From Pyrobaculum sp. (GTDB lineage Archaea > Thermoproteota > Thermoprotei > Thermoproteales > Thermoproteaceae): a stretch of 64,000 nucleotides of DNA. The notes under the pieces are model-generated. The model worked only from the letters and a program-made list of their open reading frames with translations, had not been told where the DNA came from and did no database searches. The first letter of the stretch is position 1. Every line of letters starts with the position of its first letter. Made by a program: the position numbers and the translations under genes. Of the stretch, positions 1 to 64,000 are shown piece by piece. The DNA lies in assembly GCA_046293555.1 (NCBI GenBank), contig JBKBOT010000002.1, forward strand, positions 39,608 to 103,607, in the 5' to 3' direction.

Positions 1-313
1 AGACGCCCCTATGTTGTTTGATTCTATATTTACTACTGTAGAACACCTTCCCAAATACGTTGGGGACCTCGTTTCCGGGTATCCCAATGCCGTTATCCTC
101 TGCATATACAGAAACCCAGCTCTTTTGTTCATCCTCGGCGGCGATTTTTAGATATATAGTGGGAAGGATTCCATATGTCTCAGTGGCGTCTAGAGAGTTT
201 TCGGTAAGCTCTCTAATGGTTTGGTATAACGCCCTTGTGGAGTTGTGAAAGCCTGCAAGCTCTCTATTACGTCTAAACCATTCGGCAACAGGTAAGGCCT
301 CGTATGTGTACAT
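1..313 (-). CDS. top6B: DNA topoisomerase VI subunit B, 5' part (runs off the left edge)
   Basis: Manual translation from ATG at 313: MYTYEALPVAEWFRRNRELAGFHNSTRALYQTIRELTENSLDATE...EDNGIGIP...FGKVFYSSKY; GHKL ENxLDA and DNGxG motifs. Confidence 0.95.
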   Translation of the reverse strand, partial: MYTYEALPVAEWFRRNRELAGFHNSTRALYQTIRELTENSLDATETYGILPTIYLKIAAEDEQKSWVSVYAEDNGIGIPGNEVPNVFGKVFYSSKYRIKQHRGV

Positions 314-336
314 GGAATACCCGTCGGTGGGCCGGG

Positions 337-1218
337 TTAAATGTTTTTAACGCAGTTAGCAATTTCCACAATTTTTGTGGCTACATCTATGGCGTCAAGA
401 CCGACGACGTATGCATTTGGCTCAATCCCCTTCCCGCCTCTGTCGTAAACTACGTCGTATATCTCTCTTTGAAACGCCTTGGCCACGTTGTTTATTATAT
501 CTTCCTCACTGTCGCTAGGCCCCACCTCTATGGCTGCCATCTTTTTCTCTACGCAAGAGAAGGCCACATAAGCCACGTTGGCCACAGCCTTGACGCTAGG
601 CCACATCTTGTATATCTCGTCGAGAAGTCTTGCCAGAAACCGAGACGCGCCAACTCTTGGCTTGCCTCTAGCAACTAACTGCGTGCCTTCTGTATAGATC
701 CTCCCGGGGAAGCCCACGTGGCCCTCTGGCCCAAGCTCAACTATGTTCATGAGCACTTTCGGCACGAGTTTGTGGCAGTTTTCACAATTCCTTAATATCT
801 CGAAGGCGACTTCTAGCTTTCTGACGGTCTCTGTATAGATGTATATGTCTTTACAGATCTCACAAGTTTGAAGGGCTGGATAAGACGACCTGTGGAGTTG
901 ACATAACTTAAGAGATGTGAGGAGAGTCATGGAGTAATTATTGATATAGCGTAGCGTCTCTACAATCGACATATCTACTAGCGCCAGTGCCGATCTGACA
1001 AGACTTTGGAGCTGCCGCCTGTCTATTATCCTGAGGAGTTTTTCCTCATAGTGGCTCTTTGGGTTTTTTAGATACATACTCACGGCGGGTTGTGAAATGC
1101 CTAATATCTGGCCGATCCGGCTTTGGGAGTACCCCCTTTCAGCCAGCTCGTGAGCAATCACGCCTTTTAACGGGCTTACGAACACCTCTACGACGTATTC
1201 AATTGGCAACACAGACAT
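337..1218 (-). CDS. HTH + ThiN (thiamine-phosphate synthase-like) domain protein, ThiR-like regulator
   Basis: N-terminal HTH (YSQSRIGQILGISQPAVSMYL), CxxH..CxxC, C-terminal LVPKVLMNI, FPGRI, GASRFLAR, DRGGKGIEP; start moved to ATG 1218 to avoid overlap with the divergent gene. Confidence 0.75.
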   Translation of the reverse strand: MSVLPIEYVVEVFVSPLKGVIAHELAERGYSQSRIGQILGISQPAVSMYLKNPKSHYEEKLLRIIDRRQLQSLVRSALALVDMSIVETLRYINNYSMTLLTSLKLCQLHRSSYPALQTCEICKDIYIYTETVRKLEVAFEILRNCENCHKLVPKVLMNIVELGPEGHVGFPGRIYTEGTQLVARGKPRVGASRFLARLLDEIYKMWPSVKAVANVAYVAFSCVEKKMAAIEVGPSDSEEDIINNVAKAFQREIYDVVYDRGGKGIEPNAYVVGLDAIDVATKIVEIANCVKNI

Positions 1219-1252
1219 CACATTTTTTAAAATAAATAGAGTTTTAGGGGCG

Positions 1253-2167
1253 ATGGTAGAACGTGTAGAGGTGGGTATTGCCCACAAGCAGGCCTCTGTG
1301 TATTTAACAAACCTAACTTTCGTCACGGGGGTGGGCAAATCCACATTTCTCGAAATACTCTACAGCGTGTTCTCTAGTGTCGGAAAAAAAATTCCAAATG
1401 TGGGAAAGATGTGGCGTATCTCCATAGAGGATAAAGACATCTCTTACGGCATCCAGGTGGACACACGGCGTGTTAGACAAAACGTGAAGGTTAAGGGAGA
1501 GGAGATCATATTTGAATATATACCACACAAGTCTTTACATAAATTGATAAAGCCAATAGATTTAGGTATAGTCAATGCCGACGTCATAATACCTGAGGTC
1601 CGCACCAAAGAACATGTGTCTATAATCGCGGAGGAGGATTTAGAGCATCTAAATAACCTCCTGAATGAGGCCAGACGGCGTTTAGACATACGTGTTAAAA
1701 TACTTGGGCCATACCTGAGCCCACGTTCTCTAGTAGACTCCACGACAAGACATGTCCTAGATAGACATGGCCGTAATCTCACCGGCGTGTTGGCCTACCT
1801 CTCGCTCTATAAGCCCACCGCATATGACTCAATTAAAACACAGCTGAGAAAACTGGGCTTCAGCCTCTCTGTCGGCTTGGCGAGGCCAGGCAAGATAGGG
1901 GCCTTTCTTATAACCAAGTCAACAAAGCTACCTCTCTCAAAAGCCCCATGTTCCATAAAGTCGTTTTTGGCTATATCTACAGCTCTCGAGTTAAGGCCAG
2001 ACCTCCTGATAGTTGACAACTTTGATTTCTGTCTCACGAGACAGGTAGCTGAAGTCTTGTCCTCAGCTATTAGACAAAAAGATGTTAAGATACTTGCCGA
2101 GCTACATAACCAAGATTTTGCAGATTGGATTGATGTAAGTAAAACAGTAGTAGAGGTAAAGCTTTAG
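1253..2167 (+). CDS. Uncharacterised ABC/AAA_21-like P-loop ATPase
   Basis: Walker A-like TGVGKST near the N-terminus, Walker B-like LLIVDNFD, H-loop-like AELHN; no recognisable LSGG signature. Confidence 0.6.
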   Translation: MVERVEVGIAHKQASVYLTNLTFVTGVGKSTFLEILYSVFSSVGKKIPNVGKMWRISIEDKDISYGIQVDTRRVRQNVKVKGEEIIFEYIPHKSLHKLIKPIDLGIVNADVIIPEVRTKEHVSIIAEEDLEHLNNLLNEARRRLDIRVKILGPYLSPRSLVDSTTRHVLDRHGRNLTGVLAYLSLYKPTAYDSIKTQLRKLGFSLSVGLARPGKIGAFLITKSTKLPLSKAPCSIKSFLAISTALELRPDLLIVDNFDFCLTRQVAEVLSSAIRQKDVKILAELHNQDFADWIDVSKTVVEVKL

Positions 2168-2178
2168 GTATATGTATA

Positions 2179-2406
2179 CTACACGTATACAACCTCTTTC
2201 AGCTCTTTAACAAGTTTTACAACCTCTTTCAGCTCCTCTATCTCGCGGTTAGCTAGACGTTCAGCCTCTGTTAACACCTCGAGAGAGGGTCCGCCTACCT
2301 CAAATTCATAAATTATGTAGTTTACTATAGATCTGGCCCCCAAGCTCTCTAGCCCAGTGGCGAAATCTTTTAGCTTTTTTACCACATCTTCAGGAAGTCT
2401 CTCCAT
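2179..2406 (-). CDS. Small helical hypothetical protein
   Basis: 75-aa ORF tightly downstream of 2412..2822 with protein-like composition. Confidence 0.6.
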   Translation of the reverse strand: MERLPEDVVKKLKDFATGLESLGARSIVNYIIYEFEVGGPSLEVLTEAERLANREIEELKEVVKLVKELKEVVYV

Positions 2407-2411
2407 ATGTC

Positions 2412-2822
2412 TCAGTGATATTTTTGTTTTAAAGAACTTAAGAGCTGCCTCATGTCGTCTACAACTAGAGACCTACTTCTCACCTCTAGAAAGATCACGT
2501 CGTCGCCACGTGAGACTCTCAGCAGGCCTCTATATGCATGTTGTTTGTCAAACTTCACATATAGCCTATTTTTCTCGGCGCCAGATAGAAAAAGCGTGAA
2601 CTCCACATCGTCTAGCCTGGAGATAATAGACTTCAGGGCCTCAAAGGCGTCCCAATCCACAAGCTTTATCTCTACTATATGGATGAGGTTTTTGTAATGA
2701 CCCACCGCCGTCTTGACGGCATAACGGCCCTCCACCACGTTTTTCAACGCACGGATTACACGTACTGGATCTTCTGTGGAGTGTATGTAGGCCCTGGCGT
2801 AGAGGAGAGATATTGGAGACAT
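2412..2822 (-). CDS. DUF54-type RNA-binding protein (often exosome-linked)
   Basis: HSTEDxxRVxxA, GHYKNxI, LYVKFDKQxAYxG motifs. Confidence 0.8.
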   Translation of the reverse strand: MSPISLLYARAYIHSTEDPVRVIRALKNVVEGRYAVKTAVGHYKNLIHIVEIKLVDWDAFEALKSIISRLDDVEFTLFLSGAEKNRLYVKFDKQHAYRGLLRVSRGDDVIFLEVRSRSLVVDDMRQLLSSLKQKYH

Positions 2823-2847
2823 ATGTTTTATATGTTGACTTTACTTA

Positions 2848-3102
2848 ATGAGTCTCTATGTCGTACAGACTGGCAACATATCTCTTAGATGCGACATGGA
2901 CTACAGTGCAAGCAAAGAGGTCGCATGTGTGGTGGAAGGTGTAGACAACACATGTGTTGCAGAAGTGGTAAAAAAACTGGAGCTGGGAGACCTCATAAAA
3001 AATGTAAATAATCACATCTACATATCTACATCTATATTCACAATAGGTAAGACCCCCGGCGAGGTTATAAAGGAGATAGTTACCTTACTCCGGTTTTGTT
3101 AG
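2848..3102 (+). CDS. Hypothetical protein
   Basis: 84-aa ORF filling the gap; TATA-like TTTATA shortly upstream. Confidence 0.55.
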   Translation: MSLYVVQTGNISLRCDMDYSASKEVACVVEGVDNTCVAEVVKKLELGDLIKNVNNHIYISTSIFTIGKTPGEVIKEIVTLLRFC

Positions 3103-3839
3103 CCCCTTTTTGACGCCCCAAATTTTGCCAAAAGCTGATCCACCTCTTCTGGCGATAGTTTTTTCATTTTCTTCTCGTCTATAGAGGCATAGGCAATTTC
3201 GATATTTGTGCTATCTACATCTACCGCAGAGGCTAGGGCTTTTACAGTTAGCTCGATACATCCATCCATCTCTAGGTCATGTCTATAGCTTTTCTCTAGA
3301 AACTCCATTATTGTGCCAGACTCCGCGCCTATTGCCGTGGCGTAATAGCCTATGTAGACACCAGAAGGGTCTGTCTGGAAGAGCCGCATGCCGTGTCTAT
3401 CAATTCCGGCTATAAGTAGCGCCACCCCAAAGGGTCTGGCTCCGCCGAATTGTGTATATTGCTGCTTTAAATTACAGACAGCCTTTGTTAAGAACTCTAC
3501 GTCTATCGGCTCGTCGTAGATAAACCTGTGGCTTAACGCCACATCTCTGGCGTAGTCAATTAGAATTCTTGCGTCTGCCAGAAGGCCCGAGGGAGATACC
3601 GCAGCGTGTTCATCCACTAGATATATCTTTTCTAGAGAGGTTGGGTCAAATAGCGCCGATATTTTTCTTTTCTCAGCCGCAAGCACCACGCCGCTTTTAC
3701 ATTTAACCCCCACCGTGGGCCAACCCCTTTTGACGGCCTCCCCGGCGTATTCCACCTGATAGATCTTACCCTCTGGCGAGAATATAGTTATGGCTCTGTC
3801 ATAGCCTGCCATAGCGGGGGGAAACATAGCTACTGCCAA
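3099..3839 (-). CDS. psmA: 20S proteasome alpha subunit
   Basis: YDRAITIFSPEGKIYQVEYA, RPFGVALL, TDPSG. Confidence 0.97.
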   Translation of the reverse strand: MAVAMFPPAMAGYDRAITIFSPEGKIYQVEYAGEAVKRGWPTVGVKCKSGVVLAAEKRKISALFDPTSLEKIYLVDEHAAVSPSGLLADARILIDYARDVALSHRFIYDEPIDVEFLTKAVCNLKQQYTQFGGARPFGVALLIAGIDRHGMRLFQTDPSGVYIGYYATAIGAESGTIMEFLEKSYRHDLEMDGCIELTVKALASAVDVDSTNIEIAYASIDEKKMKKLSPEEVDQLLAKFGASKRG

Positions 3840-3900
3840 GTCACGTCTTTAAATATATTCTCACCCAAAAAAGGTTATATCTCAACTTGTCTCCAACGAC

Positions 3901-5004
3901 GTGAGTAACCGTACGCAATATCTCAAAAGGCTAGAGAGGTGGGGCGGAGAGGTGGCCAAATCTATACTAGAACTTAAAGAGCCTGTGATGGAGATACCTG
4001 CACGTACTGCAAATAACATCATTTGGGACGAGAAGGCAAAAATACTTAGGTTAGGCAAAGAGAAGATGTACAGGAGGTTTCTCGACGTCAAGGAGGCCCG
4101 TAAGTTCATGCAGACAGTCTTAATGCTCCGCCTCATAGTAGAGGCAGTTAGGGAAGATGTATATCCAACTATACGTGACCTGTATTATAACGGGAAACAC
4201 ACCACGTTTTTTAAAGACCCCCTCGGGAAAGTACATAAGGAAAACACTTGGGATGAACAGACGGAATCTAACGCAGTTATTGAGGACATCGAGGTGGCAA
4301 CTTCCGTCTTGAGAGAAGAAATAGGCATTTCTGCAGACGTAAAGGGCAAAGTCGTTGGGCCGATTGTGGTGAGGTCTCAGGGATATGAGCTAGATGCCAG
4401 CAGGTTTGGAGAAACCGCCCTAAGCCTACCTGTAAATGTGGACACACTAGAGATAGTCAAGGTGGAGGCAGCTTACGTGCTTGTAGTTGAGAAAGACGCA
4501 ATTTTTCAACGCCTTGTAAGAGAGAAGTTCTGGAGTCAGGAAAACGCCATCTTAGTTACAGCTAAGGGCATGCCCGACAGGGCGACGAGACGGTTTGTGA
4601 GAAGACTTAGCGACGAATATAAACTGCCAGTCTATGTGCTAACTGATGGAGACCCCTACGGGTGGTATATCTACTCTGTATATAAGTCGGGTTCTATAAA
4701 GTTGAGTTATGAAAGCGAGAGGCTCGCCACGCCAGAAGCCAAATTCCTTGGGCTCACCGCGACAGATATAGATACATACAAGATCTCGGACAACTACGTA
4801 ATTGCGGCCAATGAGCGCGACGTAAAAAGGGCACAGGAACTTCTGAGGTATCAGTGGTTTCAAAAATCTGAGTGGCTACATGAGATAAACCTATTTCTAA
4901 AAAAGAAGAAGAAAGTAGAGATTGAGGCTCTCTCCACACATGGGTTTAAGTTCCTACATGACTACATTAAAGACAAGATCCGGAAGGGGAAGTTTATAGA
5001 CTAA
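3901..5004 (+). CDS. top6A: DNA topoisomerase VI subunit A
   Basis: TIRDLYY (catalytic Tyr), VVEKDA, KGMPD, TDGDPYG Toprim motifs. Confidence 0.96.
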   Translation: MSNRTQYLKRLERWGGEVAKSILELKEPVMEIPARTANNIIWDEKAKILRLGKEKMYRRFLDVKEARKFMQTVLMLRLIVEAVREDVYPTIRDLYYNGKHTTFFKDPLGKVHKENTWDEQTESNAVIEDIEVATSVLREEIGISADVKGKVVGPIVVRSQGYELDASRFGETALSLPVNVDTLEIVKVEAAYVLVVEKDAIFQRLVREKFWSQENAILVTAKGMPDRATRRFVRRLSDEYKLPVYVLTDGDPYGWYIYSVYKSGSIKLSYESERLATPEAKFLGLTATDIDTYKISDNYVIAANERDVKRAQELLRYQWFQKSEWLHEINLFLKKKKKVEIEALSTHGFKFLHDYIKDKIRKGKFID

Positions 5005-5069
5005 ATATAGCGCCGCCTCACTTTTAGCTCTCAAAAATATATTTATATATGTTATCTATTTAGATATAT

Positions 5070-6065
5070 ATGAGAGGCGAGGTTAGAAGAGTTCAGCTAA
5101 CTGGCGGCGCCACTCTTATCGTAAGTCTCCCCAAGGAGTGGGCTAAGAGAATCTCGCTTTCGCCAGGCGACGAGGTTATTGTGACAACTCAGCCAGACGA
5201 CACACTTGTATTAATTCCTAAAAGACTCGGGCGTGGGACAGGGGTAATTGCAGAACTCGCCATAACCAAGCCTGTAGATGTGAGAGAAGTGGAGAGGCTC
5301 TTCATGACGTTATACATAGGCGGCGCCGAGACCATCATAGTGAGGTTTTCCCCCACGGCGATAGGGCTCCGACGGCAGATAAAAGACTTCATTAGGAGGA
5401 GAGTAGTAGACATGGAGATTGTAGAAGAGGCGAGCGACAAGCTAATTGTACAGTCTATGATTTCTGCAACAGAGCTAACTGTGGTAGATATAGCGAGCAA
5501 GATGTTACGACTTGTGGAAAACATGCTGGCAGACCTAATGGTGGGGCTGGAGAAAGACGACGTAGTTATGTTAAAAGACGTGATAGAAAGAGATGACGAG
5601 GTAGACAGACTTTATTGGCTGATAGAACGCCAACTTAAACGCGCCGCGATGTCTAGATATATCATGCTAGAGCTAAAAATAGACGACCCCCGAGACCTGG
5701 TGGAATACATAATCATAGCTAAGTCCATCGAGAGGATGGCTGACCACATCTGTAGAATTGCGTATATAAGCCAAGAGGAGAAAATAGACATAAGGATCGT
5801 TATACCAGTTCTGAGAAAAGTTTCAGATTTTTTAAAACAGACAGAAACCATACTGACCGGCGAGGCGGCCCCAAAGAAAGTCGCAGAACTACAAAACGAG
5901 ATCACCTCGTGGAGTCAAAAAACGCGGCGTGAAGAAACCCTGCCAGACCCGGCGACCTCAATAGCAAAAGAAAGCGCCGTGAGAATAGGGGAGTACATTG
6001 GGGATATAGTAGAGGCGCTGGGTAGAATCAAGCTTAAAGACAAGGCGTTAGTCGTCAGCGATTAA
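5070..6065 (+). CDS. phoU: AbrB-PhoU phosphate uptake regulator
   Basis: RRVQLTGGATLIVSLPKEW (AbrB domain), ERDDEVDRLY, IERMADH. Confidence 0.88.
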   Translation: MRGEVRRVQLTGGATLIVSLPKEWAKRISLSPGDEVIVTTQPDDTLVLIPKRLGRGTGVIAELAITKPVDVREVERLFMTLYIGGAETIIVRFSPTAIGLRRQIKDFIRRRVVDMEIVEEASDKLIVQSMISATELTVVDIASKMLRLVENMLADLMVGLEKDDVVMLKDVIERDDEVDRLYWLIERQLKRAAMSRYIMLELKIDDPRDLVEYIIIAKSIERMADHICRIAYISQEEKIDIRIVIPVLRKVSDFLKQTETILTGEAAPKKVAELQNEITSWSQKTRREETLPDPATSIAKESAVRIGEYIGDIVEALGRIKLKDKALVVSD

Positions 6066-6565
6066 CACAAGGCGACAACGACGTAGATATCTTCAAAAAA
6101 GAGATGTAGCTTTACCACTCTTGCCACCCTACAGATGGCTCTAGTCGCCTCTAGGATGAGGTCTATACGCCCCAGGGAGCTAGAGGTAAGTACAAACACG
6201 CGGGGTCTGAAGGCAGAAATCCACCTCAACACCTTTTGTGTCAAACCTACGTCGTAAAGATCTACGTAATGTGGCTCCTCTGGCGGCAGATACGGCAGGT
6301 TTGATACCAACACATCGCCACGTCTAAATGCCGCAGCCCCGTCGCCACACACCACATCGACGTCATGTAGACAGGACTTACACGCCTCTATGTCTACATC
6401 TACGGCAATTACATGTCTACATCTTTCTGCCAGCCTTCTAGCCAGTACGCAAGACCCCGCGCCGACGTCTATACACACGTCCCCACTTAACTCCTTTAAA
6501 GCCTCCAGCATTAGATAGGTGTCTTCAGACGGCGGGTAGATGCCCCCATCGTGTTGACACCTCAC
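6062..6565 (-). CDS. HemK2/PrmC-like SAM methyltransferase
   Basis: IYPPSEDTYL, DVGAGS, NLPYLP, LFFE motifs. Confidence 0.85.
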   Translation of the reverse strand: MRCQHDGGIYPPSEDTYLMLEALKELSGDVCIDVGAGSCVLARRLAERCRHVIAVDVDIEACKSCLHDVDVVCGDGAAAFRRGDVLVSNLPYLPPEEPHYVDLYDVGLTQKVLRWISAFRPRVFVLTSSSLGRIDLILEATRAICRVARVVKLHLFFEDIYVVVALC

Positions 6566-6573
6566 GCCGAGCG

Positions 6574-7377
6574 TTATCGTGAGACTGTTGATGTGGGCAA
6601 AAGGTAGAGCAGGGCGGGGATTACAAAGAAGACCAACAGAGCTCGCACTAACGAGTTCTCGTAGGCAATTCCCACTTCAAACGAATAGACCGTGGCAAAT
6701 ACCGCAGCGGTAAGTAACAACAAGATAAATAAGAGGATTTGGGAGACTGTGACTAGCTCTACCATGTTTGCAACTTGTGTAATTTGTACTAACGTTAGAT
6801 GTATAGTGGGGTATATCACAAGCGGTGTTACCCCTATTGCCGCCTTATGTGGAGCTATTTTAGCTAGGACATACGCCATGGCCAGGATTAAGGCGATAGA
6901 GGTTGTGGATATTATAAATGAGTGAAGTGGACCTATCTTAATGGAGTAGGGGAGATAATACCCCACATAGGCAACTCCTAAGAGAGTTAGGGGCGGGTCG
7001 TGTAGTGACCCTAGTAGCAACGTGACTACCCACGTTGCGATTAATACCGAGGCGACAAAATGTATATATGGAGACACGAGAAGCCATACCACAAACGGCC
7101 GCCCGCCCATTAGTGAGAGAAAATTTAGACTCCTAAAAGGCTCTATGGCGGAAATCACCGAGGCCACTCTCTCCCCAAGTTCGGTGAGATATACCATACT
7201 GTCTTCTCTCTTGACCACGCCGAGGCTTTCTAAAGCTGAGAGCTCGAAGAGTAACGTAGATGGAGAAAGTCTCAACTTGTCACGTATTTTTGTCAAAGTC
7301 AGTGGCCCCTCTTTGTGGAGTAGGAGCACTAGATCTCTCCTCCTGCCTATAGACGCTCCGTATATAGCGCGCTCCAC
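6574..7377 (-). CDS. Winged-helix protein fused to a multi-pass membrane domain
   Basis: N-terminal ArsR-like wHTH (RRDLVLLL...LSPSTLLFELSAL...YLTELG) followed by about 5 hydrophobic segments. Confidence 0.7.
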   Translation of the reverse strand: MERAIYGASIGRRRDLVLLLHKEGPLTLTKIRDKLRLSPSTLLFELSALESLGVVKREDSMVYLTELGERVASVISAIEPFRSLNFLSLMGGRPFVVWLLVSPYIHFVASVLIATWVVTLLLGSLHDPPLTLLGVAYVGYYLPYSIKIGPLHSFIISTTSIALILAMAYVLAKIAPHKAAIGVTPLVIYPTIHLTLVQITQVANMVELVTVSQILLFILLLLTAAVFATVYSFEVGIAYENSLVRALLVFFVIPALLYLLPTSTVSR

Positions 7378-7475
7378 GCATAAGACAAAACACTGCCTTA
7401 TTAACTCTATGGCATCTCTAAGCCGCGTTTTACTGGGGCGAAATTGTTAAAAATCCTTCAAACCATGCGTCTTTC

Positions 7476-7754
7476 ATGGCTACAGAACAGACAATACTGA
7501 TAGGCAAAAAACCAACTACAAACTACGTAATTGCCACAGTAATGGCGTTCAACGCTGGGGTAAAAAAAGTGGTGCTTAAGGCAAGAGGCGCCGCGGTGTC
7601 TAAGGCCGTATCTACGGCGGTGATGGTTAGAGATAGGTTCCTGCCGGGCAAGGTCCAAATTAGAGACGTCAAGTTGTTAAGCGACAGGGTACAGGGGCAG
7701 GGAGGAAGAGAGAGAACAGTAGCAGCCGTCGAGGTGGTACTAGAAATGGCATAA
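7476..7754 (+). CDS. albA: Chromatin protein Alba
   Basis: IGKKPTTNYV, LKARGAAVSKAV. Confidence 0.96.
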   Translation: MATEQTILIGKKPTTNYVIATVMAFNAGVKKVVLKARGAAVSKAVSTAVMVRDRFLPGKVQIRDVKLLSDRVQGQGGRERTVAAVEVVLEMA

Positions 7755-7775
7755 TTTTTCCATGTCTCTTTTTAG

Positions 7776-9047
7776 ATGTCTCTTAGAGATGTCGTAAAGA
7801 CACTCCCCACATTCCAACAGTTTCATCCCCCCTACGGCGAATTTTCTATCGCAAAAATCCTAAAGGAGACTGAGGGAAAAACAACTCCCATATTTATAGA
7901 TGTAAAAAGTGGGTTTACTGGCGTTGGAAATCTGGTAGATATACGGAAAAAGCTGTATTGGTACCTAGATGCAAGTAACGACGTAGAGGCATACACACGG
8001 CTTTTAAGGGCGTTAGAAAGCCCCCTCGCCGTAGAGACTGTCTCCACCTGGAGAGACCTCTATAGAGAGGTGGACTCTCTCTACGAGCTGCCTCTTGTCC
8101 GCTATTATGAGAAAGAGGCGCGGCCATATATAACCTCAGGTGTTTTAATAGGCGTAGGTATAGACGGCGTGGCGAACGCCTCTATACATAGGTTTTCGCC
8201 TATTAGCCACAAGAAGGCCGTGGTGAGACTAGTGCCGAGACATATGTATCAAATATATAGAAGGGGTGTAGAGAGCGGGAAAGAGATACCAGTGGCGTTG
8301 GCGTGGGGTGTACACCCCCTAGTTCTACTCGCAGCCGCATCTTCGCCGCCCTACGGCGTATTTGAACTTGAGGTCGCCTCGCGGCTTTTAGGAGGGCTTA
8401 AGGCCGTAATTTTAGACAACGGCGTGACGGCGCCGTTTTTAGCTTCTGTCATAATAGAGGGCTTTTTGACAAAAGAACAGGCTGAGGAAGGGCCTTTTGT
8501 AGACATTGTCGGCGTCTATGACAGAGTTAGAATGCAGCCAGTAGTTAGAGTGGAGAAGATATATATAGTGAGAGAAGAGGCATATGTACACTACTTACTT
8601 CCAGCCGGTTTAGAACATATGGCCTTGATGGGGTTTGAAAAAGAGGTGAAGATATGGAATGCCGTGAGGTCTACGACGCCGGGGGTAAAAAAGGTGAGGC
8701 TCACCAAAGGCGGCTTCGGCTGGCTGGTCGCCGTGATATCGCTAGAGAAATCCGTAGAGGGCGACGCAAAAAACGCAATTCTGGCAGCTTTTGCCGCACA
8801 TCCAAGCCTAAAGATAGCTATTACGGTAGATAGCGACATAGATCCAGAAGACCCCGTGATGGTAGAGTGGGCTATCGCAACTAGGCTTAGGGCGGATAGG
8901 GGGCTCTTCACAATTCCATATGTGAGAGGGTCCACGTTGGACCCCGTAGCGCTAAACGCCGAGGGTCTTACATACAAGATTGGGATAGATGCCACAAGGC
9001 CTCTAGACGCAGATCCCACATTGTTTGAAAGGGCGAGGATACCATAG
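7776..9047 (+). CDS. UbiD-family decarboxylase, probable anhydromevalonate-phosphate decarboxylase
   Basis: EGPFVD, VDSDIDP, WAIATR, GSTLDP, KIGIDAT; clustered with both AcnX subunits. Confidence 0.85.
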   Translation: MSLRDVVKTLPTFQQFHPPYGEFSIAKILKETEGKTTPIFIDVKSGFTGVGNLVDIRKKLYWYLDASNDVEAYTRLLRALESPLAVETVSTWRDLYREVDSLYELPLVRYYEKEARPYITSGVLIGVGIDGVANASIHRFSPISHKKAVVRLVPRHMYQIYRRGVESGKEIPVALAWGVHPLVLLAAASSPPYGVFELEVASRLLGGLKAVILDNGVTAPFLASVIIEGFLTKEQAEEGPFVDIVGVYDRVRMQPVVRVEKIYIVREEAYVHYLLPAGLEHMALMGFEKEVKIWNAVRSTTPGVKKVRLTKGGFGWLVAVISLEKSVEGDAKNAILAAFAAHPSLKIAITVDSDIDPEDPVMVEWAIATRLRADRGLFTIPYVRGSTLDPVALNAEGLTYKIGIDATRPLDADPTLFERARIP

Positions 9048-9071
9048 TTATTTATACCGCCTAAATATTTC

Positions 9072-10184
9072 GTGGACATACGTGAGGTGATATTTAAGAT
9101 TGCCGACGCCGTGTCTGAAGGAGAGGTTGTGCCCATAGAGACAGCCCACGTGTCTGGAGTCTCTTTCCTCACTATTGGCAGACATGGCGTGGAATTTTTA
9201 GAACACCTGGCGTCACTTGGCCTGAGGGTGTCTGTATTCACCACCTCGAACCCCTCCGCCGTGGATATAGGCAAGCTACTAGATGTCGACAAGACGGCGT
9301 TAGAAGGCCAGGGGAGGATAGACAGAGCGCTCAGGACGTTAGGCGTAAACACTTTCTACCTATGTACTCCCTACGAGTTTGTACTAACCAGAGCTCGGAC
9401 TTTTCACGCCTGGGCTGAGTCCAGCGCCGTGACTTATATAAACACCTTTAGAGACGCCTGGTCAGACAAAAACCCAGGCCCCTTGGCGCTTTTAGGAGCG
9501 ATAGCGGGTTTTGTGCCCCGCACAGCTTTATATACGCTAGAGGGGAGACGCCCCACAGCTCTGGTAAAGGTAGAAACAGGCCCAGTGGACTCGCTTGAGG
9601 CGGGCGTTGTGGGGACCTTAATTGGCGAGAGGCTAGGCACAGGGGTGCCATATGTCAAAGAACTCTCGTTTATAGATGAGGGAAGTAGGAGGGAATTTGT
9701 TGCGGCATTGTCGACATACTCATCTATAGCCTTCGCCGTGGTGGAAAACATTACTCCAAACTGGAAGGAATATGGGAGGCTGCTAGAAGTAGGCGACAAG
9801 ATTAGTATCTCCAGGGGGGATATCGAGGCGTTTTTAAAAGACTCTGGAGAACCGGAGGTGGTATATCTAGGCTGTCCTCTCGCAGATCTAGACACAGTAC
9901 TGTGGATAATTAACGAGGTGAGGAAAAGAGGCCCCGCCAGGAGGCCTATATATGTATCCACGTCGCCCAACGTATATAAGGCAGTCGGAAAGCTTGCAGA
10001 CAAGCTGGCTGAGTTAAATGTGAAAATTTTTGCGGGGTCCTGCCTCGTGGTGTCTCCACACACAAGAAGGTTTAAAGTTTTAGCCACGGACTCCCTCAAG
10101 GCGCTATACTACATACCTAGGCTACATGGGGTCAAGACCATTCCCTGTAGGAGAGAGAGATGTATAGAGCTTGCGTATGCTTAG
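9072..10184 (+). CDS. Aconitase X large subunit, probable phosphomevalonate dehydratase
   Basis: AHVSGVS, TTSNP, CTPY, WAESSA, GCP, CLVVSP, TDSLK. Confidence 0.88.
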   Translation: MDIREVIFKIADAVSEGEVVPIETAHVSGVSFLTIGRHGVEFLEHLASLGLRVSVFTTSNPSAVDIGKLLDVDKTALEGQGRIDRALRTLGVNTFYLCTPYEFVLTRARTFHAWAESSAVTYINTFRDAWSDKNPGPLALLGAIAGFVPRTALYTLEGRRPTALVKVETGPVDSLEAGVVGTLIGERLGTGVPYVKELSFIDEGSRREFVAALSTYSSIAFAVVENITPNWKEYGRLLEVGDKISISRGDIEAFLKDSGEPEVVYLGCPLADLDTVLWIINEVRKRGPARRPIYVSTSPNVYKAVGKLADKLAELNVKIFAGSCLVVSPHTRRFKVLATDSLKALYYIPRLHGVKTIPCRRERCIELAYA

Positions 10185-10527
10185 ACCGGTGGTTAGGGGG
10201 GCGGGGCGTCTGTCTGCAGAAGTGGTGAGAATAGCCACGCCTGTATCCTTTCTGGGAGACCTAGATCCAGAAAGCGGCAAGCTCCTTGGGGTGGAGATTG
10301 CCGGAAAGATACTGTCTCTGCCTTATGTAAAGGGCTCCACGGTGGGGCCTTACGTGTTGTGGAGTATTTCAAAGAGGAAAAAGGCCCCCGTGGCTATTGT
10401 GGCCAAGAAGATAGACCTAATGTTAGTAACTGCCTGTGTGCTTGCCGAAATTCCGTTGTTTGAAGGGGAGATACACGGCAGTTGTGTAGACATAGATCTA
10501 TCTACGGGGAAATATGTCGAATGTTGA
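10171..10527 (+). CDS. Aconitase X swivel (small) subunit, DUF126
   Basis: SFLGDLDPESG, KGSTVG; overlaps the large subunit gene. Confidence 0.88.
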   Translation: MRMLRPVVRGAGRLSAEVVRIATPVSFLGDLDPESGKLLGVEIAGKILSLPYVKGSTVGPYVLWSISKRKKAPVAIVAKKIDLMLVTACVLAEIPLFEGEIHGSCVDIDLSTGKYVEC

Positions 10528-10798
10528 TAAAAAGATACTAGCCACATTAGCTCTGTACATGTTGGAAGAACTGGCGTGGCGTGAAAAAGTCAAGTTAAAA
10601 TATTGGAAAACCTTTAGGCTAGTCCAGTTCTGGCTCGGAGAAGAGACCGCCAGAAAGATAGTAGAGAAGTTAGCCGAGGGTAGGTACATAAAGCTAGAGG
10701 GGGGGTACGTAATTCTGCTTAAAAAATTTAAGCCAAGCAAGTCTCTCAACGCGATCTTGAGAGATACTTACACTCTTCTCGTTTTGCAAAGACTTTAA
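10514..10798 (+). CDS. Small winged-helix-like hypothetical protein
   Basis: Overlaps the upstream gene; helix-wing pattern VEKLAEGRYIKLEGGYVIL. Confidence 0.55.
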   Translation: MSNVDKKILATLALYMLEELAWREKVKLKYWKTFRLVQFWLGEETARKIVEKLAEGRYIKLEGGYVILLKKFKPSKSLNAILRDTYTLLVLQRL

Positions 10799-11507
10799 GC
10801 AGGCCCTCTGGTATTTGGTGTATATTTTCGCCATATATCACAGCCCTCCCTGCAAGCCACAAGAGTGTGTCTACATGGAGGGGGGGTATGCCCGCGGCGT
10901 GAGCTATGTAGCTCCAGGTTGTCTGGATCTCTTTCTGTCTCCTCATGGCCTCTTCCGGCGGGATGTCTACAAGCTTTGCACACCATGTGAGATACGCCAC
11001 CCTGTAGTCTACAGGTAGTGGTATCTCAAAAGGCAGCGGCCTATCCACACCTCTTGTACACATATAGACATAGTTTAAGATCTTTATGGCAAATACCACA
11101 GTTTTTTGTGTCGGCGGCGATTTTAACGCCGTGGAGATATCCCCCCAGGTCTTCTTGAGGTTTTCTAGGTCTGGCACATAGCCACAGAGCTTTAAAACAC
11201 GTCTCTTTCTACTCTCTAGCCCCAGCCTTAGGTATGGGCTGGCTTTTAGATAGGCAACAAAGTCGCCGCATATATTGCCCACATGGCGGGTTGAAAAGTA
11301 GTCGCCAAAAAACCCCCAGTGTTCTTCCCCCTTTCCTACAAGCTTGTAGCTAACCAAGGCGTTTAACATGGCGAGTCTGGCCCCCGCCTCTTCGCCATGT
11401 CTCTTTGCCGCCTTACACACAGCCACGAATTGGGGGTCACGTCTCTCTAGGCTAAACACCGCATCCATGCCGAAGTGCCTAATGGCCTCAATGACCTCTC
11501 TTGACAT
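10746..11507 (-). CDS. Archaeal 8-oxoguanine N-glycosylase/AP lyase (AGOG)
   Basis: DPQF, NALVSYKLxGKGEEHW, KTVVFAIK, PVDYRV, IPPLHVDTLLW. Confidence 0.92.
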   Translation of the reverse strand: MSREVIEAIRHFGMDAVFSLERRDPQFVAVCKAAKRHGEEAGARLAMLNALVSYKLVGKGEEHWGFFGDYFSTRHVGNICGDFVAYLKASPYLRLGLESRKRRVLKLCGYVPDLENLKKTWGDISTALKSPPTQKTVVFAIKILNYVYMCTRGVDRPLPFEIPLPVDYRVAYLTWCAKLVDIPPEEAMRRQKEIQTTWSYIAHAAGIPPLHVDTLLWLAGRAVIYGENIHQIPEGLLKVFAKREECKYLSRSR

Positions 11508-12492
11508 AATGCATGGGGTTTTTCACTCCGCAGTTAGCCACGCAGAGCCCCCAGCTTTTTAAAGTTTCGCAACTAGGCACTGAGTACTCCTTACGGCCCC
11601 CAGCCTGTCCCGCTATGTGTTGTACCTGATATCTGGTAATCTTCTCGTTGAAGTCGGGGACTGTTCTAAATAGGTCTACAATCTGCTCGACGTCCCACCC
11701 CCTTCTCAACAAGTACGTGACAATGGCAAACCTGGCGGCATGTGGGAGATTTTCCCCAGCTTTAAGCGTATTTAATATTGCGGTCATACAGGGGGGGTCT
11801 GGCCCCGCCGTGGGGGTTTTTACTTGTAGGGGCTTGTGTTTTATAAGGTCCCGGAGGGGGCTTAAATCTATCGACATGGCCACCTTGCCTACAGCAAGTT
11901 CGTTCTCTCTAGGTAGCTGTAATATACGTTGTTCATATGCCTCTTCCAGAAGTCTCTCAAAGTCGTCAACCGGCATTGCCACCCACCCTCTTATCACGGG
12001 GCGGTTGATCATAGCCCAGTAGGGATCTTGTGGGGCATATTTTAGATACGCCGTCCACCTCACCGCAATTCGGTAAAAAGCGCTTATGACTCCCGGCGTT
12101 ATCTCATGTGTGAGTTTTGTATCTACCCCAAGGTCTTTTGCAATTTCGATTTTACATCTATCATCTTGAATACTTGGTATTTTTCTAAGTAGATCTACAA
12201 AATTTTTACTTTCGTAATCTGCAAATCTACGTAATATGTATATATTTCCAGTGGCAGCTGCTATATATAGCGCAAGTCTTGCCGCCGCGGCCTCCTCTTC
12301 AGCCCTGTCTAGACACAGCCTTACATTAAACGGCTCTCTGGCAATAGCCATACGTAATTTCGCCATGGCCCTCTCTATAAGTGTCTTGTCTTCAAGCGTG
12401 GCCTCTAGCACAAAACCCCTCTTTGTGAGGTAGGCTACGGACTTTTCTAGAAATGGGAAATAACAAGAGAGCTCCCTCTGTGATTCACACAC
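11488..12492 (-). CDS. priL: DNA primase large subunit
   Basis: PPCM, HAARF, PDFNEKITRYQVQH, YSVPSC..C..C Fe-S domain, KNP. Confidence 0.93.
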   Translation of the reverse strand: MCESQRELSCYFPFLEKSVAYLTKRGFVLEATLEDKTLIERAMAKLRMAIAREPFNVRLCLDRAEEEAAAARLALYIAAATGNIYILRRFADYESKNFVDLLRKIPSIQDDRCKIEIAKDLGVDTKLTHEITPGVISAFYRIAVRWTAYLKYAPQDPYWAMINRPVIRGWVAMPVDDFERLLEEAYEQRILQLPRENELAVGKVAMSIDLSPLRDLIKHKPLQVKTPTAGPDPPCMTAILNTLKAGENLPHAARFAIVTYLLRRGWDVEQIVDLFRTVPDFNEKITRYQVQHIAGQAGGRKEYSVPSCETLKSWGLCVANCGVKNPMHYVKRGH

Positions 12493-12514
12493 AGTATAAC
12501 CTCAACTCGGGGTT

Positions 12515-13591
12515 TTAAATGAGACTAGATATGTCTATTGTAGAACTTAACTCTCCATATCTCCCCCCCGTTAGTTTAGCCATATGTCTTAAAAACTGGC
12601 TTCTCTCGGTGGCGATGAAGTGGAGTCTCCTAAATTTTTTCGCCAGGTCTAGCGTCTTCTCCACGTCGCCCGTCCTGCCGTCTGTAATCACCACCACATC
12701 TCTTGTGGCTTTATAACTGTGGAGAAGCTCTAACGCAGAGGAGAGCTCCGTGCCGCCAGAGGCGTAGACATATCTCAAGATCTCAACCATCTCCCTCCAG
12801 AAACGTTGTGTGTTATGTGGAGTCCACATAAAGTCTGCCTCTGTGTTAAACAAGACTAGAGAGATATAGCCCCCCATATGTGCCACTTGGTATAGATATC
12901 TCGCAATGGCGTTTTTCGCCACTTTAAGTTTTGTAACTCTGCCTATGTACTCCTTCATGCTGCCAGATACGTCTAGAGCTATATAGACAGGATGATTAGA
13001 TATATGTCTATATTCTCGTATATATATATCTTGAGGAGAGATAGGCCTATTTAACATATTTTTTCTTCTTATCGAGACGGCTGTTCTTATGAAGTCTACG
13101 TCTGAGAAAGGCGCGTTTAGATAGTAATTACGTATAGTTCTGACAGCTGACTTTGTGGAGAAAAGTCCCCCACCTTTTGCAACTATCCGGCCTCTCTGCG
13201 GCTCAGCCTCGTCTCTAGGTAGGTTTAACCCATGTATCACCTCAAGCTTCGCTCTAGGCGTGGCGTCTATCGGGACGTGTCTGTTTACTATATGCGCTAA
13301 GGTAGGCGACTTCTCGTCACCCACAGAAGAGCTTAAAACTAGCTGTGTCGACATCTGTCTGTCTGCTGGCATACAGAGAAGCGCATCTTTAATAATCTTC
13401 TTGGCCGTGGAGGGATCTGTCCTAAGGGTGCCCGCAAGGTTTTGTGCCAATATTTCTATAGTCTTTTCCTTATCTACAGCGCCGAGAGTGGCGCGCATGT
13501 ATATATCGGCTAGGGCATATGTAAGGCCTCGTATTGAGACTGAGTCTAGACACCTATATATTGCCTCTATTAGATCCAGTGGGTTATCCAT
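12515..13591 (-). CDS. von Willebrand factor A domain protein
   Basis: MIDAS DVSGSM, GGT, VITDG. Confidence 0.88.
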   Translation of the reverse strand: MDNPLDLIEAIYRCLDSVSIRGLTYALADIYMRATLGAVDKEKTIEILAQNLAGTLRTDPSTAKKIIKDALLCMPADRQMSTQLVLSSSVGDEKSPTLAHIVNRHVPIDATPRAKLEVIHGLNLPRDEAEPQRGRIVAKGGGLFSTKSAVRTIRNYYLNAPFSDVDFIRTAVSIRRKNMLNRPISPQDIYIREYRHISNHPVYIALDVSGSMKEYIGRVTKLKVAKNAIARYLYQVAHMGGYISLVLFNTEADFMWTPHNTQRFWREMVEILRYVYASGGTELSSALELLHSYKATRDVVVITDGRTGDVEKTLDLAKKFRRLHFIATERSQFLRHMAKLTGGRYGELSSTIDISSLI

Positions 13592-14498
13592 TTAAAGCCC
13601 TGTCGAAGATTCTAGACAGCACATCTCTAGTCTCGGGGTCAAAAGCCATGTTTACAATAACGCTTTTCTTAAGCTCTCTGATCCCCACCTCTCTACGTTG
13701 TGTCCATGCCTGAGCCACGGCGTCTGCAAGGGCATAGCTAAGCGACCGTATAGACGTGGAGTGCCCAGCCTTTTTTGCCTCTGAGGCAAATCTGGCCAAT
13801 ATGTCGGCGAGTTTATGTGGGATCTCTACCTCAAGACCTCCCAAGATCTCTCTGGCCTTCCAGATAAGTATCGACTTTAGTAGTTCTCTATCTGGCATCT
13901 TTATCTCGACGAATTTAAACCTGTCGGCTAGCGCCTCAGAGAGCTCGTACACCCCCTCATATTCGCTGGGGTTTGCGGTGCCAACTAGCAGAAAGTCGCT
14001 TCTAATCCTATACCCCCTGATGTATACATAGTGCTCTTGGATTACTTGTAGCAAGGCGGCTTGGGCGTAGGGATTTAGCCTGTTTATTTCATCCATGACT
14101 AAAACAGTGCCGTGTGCCATAACCAGGGGCCCTGGTATATAAGACAGCGGGTGGTCAAAACCGGCTTGTAGCACCACGGCGATGTCTATATCGCCGGTGA
14201 GATCTACTGCAGTCATATGTGAGTGACACGCCACCTCTATATACGGCGGGTCCCCCAAGGCGAGAATCTCCGCGATAGTTTCTGCAAGAGTGGTCTTACC
14301 CAGCCCCACGGTCCCCACAAGCACCACGGGCCTTCCGATCATAAGTCCGCTTAGCAAGTCAAGCACCACGTCGTCAAGACCCCTTAACGTTCTGCCCACC
14401 TGGTTTAAAACGCCCTCGGGGCCTAGCTCTCTAACTTTACTTCTGACAAGTCTAGGCATATCTATAGGCCGTCTCTGTAATAGCTCAGAAAGACGCAC
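13584..14498 (-). CDS. MoxR-family AAA+ ATPase
   Basis: GTVGLGKT, MDEINR, QAALL, TANPSEYEGVYELSEALADRF. Confidence 0.9.
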   Translation of the reverse strand: MRLSELLQRRPIDMPRLVRSKVRELGPEGVLNQVGRTLRGLDDVVLDLLSGLMIGRPVVLVGTVGLGKTTLAETIAEILALGDPPYIEVACHSHMTAVDLTGDIDIAVVLQAGFDHPLSYIPGPLVMAHGTVLVMDEINRLNPYAQAALLQVIQEHYVYIRGYRIRSDFLLVGTANPSEYEGVYELSEALADRFKFVEIKMPDRELLKSILIWKAREILGGLEVEIPHKLADILARFASEAKKAGHSTSIRSLSYALADAVAQAWTQRREVGIRELKKSVIVNMAFDPETRDVLSRIFDRALNG

Positions 14499-14578
14499 AG
14501 CTGTTATAGCAAACAGCCTTAAAAACTTCTACGGGGGGCGTTCTCTATGCTTAAAAACATGACATTAAGTTAGCATCT

Positions 14579-15853
14579 ATGATTCTACGTGTTATCCGCA
14601 CAGGTGAAATCTATCGAGTTGAAGGCCCCGCCAAGGTGGCGGTGAAGAGGGGACAGATATATGCCACAGGCGTGGTCTATGTCGAGGGGCAGAGTTTTAC
14701 CGTGTTGAGAGCCAGAAGGCTTGCGATAAAGGCGGTGACAGACTCTGAAGTAGAGTTCGTGTTGGGTCCAGGCGCCTTGCTTGAAAAGGCTGCCCCCAGC
14801 GAGGAGATAATTGACCACTGGGAGAGAGAAATATCGCGTATAGACCTCAGGGGGGTTATACTGATTATAGGCGTTATGGACGTGGGGAAGTCCACTATGG
14901 CCGCCCTGATAGGAAACAAGGCGCTATCTCGCGGCTATAAGGTGGCCATTATAGATGCCGACGTGGGTCAAAACGACTTGGGGCCGCCGACCACAGTGTC
15001 CCTAGCGAGACTCAAATGGTATGTCACACATTTAAGACAGCTAGTTGCCGAGAAGAGCATATTTCTCCAGTCCACATCTCTCTCCCACATCTGGCCTAAG
15101 GCTGTGGCAAAAATTGTAAAAGCGGTAGAATATGCCAAAAATAGGTGGCAGACAGATACTATTGTTGTAAATACAGACGGCTGGGTTTTAGACGACGAGG
15201 CTGTAGCCTATAAACGACAGCTAATAGAAGAGACAAAGCCGACGTTAGTAGTCGCCATACAGATAGAAAACGAGTTAATGAAAATCGTAGAGGGGTATAG
15301 TAACGTGTTAGTACTTCCACCGCCGCCACATGTGAGAACTAGATCTAGGGAAGATAGGAAAATACATAGGGAAATGGGCTATGGCAGGTATATATTCCCC
15401 CCAGCCGAGCTGGCTATCTCTCTAGACAAGATGCCGTTTTGCAATCTGCCGCTTTTTAAAGGCGTAGAGATATCTAACTCGATTAAAAAAATGTTGGCAC
15501 GAACTCTGGGGGTGTCGATACTAAAGGCCTATCAGATAGGCAATAAGGTATATGCAATTGTGGAAAACAACATGTTAGCCACAAAAAAGGTGGGCGGGGC
15601 ACAGGTGGCATGCATACCTGTGGACTTTGAGAAAGGCCTTTTGGTGGGGCTAGAAGACCGAGAGGGGTTTTTAGTGGGTCTTGGCGTATTAAAAAAGATC
15701 TATTACGACAAGAAGAAAGCCATTATATACACATCAAGCGACGTGGAGAAAAGACTTGGAGAGGTAAAATGTGTAAGACTGGGCCTTGTGAGACTTGACG
15801 AGAACTTTATGGAGGTAGAAAAGGTAAACCTCTTGAAAATAGAGATAGAGTAA
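14579..15853 (+). CDS. Clp1/Grc3-family polynucleotide 5'-kinase
   Basis: [33 protein letters not shown]. Confidence 0.88.
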
Positions 15854-15878
15854 ATTTTTATTACCTAAATTAAGAACC

Positions 15879-17345
15879 GTGGAGCTCCTGAGAGAGGCGA
15901 GACCCCACGGCCGTGAGAAATTACGTAAAGACCTAATAGAGTGGTTCCACTGGCTTTTAAGAGAGGCGGAGATATATGACGTCAGATATCCAGTAAAGGG
16001 GGCTTACGTATGGCGTCCCTACGGCATGAAGTTAAGACGTAACGTAGAGAACCTGATTAGACGTCTTCACGACGAGACGGAACACGAGGAGGTGTTATTC
16101 CCCGTATTTATCCCCTACGAGTTTTTTGTAAAAGAGTCCCAACATATAAGAGGCTTCGAGAAAGAGGTCTTCTGGGCCTCTAAGGGCGGCGAGGGCGGAG
16201 AGAGGCTGGTGTTAAGACCTACCTCAGAGACGGCTATTATGCCTATGGTAAAGCTGTGGATACAAGACCATAAAGACCTTCCCTTAAGGCTTTACCAGGT
16301 GGTTAGTGTATTTAGGGCGGAAACCAAGATGACACACCCCATGATTAGACTAAGAGAAATCAGCATGTTTAAAGAGGCACATACAGTACATATAGATAGA
16401 GAAGACGCCGAGAGGCAAGTTAGGGAGGCTGTTGAGATATATAAAAGGATTTTTGATGAGATGTGTATACCATATATGATAAACAAGAGGCCTGATTGGG
16501 ATAAATTCGCCGGGGCTGAATACACCATCGCCTTCGACACCATACTCCCAGACGGGAGGACTTTACAAATAGGGACTGCCCACTATCTCGGCACTAATTT
16601 TACAAAGGTATTTGAGGTGACATATCTAGATGTAGACGGCACGAGGAAGTTGGCCCACACCACCTCTTACGGGATTTCTGAACGAAGTATCGCAGCTATG
16701 TTGATAGTACATGGCGACGACGCGGGCACCACTCTACCTCCCAAACTGGCCCCCATCCAGGCGGTTATTGTGCCTATATTCTATGGAGGGGGGGAGAAAC
16801 CTATGGTGATATCTCTAGCTAGACAAGTTGCAGAAGTCTTAAGGGAGAATGACATCCGTGTCCATATAGACGATAGAGACGACAAGACGCCAGGTTGGAA
16901 GTTTTACTACTGGGAGCTCAAAGGGGTGCCCATCCGTATAGAGATTGGGAAAAAAGACGTAGATCGGGGACAAGTTGTGGCGACTAGAAGAGACACCCTA
17001 GAGAAATATCTAGTTGACGTAAAAAACGTCGTCGATGCTGTAAATACCTTAATGAAGACAATAGAAGAGGACTTAAGAAAGAGGGGGTGGGACGAGTTAA
17101 ACAACAAGATCGTAAGGACGGAGGATGTCGAGGCTGTGAAAAAATCCACTAGAGAGGGGAAGGTGGTAGAGGTGCCGTGGAGTGGCGATGTGGAGTGCGG
17201 CGTTAAGATACAGGAGCTGGCCGGCGCAGATGCCCTCGGCGTACCTCTAGACAAGGAGGCGTCTGTAGGAGGTTTCGATCTACGTGACCTAGCTTGTAGA
17301 GACAGGCGGGCAGAGGTTTGGCTTAGACTCGCCGAGAGGTATTAG
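15879..17345 (+). CDS. proS: Proline--tRNA ligase (archaeal type)
   Basis: [38 protein letters not shown]-terminal Tyr. Confidence 0.97.
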
Positions 17346-17357
17346 AAAGTTTAAATA
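17344..17357 (+). promoter_or_regulatory. BRE/TATA promoter of rps26e (leaderless spacing)
   Basis: AGAAAG-TTTAAATA ending about 20 nt before ATG 17378. Confidence 0.65.
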
Positions 17358-17377
17358 GGGACATTTTAAGATGGGCG

Positions 17378-17674
17378 ATGCCCAAAAAACGAAAGAATCG
17401 AGGCCGCAAAAAGGGAGATAAGGGGAGGGAGCCATACGTCTATTGTGATAACTGCGGAAAGGTGACCCCCAGGTCCAAGTCTGTAAGGCTTACAGTGCCC
17501 CACTCGCCAGTGCCCCCAGACTTGGCTAGAGAGTTAGAAAAACAAGGCGCCATAATATTCCGCTACCTAGTCACTAAGACCTACTGTATCAACTGTGCCA
17601 TCTTCTTTGGGATTATTAAGGTAAGGCCGAGAGAAGAGAGAAAGAAGAAAATCCCGCTTCAGCAGGTTATTTGA
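17378..17674 (+). CDS. rps26e: 30S ribosomal protein S26e
   Basis: MPKKRKNRGRKKG, CDNC, YCINCA. Confidence 0.96.
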   Translation: MPKKRKNRGRKKGDKGREPYVYCDNCGKVTPRSKSVRLTVPHSPVPPDLARELEKQGAIIFRYLVTKTYCINCAIFFGIIKVRPREERKKKIPLQQVI

Positions 17675-18144
17675 GTTTCTTCATAAAGAGCGATACCCTC
17701 TGCCCCTGGTCGATAGACCTAAAGACGTTAGTGAGGAACAGGTTTGACGTGTTAATTGACTTCACGATAGAGTCTATCAAGGGCGGCGTTAGAGAAGTAT
17801 ATGTGATGTTATGCGACGGCACTACATACCATGTGACTTCTATCCCTTCAGACAAGACGCGAGAAGTCGCCACCTGGCTAAAACCTAGCTTCAAGTCAAC
17901 TCTTGAAGACCTTGTGAGGAGATTTGGGCGTGTGTACTACCTACACGAGAGGGGGAGAGACATCTTTGACGTAAGGCTAGAAGACGGGCTGTACGTCTTT
18001 GGAGATCACGACGGACTTTCTCCACACGACGAAGAGATATTATCTCGGAGAGCTATCTGGATCTCTCTAGGCCCTACCCCCTATATGTCTTGGCAGGCCG
18101 CAGTATATGTGGCCTATCTCCTAAAAAAACTAAATATAACTTAA
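17671..18144 (+). CDS. trmY: TrmY-like SPOUT methyltransferase (tRNA m1Psi54), shortened
   Basis: RFD, YYLHERG, FGDHDG, ISLGPTPY; TTG start overlapping the rps26e stop. Confidence 0.7.
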   Translation: MSFFIKSDTLCPWSIDLKTLVRNRFDVLIDFTIESIKGGVREVYVMLCDGTTYHVTSIPSDKTREVATWLKPSFKSTLEDLVRRFGRVYYLHERGRDIFDVRLEDGLYVFGDHDGLSPHDEEILSRRAIWISLGPTPYMSWQAAVYVAYLLKKLNIT

Positions 18145-18156
18145 GTTGCCATGTCG

Positions 18157-18701
18157 TGGTGATTGAACGTATTAGAAAAGTTATAAAAATTGAAATTAGC
18201 TTCATTCCAGTTAGCCCAAATGTATTAACTCTTTCTTCGCTTCTCGTGGCCTTGATAGGCGTGCCGCTGGTCTGGCAGGCAGGTCTCCCCCCGTGGCTTT
18301 TCATATTGACATCTGGCTTGCTAGACGTAATTGACGGAGCTGTGGCCAGGGGGAGGAGGCTCACCTCTAAGGCGGGCGCCTTTCTGGATTCCACTCTTGA
18401 CAGATATTCAGACGCGGTGTACTTGCTATACTTCTGGCCCCGTGTAGACCCCCTAGCGATCTACGTGGCGTTAATAGGCACGTTTATGATAAGCTATGCC
18501 AGATGTAGAGGCGAGGCTCTAGGCGTGGAGGTAAAAGGCAGAGGGTTTATGGAACGTGGTGAGAGAGTGCTATACCTCTTTGTGGCCAGCTTTTTTGAAA
18601 ACTTGATCTACATCCTAATAAACATCTATACGGTTCTTGTCGTTATGGGGGCTACATATCGCGTTATTTTTGTTTTCAATAAGGCTAAAAACGCCACATA
18701 G
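18157..18701 (+). CDS. CDP-alcohol phosphatidyltransferase (archaetidylinositol-phosphate synthase-like)
   Basis: SPNVLT, DVIDGAVAR..GAFLDSTLDRYSD, SYARCRGE, GFMERGER; probable GTG start at 18157. Confidence 0.88.
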
Positions 18702-18748
18702 AACTGGGAGATATTGAAAATTTAAAAATACAAAAGCCATATTGGATA

Positions 18749-19153
18749 ATGAGCGTAATTGCCGTAATTTCAAAAAATGAGGTAATAAAGAAAGAGGTTG
18801 TAGAGAAAGAAGTTGTAGAGGTGGTAAAGAAGATGGCTATAGAACTTATAAAAAGTTGGAACCCCCTCTCCTCAGATTTTATAGTTCTAAGGGATTTCTA
18901 TTCTCTCTCATACCCGGCGCCCCTCTCCAGAGAGTTGTTAGAAAAGATAAGGAAATTCTCGCCGAGACGTGTTGAAAACAAGGTTGAGGTGTCTCTACCA
19001 ATCTACGAGATTGTATATGACGCCCAGTGGGCTGGAGGGGGCCTGCAGATAGGCGACGCCACAGTGATATTCCCGTATATAGACGAAAAGACTACAGAAG
19101 AAATTTTGAGGGGGGTAATAGAAAACCTCGCGGTGGTGGAGAAGTCAGAGTAG
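18749..19153 (+). CDS. Crenarchaeal hypothetical protein (DUF2286-like)
   Basis: WNPxxSDFIVLRD, LPIYEI, PYID pattern; family assignment from memory. Confidence 0.55.
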   Translation: MSVIAVISKNEVIKKEVVEKEVVEVVKKMAIELIKSWNPLSSDFIVLRDFYSLSYPAPLSRELLEKIRKFSPRRVENKVEVSLPIYEIVYDAQWAGGGLQIGDATVIFPYIDEKTTEEILRGVIENLAVVEKSE

Positions 19154-21703
19154 TTTTGTGGCCCCCCTTAGCTCCTCTATGGAGACCCCCATGGCCTCTA
19201 GAATTTGTTCTAGCGATGTGTTTATGTATTCAAGATACTTCTTCTCGTCAATCTCGTCTATTCTAGCTAGTTGAATCGGCTTTACCCCAATTGGGTCTTT
19301 AGTCTTTACTAAGATAATGGCGTCTCCCCTCCCGATGTGAATTCCATATCTCGACAACTGTTCGGCTGCTTTTACGTGTTGCGGCTTGTTTTTAGTGTAC
19401 TCATTTAAGTTCTTGCTTAATACAGTCTTTATGCCAAGTTTGTCTAAAGTGATCTTCTTCTCTTTGATAAGCCCCTCAGTCTCTTTCACCATAGCCACTA
19501 TGATATCTCTAACTTTAGTGATATCCTCTACAGAGTTTATATGTTTAATATTGTTAATTATATTTTCTACTAACTCTTTCACGAAGGGCGGAGCATTACG
19601 TTTTTTAGCTACAATACCCTTTACAATTACACTACCATCTTTAGTAATGCCGAGATAGTTCTTCTTCCTGCCGCTAAACATGACGAATTTATATATTTTA
19701 TCAAGCTCTATATCTATACCAACATTCTCTGCATATGTTGTCAAGTTGTGTAACTTTTCTTCATTTACATTCCATAAGAATAGAGAATCTGTGTCTCCAT
19801 ATAGTGGGATTAGGCCTAGCTCTATGGCTTTTAACACAGTGCTAGTCATTATATATCTGGCAAGAGCTGTGGTAAGCTCGGCGACAGGGGGGCAATAAAG
19901 TGGGAAAGTCTCTGCGCCAAAAACGCCATAAGACGCATTGATAAATACCTTCATCGCGCTTTGGACCACGTCGTAAAGCTGTCTCTCTGCCGGCGTTGGC
20001 GCTTTTTTTGCCAGCTTCTTGTAGACATGAACTCTTAGATCTCTCAACACGCCCACTAGCGTGCTAGTCATGCCAGGCCTGTCGCGACATATAACATGTG
20101 GTAGCTCTGGAATAGGCCTCTCGGCGTCTTTGCCGCAATTGACAGTTTCATAAGATAAATTCCACTTGCTGATAATAGAGGGATACAGCGAGGCGAAATC
20201 TAGCACATATACGTCAAAAAATATGCCCAATGGCGGATCTAACACCACGGCGCCTGCGTATTTCTTACCCTTAATTATCGCCCTTGTGTACAACTCCCCC
20301 CTTTCCCTGATTATATCTTCCCTGTTGGGAATAAGCCACCCCCTCTTCCGATGTTCGTAATATAGCATGTTTCTAATCCATGCCGACACTTGAGACCTCG
20401 TGATGTCCTCTATGGGCATTTTTGCAATTCTCGAAAGTAGGAAGATTAGCCGCATAACCAACTCGTTGTTGTATAGGGTGAAATACAGCGTGATAAACGC
20501 GTCTCTATAGTTATACTCAGCTAACTCCCAGTATCCCATCTTAGAGACGTTTTTCTGGGCGTCTAACTTTCCAACTCCCAGTATTGTATACGCAATGCCG
20601 TCTAGCCCCCTCTCCCCCCTATACACCCCGCCAAAGGCATATGCCTCAATTGCCTTAATGGCAAAAAACTTAAACAGGTCTATGTGCACACCAGGCGCGA
20701 CGCTTACATAATCTCTCTTTGGCGTAATAGGTATCTCCTCTCTAGGTATCCCCAAGGCGAGGGCTCTGTGGTATAGATAAGGCAAGTCGAAATTATCTCC
20801 ATTAAACGTTATGACAACTGGGTACTGTACAATAGTTTTAAAGACTTCTTTAATTAAGTCGTATTCGCTATCAAAAAACAAGATTTCATAATCCGGCTTA
20901 TATCTAAGCTCTGCCTCCACTCCAGGCCTACGTAATATTAACACCCGTCTAACTCCATCGCTGCTGACAAGAGCTACGGAGATAATCTCGAATTCGGCCT
21001 CTTTGGGGTCAGGTATCTTGTTTTCCTGTGGGGTGTAGACCTCTACGTCAATAGCCACCCTCTTGATGTGCGGTATGGGGGCTTGGAAAAGCGGCAGCCA
21101 CTCTTCAGCCACCTTTATGTGTTCAGACTTAAAGACGTTTATCAACGACGTCTTTACTTCGGCTGGTATGGAGATCTCGACTGGGGCTAAACTGTTGCCG
21201 TTAGACTTATACCACATGCCGGGTATTATATCTCTATCGAAAAGATAGCTGTGGTGATACTTTATGCGGGATTCCCAAGTCTCCTTTAGCAAGTCTCTTA
21301 GAGACCTTTTGCCTCCCCCCACAGAGAGGGGGTCTTTGGCGTATATCTTGGTGACAAGAATTTTTCTGTCATGTAGCGCATCGTATTTCTCCTCCACGTC
21401 CAGGTGACTAAAGCCGGGGTGTTTTAACACCTCGGGGTATTTCTCTACTATCTCTTCTGGAGTCACGTCTGTGATTAGATAAGGCTTGTGACCCGTGTTG
21501 TCATACCAGTAGTAAATCACGTCGCCTACGGGGTCGTAGAGTTTAACTAAAGCCCTGCCCTCCCCCCCGTCGTAGACTATAGAGAGCACAATTGAGGGGG
21601 GTATAGAGTTGGAGATAACCCCCTTTATCTTACTCTCCTCTATAGCCTCCCCCTCGTATTCCCTGACTTCCTCAATTTCTTCAATCTCTTCATCAAACTC
21701 CAC
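19145..21703 (-). CDS. polB1: Family B DNA polymerase B1
   Basis: IDVE and FNGDNFDLPYL exonuclease motifs, DFASLYPSII, KVFINASYG, YGDTDS, KKNY; probable GTG start at 21703. Confidence 0.95.
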   Translation of the reverse strand: MEFDEEIEEIEEVREYEGEAIEESKIKGVISNSIPPSIVLSIVYDGGEGRALVKLYDPVGDVIYYWYDNTGHKPYLITDVTPEEIVEKYPEVLKHPGFSHLDVEEKYDALHDRKILVTKIYAKDPLSVGGGKRSLRDLLKETWESRIKYHHSYLFDRDIIPGMWYKSNGNSLAPVEISIPAEVKTSLINVFKSEHIKVAEEWLPLFQAPIPHIKRVAIDVEVYTPQENKIPDPKEAEFEIISVALVSSDGVRRVLILRRPGVEAELRYKPDYEILFFDSEYDLIKEVFKTIVQYPVVITFNGDNFDLPYLYHRALALGIPREEIPITPKRDYVSVAPGVHIDLFKFFAIKAIEAYAFGGVYRGERGLDGIAYTILGVGKLDAQKNVSKMGYWELAEYNYRDAFITLYFTLYNNELVMRLIFLLSRIAKMPIEDITRSQVSAWIRNMLYYEHRKRGWLIPNREDIIRERGELYTRAIIKGKKYAGAVVLDPPLGIFFDVYVLDFASLYPSIISKWNLSYETVNCGKDAERPIPELPHVICRDRPGMTSTLVGVLRDLRVHVYKKLAKKAPTPAERQLYDVVQSAMKVFINASYGVFGAETFPLYCPPVAELTTALARYIMTSTVLKAIELGLIPLYGDTDSLFLWNVNEEKLHNLTTYAENVGIDIELDKIYKFVMFSGRKKNYLGITKDGSVIVKGIVAKKRNAPPFVKELVENIINNIKHINSVEDITKVRDIIVAMVKETEGLIKEKKITLDKLGIKTVLSKNLNEYTKNKPQHVKAAEQLSRYGIHIGRGDAIILVKTKDPIGVKPIQLARIDEIDEKKYLEYINTSLEQILEAMGVSIEELRGATKLL

Positions 21704-21746
21704 ACCTACAACACCATATTTATTAAAAAACATTGGAGATATTACC

Positions 21747-21776
21747 GTCAGCTATCTGCGGCTGTCAGAGGTCTGC
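21747..21776. repeat. Direct repeat GTCAG-N3-TCTGC (two copies) between divergent promoters
   Basis: GTCAGctaTCTGC at 21747-21759 and GTCAGaggTCTGC at 21764-21776. Confidence 0.5.
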
Positions 21777-21814
21777 CTTTAGTTAAACTTATAAAGTGTC
21801 TTACATTTTCAGTT

Positions 21815-22225
21815 GTGGTAATTTACGTCTCGCCACATAAGTCAGATAACAGAACGTCTGTAGCTACAGACTTAAAGCGAATTATAGTTACAGAGATAAT
21901 TAACGAGGCTATCCACGGAGTTACAATTTTAGACGAGAGGGGAGTGCCGCTTATACATCATTTGCCAAACACTCTAACTGCAAAAACCTTGCGGCAAGTT
22001 ACAAACCTAATTGAAATCATAAATATCATAAGGCAGAACCAAGATGAGAGCTTGGGGGAATTTAACTACGTGGTGGTCAAATATGCGAACTACAAAGTGG
22101 GGATTTTTGACCTTCCCAACAAGAAGGGATGGCTTATAGTTTTTGTAAACCCGCTTTGGCACGTAGAAAATCTGCTATCAAAAATAAGACAGTTTGCACA
22201 TAAAATTGCACAAAGCGTTACTTAG
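21815..22225 (+). CDS. Roadblock/LC7- or profilin/longin-like protein
   Basis: Helix, IHGVTILDERGVPL hairpin, helix, LGEFNYVVVKY strands, terminal helix. Confidence 0.55.
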   Translation: MVIYVSPHKSDNRTSVATDLKRIIVTEIINEAIHGVTILDERGVPLIHHLPNTLTAKTLRQVTNLIEIINIIRQNQDESLGEFNYVVVKYANYKVGIFDLPNKKGWLIVFVNPLWHVENLLSKIRQFAHKIAQSVT

Positions 22226-23402
22226 CCCTACCAAATCTCCTGTGGGCTGAGGCCAGCTCGTTTCTTGCCAGAGCTATTAACAGGTTTAGCTCGCCAGCCA
22301 GCACCGCCGCAGCTATAATTTCGGCAAGTTTTGCCGCGTTAGCTCCAGGCGGGTTTCCAGATCCCGCCGCTCCAAGTAATTCAAGCGCCTCTCTTTGTGT
22401 GGGGAGTCCAGTGCCGCCCCCCACGGTGCCGACTTCAAGACTTGGGAGATATACCGAGATGTAGAGCCCGTCTTCCCTCCTTTCTGTAGATGTTATCCCC
22501 ATGCTAGACTCCACCACTTGCGCCGCGTCTTGACCAGTGGCGATAAATATCGCGGCGATGATATTGGCGAAATGGGCGTTAAAGCCGTATGAGTGAGCTA
22601 ACGCTGAGCCAAGCAGGTTCTTCCTAATGTTGACGTTATCTACGTCTTCAGGAGTTATGCCTAGACGTTCTAACACCTCTTTTTTTACAACTGCCTCAGC
22701 CACTACGGACTTCCCCCGCCCCAAGAGGTAGTTTACAGAATTTGCCTTCTTGTCTACACACATGTTGCCACTTAGTGCAACCAGTTTGGCTTTTGGAAAC
22801 CTCTCCTGTATGTATCTAGCCACGGCGTCAGAGGCTATGGTCACCATGTTCATCCCCATGGCGTCGCCGGTGGAGAACACAAGTCTAAGCCAGACGTAGT
22901 TGCCTACTATAAAAGGCTGTATCTCTTTAAGCTTGCCAAATCTGGTGGTGGATTCTGCCACTTTTTTCAACTCGTCGAGACGTTGTGTTGCCCACTCCGC
23001 CAGCTCTACGGCCTCTACGACAGAAGAGACTCTAAACAGTGGTGCCCTAGCCATCCCATCTTTTAACACCTTTGTCCTAACTCCTCCAGACTCCGTGAGG
23101 ATCTTCGCCCCCCTGTTTACAGAAGCCACCAGCGCGCCCTCTGTGGTGGCTAGGGGGACGTAGTAATAGCCGTCTGCATGATCTCCTCTTATAAGCAGGG
23201 GGCCCGCTATCCCTACTGGTATCTGTACTGCCCCTATGACGTTTTCTATATTTCTCCCCACTACAGTATTTAGGTCAATTATGGTCTTGCCTATATTCTC
23301 CAGCTTGACGCCCGTGGCCTTTTCTAGATGTTGCCTCCTGGCCTCTGCGGCCTTGTTGGCATCTTTATAAACCCTGTCGAATTCATGAAGCTTAATCTCC
23401 AT
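22218..23402 (-). CDS. hmgA: HMG-CoA reductase (class I)
   Basis: NIENVIG, PLATTEGALVAS, GDAMGMNM, GQDAAQ, GTVGGGT; probable start ATG 23402. Confidence 0.96.
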   Translation of the reverse strand: MEIKLHEFDRVYKDANKAAEARRQHLEKATGVKLENIGKTIIDLNTVVGRNIENVIGAVQIPVGIAGPLLIRGDHADGYYYVPLATTEGALVASVNRGAKILTESGGVRTKVLKDGMARAPLFRVSSVVEAVELAEWATQRLDELKKVAESTTRFGKLKEIQPFIVGNYVWLRLVFSTGDAMGMNMVTIASDAVARYIQERFPKAKLVALSGNMCVDKKANSVNYLLGRGKSVVAEAVVKKEVLERLGITPEDVDNVNIRKNLLGSALAHSYGFNAHFANIIAAIFIATGQDAAQVVESSMGITSTERREDGLYISVYLPSLEVGTVGGGTGLPTQREALELLGAAGSGNPPGANAAKLAEIIAAAVLAGELNLLIALARNELASAHRRFGRAK

Positions 23403-23439
23403 AAGAAACATTTTAATAACTTGGCATTAAAAACTTTCG

Positions 23440-24543
23440 ATGGGAGACGTATATATCGTCGGCGGCGCCTTTCATCCAGTGGGCCGGCATTATGGAAAAA
23501 ATATTGACGACATGGCAGCTCAGGTCTTAGACAAGGCGTTGACAGACGCGAGGGCGGATATAGATGCGTTATATGTGGCCTCTTCTACTACCGAGCTGGC
23601 AAATAGGCAGCAGCTACTAGGCGTCTACATACTAGAGTCCTTGGGGCTAGACAAGATTCCCGTATTTAGGATAGAAAACGGAGATGGCTCGGGCGGCGCC
23701 GCGGTGGCTGCAGCCTACGACGCCCTGAGGGCAGAGGAGTACAACTGTGTGGCCGTTGTAGGCGTGGATAAGCCTAACGACGTATTAAGTAACCAACAAC
23801 AAGATATCTACGCGACTACACTTGACACATACTTTGAGAGATATTTCGGAATTACCTCCCTGTCATATGCGGCGATAATGACAAAAATGTATTTAAAGAA
23901 GTATGAATATAAATATGAGGACTTGGCCTTATGGCCTGTCCTCATGCATAAACACGGCGTCTCGAACCCATATGCCTACTTCAGAAGACAGATCAAGCTA
24001 GAAGATGTGTTAAACAGCGAGTTGGTCAGCGAACCGCTTCGACTATATGACATAGGCCCTCTTGGAGACGGCGCGGCGGCTGTAGTTATGTGTAACAAGA
24101 AAGACGGCCCACGTATCTTGTCTATTGCCACCTCTACAAACGCCACGCCCTTCGGCTTAAGGCAGGAATATGACCATCTCGTAAGTTTACTAACCGCGGC
24201 AGAGCTGGCATACAGAAAGGCGAAAATTACGCCGCGGGATGTGGCCACCGCAGAGGTTCACGACTCTTTCTCTATCTTTGGCGTGTTGGCTGTAGAGGGG
24301 TTGGGAATTGTGAAGAGAGGAAGCGCCCTGTTGGCACTAAAAGATGGAGACCTTTTGGCGAATTACAGTGGAGGTTTTAAGGCGAGGGGCAACACTCTCG
24401 GAGCTTCTGGCATCTACCAGTTACTAGAGGTGACGTGGCAGCTACAGGGGAAGGAGTTTAAACGTGTAGATGGGAACTACGGCGTAGTTCACAACATGGG
24501 CGGCGTGGATAGAATTTCGACTGTTGTCGTAATTGGAATATGA
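23440..24543 (+). CDS. Thiolase-family protein (acetoacetyl-CoA thiolase context)
   Basis: DGAAA, EVHDSF, NYSGG, HNMGG; in an operon with DUF35 and HMG-CoA synthase; usual active-site Cys and His appear substituted. Confidence 0.82.
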   Translation: MGDVYIVGGAFHPVGRHYGKNIDDMAAQVLDKALTDARADIDALYVASSTTELANRQQLLGVYILESLGLDKIPVFRIENGDGSGGAAVAAAYDALRAEEYNCVAVVGVDKPNDVLSNQQQDIYATTLDTYFERYFGITSLSYAAIMTKMYLKKYEYKYEDLALWPVLMHKHGVSNPYAYFRRQIKLEDVLNSELVSEPLRLYDIGPLGDGAAAVVMCNKKDGPRILSIATSTNATPFGLRQEYDHLVSLLTAAELAYRKAKITPRDVATAEVHDSFSIFGVLAVEGLGIVKRGSALLALKDGDLLANYSGGFKARGNTLGASGIYQLLEVTWQLQGKEFKRVDGNYGVVHNMGGVDRISTVVVIGI

Positions 24544-24575
24544 CAAAACATAAAAAAATAAAACAATAAAGTCCT

Positions 24576-24974
24576 ATGAGACACGAGTCTGTCCCAATAT
24601 ATTGGAGAAATATCCCCCAGTATTACCGGCTGGTAGCTAAGAGATGTAAGAAATGTGGCTCTACTTACTACCCACCTGTGGCTAGGTGTAAATGTGGCTC
24701 TCCAGACTTAGCGGATGTGGAACTCCCACATGAGGGCAAGTTGGTAGAATACACCGTGTTGTACCAAGTGGGCACAGACTTTTTAAAACAAAAGCCTCTA
24801 ATCATAGGCCTTGTGGAGATCTCTGACGGCATAAAGATACCCGCACAGATAGTAGACATACAGCCAGACAAGTTGACAGCCGGCATGAAGGTAGAGGCGG
24901 TCTTCAGGAGAGTTACCGCAGACGGAAGACACGGCTTGGTTATGTACGGCTATAAGTTTAGACCTGTGGAGTAG
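24576..24974 (+). CDS. DUF35 Zn-ribbon/OB-fold scaffold protein
   Basis: CKKCG..YYPP..RCKCG, VFRR, YGYKFRP. Confidence 0.92.
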
Positions 24975-24976
24975 CC

Positions 24977-26029
24977 ATGGGGAAAGTTGGCGTAGTGAGC
25001 TGGGGCGCCTATATCCCCAAATACCGTATTAAAACAGAGGAAGTTGCCAGAATTTGGGGCGACGACCCCCTACGTATTGTAGACGTCTATCTAGTTGATG
25101 AAAAAAGCGTGGAGGGTATAGACGAAGACGCGGTAACTATTGCGGTAGAGGCTGCACGTAGAGCGGTAAAGAGGGGCGGCATAGACCCCAGACGGATAGG
25201 CGCGATATATGTAGGCACAGAGTCAAAGCCATATGCAGTAAAGCCAGTTTCTTCAATCCTGATAGACGCGTTAGGCCTAGATAACAACGTGTTTGCAGTA
25301 GATATGGAGTTTGCATGTAAGGCAGGTAGCGAGGGGCTCGTGGCCGCGATGGGCCTTGTGGAGTCTGGACGTATAGAATACGGCATGTCTGTAGGGACAG
25401 ACACGTCGCAGGGAGAGCCTGGAGAACACCTAGAGTACTCCGCAAGTAGCGGGGGGGCGGCCTTTATAGTGGGGAAAGTCGGCGTGGTGGCAGAAGTGGA
25501 GGCCATGTACTCATATGTTTCAGATACGCCAGATTTCTGGAGGCGTGAAGGCTCGCCATACCCCATGCATGGCGAAGGGTTCACGGGGGAGCCTGCCTAC
25601 TTTAGACATATCGTAAATGCGGCAAGGGGGCTTATGGAAAAACATGGCTACAAGCCCACAGATTTCACATACGCGGTTTTCCACCAGCCTAACGGCCGGT
25701 TTCCTGTACGTGCGGCATCTATGTTAAACATACCCATAGAGAAGGTCAAGCCCGGCATCGTGGTGACTCACATTGGAAATACCTACAACGCCTCTGCGTT
25801 AATGGGGTTTGCAAAAATTCTAGACATCGCAAAGCCGGGAGACAGGGTATTACTAGTGACATTTGGCAGCGGCGCGGGCTCTAACGCCATTGTTTTCACT
25901 ATCACAGATTTAATACAGGAAAGACAGAAGGCATATGTGTCCACTGTGGAGAAAATGCTTCAGAACAAAATCTATATAGACTATTCGCAATACCTAAAGA
26001 TGCGTAAAATGATAAAGCTATTTGAATAA
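24977..26029 (+). CDS. Hydroxymethylglutaryl-CoA synthase
   Basis: [35 protein letters not shown]. Confidence 0.95.
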
Positions 26030-26076
26030 TACGTGATTTAAACACCAGAGAAAAAAAGATAGCTAATTTTTTCTAC

Positions 26077-26295
26077 ATGCCGAAAAGACAGACAGACAAG
26101 GTATACGAGAGAAAAGAACAGGTAGTAGAATTCTTAAAAACACATGGCGAGCTTACTACAAGCAGGTTAATACAACTCACGGGGCTAAGCCACTCACAGA
26201 TTTTCTACATCTTAAAGCTGTTAGAAAGAGAAAACATAATTAAAGAAATTAAACGGGGTAAGATCGCCTACTGGAGGCTGATAAACAGTTTTTAA
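26077..26295 (+). CDS. Small winged-helix DNA-binding protein
   Basis: FLKTHGELTTSRLIQLTGLSHSQIFYILKLLERENII..RGKIAYW. Confidence 0.75.
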   Translation: MPKRQTDKVYERKEQVVEFLKTHGELTTSRLIQLTGLSHSQIFYILKLLERENIIKEIKRGKIAYWRLINSF

Positions 26296-26314
26296 GCTGT
26301 AAAAAGGAGATATA

Positions 26315-26890
26315 GTGTTAACAGAGCTATATAAAGGCGGCAAGATAAGACAGGAGACGCTAGGAGTCCTCGCAAAGACTGTCATATGCGCAAAGCTAGG
26401 CTGTCTCGTCACAGGCCCCGAGGTAGTTCTTGAAAACACGGTGTTACAGCTGGCAGAAGCGCTCACGGCGCCGCCAAAGCCGCCGAAGGCCACGAGACAG
26501 CCTCCCCCACCTCCCAAACCCCCTCCACACTCTCCACAAGAGCCTCCAAAAAGCGTGGAGAAGAAAGTAACAACTCTACGCCAAGAGACGCTACTAGAGG
26601 TAAGACGCGACACACAGTGGGACTTCTTGGTATCACTACTTGTAGAAGAGGTGAAAATAGATCCGCCTAAGGCAGACTCCTTGCTTACGGCATTTTTTAA
26701 CTACATGTCTATATACCCAAGCGTGGGCGTATTTAGGCTTATAGAAGACCTCTCTAGAATCACCAAGATGGAGCCCAATGTGGTTAAGACGGCCGTAGAG
26801 ATCTTGAGATCTACAGACCTAATAGAGGTGCGAGAAGACGGAGTGGTAAACATAAAGAAGGTAATTAAAAAAGGCGAGATACCTCTTTAG
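26315..26890 (+). CDS. Two-domain protein with Pro-rich linker and C-terminal wHTH (possibly PBP2-like)
   Basis: PPKPPKATRQPPPPPKPPPHSPQEPP linker; C-terminal YxxxYPSVG..DL..P..L..IE..G..N. Confidence 0.6.
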   Translation: MLTELYKGGKIRQETLGVLAKTVICAKLGCLVTGPEVVLENTVLQLAEALTAPPKPPKATRQPPPPPKPPPHSPQEPPKSVEKKVTTLRQETLLEVRRDTQWDFLVSLLVEEVKIDPPKADSLLTAFFNYMSIYPSVGVFRLIEDLSRITKMEPNVVKTAVEILRSTDLIEVREDGVVNIKKVIKKGEIPL

Positions 26891-27222
26891 CCCCTCTTTG
26901 CTGGTATATAAACTTCCGTCCGGTGTCCCTTAGCCACTAGTATCAAGTCGCCCCTATCTCGCAAATTACGTAATACTCTATACGCCACAGACATCTTTAT
27001 GCCATATTTCGACGCGACTTCGTAGGGAGTTACCACCTTCATAGATTGGACCTCTCTAGCGATTGTCTGGAAGACCTTTTCTTCCAACATCTGTATAGTC
27101 CTCTTGGCGGCCCCCTCTTCCTTCTTTACTTCTTTCTTCCCCTTTTGAGGCTGTTGTTGTGCCTTCTCCTTTTCAGCCTTCTTGGAAAGCTGGCTTAACG
27201 TGGGCTTTTTCTTCCCACCCAT
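26887..27222 (-). CDS. rps25e: 30S ribosomal protein S25e
   Basis: MGGKKKPTLS, Lys-rich N-terminus, VTPYEVASKYGIKMSVAYRVLR. Confidence 0.93.
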   Translation of the reverse strand: MGGKKKPTLSQLSKKAEKEKAQQQPQKGKKEVKKEEGAAKRTIQMLEEKVFQTIAREVQSMKVVTPYEVASKYGIKMSVAYRVLRNLRDRGDLILVAKGHRTEVYIPAKRG

Positions 27223-27240
27223 CGAGTTGGGGGGTGTGGA

Positions 27241-27284
27241 TATTTAAAATATTTTCTCTATATCCAGCCATGTATATTTAAATA
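27241..27284. promoter_or_regulatory. Divergent TATA boxes for rps25e and tbp
   Basis: TTTAAATA on the minus strand at 27241-27248 and on the plus strand at 27277-27284, each about 19 nt from its start codon. Confidence 0.65.
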
Positions 27285-27303
27285 GGGTTATATAAACTCT
27301 CAT

Positions 27304-27897
27304 ATGTCTTCAAGAGGGCCCTCTTACCGCATTGAGAATATTGTTGCTACAGTAAATCTCGGGGCAGAGCTCGACTTAGAGAGGCTGGCAGAACGACTCA
27401 CAATGGCTGAATACAACCCAGACCAATTCCCCGGCCTAATCTTAAGACTTACAAAACCTAGAATCTCCGCCTTAATTTTCCGTACTGGCAAAATGGTGTG
27501 TACTGGCGCAAAAAACGAAGAAGACCTGAAAAATGCCGTAAGAGCTTTAGTCAAACTGCTTAATGACCACGGGGCGGAAGTGCCCTTCGACCCGGAGGTC
27601 CAAGTTCAAAATATTGTGGCTAGTGGCAACCTGCCCGCAGAGGTGGACTTAGAGCAAGCCGTGTTGATGCTAGAAAACGCCATGTATGAACCAGAGCAGT
27701 TCCCCGGCCTTATCTACAGGATGACTTCTCCCAGAGTAGTGATATTGATCTTCGGCTCTGGCAAGATTGTATGTACTGGCGCCAAGTCTGAAAGAGACGT
27801 GGCCACGGCGGTAGAGAGGCTATATAGCCAGCTAAAAGGATTGGGGGTGTTATACATTGAGGAGGAGAAAGAGGAAGAGTTTGAAGAGGAGTTGTGA
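27304..27897 (+). CDS. tbp: TATA-box binding protein
   Basis: Two repeats NIVA..Y(N/E)P(D/E)QFPGLI..LIFxxGKxVCTGAK; acidic tail. Confidence 0.98.
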   Translation: MSSRGPSYRIENIVATVNLGAELDLERLAERLTMAEYNPDQFPGLILRLTKPRISALIFRTGKMVCTGAKNEEDLKNAVRALVKLLNDHGAEVPFDPEVQVQNIVASGNLPAEVDLEQAVLMLENAMYEPEQFPGLIYRMTSPRVVILIFGSGKIVCTGAKSERDVATAVERLYSQLKGLGVLYIEEEKEEEFEEEL

Positions 27898-28376
27898 TTT
27901 TTTTGTATACAGAAGACATATTGGATGTAGACCTAAACCAGGTGGTACCCACATGTGAGATATACGACAGGAGGGTTGTTCCCCTGGTTGGCGAAGATAT
28001 GCAATGTATACGTAACGTGATATATAAGACGAGCCAGGGCCTGGCGGTCAAGACTAGAAACAAGCTGTTGGCGGCCTTTCTAAGAGAGCTAAGGCCCGAC
28101 TTGACGATATATATCTGGGGGGCCCCCATGAGAGCTAAAAACATCGTGCCGATATATTCTGGCAACTATAGGGGGCCGGGCATTTACTACGTAAAGACTA
28201 CTCAAGAGCTCAAATCGCTGTGGGGGAAGCCCGTAGATGGCGTCATGTTAGACGTCAGAGGGTTTAACCCATATCTTCTAGAGCTAGTTGTTAAAAACAA
28301 GGTACACTGTTGTAAAGACTGCCACATAGTAGAGAAGCTGGCATGTAACGCCTATAGAGAGGTAGAAATTTTATGA
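27894..28376 (+). CDS. Hypothetical protein
   Basis: GTGA/ATGA overlaps with tbp and hjc; Cys-rich C-terminus. Confidence 0.65.
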   Translation: MIFLYTEDILDVDLNQVVPTCEIYDRRVVPLVGEDMQCIRNVIYKTSQGLAVKTRNKLLAAFLRELRPDLTIYIWGAPMRAKNIVPIYSGNYRGPGIYYVKTTQELKSLWGKPVDGVMLDVRGFNPYLLELVVKNKVHCCKDCHIVEKLACNAYREVEIL

Positions 28377-28774
28377 ACGTAAAACGGAAGGGCTCCACAA
28401 AAGAGAGAGAGCTTGCCAACCACTTTTGGGAACGTGGGTGTGCGGTATTACGCGGCTGCTCTTCTGGAGGGGGCATTAGGAAGAGATATGTGCCAGATCT
28501 GGTGGCAATATGTAGAGAAAAGGTGTTAATTTTCGAGGTGAAGTATAGGTCAAAATACGGCACGATAGCTGTCGAGAGTAAAAAAATTGAGAAACTCCTA
28601 GATTTTGCCAAACGTGCAGGTGGCGAGGCCTTTCTCCTTGTTAAATATGGCAAAAATCCCTGGAAGGTGTTAAAAGCCGCCGAGAGGGTAGGCAAGGAGG
28701 ACTACAAAAAGGCCATGGAGCTGCGGGCATTTCTCGAGACTATTTTCTCGCAGAGGGTAGACCAGTATTTTTAA
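28373..28774 (+). CDS. hjc: Holliday junction resolvase Hjc
   Basis: KGSTKERELA, SGG, PDLVA, FEVK. Confidence 0.92.
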   Translation: MNVKRKGSTKERELANHFWERGCAVLRGCSSGGGIRKRYVPDLVAICREKVLIFEVKYRSKYGTIAVESKKIEKLLDFAKRAGGEAFLLVKYGKNPWKVLKAAERVGKEDYKKAMELRAFLETIFSQRVDQYF

Positions 28775-28794
28775 GTTAGGTAGTTTGACGTTCT

Positions 28795-29028
28795 GTGAGA
28801 GAATTTGAGAAAACTATAGAGCTCATAAAGAGGTCTGGCGCCGGCGTTGTGAAATATGTAAAATATGGCCAAACAGAAGTTGGCACATATTATATAAAGA
28901 TATTTTTGCTAAAACCAATTGACATAAAAATTGTTTTTGATGTAATAAAGGAGTTTGAAAAAGGCTATAGTATTAAGATTTATGCGCCACACGCCCGGGC
29001 GATAAGACTCGACTTAAAGAAGAAATAA
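28795..29028 (+). CDS. Hypothetical protein
   Basis: 77-aa ORF filling the gap, co-oriented with neighbours. Confidence 0.55.
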   Translation: MREFEKTIELIKRSGAGVVKYVKYGQTEVGTYYIKIFLLKPIDIKIVFDVIKEFEKGYSIKIYAPHARAIRLDLKKK

Positions 29029-29050
29029 AAATCTCTATATTCTGGACATT

Positions 29051-29728
29051 ATGCAGGTGCGGTGGCTGGGACATGCCGCATTTATGGTAGAGATATCTAA
29101 CGCAAGGCTGTTAATTGACCCCTGGATCTCCAACCCGCTATCTCCCGTATCTCTACAGGACATAATAAACGCCAAGCCTACCCACATATTGTTGACTCAC
29201 GACCATTTTGACCACTTGGGGGAATCTGTAGACATAGCGAAAGCCACGGGGGCCCCCATTATGGGGACCTACGAGCTGACGCTTGAGATGGCTGAAAAGG
29301 GGATAGCAGAGGCGCAGACCATCCCAATGAACATAGGGGGCACAGTGAAACTTGGCGATGGGGTAGAGGTCTACATGACGCCAGCCCTCCATACGGCCAA
29401 TAGGGGGGCCCCGTCGGGGTTTGTGATATCGACGCCCGAAGGCGTTATATACCACGCTGGCGACACAGCTCTGTTTAGAGACATGGAGCTTATAGGCCAG
29501 CTTTACGACATAGATGTGGCCTTGTTGCCTATTGGGAGTGTCTTCACCATGGGCCCCCGCGAGGCCGCCTTGGCGACACAGATGTTGACACCCAGGAGGG
29601 TGGTGCCCATGCATTACAACACATTTCCGCTAATTAGACAAGACCCAGAGGACTTCAAGTCGAGAGTTGAGGCCATCTCTCGCGTAAAGGTCTACGTGAT
29701 GAAGCCAGGCGACGTGTTGAAAATCTAA
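29051..29728 (+). CDS. UPF0173 metallo-beta-lactamase-fold hydrolase
   Basis: WLGHA, THDHFDH, YHAGDT, LPIG, PMHYNTF. Confidence 0.92.
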   Translation: MQVRWLGHAAFMVEISNARLLIDPWISNPLSPVSLQDIINAKPTHILLTHDHFDHLGESVDIAKATGAPIMGTYELTLEMAEKGIAEAQTIPMNIGGTVKLGDGVEVYMTPALHTANRGAPSGFVISTPEGVIYHAGDTALFRDMELIGQLYDIDVALLPIGSVFTMGPREAALATQMLTPRRVVPMHYNTFPLIRQDPEDFKSRVEAISRVKVYVMKPGDVLKI

Positions 29729-29757
29729 TTTTTAAATACCACCTTCCAACCTCCCCC

Positions 29758-31116
29758 ATGTTTCACGTATTTGACGTGGTGGTAGCCGGCGGCGGTACGG
29801 CCGGAGCATATATTTCTTACCTCCTGTCGAAAGCCGGCTTTAAGGTGGCTCTACTGGAGTCAAAAAGTGGCGACCAGCTTGGGGTAAAGACTTGTGGCGA
29901 CGGGCTGGGATTGCACCATGTGGAGCGCATGTCTCGTCACCTCCAGCCAAACCCCAAGGTGTTTCAAAACAAGATAGAGGGGGTCGAGTTGATAAGTCCA
30001 GACGAGAAGACGCGACTTACCATAAGGGGCGAGGGGTATGTGTTAGACCGGTTTAGATGGGGTAAGTGGCTTATCGAAGAGGCCGTGAGGGCTGGCGCCA
30101 CTCTATTTGAAGGCCATACGGCCACAACGCCGTTGGTAGAAAACGGCAAGGTGGTTGGCGTAAAGGCTGTGGAGAGGAAAGGCGGCGTGACCATGGAGTT
30201 TAGGGCGAGGGTGGTGGTGGACTCCACAGGCTCTGCGGCAATTTTGAGGACAAAGTTAGACGGATGGCTGATATCAGAGCGGCTACATCCAGAAGACGTC
30301 TCACATGCATATAGAGAGATTATATACATAGAAAAGCCCATCGAAAGGCCGGAATACATAAAGATCTATCTAGACATGACTGTAGCGCCTGGGGGGTATT
30401 GGTGGATCTTTCCACGGAGCGCCACAATGCTTAACGTAGGGCTGGGGATTTGGGGGGTCTTGAAACAAAACCCGAGAGCTAACTACGACAAGTTCATTTT
30501 GCCCAGATTTAAAGTGACGGAGAAATATCACATCGGTGGGGGCTTTATACCGACGAGAAGGCCGCTTAGATCTCTTGTGGGCAGCGGCATGGTGGCATTA
30601 GGAGATGCGGCTGCTGCGGTAAATCCCATTCACGGCGGCGGTATCGGGCAGGCCTTATTGACGGCAGAGCTGGCCTCTAAGGTGGTCGCAAGGGCCTTTG
30701 AGACTGGCGACTTCTCTGAAGAGGGGCTTTGGGAATATAACGTGTTATACATGCGGGAGTGGGGCTATAGACAGGCGCAACTAGACGTGCTTAGGCTAAT
30801 GCTACAGACTTTAGATAATGACGATCTGAATTTTGGCTTGTCGCGTAAGATCTTAAACGAGGAAGAGATCTACCACCTGGCTGCAAAAGGGACAAACCTC
30901 TCGCTTTTAGACAAGTTTAGGATCATGATGCAGTTTATGGGGAGGCCCGCCTTGATTAAAAAACTCAGTCTCTCTATCCAATACGCCAAAGAGATTGGCG
31001 ACTTGTACTACTCATATCCTCAACACAGATCTGACCTAGAAAGGTGGCATTGGCAGGTGGTACAGAGTTATAACGAGTTTAGAGACAGGGTTGGCCTGGG
31101 CCCTCTGCCTACCTAA
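29758..31116 (+). CDS. Geranylgeranyl reductase (digeranylgeranylglycerophospholipid reductase)
   Basis: GGGTAG, KTCGDG, PGGYWWIFP, GDAA..NPIHGGG. Confidence 0.9.
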   Translation: MFHVFDVVVAGGGTAGAYISYLLSKAGFKVALLESKSGDQLGVKTCGDGLGLHHVERMSRHLQPNPKVFQNKIEGVELISPDEKTRLTIRGEGYVLDRFRWGKWLIEEAVRAGATLFEGHTATTPLVENGKVVGVKAVERKGGVTMEFRARVVVDSTGSAAILRTKLDGWLISERLHPEDVSHAYREIIYIEKPIERPEYIKIYLDMTVAPGGYWWIFPRSATMLNVGLGIWGVLKQNPRANYDKFILPRFKVTEKYHIGGGFIPTRRPLRSLVGSGMVALGDAAAAVNPIHGGGIGQALLTAELASKVVARAFETGDFSEEGLWEYNVLYMREWGYRQAQLDVLRLMLQTLDNDDLNFGLSRKILNEEEIYHLAAKGTNLSLLDKFRIMMQFMGRPALIKKLSLSIQYAKEIGDLYYSYPQHRSDLERWHWQVVQSYNEFRDRVGLGPLPT

Positions 31117-31673
31117 TGGCCACAGAGTTTTTGGAATATGTAAAACTTCTCTACCAAAGAGGCCACCTCACACTCCTCTCGGGCAATGTGTCTATACGTG
31201 ACGGCGATTTGATACTCATTACGCCTACCAGCCGTCCAAAACCCTTTTTGACTGTAGACGAGCTTGTGTGGATTGACGAATATGGAAATGTGGCGCGGGG
31301 CCGCCTGAAGCCGTCTAGCGAGTGGCGGCTACATGTGGAGATATACAAAAGGCGGTATGACGTAAGCGCCGTAGTACACACGCACGATGTCTTGCCCACA
31401 GTTTTGGCAGAACGTATAGACACCTCGCTGTTGTCTGAGGCAGAGGCCTATCTGGGGTCTGACATAGCTATTGTGCCATACATAAGGCCAGGCACTTTCG
31501 AGCTGGCTGAAGCCACGGCGGCGGCGTTGAGAGAAAAAAATGTGGCTATCCTCCAGAAACACGGCGTCGTGGCCGTGGGGAGAGACCTAGCAGAGGCGGT
31601 AAATAGAATTGAGGTGGTGGTGGATCTAGCCAACGCCGTTTTGTACAGAGAATTAATTAAAAACAGGTCTTAA
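31116..31673 (+). CDS. Class II aldolase/adducin-family protein
   Basis: SGNVS, ITPT, PSSEWRLH, VHTH, KHG. Confidence 0.9.
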   Translation: MATEFLEYVKLLYQRGHLTLLSGNVSIRDGDLILITPTSRPKPFLTVDELVWIDEYGNVARGRLKPSSEWRLHVEIYKRRYDVSAVVHTHDVLPTVLAERIDTSLLSEAEAYLGSDIAIVPYIRPGTFELAEATAAALREKNVAILQKHGVVAVGRDLAEAVNRIEVVVDLANAVLYRELIKNRS

Positions 31674-31678
31674 CCCTT

Positions 31679-32311
31679 GTGGAGTGTACCAGCCGTAAGT
31701 TATATGCAGACCTACTGGCACTGGCATCTGTAGAGGGGATGTCTATAGCAGAGGCGGCAAAAGCCCTATGTATGACGCGACAGGGTCTATACAAGTTGGT
31801 AAAGTCGCTGAGAGAAAGGGGATATCTTGAAGAAGGCCCCACAGTTGCGCTTTCTCAAAAAGGTAGAGATTTTTTAAGCTTGTTGCTTAAAGATCTGTTG
31901 AAATACTTCAAGATTACGTCAATTAGGCTCTCTGGTTTTGTCACCAGCGGCTTGGGGGAGGGCGCTTTCTATATGTCGCTAGAGGGCTACAGAAAGTCGC
32001 TAGAGAGGGCGCTGGGCTTTTCTCCTTATCCGGGGACGTTAAACATAAGGCTAGACGCCGAGTCGATACCGCGGAGGAGATATCTAGACGGGCTGCCGGG
32101 GGTGTATATACCCGGTTTTTCTAACGGCCTTAGAACCTACGGGGCGGTGAAGGCCTTTAGAGCCAAGATCGGGGAGGTGGAAGGGGCCGTGGTGATGCCG
32201 GAGAGAACACACCACGCCATAGATATAATTGAGGTAATTGCCCCCATGAGGCTTAGAGATGTCTTAAACCTTAAAGACGGCGACCACGTCGAGATGGAGG
32301 TCTATTTATAA
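31679..32311 (+). CDS. ribK: CTP-dependent riboflavin kinase with N-terminal HTH (RbkR type)
   Basis: SGLGEGAFY, PYPGTLN, PERTHH, IEVIAP; N-terminal wHTH. Confidence 0.92.
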   Translation: MECTSRKLYADLLALASVEGMSIAEAAKALCMTRQGLYKLVKSLRERGYLEEGPTVALSQKGRDFLSLLLKDLLKYFKITSIRLSGFVTSGLGEGAFYMSLEGYRKSLERALGFSPYPGTLNIRLDAESIPRRRYLDGLPGVYIPGFSNGLRTYGAVKAFRAKIGEVEGAVVMPERTHHAIDIIEVIAPMRLRDVLNLKDGDHVEMEVYL

Positions 32312-32341
32312 GATTTATATAGCCGACGTCTGCGGCTTAGT

Positions 32342-33697
32342 GTGAGAGAGATAGGCATTGTGGTCAGTGGTGTTACCATAGGGTCTATACCAGTCCAGAT
32401 ATACCGCGTTGCAGAACGTCACGCGTTAGAAGAACAGCTAGTGGGGGTGGTAGATAGGGAGAGAGGAGATGAGATAATCGTGGGGTTTCTACGCAGGATA
32501 ACAAAACTCGAGCCCGTGATTAAAGACAAGGTGAGGACCCCATATGTGGACAAGCCAGAAATGATGGACCAAGGGGTGCTCCTCCCATATACATCTGCAA
32601 TTGTAAAGCCCTATGTAAGCATCAAGGGGGGGAAGGTTTGTGAGGTGTCACATGTGGCCACGCCGGGGTCGAGAGTTTACCTACTCGACTCCTCTACCCT
32701 ACAGGACGTATTTCTGGGAGACTACAGCCACGTGGGGTTTCATAAGTACTCCCTATGGCCTCTGCCTTTAGATATAAGCTATGTGACACACCACGTGGGG
32801 GTCTTCGGCGCCACGGGTATGGGCAAGTCCCGTCTCGTGAGGGCCTTAATTAACGAGCTAGCTTCGAGGGGGTATAAAGTGGTGGTTTTTGACCACACGG
32901 GGGTTGACTACGCCTCCCACTACCCCACAGTGGTGAGATCTTCTGAGGTAAAGATCCCCCCAAACGTGTTGGCCTCCGTGTTGGCAAAGGTGACCCAACT
33001 CTCGTGGCAGACATACGGCGACTACCTAGAAATTGCCACCATGACGTATGAGTCCAGTTGGTCAAAAAAGAGCTTTATCGACCACGTGAGGGGGACAATG
33101 AGGAGACTTGGCGCAAGAGACGCCACCGTGCAGAAAATGGAGTTATACCTAAGGCTTATAGACGACGCCTTTTTTGAGGAGTTAAACAACAGGACCAAGA
33201 CGCCAAGAGACATCTTGTCTATAGAAAACACGCCGGTGGTGGTAGACCTAAGTTACGACACAGACCTCTCTGTAAAACAGGCAATAGTGGCTACAGTCAT
33301 CGAGGCGGCTTGGGAGGAGGTAAAACGCCAGAAAACACAAAAAAAGACGGTATTTGTAATAGACGAGGCGCAGAACTACGCCCCGCAGAGCTGGACTATC
33401 TCTAAAGACGCCATAGAGACCACAGTGCGGGAGGGGAGGAAGTGGGGCCTCTCTATAATATTAGCCAGCCAGAGGATTGTAGGAGATATAGACCCCTCCA
33501 TAAGGGCAAATCTAGGCACCATATTTTTCTCACGGCTGTCGGCCCCCACAGACCTCAGAGAGATCTCCACGTACCTAGATCTAGCCGACGTAAACGAGAG
33601 CGTTTTGGCGCAACTACAGCCAAGAGAGTTTTTTGTGTCGGGCCTAATGAACCCCCTACGCAAGCCGATCTTAATTAAAGTCCGCGACGTAGAGTAA
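32342..33697 (+). CDS. herA: HerA-family ATPase/DNA translocase
   Basis: N-terminal HAS barrel, HVGVFGATGMGKS, FDHTG, IDEAQNYAP, REGRKWG, ASQR. Confidence 0.88.
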   Translation: MREIGIVVSGVTIGSIPVQIYRVAERHALEEQLVGVVDRERGDEIIVGFLRRITKLEPVIKDKVRTPYVDKPEMMDQGVLLPYTSAIVKPYVSIKGGKVCEVSHVATPGSRVYLLDSSTLQDVFLGDYSHVGFHKYSLWPLPLDISYVTHHVGVFGATGMGKSRLVRALINELASRGYKVVVFDHTGVDYASHYPTVVRSSEVKIPPNVLASVLAKVTQLSWQTYGDYLEIATMTYESSWSKKSFIDHVRGTMRRLGARDATVQKMELYLRLIDDAFFEELNNRTKTPRDILSIENTPVVVDLSYDTDLSVKQAIVATVIEAAWEEVKRQKTQKKTVFVIDEAQNYAPQSWTISKDAIETTVREGRKWGLSIILASQRIVGDIDPSIRANLGTIFFSRLSAPTDLREISTYLDLADVNESVLAQLQPREFFVSGLMNPLRKPILIKVRDVE

Positions 33698-33725
33698 GTA
33701 TTTATTTCATAGCCCAGACATCTTC

Positions 33726-34883
33726 GTGGCCAGCGACCTTGATGCCGACTACTGGATAGAACCTGAGCTGATGGTAGCCCTCAGACGTGACATAGAGAGA
33801 CAGGTGGAAAAAATGGCAAAATTGGGAGAGGTGGTAAAAGAGGTTGCCTCTCTAAGGACCGGGCTGGAGATTAAACAAATCGCGAAAACACGTGGCTTTG
33901 ATGTATATGCGGTAGATTCCTCTTTTGCCCCACCGCTGGAGCTTGTAGGAGGATTATTTACAGTCATCACATATGGCTATGTCGGCATTTCAAATGGCGT
34001 CCAGGATAAGTTTATTACAGGCACCCTGTATTTTAACGACGATGAAAATATCTCACGATTCTCCTCGTTGCTAGAAAAGAGGCTGGCCACGAGGCTATTA
34101 GACGCAAAGGCGGGAGGCTATAAGCAGTTCGACTTGTTGATATTAGACGGGGAAATTGCCATACACCCGCTGCCGTATAACCTAGCCGCAGAGGGGGGAC
34201 AACGCGAGGTTGTTAACCATGTGGTAGACAAGATGCTAAAAGCCGCATACATGGGCAAGACCACTGTAGTTGCTATCACAAAAAGGGTGAGGTCGAGATA
34301 TCTCTCCGTGGCAGCGGGCCGATGTCTAGAGATAAACGACAAGGTGGCGACTTCATACATCCTAAGGCCTGGAGAGTACTTCTCTTTGGGTAAACTACGG
34401 GAACTTCTGCCAAAGTGGATTAATATCCATTACCTAGAATGCAGCGGCGTAGATAGAGAGGAGGTGTTGAGATGTTATAAAGATGGAGTCTCGCCTAGAG
34501 ACGCCAAGGCTGAGAAGTTGTGTAAAAGACTTAAAGAATTTAAGGAGAACTTCTCCGCCATCCTTAACTCGCCTAGATACCCCCACCTCCGCCATCTAGG
34601 CGACGTGGAGGTGATATACTATATGCCTCACGGCCACAAGACAGCCGTGCGTATAGAGGTACTCGACTTTGGCAACTACGGGGTAGAAGACATAGTGGCC
34701 TACCTGGCCTCCTCTACTTCCCCAACTACAGGCTATCCACAAGTCTTAGACGCGGTGGATCAATACGTGAGGATAAGCCCAGAGCTTGTCGAGGCCATTC
34801 TGACGGCAGTAACCACGAGAAGTCCAGAACTGGCCCTACTCATGTGGCCGACAAACACGCAAAAAAGGCTAGTGAGGTTCTGA
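33726..34883 (+). CDS. nurA: NurA-family 5'-3' nuclease
   Basis: YAVDSS, ILDG, AITKR, GYPQVLDAVD; directly after herA. Confidence 0.85.
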   Translation: MASDLDADYWIEPELMVALRRDIERQVEKMAKLGEVVKEVASLRTGLEIKQIAKTRGFDVYAVDSSFAPPLELVGGLFTVITYGYVGISNGVQDKFITGTLYFNDDENISRFSSLLEKRLATRLLDAKAGGYKQFDLLILDGEIAIHPLPYNLAAEGGQREVVNHVVDKMLKAAYMGKTTVVAITKRVRSRYLSVAAGRCLEINDKVATSYILRPGEYFSLGKLRELLPKWINIHYLECSGVDREEVLRCYKDGVSPRDAKAEKLCKRLKEFKENFSAILNSPRYPHLRHLGDVEVIYYMPHGHKTAVRIEVLDFGNYGVEDIVAYLASSTSPTTGYPQVLDAVDQYVRISPELVEAILTAVTTRSPELALLMWPTNTQKRLVRF

Positions 34884-34894
34884 CCTAGCATACG

Positions 34895-34990
34895 CCAGGC
34901 CCCCGTGGGGGCCCCCGCCCTGAACAGCTGAAGTGGGCTATCACGGCTGTGCCCATACCCCCCACATCCCGGGCCCGAGGGCTATCCACA
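34895..34990 (+). ncRNA. Candidate K-loop structured RNA (pseudouridine-guide-like?)
   Basis: GC-rich non-coding stretch; GCCCTGA-acagc-TGAAG-t-GGGC enclosed by CCGTG/CACGG; strand uncertain. Confidence 0.3.
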
Positions 34991-35029
34991 CGTAAACGAA
35001 CCTTACGCCAAATGGTTTTCAGACCCCCT

Positions 35030-35450
35030 GTCTGTAGTCTGGCAGCTACCTTAAGACCCTTCCCCTCCTCATATCTAGCCGCAACGCGGCCCCCTATGCT
35101 CTTGGCCACACGGCCCTCAGGAGTTTTTCCTTGCCATTTCTTAGCCTATTTAGCGCAAGGGCGGCTATCTCTACTGGCGAGAGGCCCCCGTAGAACCTCT
35201 GGCAGGTCTACTCTCTGTATATATAGTCACCACAGAGCTGTCCTTAAGCACTGGGTACCTCTTTTTTAGAAATCTTACAAGCTCCACACGGCTAGAAAAG
35301 CCGTTTTGCACTCATCAACTTCCGCCACAGTTATGCCGCCCCCTCCACCTCGGCTAACGTCACAATACGTCCCCTGCCGTGTATATACACGCTATCGCCT
35401 ACCTTTATAACGCCGGGCCTTATGGTAGTTTTCTTTAAGCAAAGTCTTTA
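35030..35450 (-). pseudogene. Degraded ASCH-domain protein gene
   Basis: Fragments in several frames: KKTTIRPGVIKVGDSVYIHGRGRIVTLAEVE*, GFSSRVELVRFLKKRYPVLKDSSVVTI, FYGGLSPVEIAALALNRL. Confidence 0.75.
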
Positions 35451-35470
35451 TGACATCATTATGTGTCGTA

Positions 35471-36418
35471 TCATAACGCAGGCGTCTTGCCGAAACCCTC
35501 TACGTCATATTCGTCCACATCTACTGGAAATATCCTAACCCCTATAACCCGCCGCTTTGTGGCAGAAATGGCGGCGAGGTCGTACAAAAGCCTTTTTACC
35601 TCACCCCACTCCCGTATCTTTACTGGGGCCATGTCTAAGCCCGGCACGCAGACCGCCGTGTAGCTAACAAGCTTGTCTAGATTTAAAGCGCCTTCACGTA
35701 CTAACCTCTTTATCTCCTCGTCTTCAGCCACAGGCAACATCACCTCGTTGAAGCCAGTCTTCTTGACTCCAGCCCTCTCTATGGCTTGGTTTATTTTATA
35801 AATCGCGTCGTGTGACCCAAAAGCCCCAAGCCTGATGTTAAACAGCCTCTCCACAGCCTTTGCCACACTCTCGTGCCCCCATGGCGACAGGGAGCCGTCA
35901 ACCCCTATGAACTCTACGCCGAGAGATGACGCCACCTGCATGCCGACTTCCTCCCCCCTCTTTAACACAGTCTCCACATCCTCTAGGCTGTTTAAATCAT
36001 TTGGGTAGAGAAGCGAGATGGACACCCCGCGTCTTGTCGTAACAGAAAGCGGGAAATACGGCGAGTTGTACACCGCCCCGCCTAGAGACAACGCCACATA
36101 GCGGGCGAGGTGGACCTCGCCTACATGTACTCTCTTCAAAAATCTCATATATTCCACCACGTCGCTTAACGAGGCAAAGACGCCATATTGAGAGACATAG
36201 CTATACACCTCGTCTGCGTCATAACGTAGGTGAAGAGCCGAGATGTACTTCACACCAAGATCTCTAAGTCGGGGGATTAACCTCCCCACGTCGCCTCTTG
36301 GCGAGATGGAGACTCTAACTGTGGCGGGATCCACAGCCTTGGCCACATCTAGGAACTTCTCCACTATGGAGAGATCTTCATCTCCCGTCAGATGTAGTGT
36401 AACTGACCGAACTTTCAT
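35471..36418 (-). CDS. DUF711 (UPF0210) family protein
   Basis: MKVRSVT, SPYFP, GVDGSLSPW, GFNEVMLPVAED, VCVPGLDM. Confidence 0.85.
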   Translation of the reverse strand: MKVRSVTLHLTGDEDLSIVEKFLDVAKAVDPATVRVSISPRGDVGRLIPRLRDLGVKYISALHLRYDADEVYSYVSQYGVFASLSDVVEYMRFLKRVHVGEVHLARYVALSLGGAVYNSPYFPLSVTTRRGVSISLLYPNDLNSLEDVETVLKRGEEVGMQVASSLGVEFIGVDGSLSPWGHESVAKAVERLFNIRLGAFGSHDAIYKINQAIERAGVKKTGFNEVMLPVAEDEEIKRLVREGALNLDKLVSYTAVCVPGLDMAPVKIREWGEVKRLLYDLAAISATKRRVIGVRIFPVDVDEYDVEGFGKTPAL

Positions 36419-37311
36419 CAGTAATACCAGGTGGCTAGATGTAAATGTTCCGGCGGATATCTAGACAGGGAGTTCGCCTTACACACATCCTTAAAGGGAC
36501 ATACGCCGCATTGGGGTCCTTCCCGCCTACATATAGACCTCCCGAAACTCCAAAGAAAGTCGTCAAGAAGGAAGGGATGTATATCTACAAACCTGCTGAC
36601 AACCCTCCACCCAGTCTTCACAACCTCTCTCAGCCTCACGTCCTCCTCCCGTGTGGCCTCCACCCCGCTTTCTAAAAAGCCGTAGTCTATATCCACCACG
36701 CCCAGCCTATAGGCCACTCTCGAGAGGTGGTTATCTACAGCCACGTCTGCCTCTTCCACATCTCTAAACTCCGCCAGCTTTCTGCCCCACAGAAACTTTG
36801 CTAACAACATGGCCTTTTTCCCCACTGGGTCCTCATAGGCTCTGATGTTTGCCAGCTCTATCTTTAACTTCTTTAAAGTATCTACAGAAAGCAAGGCCTC
36901 AAAGCCGCCTCGAGCCGCCACCTTTTTCCCCAAGTCTCTCAAGAGGTATACCCTCGTGTAGAAATCCCACACCTTTTTCTCACCTATGGCGAGAAGCCCT
37001 GTCGCATCTACAGGCGTTAAATTTGCCAGCCTTTCGGCCTTAAAAAACCCCCTGTCGTAAAGAATTCTCCCCAGCCTATATAGAGCGTCGGCGCCGTGGT
37101 AAAACCTCCCCCCTATCTCCCCCTCAAAGGCGTCCCAGGGGGTGGAGGTCCTGTGGTCTATGGCCACCATGGCTGTGAAATACGCCAGCTGGCTTTCTCT
37201 AGGGTCGCCGGGTGGGGGGTAGAAAAGGGGATTTAGGTAGTCCTGCCTTATTTCCACCCTTTTTAAGACCTCTGCCACCTCTTCCGCCTTATCTACATCT
37301 ATGGCGACCAC
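36418..37311 (-). CDS. QNG1/DUF2419-like HhH-fold glycosylase with EndoIII-type Fe-S cluster loop
   Basis: DPVGKKAML, AVDNHLSRVAYRLG, LDDFLW, CX6CX2CX5C, C-terminal HLHLATWYY; probable GTG start at 37311. Confidence 0.7.
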   Translation of the reverse strand: MVAIDVDKAEEVAEVLKRVEIRQDYLNPLFYPPPGDPRESQLAYFTAMVAIDHRTSTPWDAFEGEIGGRFYHGADALYRLGRILYDRGFFKAERLANLTPVDATGLLAIGEKKVWDFYTRVYLLRDLGKKVAARGGFEALLSVDTLKKLKIELANIRAYEDPVGKKAMLLAKFLWGRKLAEFRDVEEADVAVDNHLSRVAYRLGVVDIDYGFLESGVEATREEDVRLREVVKTGWRVVSRFVDIHPFLLDDFLWSFGRSICRREGPQCGVCPFKDVCKANSLSRYPPEHLHLATWYY

Positions 37312-37351
37312 GTGACTTCTCAGACATATAAATAAATAACATGCCGAAGCC

Positions 37352-37729
37352 GTGAGAACCTGTGTGGAGCTCAGAGGAAGCATCTCGGTGGCGCATAACC
37401 CCTCTTTTTCGCCAGAGTGGAGTAGAGTACATGGACACGACTATATAATAACTGTGGGCATATGTAAGGAGGGTTATGTCGAACTAGTGGTAGACGCGGG
37501 AGAAGCTGGAAAAAAGCTGGAGGCAGTGCTTACACATATGGATGGCAGATATCTCGCCTCAAGTGTGGAAAAAGACGTGCCGCAAGGCGCCTATGTGGTG
37601 CCTTGCAGCCTGCCGGGAGTTAGCGGCGAGTGTATTGCCAGACATGTTGCAGAACTTATAGACGCCACCTGGGTGAGGGTATGTGAGAGCGGGCTTGGGG
37701 GGCCATGCTTCTATTTTGAAAAAACTTAA
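37352..37729 (+). CDS. QueD/PTPS-family (COG0720) protein lacking the canonical catalytic Cys
   Basis: SVAH, SPEWSRVHGHDY, MDGRYL, SGECIA, VRVCES T-fold motifs. Confidence 0.8.
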   Translation: MRTCVELRGSISVAHNPSFSPEWSRVHGHDYIITVGICKEGYVELVVDAGEAGKKLEAVLTHMDGRYLASSVEKDVPQGAYVVPCSLPGVSGECIARHVAELIDATWVRVCESGLGGPCFYFEKT

Positions 37730-37751
37730 AAAGCTACACCGAGATGGCTAT

Positions 37752-38042
37752 ATGAAACTAGTGGTGAAGTTTTTAGCTACCCTCTACGACATTACGGGGG
37801 TGTTAAAGACAGAGGTTGAAGTGCCAGACGGCATGACGGTTAGACAACTTATTGACCTGCTAGACGGGCGGTTTAAGATTAAGAAAGAGCTGCTAGACGA
37901 GGGGGGCCAGCTCAAGCCTATGTACAACGTCTTGGTTAACGGGAGGGCCATAGAGTGGCTCGGGGGGCTGGAGACAAGGCTGAAAGACGGCGACGAGGTG
38001 GTCTTTATCCCCCCGGCGGCTGGCGGCACGGATCCCACGTAA
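37752..38042 (+). CDS. MoaD/SAMP ubiquitin-like protein
   Basis: VKFLATL, NVLVNG, LKDGDEVVFIPPAAGG followed by TDPT; ATG 37752. Confidence 0.9.
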   Translation: MKLVVKFLATLYDITGVLKTEVEVPDGMTVRQLIDLLDGRFKIKKELLDEGGQLKPMYNVLVNGRAIEWLGGLETRLKDGDEVVFIPPAAGGTDPT

Positions 38043-38436
38043 TATATTCGCCACAGCCGTAAGACAGAACTACATCGCAGAACACTATCACATGTTCGCC
38101 TACCTCCACCTCGCCCCTATATGTGCACTCCACCACCCTGCTTGCATCACCCAGGGCGTTACATTTAAGAAGCCTACAGGGGGCCACGTTTCCCCATCTA
38201 GCCAGCTTGTCTTCCCCCGGCTTTCCAAACACCTCGAGAGCCCGCCAGTCCCCCACTAGGTTTAGGGTAAACATCCCCTCCTGTCGAATAAGCGACAGAG
38301 TTTTGCGGCTTTTATGTAGCGGCACCCCAACTCTCGGCACCTCTCCGGGAATCACGATGGGCCATCCCACCACCGCGCCGTGATTCCCCACTACTAGAAC
38401 CAGGACGGGGGTGGGCAGCGGCGATTTTTCACACAC
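38005..38436 (-). CDS. Flavin reductase-like FMN-binding protein
   Basis: PTPVLVL, TLSLI..GMFTLN, DK, VEC, VGEH; probable GTG start at 38436. Confidence 0.72.
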   Translation of the reverse strand: MCEKSPLPTPVLVLVVGNHGAVVGWPIVIPGEVPRVGVPLHKSRKTLSLIRQEGMFTLNLVGDWRALEVFGKPGEDKLARWGNVAPCRLLKCNALGDASRVVECTYRGEVEVGEHVIVFCDVVLSYGCGEYITWDPCRQPPGG

Positions 38437-38437
38437 G

Positions 38438-39304
38438 TTATAACAACTCGTAGCGGCCGTCGGGATACACCCTGGCGCCCGCCCGCCTGGTTGCCCAACA
38501 GGAAAACACAATGCCTAGCGAAAATGCGGCCGGGTGTCTATATGCATATTCGATATGTACGTCAAGCGCGGTGAACCTGCCCCCCACCCCATGTGTCCCT
38601 ATGCCCAAGGCGTTTATTGCTTTTAACAACTTTTCCTCTATTTCCGCAATTTCTGGCTCTGGGTGTCTAGAGCCCACAGGCCTTAAAACCGCCGCCTTTT
38701 TGGCAAGTCTGGCGGCTATATCTACAGAAGGCCCGACGCCAATCCCCACGACCACTGGAGGACAGGGCATGGGCCCCGCCTCCACCACAGCCTCTAGCAC
38801 CAATCTGGGCATTTCCCTCATGGCGACGCCAGGCGGTAGAGTGAAGACACGGCTGGGGAGCTCGGTGCCGCCCCCCTTTGGGATATAGTAAAACTCTAGG
38901 TAATCCCCGTCAAATAGCTCTACGTCAAACCACGGGGCCCCGGCTCCGGTGTTATCGCCAGGGTTTTTCTCGTGGAATGGATGTACCGTGTTTGGCCTGA
39001 GGGGTAACTCTTGCGTCACCTCGCGGACGGCTCTAGTCAAAATGTCGTAAATTTTGCTTCTAACTGGAAACCCGTCGCCTATCTTTAGGTAAAAGTTGGG
39101 GAAGCCTGTGTCTTGACATACCGCGGCTTTCTCCCCGGCGGCTAGCTCTATGTTTTTTAGTATTGCCTCGAGCTGTATTTTCGCAGCCTCGCTGTCTTCA
39201 ATCATGTGGGCCCTCTTTAGAGAGCTAGTTATGTCAAACGCCGGGGAGATGCTGGCGCGGATCACAGCCTCTTTGGCGGCCTTAAGTAAAATCTCTTCAA
39301 GCAT
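38438..39304 (-). CDS. Class I fumarate hydratase / tartrate dehydratase alpha subunit
   Basis: CQDTG, PLRPN, NTG, KGGGTE, PCPP, CWATR; probable ATG 39304. Confidence 0.92.
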   Translation of the reverse strand: MLEEILLKAAKEAVIRASISPAFDITSSLKRAHMIEDSEAAKIQLEAILKNIELAAGEKAAVCQDTGFPNFYLKIGDGFPVRSKIYDILTRAVREVTQELPLRPNTVHPFHEKNPGDNTGAGAPWFDVELFDGDYLEFYYIPKGGGTELPSRVFTLPPGVAMREMPRLVLEAVVEAGPMPCPPVVVGIGVGPSVDIAARLAKKAAVLRPVGSRHPEPEIAEIEEKLLKAINALGIGTHGVGGRFTALDVHIEYAYRHPAAFSLGIVFSCWATRRAGARVYPDGRYELL

Positions 39305-39347
39305 GTCCCATCCCCAAATGTAATTAATATATTTTCTAATTGATACT

Positions 39348-39917
39348 ATGCCCATATACCATCTAAAAACCCCCCTCTCGAAAGAAGACGTGGAGCCCCT
39401 CCGCGTGGGCGACACGCTTTATATATCCGGGATAGTAGTTGCGGCTAGAGACTCGGCGCATAGACGCATGCTCGAACTAGGGCCTCCTATAGATCTCAAA
39501 GGCGGCGTTATATATCACGCAGGGCCTGTGGCCAGAAGGGAGCCGGCTGGCTGGGAGATTATAAGCATGGGGCCTACCACAAGCGCCAGGATGGAAGCCT
39601 TCCAGGCTGAAGTTATTGAGAGATTTGGCGTAAGGCTTGTGGTGGGGAAGGGCGGCATGGGGAAAAAGACGGCAGAGGCGATGAAGAGACATGTGGCCGC
39701 CTACGCCATATTTACGGGGGGAGCTGGAGTTCTGGCGGCTAAGGCCATCAGGAGGGTAGTTGACGTATACTGGCTAGACTTAGGGATGGCGGAAGCCATG
39801 TGGGTTCTAGAAGTGGAGAACTTCGGCCCCCTTACGGTGATGATTGACCCCACTGGGAGAAATTACTACGAGGAGGCCAGGGAGGAGGCCAGGAGGAGGA
39901 TTTCAGAAATCCTCTAA
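39348..39917 (+). CDS. Class I fumarate hydratase / tartrate dehydratase beta subunit
   Basis: ARDSAH, YHAGP, GPTTSARM, GKGGM, LGMAEA. Confidence 0.92.
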   Translation: MPIYHLKTPLSKEDVEPLRVGDTLYISGIVVAARDSAHRRMLELGPPIDLKGGVIYHAGPVARREPAGWEIISMGPTTSARMEAFQAEVIERFGVRLVVGKGGMGKKTAEAMKRHVAAYAIFTGGAGVLAAKAIRRVVDVYWLDLGMAEAMWVLEVENFGPLTVMIDPTGRNYYEEAREEARRRISEIL

Positions 39918-42631
39918 TGGTTTTTTATCAGCTCCACCCCCAGCTCCAAGAGGCCCTAAAGAGGCTTGGCTACGAGAGGCCCACCCCGGCGCAGACATAT
40001 GGAATTCCCAAAATACTTGAGGGACGACACGTCTTGTTAATCGCGCCGACGGGGTTCGGCAAGACGGAGGCAGCTTTTTTCCCAATAATTTCAAAGATCT
40101 TGGAGGGGGGTCGGGGCGGGGTTAAATGTCTATACATCACGCCACTTAGGTCGTTAAATCGGGATCTGTTAAGAAGGCTATACGCACTGGCTGATCTCCT
40201 CAATTTGTCTATAGCCGTAAGACATGGGGATACCCCAGAGGGCGAGAGGAGGCAGTTGGCCCGAAGGCCTCCAGACGTCTTGATAACAACGCCGGAGTCG
40301 CTCCAGATATTACTACTCCACAGGGGAGTTAGACGTGGTTTAAAAGAGGTGAGACACGTGGTGATAGACGAGATACACGAGCTTGTGGGGAGCAAGAGGG
40401 GCGTCCAGCTGTCTGTAGGGCTCGAGAGACTTGTGGAACTCGCCGGGGAGTTCCAAAGGGTGGGCCTCTCCGCCACAGTGGGGGCCCCCAGACTTGTGGC
40501 AGAATTTCTTGGTGGCAACAGGCCGGTAGAGGTGGTAGACGTCTCTGGAGAAAAAGATTTCCAGATAGAGGCGGTATTGCCGAGCCCCACCGACGAGGAC
40601 TATATAGATGCAGAAAGATACGACGCCACGCCGGAGGCTGTAGCTAGGATAAAAAAAGTGGCGGAATGCATCTCGGCAAATAGAAAGACGTTGGTGTTTG
40701 TAAATACTAGAGACGGCGCGGAGTTTTTAGCCTCCAGGCTTAAACAGATGCTGGGCGACGTGGTTGAGGTACATCACTCCTCTCTCTCGAGAGAACATAG
40801 GATAGCAGTAGAGAGACGTCTTAAAGACGGGGAGCTTAAAGCGGTGGTGGCTACCTCCAGCCTTGAGCTGGGGATAGACATAGGGGATGTGGATTTAGTT
40901 ATTCAATACGGCTCGCCACGGCAGGTAATGAGGCTTATCCAGAGGGTGGGGAGAAGTGGCCACAAACTCGGGCTTGTGTCTAGAGGGGTTGTGGTGTCTA
41001 TAGACATGGAGGACTACCTAGAGTCCACAATAATAGCGGAGAGGGCAGTTGACAGACGTGTTGAAGAAGAGGTAGAGTACCACGAGAGCTCTCTGGATGT
41101 GCTCTTACATCAGGTAGTTGGGATCACATTAGAGGCGAGGTTGGACAGTAGGGAAATTGACGTGAATTACGTGGCGAGAATTGTCAAAAGGGCCCACCCA
41201 TACAGGGGTTTAACCATAGAGGACTTAAAGCTAGTGCTGGATTTTGCGGAACGTCACGGGCTGCTAAAGGGGTTGAGGCCTAGGAGGGGCAGCATAAGAT
41301 ACTACTTTGAGAACGTATCCACCATCCCGGACGAGAAGAGCTATAAGACGGTAGATATCACTACAAACAAGACCGTGGGGGAGTTAGATCAGGAGTTTGT
41401 ATATTCTCTCGAGCCGGGCGCTAAGATTATCCTCTCCGGCAGGGTGTGGGCCTTCTCTAGGGAGGAGGGAGACGTGGTGTATCTATACCCAGAATATGAC
41501 ACCACGGGTGCCCTACCCGCTTGGCTTGGAGAACAGATACCGGTACCATACGAAATCGCGCAGGAGGTGTGTAGAAAACGTGTGGAGTTTCTCCAAGGCG
41601 GCAAGTGGGAGGAGGAGATCCCCCCAGACCTGGTGCCAACCCCCGATAGGCTACATGTACACATAGTGGAGAACAAACATGTGGTAATACATAGCTGTCT
41701 TGGCTCTAAGGGAAATGAGACACTTGGGCTGTATCTATCTCACGCCCTTTCGGGCTATGTGGGGCCTGTAGGCTATAGGTCAGATGCCTATCGAGTCCTC
41801 CTGACTTTTAGAGAATACATCCCCCTCAGGTCCCTCTTTGAGGTTTTGGAGAGACCAGAAGACTTTATTTATAAGACGTTAAGAAACGCCGTTAAAAGCT
41901 CTAAGATGTTCCGATATCGATTTATACAAGTAGCCAAGAGGACAGGCATCATATCTAGAGATGCCGAAGAAATTCCACACAAACTTGTAGACATATATCT
42001 AGATGATCTCCCTGGCATTGAAACTATTAACGAGATTTTTGTAGAGAGATTAGATCTCAAATCCTTTTTCAGACTGTTGGCAAAGATAAAAAACAGAGAA
42101 ATAGAGGTGGTGGTAAAGAGGCTGCCTAAAGCCACAGCCCTAGAGAGGCCCATATTAGAGGAGGCACTTAGGCTTGACTTCTCGTTTAGAGGTCTCTCTA
42201 GAGAGGCGGTAATAGATATGACTAGACGAAGGATATTAAACAAGATTGTGACACTTCTATGTCTAAACTGCGGCTGGCACCTTACAGCTAGAGCTGGCAT
42301 GTTGTCAGAAGAGCCGTCATGTCAAAACTGCGGAAGGCGGGTACTAGCTGTAGTAAAAGGAGACGTCACCAAGGCGAAAAACGTGTTAAATAAGTTCAAG
42401 ATCAGACAGAGGTTAACCCCAGAGGAGAGGAAGTTACTAGAAAACTTACAACAAAGCGCCGCCATAGTTTTGGAGCATGGCAAACTTGGGGTTGTGGCCC
42501 AGATGGCCCACGGCGTGGGCCCCAAAACGGCGGTGAGAATCTTAAATAGGGTGGTAAATAGTGGCGACTTATGGGCCGCGATTATGGAGGCAGAGAGGCA
42601 ATATGCCTCTACGAGGGCGTTTTGGGATTAG
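39917..42631 (+). CDS. lhr: Lhr-family DEAH helicase
   Basis: APTGFGKT, TTPESL, DEIH, GLSAT, HHSSLS, SSLELGIDIG, QRVGRSGH; C-terminal CxxC..CxxC. Confidence 0.93.
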   Translation: MVFYQLHPQLQEALKRLGYERPTPAQTYGIPKILEGRHVLLIAPTGFGKTEAAFFPIISKILEGGRGGVKCLYITPLRSLNRDLLRRLYALADLLNLSIAVRHGDTPEGERRQLARRPPDVLITTPESLQILLLHRGVRRGLKEVRHVVIDEIHELVGSKRGVQLSVGLERLVELAGEFQRVGLSATVGAPRLVAEFLGGNRPVEVVDVSGEKDFQIEAVLPSPTDEDYIDAERYDATPEAVARIKKVAECISANRKTLVFVNTRDGAEFLASRLKQMLGDVVEVHHSSLSREHRIAVERRLKDGELKAVVATSSLELGIDIGDVDLVIQYGSPRQVMRLIQRVGRSGHKLGLVSRGVVVSIDMEDYLESTIIAERAVDRRVEEEVEYHESSLDVLLHQVVGITLEARLDSREIDVNYVARIVKRAHPYRGLTIEDLKLVLDFAERHGLLKGLRPRRGSIRYYFENVSTIPDEKSYKTVDITTNKTVGELDQEFVYSLEPGAKIILSGRVWAFSREEGDVVYLYPEYDTTGALPAWLGEQIPVPYEIAQEVCRKRVEFLQGGKWEEEIPPDLVPTPDRLHVHIVENKHVVIHSCLGSKGNETLGLYLSHALSGYVGPVGYRSDAYRVLLTFREYIPLRSLFEVLERPEDFIYKTLRNAVKSSKMFRYRFIQVAKRTGIISRDAEEIPHKLVDIYLDDLPGIETINEIFVERLDLKSFFRLLAKIKNREIEVVVKRLPKATALERPILEEALRLDFSFRGLSREAVIDMTRRRILNKIVTLLCLNCGWHLTARAGMLSEEPSCQNCGRRVLAVVKGDVTKAKNVLNKFKIRQRLTPEERKLLENLQQSAAIVLEHGKLGVVAQMAHGVGPKTAVRILNRVVNSGDLWAAIMEAERQYASTRAFWD

Positions 42632-43059
42632 GCCTCCCCCTTAGACTTTAGAAACTCCTCAAAGAGCCTTTTTGCCCTCTCGGCTAACGGCCCCACGCCC
42701 TCCACCCCAATTTCGCTTACACGTACCTTGTCGCCAATCATCACGACGTTTGTCTCCTCTATATACCGCACCATGCCGGGAAACATCTTTTCTACATATT
42801 TTGCAAATTCTCTTAAATCTATACGTTTTTCAATACTATCTATATGTATTATATATCTATACATTATAAATGTTCTAATATATTTTTCACCAGTTTTACT
42901 TACAGCGTTAGCCAGAACTATATTTAGCTGGCTGTCTACCGCGTGTAGAACGCCTCTATAAACCTCGCCGTTGGCCAACGTGACTTGTACCTCTCTCCCA
43001 ATGAGGTTGTTAAGCTCAGCCACAAAACGCTTGCTTGATTCCGCAAGTGTTGAGGCCAT
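42628..43059 (-). CDS. Sm-like archaeal protein SmAP3
   Basis: Sm1 (V.V.L.NG..Y.G.L...D..LNIVL) and Sm2 motifs plus an extra C-terminal domain. Confidence 0.9.
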   Translation of the reverse strand: MASTLAESSKRFVAELNNLIGREVQVTLANGEVYRGVLHAVDSQLNIVLANAVSKTGEKYIRTFIMYRYIIHIDSIEKRIDLREFAKYVEKMFPGMVRYIEETNVVMIGDKVRVSEIGVEGVGPLAERAKRLFEEFLKSKGEA

Positions 43060-43089
43060 GGCAGTAAGCCAACTCGAGATATAAAAGTT

Positions 43090-43404
43090 TTAGAGAAGGC
43101 CGATGTACACCTTCTCCCCCGTTCTGAAGGGCAGCTCTTTTTTTATATCTAGCTGCAAGCCGCCAATAGATATTCGCGTCACGCCGTCGCCCACATGGTA
43201 GACAATTCCCCACATGTAGGCTTTGTAGTTTTTGTAATTCTCTTCCCTTTCTTGAGACAAGACTAACTTAACTCTCTCGCCTTCTTTCAACAAGAGGCCC
43301 AGCCTATCTAGCGGTAGTTCTAATACTATCTCCACGTCGCCTCTAAAAGTTATCACGTTGGGTGAGTCGTCGCTTATTTGAGTTACCACAAGCCTAAACT
43401 CCAT
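43090..43404 (-). CDS. rpo8: RNA polymerase subunit Rpo8 (RpoG)
   Basis: OB-fold with YMWGIVY and ISIGGL motifs; probable ATG 43404. Confidence 0.78.
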   Translation of the reverse strand: MEFRLVVTQISDDSPNVITFRGDVEIVLELPLDRLGLLLKEGERVKLVLSQEREENYKNYKAYMWGIVYHVGDGVTRISIGGLQLDIKKELPFRTGEKVYIGLL

Positions 43405-43509
43405 ATGCCCCCCCAGGCGGCTGTATAAAAACATTAATTTTCACACATCTCTCAGTGTACCTCAAATTAAGTAAAGTATTAATTTTAAATTAGTAAAATT
43501 GCGTGGATT

Positions 43510-43965
43510 ATGAACTGTCCATATTGTAAGTCAGACAGGATAGTGTTGATACATGGAGAGTACGTCTGTACAAGCTGCGGCACCGTAGTTGGCTACGAGA
43601 TGGTAGCCCCCAGGACGACCTACGAGACGCCAATTAGGCGGGAAAAAAAGATAGCGCTCTTCCTCTCTAGAGAAACTAAAACATCAATAAGGCGGAAATA
43701 TAGCGAATTAGTAAAACTATACATCGAGAAGACCTGTAGAGAAATTAAGAGAGAAGATATTACACAAGAGGCTTGCAAACTATTTACAGAACTAGACAAG
43801 AGGATATGGCAGGGCAAAAACCCAAGAGTGGTGGCAGCAGCATTAGTATATCTCGCCGCAGAGAGAAGACAGCTATACCTCCATAAGCAAAAAATTGCAA
43901 AAATATTAAATATAAGTAAATATACAATTAGAGATACAGTTTCTAAAATAAGAAAATATGTATAA
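43510..43965 (+). CDS. Truncated TFB paralogue (Zn ribbon + single cyclin repeat)
   Basis: CPYC..GEYVCTSCGTV; GKNPRVVAAALVYLAA and HTH IAKILNISKYTIR. Confidence 0.85.
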   Translation: MNCPYCKSDRIVLIHGEYVCTSCGTVVGYEMVAPRTTYETPIRREKKIALFLSRETKTSIRRKYSELVKLYIEKTCREIKREDITQEACKLFTELDKRIWQGKNPRVVAAALVYLAAERRQLYLHKQKIAKILNISKYTIRDTVSKIRKYV

Positions 43966-44977
43966 AGTATTAAACAAGATATTAGAATGTATAGAGTGTA
44001 AGTATGGGTGCAGAGAAAAGGGGCTCTGCAATTTTAACGAATTTGAGCTCAAGACAGCCCTTGCGCTAGCTTCAAGAATTTTTAAAAGGACTATTGACGA
44101 AACTCTTGCGGTTAGATATGAGTTTTTTAAAAAAGTCAACAGCGACATGGCTCTAGAGGCCACGTTGGCCACTATAGGTCTAGAAGTACTGACGCCCTAT
44201 GTTCAAAACCCCTCTGTAGAAGACCTCTTGTTAATTCCCGGACGCCCTATCTATATAACGAAAAGGGGGGTCAAGCAGAAGACTAAAACTCTGGCCGACA
44301 TCTATCACCTCAATCAGCTACTCACGTTAGCCCATTTAAAACGTGTAGAGCTCACCACGGCGACGCCGTCATTTAGGTTTGGGATAAGACTAGGCCCCAT
44401 GAGGTTGAGGATATCAATAGATATACCCCCCATAGTGCCACTGCCCCAAGCCTATATAAGGATCCACAGACGGAAGATAACTATACGCCAACTGTTAGAC
44501 GACAGATTTATATCTCCAAACCAGCTCGCCGCGCTATATGGCGCAATTAAAGAAAAAAGACACATAATAGCCACGGGGCCTCCTGGCTCTGGAAAAACCA
44601 CGTTGTTAGTGGCACTAGACGACTTAATTCCCCCACACATGCAGAGAGTATACATAGACGAAGCCGACGAGTTTGAAGAAGAGCCAGACAAAAACCAGAT
44701 CAAGATAAGAAATGTCAACAAGACCAGAGAGATCTATGCCTCCTTAAATAGAAACATAGATGTGATCTTCATTGGGGAACTTCAATATGAGGAACACTTC
44801 CACGCCTTCAAGACCGCGGTGGAGATTGGCGTACAGACGCTGGCAACTATGCATTCTGCAGATATGGAAGACGCCATAAAGAGACTAGCAAAGTACGTCG
44901 AGTTAAAAAACGTAGCTATCATCCAGCTAGTAAAAGAGGGGGGCAGGAGAAATGTGGCAGAGATTTATGTTAAGTGA
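43958..44977 (+). CDS. VirB11/TadA-type secretion ATPase
   Basis: YIRIHR, GPPGSGKTT, Asp box IDEADE, FIGEL, ATMHS. Confidence 0.88.
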   Translation: MYKVLNKILECIECKYGCREKGLCNFNEFELKTALALASRIFKRTIDETLAVRYEFFKKVNSDMALEATLATIGLEVLTPYVQNPSVEDLLLIPGRPIYITKRGVKQKTKTLADIYHLNQLLTLAHLKRVELTTATPSFRFGIRLGPMRLRISIDIPPIVPLPQAYIRIHRRKITIRQLLDDRFISPNQLAALYGAIKEKRHIIATGPPGSGKTTLLVALDDLIPPHMQRVYIDEADEFEEEPDKNQIKIRNVNKTREIYASLNRNIDVIFIGELQYEEHFHAFKTAVEIGVQTLATMHSADMEDAIKRLAKYVELKNVAIIQLVKEGGRRNVAEIYVK

Positions 44978-45497
44978 CTACATCCTATATAAAATACAGA
45001 CACTACAAGAAAGGACATACAACAAATTGGTGTTAATACTGGCATCTACATCTATGGCTGGCGTCATGGCCAGCGGCTTGGCGCTAATCTTTGTCCCCCC
45101 TCTAAAATACGTCGCGCTGACAATCATAATAGCTGGAATAGTTATAGCCAGAAAAACTCTACAAAAGACAGAACTAAAGATCAGAAAGCTACTTGCGGCA
45201 CCAGAAAGAGAGATAGAAGTGTCAAAATACCTAGCCGCCATGAAAGAACTCTACATCCCAGACTACCTAACCCCCCTATCCACAAGCCCCAAAATAGAAG
45301 ACCCGTTAGTCAGAAGTGAAAAAAAGCCACTGGAAGCCTCTAGACATTTATTGAAGACTAGAGTTATGACGTTAAAGACCAGGGCTAAGATTGTCACCAC
45401 GGCCTCCATTATGGCTGTAGTGATGCCACATCTATTGATAGAAAAAGACCTGTTTTTAGCTCTGGTCGGAATAATTTTGGTACTTAAAAAAATTTAG
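44952..45497 (+). CDS. Membrane protein, possible TadB/C-like platform protein
   Basis: Hydrophobic segments near both ends; overlaps the ATPase gene. Confidence 0.55.
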   Translation: MWQRFMLSDYILYKIQTLQERTYNKLVLILASTSMAGVMASGLALIFVPPLKYVALTIIIAGIVIARKTLQKTELKIRKLLAAPEREIEVSKYLAAMKELYIPDYLTPLSTSPKIEDPLVRSEKKPLEASRHLLKTRVMTLKTRAKIVTTASIMAVVMPHLLIEKDLFLALVGIILVLKKI

Positions 45498-47137
45498 TCA
45501 AATTCCTCCTTTTTCTCCTCCTTTTTCTCCTCTTTTTCAAGCTTTGAGGCCGCGATAATTTCGTCAATACGTAATATCATGGAGGCTGCCTCCACGGCGA
45601 CCTTCAGGGCGTTTAGCTTTACTGTTAGAGGCTCTATCAGGCCGGTGGCATACATGTCTACCACCTTTCCTTGATACACATCAAGGCCGTGCTTCCAGCC
45701 GTCTGTCTGCTCATGTTTGTGGGTAAGTTCTGTCAATATGTCGATGGGGTCAAGCCCGGCGTTTTCCGCTAGCGCCTTGGGTATCGCCTCGAGAGCTCTG
45801 GCAAAGGCCTCTACGGCATATTGCTCCCTCCCCCCCACCTTTGTGGCAAAGCCCCTAACCGCCTTGGTGGCCTCTATCTCCGCCGCGCCGCCTGCCGGCA
45901 AGACATATGGCTCTTCCACCACGTCGGCTACTACTGAAAGCGCGTCGTCGAGATTGCGCTCAGCCTCGTCGACTAGTCTCTCAAATCCGCCACGGACTAA
46001 TATAGAGACAGCTCTCGGGTTTTTACACTGTTCTACAAATACCATCTTCTCGTCACCCACCCGACGTTCTTCAACCAAGCCGGCGAAGCCCAGGTCTGCC
46101 TCCGTTAAGTCCTCAATGTTTGTTACAAGCCTAGCCCCAGCGGCTCTCACCAGTTTTTCTATGTCGCTTCTCTTCACACGGCGGACTGCCAAAATCCCGG
46201 CCTTGGCTAGGTAATATTGGGCAATGTCGTCAATGCCCTTTGTGGTGAACAACGCCGTGACTCCTAGCGACTTGAGTTTATCCACGTAGTTCTTCAATAT
46301 ACGTTCCTCCTCCTCTAGGAAGGCCCGCATCTGTGTGGGGTCGTTAATTCTGATCTCTGCATCTATCTCCGGCTTCTCTACCTCAAGCGGCGCGTCTAGT
46401 AGGGCAATCTTGGCGTTTACCACCCGTTTTGGCATCGCGGCGTGTACCACCTCCTTGTCTATAACAATGCCGTAAACTAGCTGTGTGTCTAACAACGAGC
46501 CGCCGTGTTTTTTCACAATTTGAATATTGTCAAGATCTACATACCACCTGCCATTTCGTTCTTCAGCTACTTGTAACACCGCCTTTATCGCCAGGTCGGC
46601 AAAATACTCCTTTACTGTCTCAGAAATCTTGCCGCCCATTGCAGTCATGGCGATTTTTCTTAACACGTCTGTGTCAGAACGGCTGACAGGTACGGCCACT
46701 TTTCTTAGATGTTCGATAGCCACATCGAGAGCTTTCTTATATCCAGATACTATCACTGTGGGATGTATGTTTTTCTCTAGCAGCTTCTCCGCCTCTTCTA
46801 ACAACGCCCCGGCGAGCACCACCGCGGTAGTAGTGCCGTCGCCGGCTTCCTCCTCTTGAGATTTTGAGATCTCTACAAGCAGCTTCGCGATGGGGTGTTG
46901 TACGTCCATTTCGTCTAGTATCGTGGCGCCGTCGTTAGTAATCGTTATGTCGCCAAGAGAGTCGATAAGCATTTTGTCCATACCCTTGGGCCCTAAGGTG
47001 GTTCTCATTACTTCTGCTATCGCCCTGGCGATCATTATGTTTAGCCTTAACGCCTCTTTGCCAAAAGCCCTCTGGGTCCCCTCTTTTAGCACAAGTACCG
47101 GCACGCCGCCTATCTGTGTCAACATCGCCTGACTCAT
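45494..47137 (-). CDS. ths: Thermosome (group II chaperonin) subunit
   Basis: TLGPKGMDKML, ITNDGATIL, GDGTTT, GGAAE. Confidence 0.97.
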   Translation of the reverse strand: MSQAMLTQIGGVPVLVLKEGTQRAFGKEALRLNIMIARAIAEVMRTTLGPKGMDKMLIDSLGDITITNDGATILDEMDVQHPIAKLLVEISKSQEEEAGDGTTTAVVLAGALLEEAEKLLEKNIHPTVIVSGYKKALDVAIEHLRKVAVPVSRSDTDVLRKIAMTAMGGKISETVKEYFADLAIKAVLQVAEERNGRWYVDLDNIQIVKKHGGSLLDTQLVYGIVIDKEVVHAAMPKRVVNAKIALLDAPLEVEKPEIDAEIRINDPTQMRAFLEEEERILKNYVDKLKSLGVTALFTTKGIDDIAQYYLAKAGILAVRRVKRSDIEKLVRAAGARLVTNIEDLTEADLGFAGLVEERRVGDEKMVFVEQCKNPRAVSILVRGGFERLVDEAERNLDDALSVVADVVEEPYVLPAGGAAEIEATKAVRGFATKVGGREQYAVEAFARALEAIPKALAENAGLDPIDILTELTHKHEQTDGWKHGLDVYQGKVVDMYATGLIEPLTVKLNALKVAVEAASMILRIDEIIAASKLEKEEKKEEKKEEFD

Positions 47138-47172
47138 GGATTTGACAAAATTCGTGTATATAAAAACTTTTC

Positions 47173-48048
47173 TTAGGCTAATTCTAACGGCCTGGCGAGA
47201 GGCACAACCCCGTCTTCAGACACGTAGACAGTGTCCTCAAACTGCGCGATAAACCCCCCACCTCTCTCTAACAACACGTTATAGCCATAGAGAACTCCCC
47301 CCCTTAAGGCGAGGGCAATTGTGTCATCGCCTATTTGTGGAAACCACCGGGGAGAAAAGGGGAGGGGGCCTGTCTCCGACTTTATCAAATCTATGAGATG
47401 CTGCATGGCTTTATGCCGACTTTTGGCAAGCCTATATATGGTGACGTCCCGGCCATCAATTACATAACCCCCTCCGTTGGTAACAAAAGGCTCCACGGCA
47501 TATACATCCCCTGGAGATAACACCTGCGATGCCGACCTGTCTGGATAGTTGGGAATCACGTGGCCTGCATGTAAGACATACCGCTCGATCTTATGTCCCG
47601 TCAAGTTGTAGACAGGGTTAAAGCCGTAGTTTTTCACAGTGGCCTCAATTACGCCGCCAATTTGCCACCCCCTCACCCCCGGCCTTGCGGTATTTATCGC
47701 AGCCTCTAACGCCGACCTGGCGGCCTTTGTTAAATTGCCGAATAGAGACCCCAACGCCTTGGTAACGGCTGCGTCTACAATATACCCATCTTTATGTGCC
47801 CCAACATCTATTTTAACCACGCCGCTTTTCGGAATTACTAGAATATCTCCACGTTTTGCCGTATAGTGTGCAGCCACATCGTTTATGCCTATATTTACCG
47901 GAAAGGCTGGCTTCATGTCATTAGCGCGGATAAAAGACTCTACTTTCTCACATATCTCCAATAGGGGCCTACCTGGCTCTACTAGATCTACGGCATATTT
48001 TAACGCCTTGTGTACCACATCGCCCACTTGACGTAAGACCTCCAACAC
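47173..48048 (-). CDS. map: Methionine aminopeptidase type II
   Basis: AFPVN, AAHYT, KIDVGAHKDGYIVD, NLTGH, AVEPF, AQFEDT. Confidence 0.95.
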   Translation of the reverse strand: MLEVLRQVGDVVHKALKYAVDLVEPGRPLLEICEKVESFIRANDMKPAFPVNIGINDVAAHYTAKRGDILVIPKSGVVKIDVGAHKDGYIVDAAVTKALGSLFGNLTKAARSALEAAINTARPGVRGWQIGGVIEATVKNYGFNPVYNLTGHKIERYVLHAGHVIPNYPDRSASQVLSPGDVYAVEPFVTNGGGYVIDGRDVTIYRLAKSRHKAMQHLIDLIKSETGPLPFSPRWFPQIGDDTIALALRGGVLYGYNVLLERGGGFIAQFEDTVYVSEDGVVPLARPLELA

Positions 48049-48114
48049 GGCCCCACTATGTGACGGGTTTAAATCTTAAAGTAAAGAATTTTAATGTATC
48101 TTAAAAGACCTCAT

Positions 48115-49299
48115 ATGGGTGCTCTAACTATCGTCGCGAAATACATGATAGTTGCCCAAATTGAGGTAAACGGAAGTGTAGATAAGTCAGATATCATCGG
48201 GGCTTTATTTTCGCAGACAGAAGGGCTTCTAGGCAAAGATATGGACTTGAGAGAACTACAGATGATGGGGCGGATTGGGAGAATAGAGGTAGAAATTACA
48301 GAACGAAATGGGAAAACTAAGGCAAAGATATACATTCCCAGCAACCTAGACAGATATGAAACCGCGTTGGTGGCGGCCCTTATTGAAGGCATAGAGAGAG
48401 TTGGGCCTTACCTGGCTTCAATAAGGGTACTAGATATTAAAGACTTAAGAGAAGAAAAAAGAAGGAAAATTATAGAAAAGGCAAAAGAACTTGTTAAACT
48501 CATTGAAGAAGAGGTTTTACCAGATACAAAGGAGATTATAGAAAAATTGAAAGAGGATGTAGCAAAAGCAGAGATTGTGGAATATGGCGTAGACAAACTT
48601 CCCGCAGGCCCGGATGTAGACAAGTCGGACTCGGTAATTGTGGTTGAGGGTAGGGCAGATGTTGTAAACCTAGTTAAACACGGGTATAGAAATGTTATAG
48701 CTATCGAGGGCATAAGTAAGGGGGTGCCCCAGACAATAATAGATTTAAGTAAAAAGAAGTCAATTGTCGTATTTATAGATGGCGATAAGGGCGGCGAGTT
48801 GGTACTAAAAGAACTCCTCAAGGTAGCCCATGTAGACTATATAGCCAGAGCGCCGCCTGGAAAAGAGGTAGAACAGCTGACCGCCAAAGAGATCGCAAAG
48901 GCGTTAAGAAACAAGGTAACTCTAGAAGAGTGGCTTACACAACAAAAAACAGAAAGACAAGAGACGCCCCCTCCACAGCCCGCCACAGAGCAGCCCCCAT
49001 CTCTACAACTTCCTTTCGACATAGCCAAAAAAATTAACGAGATGTTAGGCACGCTAGAGGCAGAGCTTTATGACGCCAACTGGAATCTAGCGAAAAAGGT
49101 TGCGGTTAGAGAACTTCCAGACGTCTTGTCAAGCGCCGAGGATTCCATTTACGCAATCATAATGGATGGAATAACTACACAGAGAATTGTAGATCTAGCC
49201 GCCAAGAGGGGAGTCAAGCTGATAATCACGGCGAGAGTAGGGCCTTTGACAAAAGTCCCAGAAGATATGAGGATTATACCCTTTGAGAAACTTAAATAA
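48115..49299 (+). CDS. dnaG: Archaeal DnaG (Toprim primase / exosome-associated)
   Basis: QTEGLLG, GRIGRI, VVEGRADV, DGDKGG, DGITTQR; probable ATG 48115. Confidence 0.95.
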   Translation: MGALTIVAKYMIVAQIEVNGSVDKSDIIGALFSQTEGLLGKDMDLRELQMMGRIGRIEVEITERNGKTKAKIYIPSNLDRYETALVAALIEGIERVGPYLASIRVLDIKDLREEKRRKIIEKAKELVKLIEEEVLPDTKEIIEKLKEDVAKAEIVEYGVDKLPAGPDVDKSDSVIVVEGRADVVNLVKHGYRNVIAIEGISKGVPQTIIDLSKKKSIVVFIDGDKGGELVLKELLKVAHVDYIARAPPGKEVEQLTAKEIAKALRNKVTLEEWLTQQKTERQETPPPQPATEQPPSLQLPFDIAKKINEMLGTLEAELYDANWNLAKKVAVRELPDVLSSAEDSIYAIIMDGITTQRIVDLAAKRGVKLIITARVGPLTKVPEDMRIIPFEKLK

Positions 49300-51640
49300 A
49301 GTCTAGAAGAGATTTTTCGCCACTTTTGCCCCTCAGGTCCCCCTCTCTCACGCCAATGACTCCAGCTATTCTCAACGCAGCCGGTATAATCTGCCGGTCG
49401 ATATAGTACCCCACATCTACCTTCTTGACGTCATCTAGCAGTATATAGGGCGTCGCGTTTTTAGACACCTTTTCTCCCCCCTTGATAATCACATAGCCAA
49501 TAGTGGCGCCTTTCCCCACTCTGTACCCCATTTTTTTCAGAAGTAACGCCGCGTGGACATGAGGCGGATAGGCCTTATATTCGCCAAGCTCTTTTTCAAG
49601 AGTTTTCCAAATAATAATCTCGTCTAGACTAAATTTATAATTTTTAAGTCTTTCAATTTCCTGCCTTATGTAGCTAACCACATTTTGTCTAGCCTCTATA
49701 ACATCTCTCGAATGTAGAATTCGCTCTATGACTTTTAACTGCACCTCTTTCGCCAGCTCACACCAGTCTCCCCTCACCACCTCAAAACCCACGATGTCAA
49801 TCCTCCCATCTCTCAAAAGACCTGCATACCTCTTCTTGGCTTCGGTAAATAACAGCCGCCTGTAGTCTTTCTCCACTTTTATCTCAATGCCGTATTTCTC
49901 CTCTACATATCTCACCAGTTCTTCCAACCCGCCGCCCTTTTTTACAAACAGGCTGTCAGTATCCCCGTAGACCACCGTAATGCCGAGACCCCTGGCCTTC
50001 TCAATGACGTCCCTCATGATGGCTCTGCCAAAAGCTGTGACAGATTCAGCCACCTCTTTTTTATACCAACGGGCCCCCACCCACCCCATGTAGCCATACA
50101 TGGCGTTAGCCATCACCTTTAGCGCCTTCTGCCTCTCGTCTAGTATTTTAAACTGTGGAGAGTCCGGCGGGTATTTCCTAGCCTCCTCTCTAACGGCCCT
50201 TCTAAGCTCTATGAGGCTTTTTAAAACTTGTGGCGTAAATCCCGGCGGGCTTTTTCTAAACCTATGTCCCACCTCAGGGACCGTGTGGACCCCCTCTGGG
50301 GGGTCACCCTCCTGCGGCTCTAGATAGGTGTCAGGAGAGAGGTTATATCTAATCATGATGTTGGGATACATGGAGGAAAAGTCTAACACCAGGATGTCAG
50401 CATATAGACCCGGCCTTGGCTCTAACACTATTGCTCCCCTATATGGCTCGTACTCCCGCTCCTCTCTATTTGGCGCCACTTCACCCATCTTGTAGGCATA
50501 TCTGAGTAACATCCACTCCACTCTATTCCCAACGCTCGCCGCCGCCACTTGGTCAAGTGGCAGGCCTGAAATGGAAGAGAGCTGTATTAAGAATGGCAGT
50601 AGTTTTTCTCCAAGGCCGTAAGTAGACCTAACGTCGTCTAGTACATACCGCCTTAAAAGCTCTCTCTTGCCCGTGTCGTTCCAGTACTCATAGATCTTGT
50701 GGCCGGGAATTAACACCCTCTCTTCTCTCCTCATAACTCCAAAATATTCTGCCACCCTGTCTAGAGTCTTTATCTTAATTTCAGAAAACTCGTCTACTAT
50801 GTTGTAAAGATCCACATTTGCCCTCCCCACTACAGACCAATGGCCGTAAACACTTGGCTGCGGCGAGCCGCCAAATCTATCCACCCTAAGCGGGATGCCT
50901 AGAGTCCTAGCTCTTTCTGACAGATAGGGCCAGTCAAAGCCGTTGGAATTATAGCCTATAATTACGTCTGGGTCATACTCCCTGGCGAAATTTATAAAAG
51001 ACTTGACGACGGCCCTGTCGTCTCTGCCAGAAGCCTCAAAAACCTCTTCCCTCCCCCCGGAGGTCTTGACCGCGGTCATTACCACGGGATCTCTCGACGG
51101 GTCGGGACTACCCCTCTCGTTATATACCTCTATATCAAACGCCATTACTCTCAGCTGGGGGGGAAATCCCTCCTCAGCTCCAAGCCACTGTTTTACATGA
51201 TATGCCGCCATGGAGGCCACCTTGCCGCCATCCTCTATCTCTACTACATTCCAGGCGCAGGGAGTTACCCCCATGTCTATCATATACCGCATGTAGTACC
51301 TAATGTCTGCTTCATACACGCCTCTCGTCCCGGGGGGAACCGCCTCTCTAAGCTTCCGCACGTCTTCAGGTATTTTAGCCACTACTTTCCACAACCTCTT
51401 AGGCCGCCCCATGTATCTCCTCTCTATTTGATATACGTCCTCCAGCGGCGCCACTTTAAGTAAGTGCGACTTGAGGTATTCCCCGTCGCAATTTAGACAG
51501 TCGACATAGAAATAGGGCCTAAACTTTCTATCTACAAGAACTACCCTCTCTCCCCCAGCTGTAATCCCCACAGTTCTGACCTCGGCGACGCCGCCTGTCA
51601 CAACATAGGTGATATCTAGAGGCCAAAACTTAATTTCCAC
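49292..51640 (-). CDS. polB3: Family B DNA polymerase B3
   Basis: FDIE, YNSNGFD, DFSSMYP, KVMANAMYGY, YGDTDS, KKRY; C-terminal PIP-like EKSLLDF. Confidence 0.95.
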   Translation of the reverse strand: MEIKFWPLDITYVVTGGVAEVRTVGITAGGERVVLVDRKFRPYFYVDCLNCDGEYLKSHLLKVAPLEDVYQIERRYMGRPKRLWKVVAKIPEDVRKLREAVPPGTRGVYEADIRYYMRYMIDMGVTPCAWNVVEIEDGGKVASMAAYHVKQWLGAEEGFPPQLRVMAFDIEVYNERGSPDPSRDPVVMTAVKTSGGREEVFEASGRDDRAVVKSFINFAREYDPDVIIGYNSNGFDWPYLSERARTLGIPLRVDRFGGSPQPSVYGHWSVVGRANVDLYNIVDEFSEIKIKTLDRVAEYFGVMRREERVLIPGHKIYEYWNDTGKRELLRRYVLDDVRSTYGLGEKLLPFLIQLSSISGLPLDQVAAASVGNRVEWMLLRYAYKMGEVAPNREEREYEPYRGAIVLEPRPGLYADILVLDFSSMYPNIMIRYNLSPDTYLEPQEGDPPEGVHTVPEVGHRFRKSPPGFTPQVLKSLIELRRAVREEARKYPPDSPQFKILDERQKALKVMANAMYGYMGWVGARWYKKEVAESVTAFGRAIMRDVIEKARGLGITVVYGDTDSLFVKKGGGLEELVRYVEEKYGIEIKVEKDYRRLLFTEAKKRYAGLLRDGRIDIVGFEVVRGDWCELAKEVQLKVIERILHSRDVIEARQNVVSYIRQEIERLKNYKFSLDEIIIWKTLEKELGEYKAYPPHVHAALLLKKMGYRVGKGATIGYVIIKGGEKVSKNATPYILLDDVKKVDVGYYIDRQIIPAALRIAGVIGVREGDLRGKSGEKSLLDFI

Positions 51641-51731
51641 AAATAAATTTTAAATAAAAAAATTGAAACGTGAGGAAATGCCTCGAGACGTTGCCCAGAA
51701 GGAAAGACACGGCGCATAGCTACATAATTGA

Positions 51732-52100
51732 GTGGCTTCTACAGAAAATATGAAGCTCTATGCCGCCTCGGCGGTCTTAACCGCCACATACACTATAGCC
51801 TACACGTTACAATACGCCACAGATATCTACTCTCTAGCTCGGAACGGCATAATCGGCGCCGTGTTTTCACTAGCACTCATGTTATCCCTCATACCTCTGG
51901 CGGGACCTCTGGCGTACAACGCCGTGTTTCACATTCTCGCAAACCTCCTCAGTCCGCCTATAGACACAACCCTCCTCGCCTACGTGTTATCTATAGCCTC
52001 ATGGGCGTTAAACATAACTTTCACCACTGCCCTCATACTATACATGTTACAGATAAGGAGGGCGGCGGCCAGGAGGGTAATCAAGAGGCTGTTGTTTTAA
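51732..52100 (+). CDS. Hypothetical membrane protein (5' end possibly frameshifted)
   Basis: 3-4 hydrophobic segments; its stop codon abuts the tRNA 3' end. Confidence 0.5.
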   Translation: MASTENMKLYAASAVLTATYTIAYTLQYATDIYSLARNGIIGAVFSLALMLSLIPLAGPLAYNAVFHILANLLSPPIDTTLLAYVLSIASWALNITFTTALILYMLQIRRAAARRVIKRLLF

Positions 52101-52207
52101 GCCCCGGCCGGGATTCGAACCCGGGACCTCCCGCTCTCTCGGCTTCCATACAAGGCCTACGCGGGGCTGTGCCCCAGGGCGCTCCGACCGGGCTGAGCTA
52201 CCGGGGC
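52100..52207 (-). tRNA. tRNA-Thr(UGU) with two introns (29/30 and 37/38)
   Basis: Cloverleaf GCCCCGG..GGTTCGAATCCC..CCGGGGC-U after removing 20 nt (52157-52176) and 13 nt (52136-52148); anticodon at 52150-52152; TTTAAATA promoter at 52227-52234. Confidence 0.92.
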
Positions 52208-52238
52208 TTTGTAAAGGTTTATTTATTATTTAAAAATT

Positions 52239-53099
52239 TTAGGCCCTCTCCTCTCTGACATACGGTCTGGCGAGCCATTTAGGCGCAGCTGCCCTCACGC
52301 CGGCTCTCTTCACGAGCAGCTGTATGGCGGCAAGTAGAACTATGGGCACTAGATAAGGCACTGTGTTCAACAGGTGGGGCGACAGGGCCAGAAATCCCTG
52401 CAGGATGTAAGACAGCGTGATGAATGTAGAGGGTATGAGAGACGCCCCTATGGCCAACAGGGGGGACCAAAGTGAGATCATGGCCGTGATAACTGCCAAA
52501 AAGCCCCATCCCATTGGGAGCAACTCGCTCCAACTGCCGTAATACGCCAAGATGACGTAAGCCCCGGCAGAAGAGGCCAACAAGCCCTCTAAAACCCCGG
52601 CGATCTTTCTGACGTTGTACACATCTACCCCCATTAGGTCTAGCGACTGGGGGTCATCTCCAGACGCCCTTATGGCTATCCCCAGCCTGGTCTTAAAGAA
52701 GAAATAGACCGAGATGGCTATGGCTACTGTAATTACAAACTCTAGCCCATATGCGGTCAGCTTCCCTATAGGCTGCCCCACCTTACCCTGGGCGATCTGA
52801 GACCCCAGCCCATATCCGATCATGGTGAAGGCAAACCCCAAGAGGATTTGATTTAAGGCGAGCTCGTTAGCCAACAGGTAGTAAATAAGGTTGTAAATAG
52901 TGCCAACTGTCACTGCCACTAGAAAACCCCATGGGGGGCCCACCGCTGCCGCCACGGCGGCTGATAGATACACAACGCCCTCAAGACCTAGGTTCAACAC
53001 GCCGGCCCTCTGGCCGATTATTGCGCCTAAAGTTCCCAACAATATGGGGGTAGCCCCCCTCAAGGCCTCTAACGTAATTGCGTATGTCTCTAACGCCAT
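52239..53099 (-). CDS. ABC transporter permease (nucleoside/sugar type)
   Basis: RAGVLNLGLEG, TRLGIAIRASG, GWGF, VPY. Confidence 0.9.
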   Translation of the reverse strand: MALETYAITLEALRGATPILLGTLGAIIGQRAGVLNLGLEGVVYLSAAVAAAVGPPWGFLVAVTVGTIYNLIYYLLANELALNQILLGFAFTMIGYGLGSQIAQGKVGQPIGKLTAYGLEFVITVAIAISVYFFFKTRLGIAIRASGDDPQSLDLMGVDVYNVRKIAGVLEGLLASSAGAYVILAYYGSWSELLPMGWGFLAVITAMISLWSPLLAIGASLIPSTFITLSYILQGFLALSPHLLNTVPYLVPIVLLAAIQLLVKRAGVRAAAPKWLARPYVREERA

Positions 53100-54052
53100 A
53101 CTACCCTATACCTGTAGAACATATAGCCAGTGAGTCCCCACGCCATGGCGGTGCCCACCAACGCGTTTGCCACCAAGGCGGGGAGGCCAAACACCTTTAG
53201 GTTTATAGCCACCTCATATAGCCAAGCTATATAGAGAGAAGACGCCAAGACGCCCAGGGGGTTAAGCCCCCCCAGCCACGACGCGGCAATTCCGTAAAAC
53301 CCAAAGCCTGTACTCACCTGTTGTATCATCATGTATCTCCCCGCCTCTCTACTCATGATCTCCAGAGCCCCACCTACTCCAGAAAGGGCGCCGCTTATCG
53401 TAAGAGCCAAGAGGATGTAAGCTCCAGGCCGCTTGCCCGAATATCTCACCACCCCCTCGCTGGAGGATAACAGCCGTAAATATAGCCCAGCCCTAGTTCT
53501 ATACAGGAGGATAACCCCCATCGCGATAAAAGCCAAAACTAGAAATGCGACATGGAGATCGACGGCGGGCGCCTCTATTGAGACTATAAAGCCCTTTTTC
53601 GTGAGATCTCTAAGAGGCCCCTCTACGAAATAACGCGCTACATAAATGGCGACAAATATAGTGAGAAAGGTGGATACAGCCTCGTTTACTCCAGCCCCCA
53701 CTCTCAACAAGGCTGGCGCCAGAACCCAACCTGCCGCCGCCAATAACGCCAGAGCCAAGGCCTCGAGGGCGTTTTGAGAAGTCAGAGCGGCCAACGCGCC
53801 TACGATCGCCTGCCCCTCCTGACCTATATTCCACAGCCCGGAGCGGTAAGAGACGACGCTGGCAAGACTTATCACTCCAATTACGACGAAAACTCTTAGG
53901 TAGGCGTAGGGGCTAATTGTGGTTAAGGCCCTAAGAGTCTTCTCTAGACTCCACGTGGCTAGAAACACGATGACAAAAACTGTGGCTAGTGAGCCCAGTG
54001 CCGCAATTACATAACAGAGGGGACAGGGGGTGGCCCTCTGTACTAACCTCAT
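53090..54052 (-). CDS. ABC transporter permease (nucleoside/sugar type)
   Basis: WNIGQEGQ, NEAVST, GFGFYGI, NPLG. Confidence 0.9.
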   Translation of the reverse strand: MRLVQRATPCPLCYVIAALGSLATVFVIVFLATWSLEKTLRALTTISPYAYLRVFVVIGVISLASVVSYRSGLWNIGQEGQAIVGALAALTSQNALEALALALLAAAGWVLAPALLRVGAGVNEAVSTFLTIFVAIYVARYFVEGPLRDLTKKGFIVSIEAPAVDLHVAFLVLAFIAMGVILLYRTRAGLYLRLLSSSEGVVRYSGKRPGAYILLALTISGALSGVGGALEIMSREAGRYMMIQQVSTGFGFYGIAASWLGGLNPLGVLASSLYIAWLYEVAINLKVFGLPALVANALVGTAMAWGLTGYMFYRYRVVWR

Positions 54053-55437
54053 GTGGTCATAGCCTCAGCTATTTTCCCCACCTCATATGGGGGGCTGAAG
54101 GAGGCGATGACACGTCCTCGCGACATCACGTATATTCTATCTGCCTTCTCCACAGCCTCCTCGAGATCTTCTATACTTATAATCGCGGCGCCAGCCACCA
54201 CGCCTTTCACAAGGCTATAAAACCTCTCTGTGGTCTCAACGTCAAGTCCGCGGGTGGGGTAAGACGCCACTAATACATATGGCGTATGTAACAAAAGCTC
54301 TCTCGCCAAGATGAGTTTTTGCTGGTTTCCGCCAGACAGAGCCGCCACCCTTGTGTAGACATCTGGTATATCTATATCTAACGTCCTTTTTGCCTCCTCT
54401 AGTTTTTCCCTACAGCCCTTTATACACCTTATCCTAAAGTTATCTAAGACGCTTAACTCTCTCGCCAAAGCCCTCTGGCGTTCTTCTGGGAGGTATATAA
54501 CGCCACGTTTGAGAAACTCTCCATACGGCCTGCCGGCCATCTCGACCCCATTTACGTAGATCCTCCCCCCCTGCGGCTTCTTGAAGCCAGAAAGCAGCTC
54601 CATAAGCTCCTCCTGGCCGTTGCCAGCTACGCCGACCACCGCCGCCATCTCCCCCCTTCTCAACTCCAGCGAGACGTCTTTGACCTTATCTCCGCGTAAA
54701 CCCTCGGCGCGGTATATGACCTCGCCTGCAGGGCTCTCCCTCTTTTCGTATCTCTGCACAAAGCCTAGAAACATGGCCTCGAGTAACTTCTTCTCGTCAA
54801 ATGGCCTCGAGAACTCCCCCACCTTTATCCCCCTTCTGAGCACAGTAATTCTGTCAGCCACCTCCACGGCCTCTCTCACCTTATGCGTCACAAAGACCAC
54901 AGCTTTGCCCATCTCTGCGAGCTTACGTAAAATCGAGAGAAAACTCTTGACCTCTCTCGGGCTAAGTAGAGATGTGGGCTCGTCTGTCAGCAAGACCTCG
55001 CTCTCTCTAGCCAACGCCTTTAGGATCTCCACCCTCTGTCTCTCCCCCACAGTGAGCTCGGACACATGTCTCTCCAGGGGGATATCCACCCCGAGCGTCT
55101 CGCCAAATTTTAAAACGCTGCCTATATTGACGCCAGCCAGCTTGAGGTTTTCCCCCACGGTAAGCGTGTCAATTAACGCAAAGTGTTGTGAAATTAGGGC
55201 TATGCCCAAGCTCGAGGCGTGACGCGGCGATTTTATTACTGTCTTAACGCCGTTGACAAAGATCTCGCCTCTATCTGGCAGATAGACGCCGTAGAGTATT
55301 GAAATAAGTGTGGACTTCCCGGCGCCGTTTTCTCCCAACAGGCCGTGTATCTCCCCTGGCCGTACGTCAAAATCTACGCCGTCTAGAGCCACAACTCCTG
55401 GAAAAACTTTCCTTACCCCCCGGGCCTCTATATACAT
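54049..55437 (-). CDS. ABC transporter ATP-binding protein (two-domain, CUT2 type)
   Basis: GENGAGKST, DEPT, LSGGNQQK, PTRGLD. Confidence 0.93.
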   Translation of the reverse strand: MYIEARGVRKVFPGVVALDGVDFDVRPGEIHGLLGENGAGKSTLISILYGVYLPDRGEIFVNGVKTVIKSPRHASSLGIALISQHFALIDTLTVGENLKLAGVNIGSVLKFGETLGVDIPLERHVSELTVGERQRVEILKALARESEVLLTDEPTSLLSPREVKSFLSILRKLAEMGKAVVFVTHKVREAVEVADRITVLRRGIKVGEFSRPFDEKKLLEAMFLGFVQRYEKRESPAGEVIYRAEGLRGDKVKDVSLELRRGEMAAVVGVAGNGQEELMELLSGFKKPQGGRIYVNGVEMAGRPYGEFLKRGVIYLPEERQRALARELSVLDNFRIRCIKGCREKLEEAKRTLDIDIPDVYTRVAALSGGNQQKLILARELLLHTPYVLVASYPTRGLDVETTERFYSLVKGVVAGAAIISIEDLEEAVEKADRIYVMSRGRVIASFSPPYEVGKIAEAMTT

Positions 55438-55450
55438 GGAAAAAAACTCG

Positions 55451-56716
55451 TTATGGCCGCCGGCTATATCCCTCTACGTACCACGTCATGTCATATAGCT
55501 CGTCTTTACTTAACCGCATCCTTTCTGTCACCCTCACGTTGCCATCCATATCTCTTATAGGTCCGGTAAACGGGTCCCACACGCCCTCTATGACCTCCCT
55601 CCTCCTTCTCTCCACATATTCCCTCACCTCCCCCGGAATAGCTGGACTCAGTGGGAGAATTATGTCGGCTGGGTTTTGCGTGTGGTCGTAGTTCACATAG
55701 GCGTTTTTCATACTCCACCAATAGTCACGCGGCCTTTCTGGAGGCCACTCAGACCACACCTCCACCTCTCCAGATATCCAAGCCAGATACGCCCTAATGG
55801 TCATCTCCACATAGAGGGGGCCCCAGTTGACTATCTGGCCGGTTAAATGTGCGGCGGGCCCATATTGCCTCATGTCTGAATAGTGTGAAAACGACCAAAC
55901 CGCCCTCCCCCTCTTTTGGTAGTCCTCAGCTACTTGCAACACGGCGGGGCTGTCTTCAGTGAAGGCCAAGACGTCGACGCCGGCTTCCACAAGGGCTGTG
56001 GCGGCCCTTCTGGCGCCCTCTGGGTTATACCAACTGCCTAGCTCTATTACGTCCATTGTGGCTCTTGGGTTTCTCTCTCTGGCGCCAATCAGGAAGGCGT
56101 TCATGTGTCTAATAACTTCCGGAATTGTGAAAGCCGCCACGTAGCCCAACTTGTTGGTTTTAGTCATCGCGCCGGCAGCCAGCCCGTTGAGGTAATAAGC
56201 CTCGTATAGATCTATGAAATACTCGGCAAAGTTTTTTAACTCCCCCCATTCCTTCAAACTGGCGAAATATCCAGAACAATGGGCAAAGAAGACATCTGGA
56301 TGTCTTCTAGCTGCCTCCTTGGTGGCGTCCATAAAGCCGTAAGAAGTGGTATACACCAGATTTGCGCCCTCGTCTATAGCTCTCCTTATATATGTCGCAA
56401 CCTCTGCCTCAGGCACGCTCTCTATATATCTAGTCTCCACAACACACCACCTTGGGCTTGGGCACAAGGCCTTCTCTAGATACCTCCTCCCCCTGTCGTG
56501 ACCGTAAGTCCAGCCGTAGTCCCCCACAGGCCCCACGTAGATGAAATAAGCCCTCATTCTGGGGAGGCCCGTAGGTGTGGTGGTGGCAGTGGGAGTTGCC
56601 GTTTTTTCTACGGCACGTTGGAGAGACTGTAGCGCGAGGTAGGTGGCTCCAGACCCAACTACGGCGCCGGCGGCAAAAGAGGCAACTGCCTTAAGCCAAT
56701 CCCTCCTGCTCGCCAT
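55451..56716 (-). CDS. BMP-family substrate-binding protein with Tat signal
   Basis: SRRDWLK + hydrophobic helix + Thr/Pro linker; VGPVGDYGWT..H, TSYGF, LGYVAAF, NAF..GA, WDPFTGP. Confidence 0.9.
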   Translation of the reverse strand: MASRRDWLKAVASFAAGAVVGSGATYLALQSLQRAVEKTATPTATTTPTGLPRMRAYFIYVGPVGDYGWTYGHDRGRRYLEKALCPSPRWCVVETRYIESVPEAEVATYIRRAIDEGANLVYTTSYGFMDATKEAARRHPDVFFAHCSGYFASLKEWGELKNFAEYFIDLYEAYYLNGLAAGAMTKTNKLGYVAAFTIPEVIRHMNAFLIGARERNPRATMDVIELGSWYNPEGARRAATALVEAGVDVLAFTEDSPAVLQVAEDYQKRGRAVWSFSHYSDMRQYGPAAHLTGQIVNWGPLYVEMTIRAYLAWISGEVEVWSEWPPERPRDYWWSMKNAYVNYDHTQNPADIILPLSPAIPGEVREYVERRRREVIEGVWDPFTGPIRDMDGNVRVTERMRLSKDELYDMTWYVEGYSRRP

Positions 56717-56786
56717 GTGTTAAATGTTTAAAACTATAATTTAAGTCTTATCCTTTGGAGATCTCTGTTTTAAACAAACTATTAAA

Positions 56787-56840
56787 AGTCAGCTACCCTA
56801 GGATCTGTCACCTATCCCCCGGGCATGATCCTCATCACGG
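56787..56840 (-). ncRNA. C/D-box sRNA
   Basis: Box C GTGATGA (56838-56832) to box D CTGA (56792-56789), 50 nt span, degenerate internal D'/C' (GGGA..GTGACA), followed by TTTT. Confidence 0.72.
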
Positions 56841-56858
56841 CCCATGTGGCTTCTCCAC

Positions 56859-57785
56859 TTAAAAACTCTCCCTGGGGATGGGATACGCCCTGAGCCCCCT
56901 CTTTCTGAGATGCCTGGCTAACTTCTCCGAATATCCATATACAGTATATATAAGCCTCGGCGACGTGTTTACCGCAAAATCCACCAGGTTTGGAAAATCG
57001 CTGTGGTCGCTTAGGGGGATCCCATATATCCCCCCCTCTAACGCCCGCCTCCTTAGAAAAATGTCTGCATACCAGCCGCTGACCTCAACCTTCACGTAGC
57101 CCCTAGGCGCCTCTTTGGCGCTTGGCACAATAACCACGTCCTTGTTGTCGCCTGTAGAGATCCCCAGAGCCATGTTGTATCTAGCCACAGACTTGTGTGC
57201 CCCGGCAAGCCTGCCGAGAAGCTTTGAGACCTCCTGCGCCTTCCCTAGCGGATACGCCACAATGGCCACCCCCTGGTTTTTCACGTTGCGCTCCACCACG
57301 TCTATTAGCTCGTCGTAAACCTCAGCCCTGTTGGGAAAGACGTAAGTAGGGTCCCCGTAGGTGGCCTCCATGACGAGGATATCCGGCCTCGCCACTGGCT
57401 CAGCCGCATCTGTGAGAATCGAGCCTATGGTGTTAAAGTCGCCAGTAAACAACACCTGCACGCCGTCTATCTCCACAAAATACATAACACTCCCAAGTAT
57501 ATGCCCGGCGTCAAACGCCGCTATTTGTACATCCCCCAGCTCAATCACGCCCCCCGGCGTTATGGCTATACGCCTGGGGGGGAGGCCGCCGTATTTAACA
57601 GAAATGGCGGAAAAAGTCTCTCTAGTGGCCACCACGAGGTGTCTTAACACGTGTCTAGACACGTGGTCGCTATGGCCGTGGGTAATCAAGACGAAATCTA
57701 CGCCGTCTACAGGCCCCGTCGGGTCTACCACAAACCTGACCTTCCGGCCCCTTACATAAATACCACGATTATAGAAGATATTCAC
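56859..57785 (-). CDS. beta-CASP/MBL-fold nuclease
   Basis: THGHSDH, AGHILGS, FTGDF, EATYG, YPLGKAQE, SGW, LSDHSD; probable GTG start at 57785 downstream of TATAAATA. Confidence 0.87.
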   Translation of the reverse strand: MNIFYNRGIYVRGRKVRFVVDPTGPVDGVDFVLITHGHSDHVSRHVLRHLVVATRETFSAISVKYGGLPPRRIAITPGGVIELGDVQIAAFDAGHILGSVMYFVEIDGVQVLFTGDFNTIGSILTDAAEPVARPDILVMEATYGDPTYVFPNRAEVYDELIDVVERNVKNQGVAIVAYPLGKAQEVSKLLGRLAGAHKSVARYNMALGISTGDNKDVVIVPSAKEAPRGYVKVEVSGWYADIFLRRRALEGGIYGIPLSDHSDFPNLVDFAVNTSPRLIYTVYGYSEKLARHLRKRGLRAYPIPRESF

Positions 57786-57921
57786 CGCCAGATGTAGTTC
57801 CCGGCTATTTATAGATACGCCTCTATTCGCCGCCGCCCCCCTCTGCCGCCCGCCCACATCGCATTGGCGGCAAGCCCCCGTTGGAAGTACGGACTATTTT
57901 TTAAGCCATGTGTAAACTACG

Positions 57922-57976
57922 CCGTGATGACCTGTCCCTTGGCGGATGTCATGAGGAGATACGCCACAGGCTGAGT
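57922..57976 (+). ncRNA. C/D-box sRNA
   Basis: C GTGATGA 57924-30, 12-nt guide, D' CGGA 57943-46, C' ATGAGGA 57951-57, 13-nt guide, D CTGA 57971-74; TTTAAG about 20 nt upstream. Confidence 0.88.
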
Positions 57977-59385
57977 TACCTTAGAGAAAAAGCCCTAACG
58001 CCCAGCTTCCTAAGACTTTCGGCAACATCAAGGCTAAGCCCCCCGCTGTAGCAATAAAAGACATATGTCTTATCTCGCCCGTATTTATCCACAAGCTCTA
58101 ATATCTTGTCTAGCTCCGCCCTTATTGCGCCGGGGAGATGCCACTTTGTGTAAGACTCCACATCTCTGAGATCCACCACGACGGCGCCTGGCGGCGGCTC
58201 TGTTACCTCTAGGTCTGGGGGAGGCGTGAGAGATTCGATCACCTCCGGCAGCTCTTTCTTCCTTATAATTCTTGCGGAGACAGCTGCCTCTTTAACCGCG
58301 TCGTAAACGGCTAGATCAATCTCCTCTATCTCCTCCCTGCTGGCCCACTTACGGGGCTTTCTGCTAAATATCGCGCAGTACTCCTGCACTCTTGTAGATT
58401 GGGGGTAGGTGCCAATTTTTTGCGCCAACTTTACGATCTCCTCTTTGTCCATACCGATTAGGGGCCGCAATATGGGCATCTCTATCCCTCTCTCAGTCGC
58501 CGCTAGGGACTGTAGGGTTTGTGAAGACACCTGTCCGAGGGACTCCCCTGTGGCTAACGCCTCCGCCTTGACTAGAGAGGCCACCTCTACGCCCATTAGA
58601 TATAACGCCCTCTTGAAGGCTATATTCCATAACTCCTCTCTTACCCCCCTCCGTATGGATTTAACCACCGGGCTGCAGTCTGTATATACCACCCTGGCGT
58701 TATAGCCATAGGACCAAGATAAAAGAGCTTGAATAACCTCCAGCGCCGCCCTCGCCGTGAGGGTGCCGCCCAGGTTACAATAAAAGATGTCGACATGTGC
58801 CCCCCTTCTCATCAAGAGCCATGCCGCCACGGGCGAGTCTATACCCCCAGAGACTAACGCCAACACCTTCCCCTCAGACCCCAGGGGGAGGCCGCCCGGC
58901 CCCTCTACAACCTCCCTGTAGAGAAAGGCCCTCTCTCCCCTCACCTCTACATACAGCTCTACCTCTGGCCCCTCTAGATCCACCACGCCGCCTCGTTCCA
59001 CGAGGGCTGATCCCACCACTGCGGCCACATCTCTGGAGGTGAAGGCGTGAGCCCCCACCCTGCGTACCCTCACGGCAAATTTCCTCCCCCTCACCGCCTC
59101 CCCCCATAGCGCCACCGCGGCGTTTGCTATATCTGTCAGCTCTCTAAATGTAATCACGTGGGCTGGGCTTACAGCCCGCACTCCAAACACCCTGGCGAGA
59201 CTCTCTTTTAGACACCCCACGTCGCCTCTTACGTAAAGCCTCCCCGGCTCCCTCTCGAAGCTGGCCTCTCCACATCTCTCAGCCGCCTCCCCGGCTGCTC
59301 TAAGTAACAGCCTCTCCATTTCCGACCTGGTGTATCCACGTTTTACCGTCAGCTCCCCCAACCTGACGAGTAGGACCTCCTGCAC
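57976..59385 (-). CDS. thiI: tRNA 4-thiouridine synthase with THUMP and C-terminal rhodanese domain
   Basis: GELTVK, GPGGLP, SGGIDSPVA, TGESLGQVSSQT, RPLIGMDK, HLPGA..FYCYSG. Confidence 0.93.
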   Translation of the reverse strand: MQEVLLVRLGELTVKRGYTRSEMERLLLRAAGEAAERCGEASFEREPGRLYVRGDVGCLKESLARVFGVRAVSPAHVITFRELTDIANAAVALWGEAVRGRKFAVRVRRVGAHAFTSRDVAAVVGSALVERGGVVDLEGPEVELYVEVRGERAFLYREVVEGPGGLPLGSEGKVLALVSGGIDSPVAAWLLMRRGAHVDIFYCNLGGTLTARAALEVIQALLSWSYGYNARVVYTDCSPVVKSIRRGVREELWNIAFKRALYLMGVEVASLVKAEALATGESLGQVSSQTLQSLAATERGIEMPILRPLIGMDKEEIVKLAQKIGTYPQSTRVQEYCAIFSRKPRKWASREEIEEIDLAVYDAVKEAAVSARIIRKKELPEVIESLTPPPDLEVTEPPPGAVVVDLRDVESYTKWHLPGAIRAELDKILELVDKYGRDKTYVFYCYSGGLSLDVAESLRKLGVRAFSLR

Positions 59386-60840
59386 TTAGATATATCCGTA
59401 ATCCTTAAAAAGCCTGTCCATGGCGCAGTACTCTCTAAAAGTCCTGTAGGCGCTATAGGCCACCTGCCAGTAGCTGCCGTCAAGATAGGCCCCTATGGCT
59501 TTTATCACCTTGTCTCTAAACTCCCTATACTCCCGGCTGTCTACCTCCACGTCGTCTAGCGGCATTAGTTTTTCCCTATCTTCTCCAAAAAGCCACCCGT
59601 TTGCGCCATCTCTCACCACCTCCACCACGGCGCCGTCTCTAGACGCCACAGAGGGCACGCCGTTTATCCCAGCCTTCATGAAAGAAGTGCCAGAGGCCTC
59701 CCAGCCGCTAAAAGGCGTGAAAAGCCATATGTCGGAAGCCCAGATGATATTCCTCATGGCGTTTATATCCAGCTGGGGGAAGTAATACACGTTGTCCATA
59801 GAGCTGGCCAACTGTCTAAACATCTCCATGACCTCTACCCCATAGCTATCTTCCGGATGTGCGCGGCCGCCCAGTATGTACACTACGCCTCTATTGACGT
59901 CTTGAGCCAACTGGAGCGCAAAATGTGGTCTTTTATATCGCGTAATTCTACGGGCCCAGGAGATCACCACCTTGTCTCTCGCCTCTACCCCCAAGGCCTC
60001 TAGGGCCTCTTTTTTCACCTCGGCTCTCGCCTTACGTAACTCCTCCGGGCTGCTAACTGCCGCAAGTCTTGGATGTCCCCACCTAGATACCTCCACGGCG
60101 TTTGTTATCGGCTTGAGCTTATGGCAATGATGTGGAAAGGTGTTGCAAGCTATTCCCCCCATTTTTTTAGATACCACAACTCCCTCTTCAGCCATGGCTA
60201 GTCCTAATTCAGTCAAGACGACGGGGTCTATAGCCAGATCGTAGCCCCACTCCTCTTTGAAAAACCTCTTCGAGAAGGCGGGGTGGCCCCACGGCGCTGG
60301 GGTGTGAATTATCAGCCTGGCCCTGGGGTGCCGCCTGAAGAAGAGCGTAAATACGGTATAGGCCTCTTGTAGCTCCAGGCGGCTTACCCCATCCCACCCC
60401 ACATATCTGTCCACATATTCCACAGCCGCCCTAGCTAAGATTACGTACTTGTAGAACTTCTCCCACTCTGTGTCTTCAAGATAAAGCCTTCTGGTGGCCT
60501 TTACGGCCCACTCGGGGCCCTCCACCTTTATAAAGACGGCAGTGGCCGTGTTGACGACATAGGTGTAGTAAGAAACCTCTACCCTCTCGCCTCTTACAGA
60601 TATCTCGGCGGACCCCACATGTCTGAGCCCCTCTAGCGAGTTCCCCTCAACTATTGGCACCAACTTGCCGTTTTCCTCCCTATAGGCCACATAGCCCTCT
60701 GGGTAGTATAGCGTTATGGCCACATAGGGCACCCCCAGTCTAGCCGCGGCGTAGAACTTATCTCCTTCTAACACCCCGAGACCTCCGGCGAAGTTCTTGA
60801 CTATTTCAAGCCCCAGCTCTGGGGTAATTGAGATTATCAC
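59386..60840 (-). CDS. Compact alpha-glucan phosphorylase (GT35)
   Basis: FAGGLGVL, HTP, ITNAV, ARRITRYKRP, GRAHPED, EASGTSFMKAGING. Confidence 0.88.
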   Translation of the reverse strand: MIISITPELGLEIVKNFAGGLGVLEGDKFYAAARLGVPYVAITLYYPEGYVAYREENGKLVPIVEGNSLEGLRHVGSAEISVRGERVEVSYYTYVVNTATAVFIKVEGPEWAVKATRRLYLEDTEWEKFYKYVILARAAVEYVDRYVGWDGVSRLELQEAYTVFTLFFRRHPRARLIIHTPAPWGHPAFSKRFFKEEWGYDLAIDPVVLTELGLAMAEEGVVVSKKMGGIACNTFPHHCHKLKPITNAVEVSRWGHPRLAAVSSPEELRKARAEVKKEALEALGVEARDKVVISWARRITRYKRPHFALQLAQDVNRGVVYILGGRAHPEDSYGVEVMEMFRQLASSMDNVYYFPQLDINAMRNIIWASDIWLFTPFSGWEASGTSFMKAGINGVPSVASRDGAVVEVVRDGANGWLFGEDREKLMPLDDVEVDSREYREFRDKVIKAIGAYLDGSYWQVAYSAYRTFREYCAMDRLFKDYGYI

Positions 60841-62651
60841 GCCCCCTCTACTACCGGAATGACGTAATCTAGCCCCAGCCCTCTCAACGTCTCCCTTGTG
60901 GGCACCCCCTCTCTATCCCACCCCCTGATCTCGTAGTAATAATCTAACAGCTTGTTATAACTGTCGTAATCCAGCCGGGCCCCCCTTAGGGGCCCCTTGG
61001 TTAGAGGCTGTTTAAACCACTTGACAGGCGGCATGTCTAAACTACGGCTCCACCCGCCGTATTCTCTAACCCAGAAGGCCCTAATTAACGCGTAGATGCG
61101 GTCACCCACCTCGTTGAAATACTCAGGCGTGGCGTCTATGCCAGTTGCAGCCTTGAACAGCCTGGAGTACCAGTCTAGCGACATGCCTACCTCTACCCAC
61201 GGGAAGCGACATCCCACAAAAGTTTCAAACCAGCCGCCTCTAATACGTTGTAGCTCCACCACCTTAGCCGCCTTTTCTCTAGTGTAGCCAAAACGATCTG
61301 TCTTCACCTCCCACGCGATAACCCACGCGTCTTTGTGATGAGCCCCAATAGGCGAGGTGGCGTAGGCCAGGGCCATAGCTGGCGCCGCGTGGCAGTCATA
61401 CGCGCTAACCTCAAGCCCCTTGACGTGTACTGCGAATTCCTCCCCATTTATTCTCTCCGCAAGCCTCTTGACGCCATCTGCCAAAAGTCCGCCGGCCCCC
61501 CTTCTGTAGGCAATGTCGTAAGCCAACAGTCTGGCTGTCTCGTAGTCACCCCACTCCACCTCAAACCCCAGCTTGTGGCCAAGCCCCCTCTCAGAGGCCT
61601 CCATGACGTACCCCAAGACGTTGCCCAGAGAGATGGTGTCCATACCCATTAGGTCGGCTATGCGGTTTAACTCCCCCACTTTAGACAAATCGCCTATACC
61701 CAGGTTGGAGCCCAACATGGCTAAGTTCTCGTAGTCCACCTCCACAAGCCCCCCCTCGGCCGGCACCCAGTGGCCACAAGCCATAAAACAGAGGGGACAG
61801 CTCTTGAGGTCTGTCTCAAATCTCTCCACCATATTTCCGCCAATTTTATGAAACTCCTCAAATTGCCCCTCGGAGAAGTTGTAGGCAGGCAACACGCCGG
61901 CCTCTTGCGCCCACTCCACAGTGGCGTTTGTGCCCTGGCGCATCCAAAAGCCGTAGCTCTGGCTAGAAGACCCCTCCTTAACCGCCTCCACCGCCAGCCT
62001 CTGGTATGTAGACCTATCGGCCATGGGGACCTCCCCCCTGCCCTTTATGACTACAGCCTTGAGTTTTTTAGACCCCATCACCGCCCCCATGCCGGGCCTC
62101 CCGCCGGAACGGCCCTTTTGTGACACCACTGTGGCAAAACGCACTAGGCTCTCCCCCGCGGGGCCTATGGCCACAATCCCGGCGTCTCTCCCATGGATTT
62201 TCTGCAGCCTCTCCTCCACAGCCCACGTGTTGAGACCCCATAGGTCTCTCGCATCTAGAATCTCCACTTTCTCCCCCTCTATGTGTACATAAACCGGCCT
62301 GTCCGCCGCGCCTTCAACCACGAGGGCGTCGTAACCCGCCTTTCTTAAATTCACCGCCGTCCAGCTGCCTATATTGCCGTCGCCATAGCCGCCAGTAAGC
62401 GGGCTTTTAGCCGCTACTACCAACTTGCCGAAATTGGGGCCGGGGAGCCCCGTGAGGGGACCTGCGGCAAAAATGAGCCTGTTGTGTGGAGAGAGGGGGT
62501 CCACGCCTGGAGGCAACTCATCCCAGAGGATCTTGGCCGCAAGGCCCCTGCCCCCAATGAAGTCTTTTGCCACCCCGGCGTCTAGCCCTTGGGCCACATG
62601 TTTACGGCGAGTGAGATTTATTCTGAGGATTCTCCCCTGCCAGCCAGCCAT
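60837..62651 (-). CDS. aor: Tungsten-dependent aldehyde:ferredoxin oxidoreductase family enzyme
   Basis: GGRGL, KSPLTG, IGPAGE, GRPGMGAVMGSK, CPLCFMAC, DYEN, GMDTIS, YYEIRGWD; probable ATG 62651. Confidence 0.93.
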   Translation of the reverse strand: MAGWQGRILRINLTRRKHVAQGLDAGVAKDFIGGRGLAAKILWDELPPGVDPLSPHNRLIFAAGPLTGLPGPNFGKLVVAAKSPLTGGYGDGNIGSWTAVNLRKAGYDALVVEGAADRPVYVHIEGEKVEILDARDLWGLNTWAVEERLQKIHGRDAGIVAIGPAGESLVRFATVVSQKGRSGGRPGMGAVMGSKKLKAVVIKGRGEVPMADRSTYQRLAVEAVKEGSSSQSYGFWMRQGTNATVEWAQEAGVLPAYNFSEGQFEEFHKIGGNMVERFETDLKSCPLCFMACGHWVPAEGGLVEVDYENLAMLGSNLGIGDLSKVGELNRIADLMGMDTISLGNVLGYVMEASERGLGHKLGFEVEWGDYETARLLAYDIAYRRGAGGLLADGVKRLAERINGEEFAVHVKGLEVSAYDCHAAPAMALAYATSPIGAHHKDAWVIAWEVKTDRFGYTREKAAKVVELQRIRGGWFETFVGCRFPWVEVGMSLDWYSRLFKAATGIDATPEYFNEVGDRIYALIRAFWVREYGGWSRSLDMPPVKWFKQPLTKGPLRGARLDYDSYNKLLDYYYEIRGWDREGVPTRETLRGLGLDYVIPVVEGA

Positions 62652-62689
62652 AATCTGGAAAGAGTTTATATATAAATCATAACCACGTT

Positions 62690-64000
62690 GTGGACATAGT
62701 ATTATTCTTTGAGATACACCAGCCCCGGAGGATCCGCCCAGATCTCCACAGAGTCTACCCAAGAGTCCCCAACGAGACTGAAATATTCTACCACGAGCTA
62801 GATGACGCCATTTTTAAGAGAGTGACAGAGAAATGTTATAAAAAGGCCACCGAGATCATCCTGGAGGCCTCTAGGGAGGTTCCCGTTAAGGCCACTTTTA
62901 GCATAAGCGGCCTCGCCTTGGAGCAATTTAGAAAACACGCCCCGGAGGTGTTAGAACTCTTTCGCACTCTTGCCTCAAGGGAGGTTGCGGAGTTCGCCGC
63001 CCAGACTTATTATCACAGCTTGGCGTGGTTTGTAGACAGGGAGGAGTTTAGAGAGCAGGTGAGACAACAAGTCGAGGCGGTGGGGGAACACATTGGCCAT
63101 AACCCACAAGTCGCTGAAAACACGGAGTTTATCTACAATAACGACATAGCTTGTTTTCTCCACTCCATGGGTTTCAACACTGTGGTGACAGAGGGGGTGG
63201 AGCGGGTTTTGGGGTGGAGGTCGCCTAACTACGTCTATAAGGCCTATGGCTGCGACGCCAGGGTGTTGGTGCGTAACTACAGGCTGAGTGACGACGTGGG
63301 CTTTCGTTTTGGAGACAGGAGGTGGGACCAGTGGCCACTTACTGCAGATAAATACGCGGCGTGGCTAGAGGTCACGCCAGGCGACGTGGTTTTAATTGCG
63401 GTAGACTACGAGACTTTTGGCGAACACCACTGGCCAGAATCTGGGATACATCACTTCTTGAGGTGGCTCTTTAGGGAAATAGCCAGAAGGCCTAGGCTCC
63501 ATCTGGCCACAGTCTCCGAGGCAGCTGGCAGACATCCGCCACGTGACGTCTACGACGTGCCCCCCTGGGCCTCTATAAGTTGGGCAGATGAACGCGATCT
63601 CTCCGCGTGGCTTGGAAACGAGCTTCAGCGAAATGCCTTCGCCCTACTGACCTGGCTCTATCCTTACGCCAAGGCGCTTGGGGGAGAGATCTTGAGGCTA
63701 TGGCGTTTACTCTCCACAAGCGACCATTTTTACTACCAAGCCATGAAGATAGGCCCGGCGGGAGAGGTACATTCCTACTTCAGCCCCTATTTCACTGCCC
63801 ACAAGGCGCATGATGTCTACATGTACGCGATCCACTCGCTGGCTATGGCTATACAGACGGCGTGGGGCAGAGAGGCGGCGGAGAGACTGGCATTTAAGGA
63901 CGAGAGGTGTTTTCACGGCGGCGGTGTGCAAATATGCTCCCTAACGGAGCTACAGAATGTAGATGCCGGCTTTAAGAAACGCCACAGGGGGGACCTAATG
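62690..64000 (+). CDS. GH57 alpha-amylase family protein (runs off the right edge)
   Basis: Manual translation from GTG 62690: VLFFEIHQPRR, QTYYHSL, NTEFIY, RNYRLSDDVGFRF, DYETFGEH, SWAD, STSDHFYY. Confidence 0.92.
   Translation, partial: MDIVLFFEIHQPRRIRPDLHRVYPRVPNETEIFYHELDDAIFKRVTEKCYKKATEIILEASREVPVKATFSISGLALEQFRKHAPEVLELFRTLASREVAEFAAQTYYHSLAWFVDREEFREQVRQQVEAVGEHIGHNPQVAENTEFIYNNDIACFLHSMGFNTVVTEGVERVLGWRSPNYVYKAYGCDARVLVRNYRLSDDVGFRFGDRRWDQWPLTADKYAAWLEVTPGDVVLIAVDYETFGEHHWPESGIHHFLRWLFREIARRPRLHLATVSEAAGRHPPRDVYDVPPWASISWADERDLSAWLGNELQRNAFALLTWLYPYAKALGGEILRLWRLLSTSDHFYYQAMKIGPAGEVHSYFSPYFTAHKAHDVYMYAIHSLAMAIQTAWGREAAERLAFKDERCFHGGGVQICSLTELQNVDAGFKKRHRGDLM

Follow-up and report, generated by a model that had tools for sequence, protein, structure and literature searches.

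What an enzyme resembling QNG1, the queuosine-5'-phosphate N-glycosylase, could do in an archaeon is the question raised by a three-gene locus of Pyrobaculum sp., in which a gene for such a protein lies between a DUF711 gene and a COG0720 (PTPS/QueD-like) gene. To date QNG1 is known for salvaging queuine in eukaryotes and in a small number of bacteria, and queuosine is not expected in an archaeal host. An earlier note on the window (the whole stretch of 64,000 nucleotides analyzed here) had read the three genes as a possible module for the salvage of 7-deazaguanines or pterins. We suggest a reading in which the glycosylase removes the base from mononucleotides of a cationic 7-substituted guanine, archaeosine being the foremost candidate, and has DUF711 and QueD-type partners, and we put its probability at about 0.45.

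Organization of the locus

Table 1. Features of the locus, in coordinates of the window.
Feature	Position	Strand	Details and basis
Compact DUF711 paralog	35471..36418	-	315 aa; ORF listing, PF05167, VIA-align fold match, adjacency
QNG1/DUF2419-fold N-glycosylase with Fe-S loop	36418..37311	-	297 aa, GTG start, stop 36418-36420; homolog alignment and model
Longer ORF form of the glycosylase gene, ATG 37383	36418-37383	-	ORF listing
D193 codon (VAVDNH segment); putative catalytic Asp within the HhH motif	36733..36735	-	aligned to the EndoIII VDTH Asp and the human QNG1 FADYR Asp
CX6CX2CX5C loop C261/C268/C271/C277, predicted [4Fe-4S] ligands	36481..36531	-	aligned to the EndoIII/MutY cluster loop; Cys invariant
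C-terminal TWYY tail; terminal Tyr predicted to place the chain carboxylate in the active site	36421..36432	-	Y297 invariant; aligned to StQng1 Y323
Divergent spacer, 40 bp, one AT-rich block	37312..37351		sequence
Cys-less COG0720 (PTPS/QueD-like) gene	37352..37729	+	125 aa; PF01242 match; His triad H15/H27/H29 kept

The three genes, the TGATG overlap and the 40-bp divergent spacer with its one AT-rich block are all present as previously described (Table 1), and so is every motif quoted at the time, namely KKAMLLAKFL, VAVDNH, EEDVRLRE, LDDFLW, the cysteine loop, the terminal HLHLATWYY and SPEWSRVHGH. The minus-strand junction from glycosylase to DUF711 paralog reads ...TGG TAT TAC TGATG AAA..., with stop and start sharing one base, and judged from this overlap the paralog is translationally coupled to the glycosylase gene. 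Homolog alignment places the glycosylase start at GTG 37311 and not at ATG 37383, and the spacer is therefore 40 bp long (37312-37351); the 321-aa form beginning at the ATG was rejected, because homologs begin at the GTG and the extra 5' part would run across the start of COG0720. The AT-rich block atataaataaataa (37326-37339), the single one in the spacer, lies about 20 bp from each of the two divergent start codons, an arrangement that would suit a single TATA region serving both genes, with leaderless transcripts. A tRNA search of 33500-39000 was negative, and an Rfam search of 34700-35600 gave no match at E ≤ 0.01.

A QNG1-type fold and active site

The AF2 model of the 297-aa glycosylase (pLDDT 94.8) superposes by VIA-align on StQng1 (7uk3) with Z 29.4 and an rmsd of 2.3 over 269 aligned residues at 23% identity, model residues 1-297 corresponding to chain residues 23-323. 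Seven QNG1 entries (Z 28.7-29.4) rank above every DNA glycosylase, including EndoIII (17.6) and Pa-AGOG (16.4). The top 10 Foldseek matches are likewise all QNG1 chains (TM 0.77-0.80, E ~1e-10), with MutY and EndoIII at about 0.5, and an Atlas search gave TM 0.91 to a cluster labelled 'queuosine 5'-phosphate N-glycosylase'. At the level of sequence, the glycosylase family profile aligns with StQng1 through positions 3-274 of the profile (E 2e-4); a version from which the Fe-S loop had been removed gave E 0.095 with human QNG1 and was used for residue mapping, not for membership. The 297-aa protein itself has no PF10343 match at E ≤ 0.01, while 16 of 29 family members match this domain at E ≤ 1 (best 5.9e-7) and 13 of 20 distant relatives do so at E ≤ 1e-3, seven of them exceeding the 25-bit cut-off. 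Profile and structure comparison bear out the proposal of a QNG1-like enzyme, and by its model the glycosylase is closest to QNG1/DUF2419 and is not an HhH enzyme of the repair type.

In an alignment of 29 homologs reaching down to 36% identity, K165, K166, D193, N194, H195, D224, R228, D250, D251, W254, the four cysteines and Y297 are invariant in all 29, and the motifs are therefore not due to chance. The chain ends in Tyr at 77 of 80 related loci, the remaining three matches stopping before the end. Positions of QNG1 were carried over from HMMER alignments read against the residue roles given in PMC9881137, and since the pairwise alignments are weak (E 0.1-0.3) and the whole-chain superposition reports end points only, the following correspondences should be interpreted accordingly: D231 to D193, K199 to K165/166, E267 to D224, D298 to D250, W302 to W254, G305-Q306 to G257-R258 and Y323 to Y297. 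All of these mapped positions are invariant or at least 90% conserved in the glycosylase family. In human QNG1 the counterparts of K165/K166 and D193 lie in YKRAQ and FADYR; D250 and W254 keep the D-x3-W spacing of the guanine-reading Asp and stacking Trp, and model residue 297 superposes by VIA-align on the terminal Y323 of wild-type StQng1, a residue with a described role in the active site, with the terminal carboxylate contacting the 3'-OH (PMC9881137). Of the residues that form the aromatic pocket of QNG1 (W48, Y93, W94 and W299), the three that were mapped are not retained: A74 stands for Y93, D75 for W94 and D251 for W299. The hairpin segment of the HhH motif reads AYEDPVxKK, with D161 and P162 invariant in the 29-homolog alignment.

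The predicted iron-sulfur loop

Between the stacking Trp and the terminus the glycosylase has 43 residues, compared with 21 in StQng1, and it is here that the four cysteines lie, spaced C261-x6-C268-x2-C271-x5-C277. The segment aligns to the cluster loops of the EndoIII/MutY structures 1p59, 1orn and 8a5f and, by this likeness in sequence, probably binds a [4Fe-4S] cluster. In EndoIII and MutY this loop contacts DNA. The term 'iron-sulfur' is absent from the available text of the QNG1 structure paper (PMC9881137), which together with the four invariant cysteines agrees with the description of the loop as unlike characterized QNG1.

With PF00730 (HhH-GPD) the glycosylase gave no match, and two of 29 relatives matched at E ≤ 1. 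The AGOG domain PF09171 scores 15.5 bits on the glycosylase, below the gathering score of 26.1; weak matches to it occur in 27 of 29 family members at E ≤ 1 (best 1.6e-8), and precomputed labels assign PF09171 to most close homologs.

The compact DUF711 paralog

PF05167 scores 112.3 bits on the 315-aa protein against a cut-off of 25, with profile positions 239-396 alone aligned and the N-terminal half of the protein outside the match. VIA-align superposes the whole chain on SP0239 (2ha9; Z 29.9, 294 aligned), with alpha chains of ribonucleotide reductase next in rank (Z 10-12), and according to this comparison of models the protein is a ten-stranded barrel of the RNR/PFL type. The family assignment made earlier thus stands, with the correction that the gene encodes a shortened paralog: a canonical 448-aa copy is found elsewhere in the genome (contig 59), after an ACT-like ORF. 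DUF711 genes are usually paired with the gene of a small ACT-domain protein, and we know of no function for this family of RNR/PFL-like barrels. Complex prediction for glycosylase and paralog gave scores of 0.00 and 0.01 relative to a mark of 0.32, which we take as no verdict either way.

The COG0720 gene

PF01242 (PTPS) scores 27.2 bits on the 125-aa protein (cut-off 22.4), and the QueD equivalog TIGR03367 scores 25.6 bits, below its cut-off of 89.25. In place of CxxxHGH, the motif of QueD/PTPS-I as given in PMC5041015, the protein reads W-S-R-V-HGH and so lacks the QueD Cys, as had been noted; with Ser at -3 it also departs from the ExxHGH of PTPS-III. W-x3-HGH was rejected as a subtype signature, as relatives carry Tyr or Ala at the W position, and what is conserved in the subtype is the absence of both the QueD Cys and the PTPS-III Glu. 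The best PDB match, PH0634, carries E-D-V-HGH.

This gene is the sole PF01242 match in a genome that also has queC, a broken queE and arcTGT. One PF01242 match each is present in 31 of 41 genomes; G009 has the canonical CxxxHGH form in place of the Cys-less one, and in G020 the Cys-less gene lies directly upstream of queE. In two genomes (G004 and G013), which retain both queE and queC, PF01242 has no match. Because the gene is the only COG0720 gene of its genome and is found directly upstream of queE in G020, it is probably the Cys-less de novo QueD of this lineage rather than a pterin-salvage enzyme, and the pterin-salvage role once proposed for it is not supported.

Gene neighborhood and distribution

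Glycosylase and DUF711 genes are adjacent in 25 of the 33 genomes having both, across two families of Thermoproteales. Adjacency of COG0720 is confined to the genera g1 (that of the window, whose named relatives are Pyrobaculum) and g3, where the queD-like gene adjoins the glycosylase in 15/15 and 5/5, respectively, of the genomes that have it. Of the proposed three-gene module, the link to DUF711 accordingly extends well beyond the genus and the pair is conserved within Thermoproteales, while COG0720 as part of a general unit is not supported. In G021 the queD-like, glycosylase and DUF711 genes share one strand and queE is 1.3 kb distant; G009 has the glycosylase but no DUF711 paralog; and in G004 and G013 (96% and 98% complete) all three genes are missing together.

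Among 80 loci, the 14 closest are titled Pyrobaculum, Thermoproteus, Thermoproteaceae or Thermoproteales, and at none of the other 66, which are more distant, does either DUF711 or COG0720 lie beside the glycosylase, so that a DUF711 link outside Thermoproteales is not supported; the sole DUF711-like match among them (L067) lies about 4.5 kb off on the opposite strand. Elsewhere the glycosylase gene is flanked by two other neighbors, both recurrent across the 80 loci. A gene for PBP2 (PolB1-binding-protein-2; PF22511, 97 bits), a subunit of the replicative polymerase, is next downstream on the same strand at 25 loci and nearby on the other strand at seven more, and a dCTP-deaminase/dUTPase-like gene lies directly upstream, abutting the glycosylase start, at 10. 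In Chloroflexota a relative of the glycosylase is fused to a GIY-YIG nuclease domain; an NCBIfam search of 14 fused relatives and a Pfam search of the N-terminal part (~380 aa) of 700-aa relatives found nothing.

The family is large, with 1224 clusters at 50% identity (E ≤ 1e-3) in the sister group of QNG1 and 368 stretches matching the glycosylase among species-representative genomes. Distant relatives of bacterial or unknown origin likewise carry the acidic-pocket motif, LDDxLW with HG(A/S)DL. Of 86 genomes of the class, 85 have TGT and 53 have the glycosylase, the sole genome without TGT (G003) being glycosylase-positive; this phyletic pattern is uninformative, neither supporting nor refuting an archaeosine substrate.

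Discussion

A role in recycling modified guanine nucleotides is plausible, because a QNG1-like fold is combined with a fixed DUF711 neighbor and, in this lineage, a queD-like one. In the mechanism that we propose, the glycosylase would be a retaining HhH-type N-glycosylase of the QNG1/DUF2419 superfamily, and by analogy with QNG1 its substrate would probably be a free nucleoside 5'-monophosphate (or nucleoside) and not a polymer. D193 would attack, or stabilize, C1', with K165 or K166 holding the ribose together with the C-terminal carboxylate (Y297); D250 would read the Watson-Crick edge of guanine, W254 would stack on the base, and H195 and R258 would stand at the 5'-phosphate site of QNG1. 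Since A74, D75 and D251 seem to line the site that takes the cyclopentenediol in QNG1, the enzyme probably prefers a guanine carrying a small, cationic group at position 7, and the leading candidate would be the 5'-monophosphate of archaeosine (or preQ0) from tRNA turnover, which is consistent with the pocket changes and the queD-like neighbor. Free archaeosine base deamidates to preQ0 (PMC5699537). Release of either base could make it reusable by ArcTGT and prevent 7-deazaguanine nucleotides from entering the nucleotide pool. The [4Fe-4S] loop would probably act as a brace for the tail on its return to the active site, the compact DUF711 protein may act in the same process, and the divergent COG0720 gene would encode a Cys-less QueD-type enzyme of preQ0 synthesis. 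Several observations count against this explanation: the family is missing from 33 of the 86 class genomes though nearly all carry TGT, G009 does without the DUF711 paralog, and the acidic-pocket motif occurs in relatives of bacterial or unknown origin, where archaeosine is not expected.

The loop, the PBP2 neighbor and the GIY-YIG fusion also count against it, and they lead to the main rival, a DNA (or RNA-polymer) glycosylase of replication or repair that would owe a retained or regained ability to bind polymers to the Fe-S loop and would remove damaged or modified guanine from DNA, the queD-like neighbor in Pyrobaculum and Thermoproteus being incidental. The resemblance of VDNH to the VDTH of EndoIII, the dCTP-deaminase/dUTPase-like genes and the weak AGOG matches also favor such an enzyme, which we nevertheless regard as somewhat unlikely. 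Every DNA glycosylase falls about 12 Z units below QNG1 in fold similarity; the dUTPase-like neighbors, which fit nucleotide-pool hygiene, suit a nucleotide-pool role equally well; and the hairpin, YEDPV rather than LPGVG, bears invariant acidic residues including D161, which along with a last residue aligned to the terminal Tyr of StQng1 would argue against DNA binding. The invariant terminal Tyr and the residues aligned to its anchors in QNG1 are kept, and in QNG1 itself such an arrangement excludes 3'-phosphorylated substrates and tRNA, the enzyme being inactive on Q-3'MP and on tRNA (PMC9881137).

The same nucleotide-level features would serve a mononucleotide glycosylase acting on another guanine lesion or modification (8-oxo-(d)GMP, N7-alkyl/m7G nucleotides or another thermal purine) as a pool sanitizer of hyperthermophiles. 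N7-methylguanine, with its positive charge, could also be accommodated by the acidic pocket, and the dUTPase neighbors, the absence of the family from many TGT-positive genomes and the distant relatives in bacteria fit as well. Set against this are the queD-like gene, adjacent in 20 of 20 g1 and g3 genomes having it, with queE near in G021, and the lack in QNG1 of the OGG1 residue that reads N7 (PMC9881137); we consider this reading quite unlikely. The full model of the earlier note, in which the three genes form one co-regulated salvage route that includes pterins and COG0720 acts on recycled dihydroneopterin-type substrates, appears very improbable. The short divergent spacer with its one AT-rich block, the joint absence from G004 and G013 and the shared strand in G021 are in its favor, but the triad occurs in two genera only, one deletion can remove adjacent genes together, COG0720 fits the single-copy QueD slot, and nothing ties DUF711 or QNG1-type enzymes to pterins.

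To return to the archaeosine reading, its boldest form would make the Fe-S QNG1 paralog the first archaeosine (7-formamidino-7-deazaguanine) nucleotide N-glycosylase, closing a recycling loop of Thermoproteota together with the compact DUF711, while a Cys-less QueD with a relocated catalytic residue makes preQ0; taken whole, this is unlikely. What emerges more broadly is a large uncharacterized sister group of QNG1, whose archaeal core joins an iron-sulfur loop of the EndoIII type and a remodeled specificity pocket to the active-site scaffold of QNG1, and among the publications covered here we found no description of an archaeal QNG1-like glycosylase with an Fe-S loop. The glycosylase is a testable candidate for the recycling or disposal of archaeosine and preQ0 nucleotides from archaeal tRNA turnover. 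The conserved pairing gives DUF711 a defined partner and, if the glycosylase does act on archaeosine nucleotides, this would be the first biochemical context for that orphan family. Alternatively, given the dUTPase-like and PBP2 context seen elsewhere, hyperthermophiles may have a new function here in the hygiene of DNA or of the nucleotide pool.

Comparison with known systems

With QNG1 (PF10343 Q_salvage; 7U07, 7UK3, 7U91, 8DL3) the glycosylase has the whole-chain fold in common, and it keeps the HhH Lys and Asp, the guanine-reading Asp, the stacking Trp, the tail-anchoring Glu/Asp and the terminal Tyr. It differs in the extra 17-residue CX6CX2CX5C loop between the base-stacking Trp and the tail, in the Ala, Asp and Asp that replace Y93, W94 and W299 of the cyclopentenediol pocket, in the changes of DYK to DNH, Q306 to Arg and F75 to Thr, and in a beta-hairpin insertion within the HhH motif that seems shorter. 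Endonuclease III and MutY resemble it in cluster-loop spacing, in (V/I)xVD(T/N)H around the catalytic Asp and in the two-lobe HhH fold (Z 15-17.6), whereas the glycosylase lacks the LPGVG hairpin and has QNG1-type additions and a C-terminal tail predicted to go back to the active site. Pa-AGOG, the 8-oxoguanine DNA glycosylase of the archaeon Pyrobaculum aerophilum, shares the HhH fold (Z 16.4); to our knowledge AGOG has neither an Fe-S loop nor a conserved terminal Tyr.

The LSPWG, EVMLPxAED and CxxGxDM motifs of UPF0210/DUF711 (SP0239, 2HA9) align with the compact paralog, which is about 130 residues shorter and has, instead of an ACT-domain partner, a QNG1-like gene upstream. Like QueD (PTPS-I, CxxxHGH) and PTPS-III (ExxHGH), the COG0720 protein belongs to the T-fold family PF01242 and keeps the His triad, but it has neither the Cys at -4 nor the Glu at -3, reads Asp-Gly at the Asp-His dyad, and carries four other conserved cysteines in its C-terminal half (VPC, GEC, VCE, PCF).

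Fold and family assignment of the glycosylase

On its own, the QNG1-like glycosylase encoded between the compact DUF711 paralog and the COG0720 (PTPS/QueD-like) gene gave no Pfam match at E≤0.01, only a 19-bit match to mutY over the Cys loop and, against PDB sequences, an alignment to endonuclease III (EndoIII) that starts at VAVDNH and takes in the four Cys (E 0.02). A family profile (A1) was built from 29 homologs with 36–76% identity to the query. Its match to EndoIII and MutY was confined to the same C-terminal stretch; against StQng1, a queuine-salvage enzyme of the queuosine-5'-phosphate N-glycosylase (QNG1) type, profile positions 3–274 were covered (E 2e-4). Scanned singly at E≤1, the 29 members matched AGOG (27), Q_salvage (16), the EndoIII Fe-S motif (8) and HhH-GPD (2). 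Public annotation of the homologs reads 'iron-sulfur cluster loop' or 'N-glycosylase/DNA lyase'.

An earlier note had likened the protein to QNG1 from its motifs, and every motif named there for the module is found in the sequences; profile and structure comparison likewise place QNG1 ahead of EndoIII and MutY. With an AlphaFold2 model computed on A1 (mean pLDDT 94.8), the top ten Foldseek hits were all QNG1 chains (TM 0.77–0.80, E ~1e-10), followed by MutY and EndoIII at TM ~0.5. VIA-align superposed model residues 1–297 on wild-type StQng1 (7uk3, 23–323) with Z 29.4 and rmsd 2.3 over 269 residues, and gave Z 28.7–29.0 for six further QNG1 entries, against 17.6 for EndoIII and 16.4 for Pa-AGOG. 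A search of the ESM Atlas agreed (TM 0.91 to a 'queuosine 5'-phosphate N-glycosylase/hydrolase' cluster). These comparisons establish the fold of the glycosylase, its conserved residues and its inserted Cys loop. The second and third rows of the Atlas search were Chloroflexota clusters in which a PfkB carbohydrate/nucleoside kinase is fused to Q_salvage, a possible lead to the kinase that makes queuosine-5'-phosphate for QNG1.

The active site compared with QNG1

As described in passages of PMC9881137, QNG1 uses D231 as its nucleophile and K199 to hold the hydroxyls of the ribose; D298 makes hydrogen bonds to the edge of the guanine, and W302 provides base stacking. The cyclopentenediol sits in a pocket built from W48, Y93, W94 and W299, the 5'-phosphate is bound by R80, K233, Q306 and Y232, and the 3'-OH is contacted by the C-terminal carboxylate of Y323, a residue that E267 and H316 anchor. 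The same passages report QNG1 enzymes to be inactive on Q-3'MP, tRNA, AMP, UMP, CMP and GMP. Residues were mapped with HMMER, aligning the loop-less relative P0138 with StQng1 and a truncated family profile with human QNG1; the pairwise alignments are weak (E 0.1–0.3), and the map is credible because it agrees with how the invariant motifs are spaced and with the superposition of the two chains over their full length.

Residues of StQng1 and their equivalents in the glycosylase, with conservation in the family alignments
StQng1	Glycosylase	Invariant	At least 90% conserved
N72, F75	D52, T55	D52	
G92-Y93-W94	G73-A74-D75	G73	A74, D75
K199	K165/K166	K165, K166	
D231-Y232-K233	D193-N194-H195	D193, H195	N194
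E267, R271	D224, R228	D224, R228	
D298-W299-x-x-W302	D250-D251-x-x-W254	D250, D251, W254	
G305-Q306	G257-R258	G257	R258
Y323	Y297	Y297	

Of 80 related loci, 77 encode a chain that ends in Tyr, the remaining three matches ending short, and 43 residues separate the stacking Trp from the C-terminus versus 21 in StQng1, an excess explained by the CX6CX2CX5C loop. In our reading of these sequences, the glycosylase keeps the catalytic pair of QNG1, its guanine-reading Asp and stacking Trp, and its tail device, the hydrophobic queuine pocket has probably become small and acidic, and the phosphate site seems altered (Lys to His, Gln to Arg) yet still basic.

Extent of the family

The A1 profile matched 1224 clusters (50% identity) at E≤1e-3, 199 of them at E≤1e-30. 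Some relatives reach ~700 aa (e.g., P0141, P0129, P0146); their N-terminal region of ~380 aa opens with hydrophobic stretches and matched no Pfam or NCBIfam family, and many of them are missing the Cys loop. A Chloroflexota relative (P0214) carries a fused GIY-YIG nuclease domain. Searched against 20 such distant relatives, PF10343 matched 13 at E≤1e-3, seven of these above the 25-bit cut-off. In a class sample of 86 genomes the family was present in 53 and TGT in 85, and it was missing from whole families (f14, 0/18; f4, 0/6), so the phyletic pattern speaks neither for nor against a tie to archaeosine.

Gene arrangement and its conservation

Features of the locus and its flanks (32342–34883 and 37683–42631)
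Feature	Position	Strand	Remarks
P-loop ATPase ORF	32342–33697		451 aa; HerA-like by eye and by pairing
NurA-domain gene	after the ATPase ORF, within 32342–34883		Pfam
Compact DUF711 paralog	35471–36418	-	ORF, 315 aa
QNG1-like glycosylase	36418–37383	-	ORF
AT-rich block atataaataaataa	37326–37339		single block in 40-bp divergent spacer
COG0720 gene	37352–37729	+	ORF, 125 aa
MoaD/SAMP-type ThiS-fold gene	directly after COG0720 gene, within 37683–42631		
Flavin-reductase-like gene	within 37683–42631		
Fumarate hydratase-like alpha and beta subunits	within 37683–42631		two ORFs, resemblance by eye
Helicase-motif ORF, Lhr-like	within 37683–42631		904 aa, by eye

The minus strand at the junction of the DUF711 and glycosylase ORFs, which have one base in common, reads TGG TAT TAC TGATG AAA, bearing out the TGATG overlap proposed previously. 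Homologs of the glycosylase start at the position equivalent to GTG 37311; the true product is therefore 297 aa long and the divergent spacer spans 37312–37351, again as proposed (about 40 bp with one AT-rich block). The block lies ~20 bp from the start codon on either side, an arrangement compatible with one TATA region that might serve both genes and with leaderless transcripts. Between nurA and the DUF711 gene (34884–35470, ~590 bp) there is no convincing ORF and no tRNA, and an Rfam scan of 34700–35600 gave no match at E≤0.01.

Among 41 genomes (the window's and its 40 closest), the glycosylase was present in 37 and the compact DUF711 in 33 at E<1e-40. The two are adjacent on the same strand in 25 of the 33 (13 in g1, the window's own genus, and five, five and two in genera g3, g6 and g7), so that the pairing extends over two families, whose glycosylases are only ~40% identical; in g6 and g7 the two ORFs lie 23–173 bp apart. 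Contig ends interrupt the pair in three genomes (G010, G018, G034), and it is non-adjacent in five (G012, G020, G025, G029, G039). In G012, a complete genome of the genus, the pair is separated by a 4.4-kb insert (L109:1850–6267); besides a number of short ORFs it holds one of 240 aa that looks radical-SAM or SPASM-type by eye. COG0720 adjoins the glycosylase in all 15 g1 and all five g3 genomes that have the gene, and nowhere outside these genera in the 41-genome comparison. Of the module of three genes proposed in the earlier note, what is conserved is the operon-like pair of glycosylase and compact DUF711; its queD-like neighbour is lineage-specific. All three genes are absent from G004 and G013 (96% and 98% complete), which retain queC, queE and TGT, and one deletion could account for this. 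In G009 the glycosylase occurs without a DUF711 match, and the QueD, encoded elsewhere, is of the canonical CxxxHGH form.

A wider set of 80 loci from named species genomes was scanned by tblastn. The closest 14, titled Pyrobaculum, Thermoproteus, Thermoproteaceae or Thermoproteales, have DUF711 adjacent in 12 and PTPS in 13; L017 stops at the glycosylase gene and L020 is without both. The other 66 gave no PTPS match, and a DUF711-like gene in L067 only, ~4.5 kb off on the opposite strand. COG0720 is followed by the ThiS-fold gene in the seven closest loci (L013–L019).

Neighbours in the 80 loci were clustered and labelled with Pfam. The gene for PolB1-binding protein 2 (PBP2; ~100 aa; PF22511, 97 bits) follows the glycosylase gene on the same strand in 25 loci and is on the opposite strand in seven more (six downstream, one upstream), and a dCTP-deaminase/dUTPase-like gene ends -22 to +158 bp from the glycosylase start in ten. 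Such a context suits nucleotide-pool hygiene and replication-linked repair alike. Passages of PMC5418573 describe PBP2 as an ORF that stands alone in surroundings that vary, and as one that could not be detected in Thermoproteales; as that paper would have it, a PF22511 search of the window's genome gave no match. Loci with the order dUTPase-like, glycosylase, PBP2 (within L043–L092, e.g., L056:5525–7600), where the dUTPase-like gene abuts or overlaps the glycosylase start, are mostly titled Desulfurococcales, Acidilobaceae/Acidilobus or Pyrodictiaceae, several having broader titles. A SAM-dependent methyltransferase with a spermidine-synthase-like domain lies at most ~0.4 kb from the glycosylase or PBP2 gene in 13 loci (e.g., L063, a Pyrodictiaceae MAG, and L076, ~7279–8138), and 12 loci have an AdoMet decarboxylase gene upstream.

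The DUF711 and COG0720 proteins

We know of no function for the DUF711 family, and titles and abstracts of the literature naming DUF711, UPF0210 or PF05167 yielded no characterisation of it. The Pfam match of the compact paralog is confined to the C-terminal half of the family profile; the structural model of the paralog (pLDDT 94.5) superposes over the whole chain on SP0239 (Z 29.9, 294 residues), followed by ribonucleotide reductase alpha chains (Z 10–12) and glycyl-radical enzymes (Z 7–11), a likeness with which the ECOD placement quoted in a passage of PMC4390871 agrees. The window's genome also encodes a DUF711 protein of the canonical kind (448 aa), whose gene follows and overlaps an ACT-like ORF.

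The COG0720 protein scores 27.2 bits against PF01242 (cut-off 22.4) and far under the QueD equivalog cut-off (25.6 against 89.25). By the PTPS motif definitions given in part of PMC5041015, it retains the three His, but neither the Cys of QueD nor the Glu of PTPS-III is present, and the Asp-His dyad lacks its His; types PTPS-IV, -V and -VI also exist, PTPS-V without a clear function according to the same source. The closest solved relative is PH0634, with E-D-V-HGH. Relatives have Y or A at the position of the W and four Cys in common with it in the C-terminal half. This Cys-less subtype is narrow (20 clusters, Pyrobaculum wherever named). It is the only PF01242 match in the window's genome, which carries queC, arcTGT and a queE split over three frames, and all 31 relatives with any match have one apiece. 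The subtype lies immediately upstream of queE in G020; in G021 queE and nurA are followed by DUF711, glycosylase and COG0720 on one strand. Most likely the protein serves de novo preQ0 synthesis as a QueD without the Cys, and we conclude that what links the glycosylase to 7-deazaguanines is the COG0720 neighbourhood, not COG0720 chemistry. The split queE (L099:1504–2126, contig 5; pieces of 66, 56 and 58 aa) compares with intact frames of ~220 aa in relatives and reflects either frameshift errors of the draft assembly or a pseudogene; were it a pseudogene, de novo preQ0 synthesis would be broken in this organism.

Substrate and comparison with known systems

We suggest that the glycosylase hydrolyses a guanine-type 5'-mononucleotide via the QNG1 mechanism, probably favouring a small cationic 7-substituent on the base, with archaeosine or preQ0 nucleotides as candidate natural substrates; the Cys loop would hold a structural [4Fe-4S] cluster, and the compact DUF711 may act in the same pathway. 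According to part of a review (PMC5699537), spontaneous deamidation turns the free archaeosine base into preQ0, which archaea salvage, so that base release alone would suffice for reuse by ArcTGT. The reading as a mononucleotide enzyme is favoured by the HhH hairpin, where YEDPV, with acidic residues that are invariant (D161 among them), takes the place of LPGVG, and by the terminal-carboxylate device, which in QNG1 excludes a 3'-phosphate. Action on a polymer comes behind it, but not by much: the cluster loop contacts DNA in EndoIII and MutY, and the glycosylase neighbours in other lineages suggest DNA metabolism.

Literature listings on DUF2419/Qng1 with archaea, archaeosine salvage or an Fe-S loop, and passages of PMC9881137 and PMC5699537, gave no paper that links these proteins with archaea or with an Fe-S loop; Zallot et al. 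(2014) may mention archaeal homologs. Compared with StQng1, which is without it, the glycosylase carries the CX6CX2CX5C loop as an extra before its tail, and this cluster loop is one that it has in common with EndoIII and MutY.
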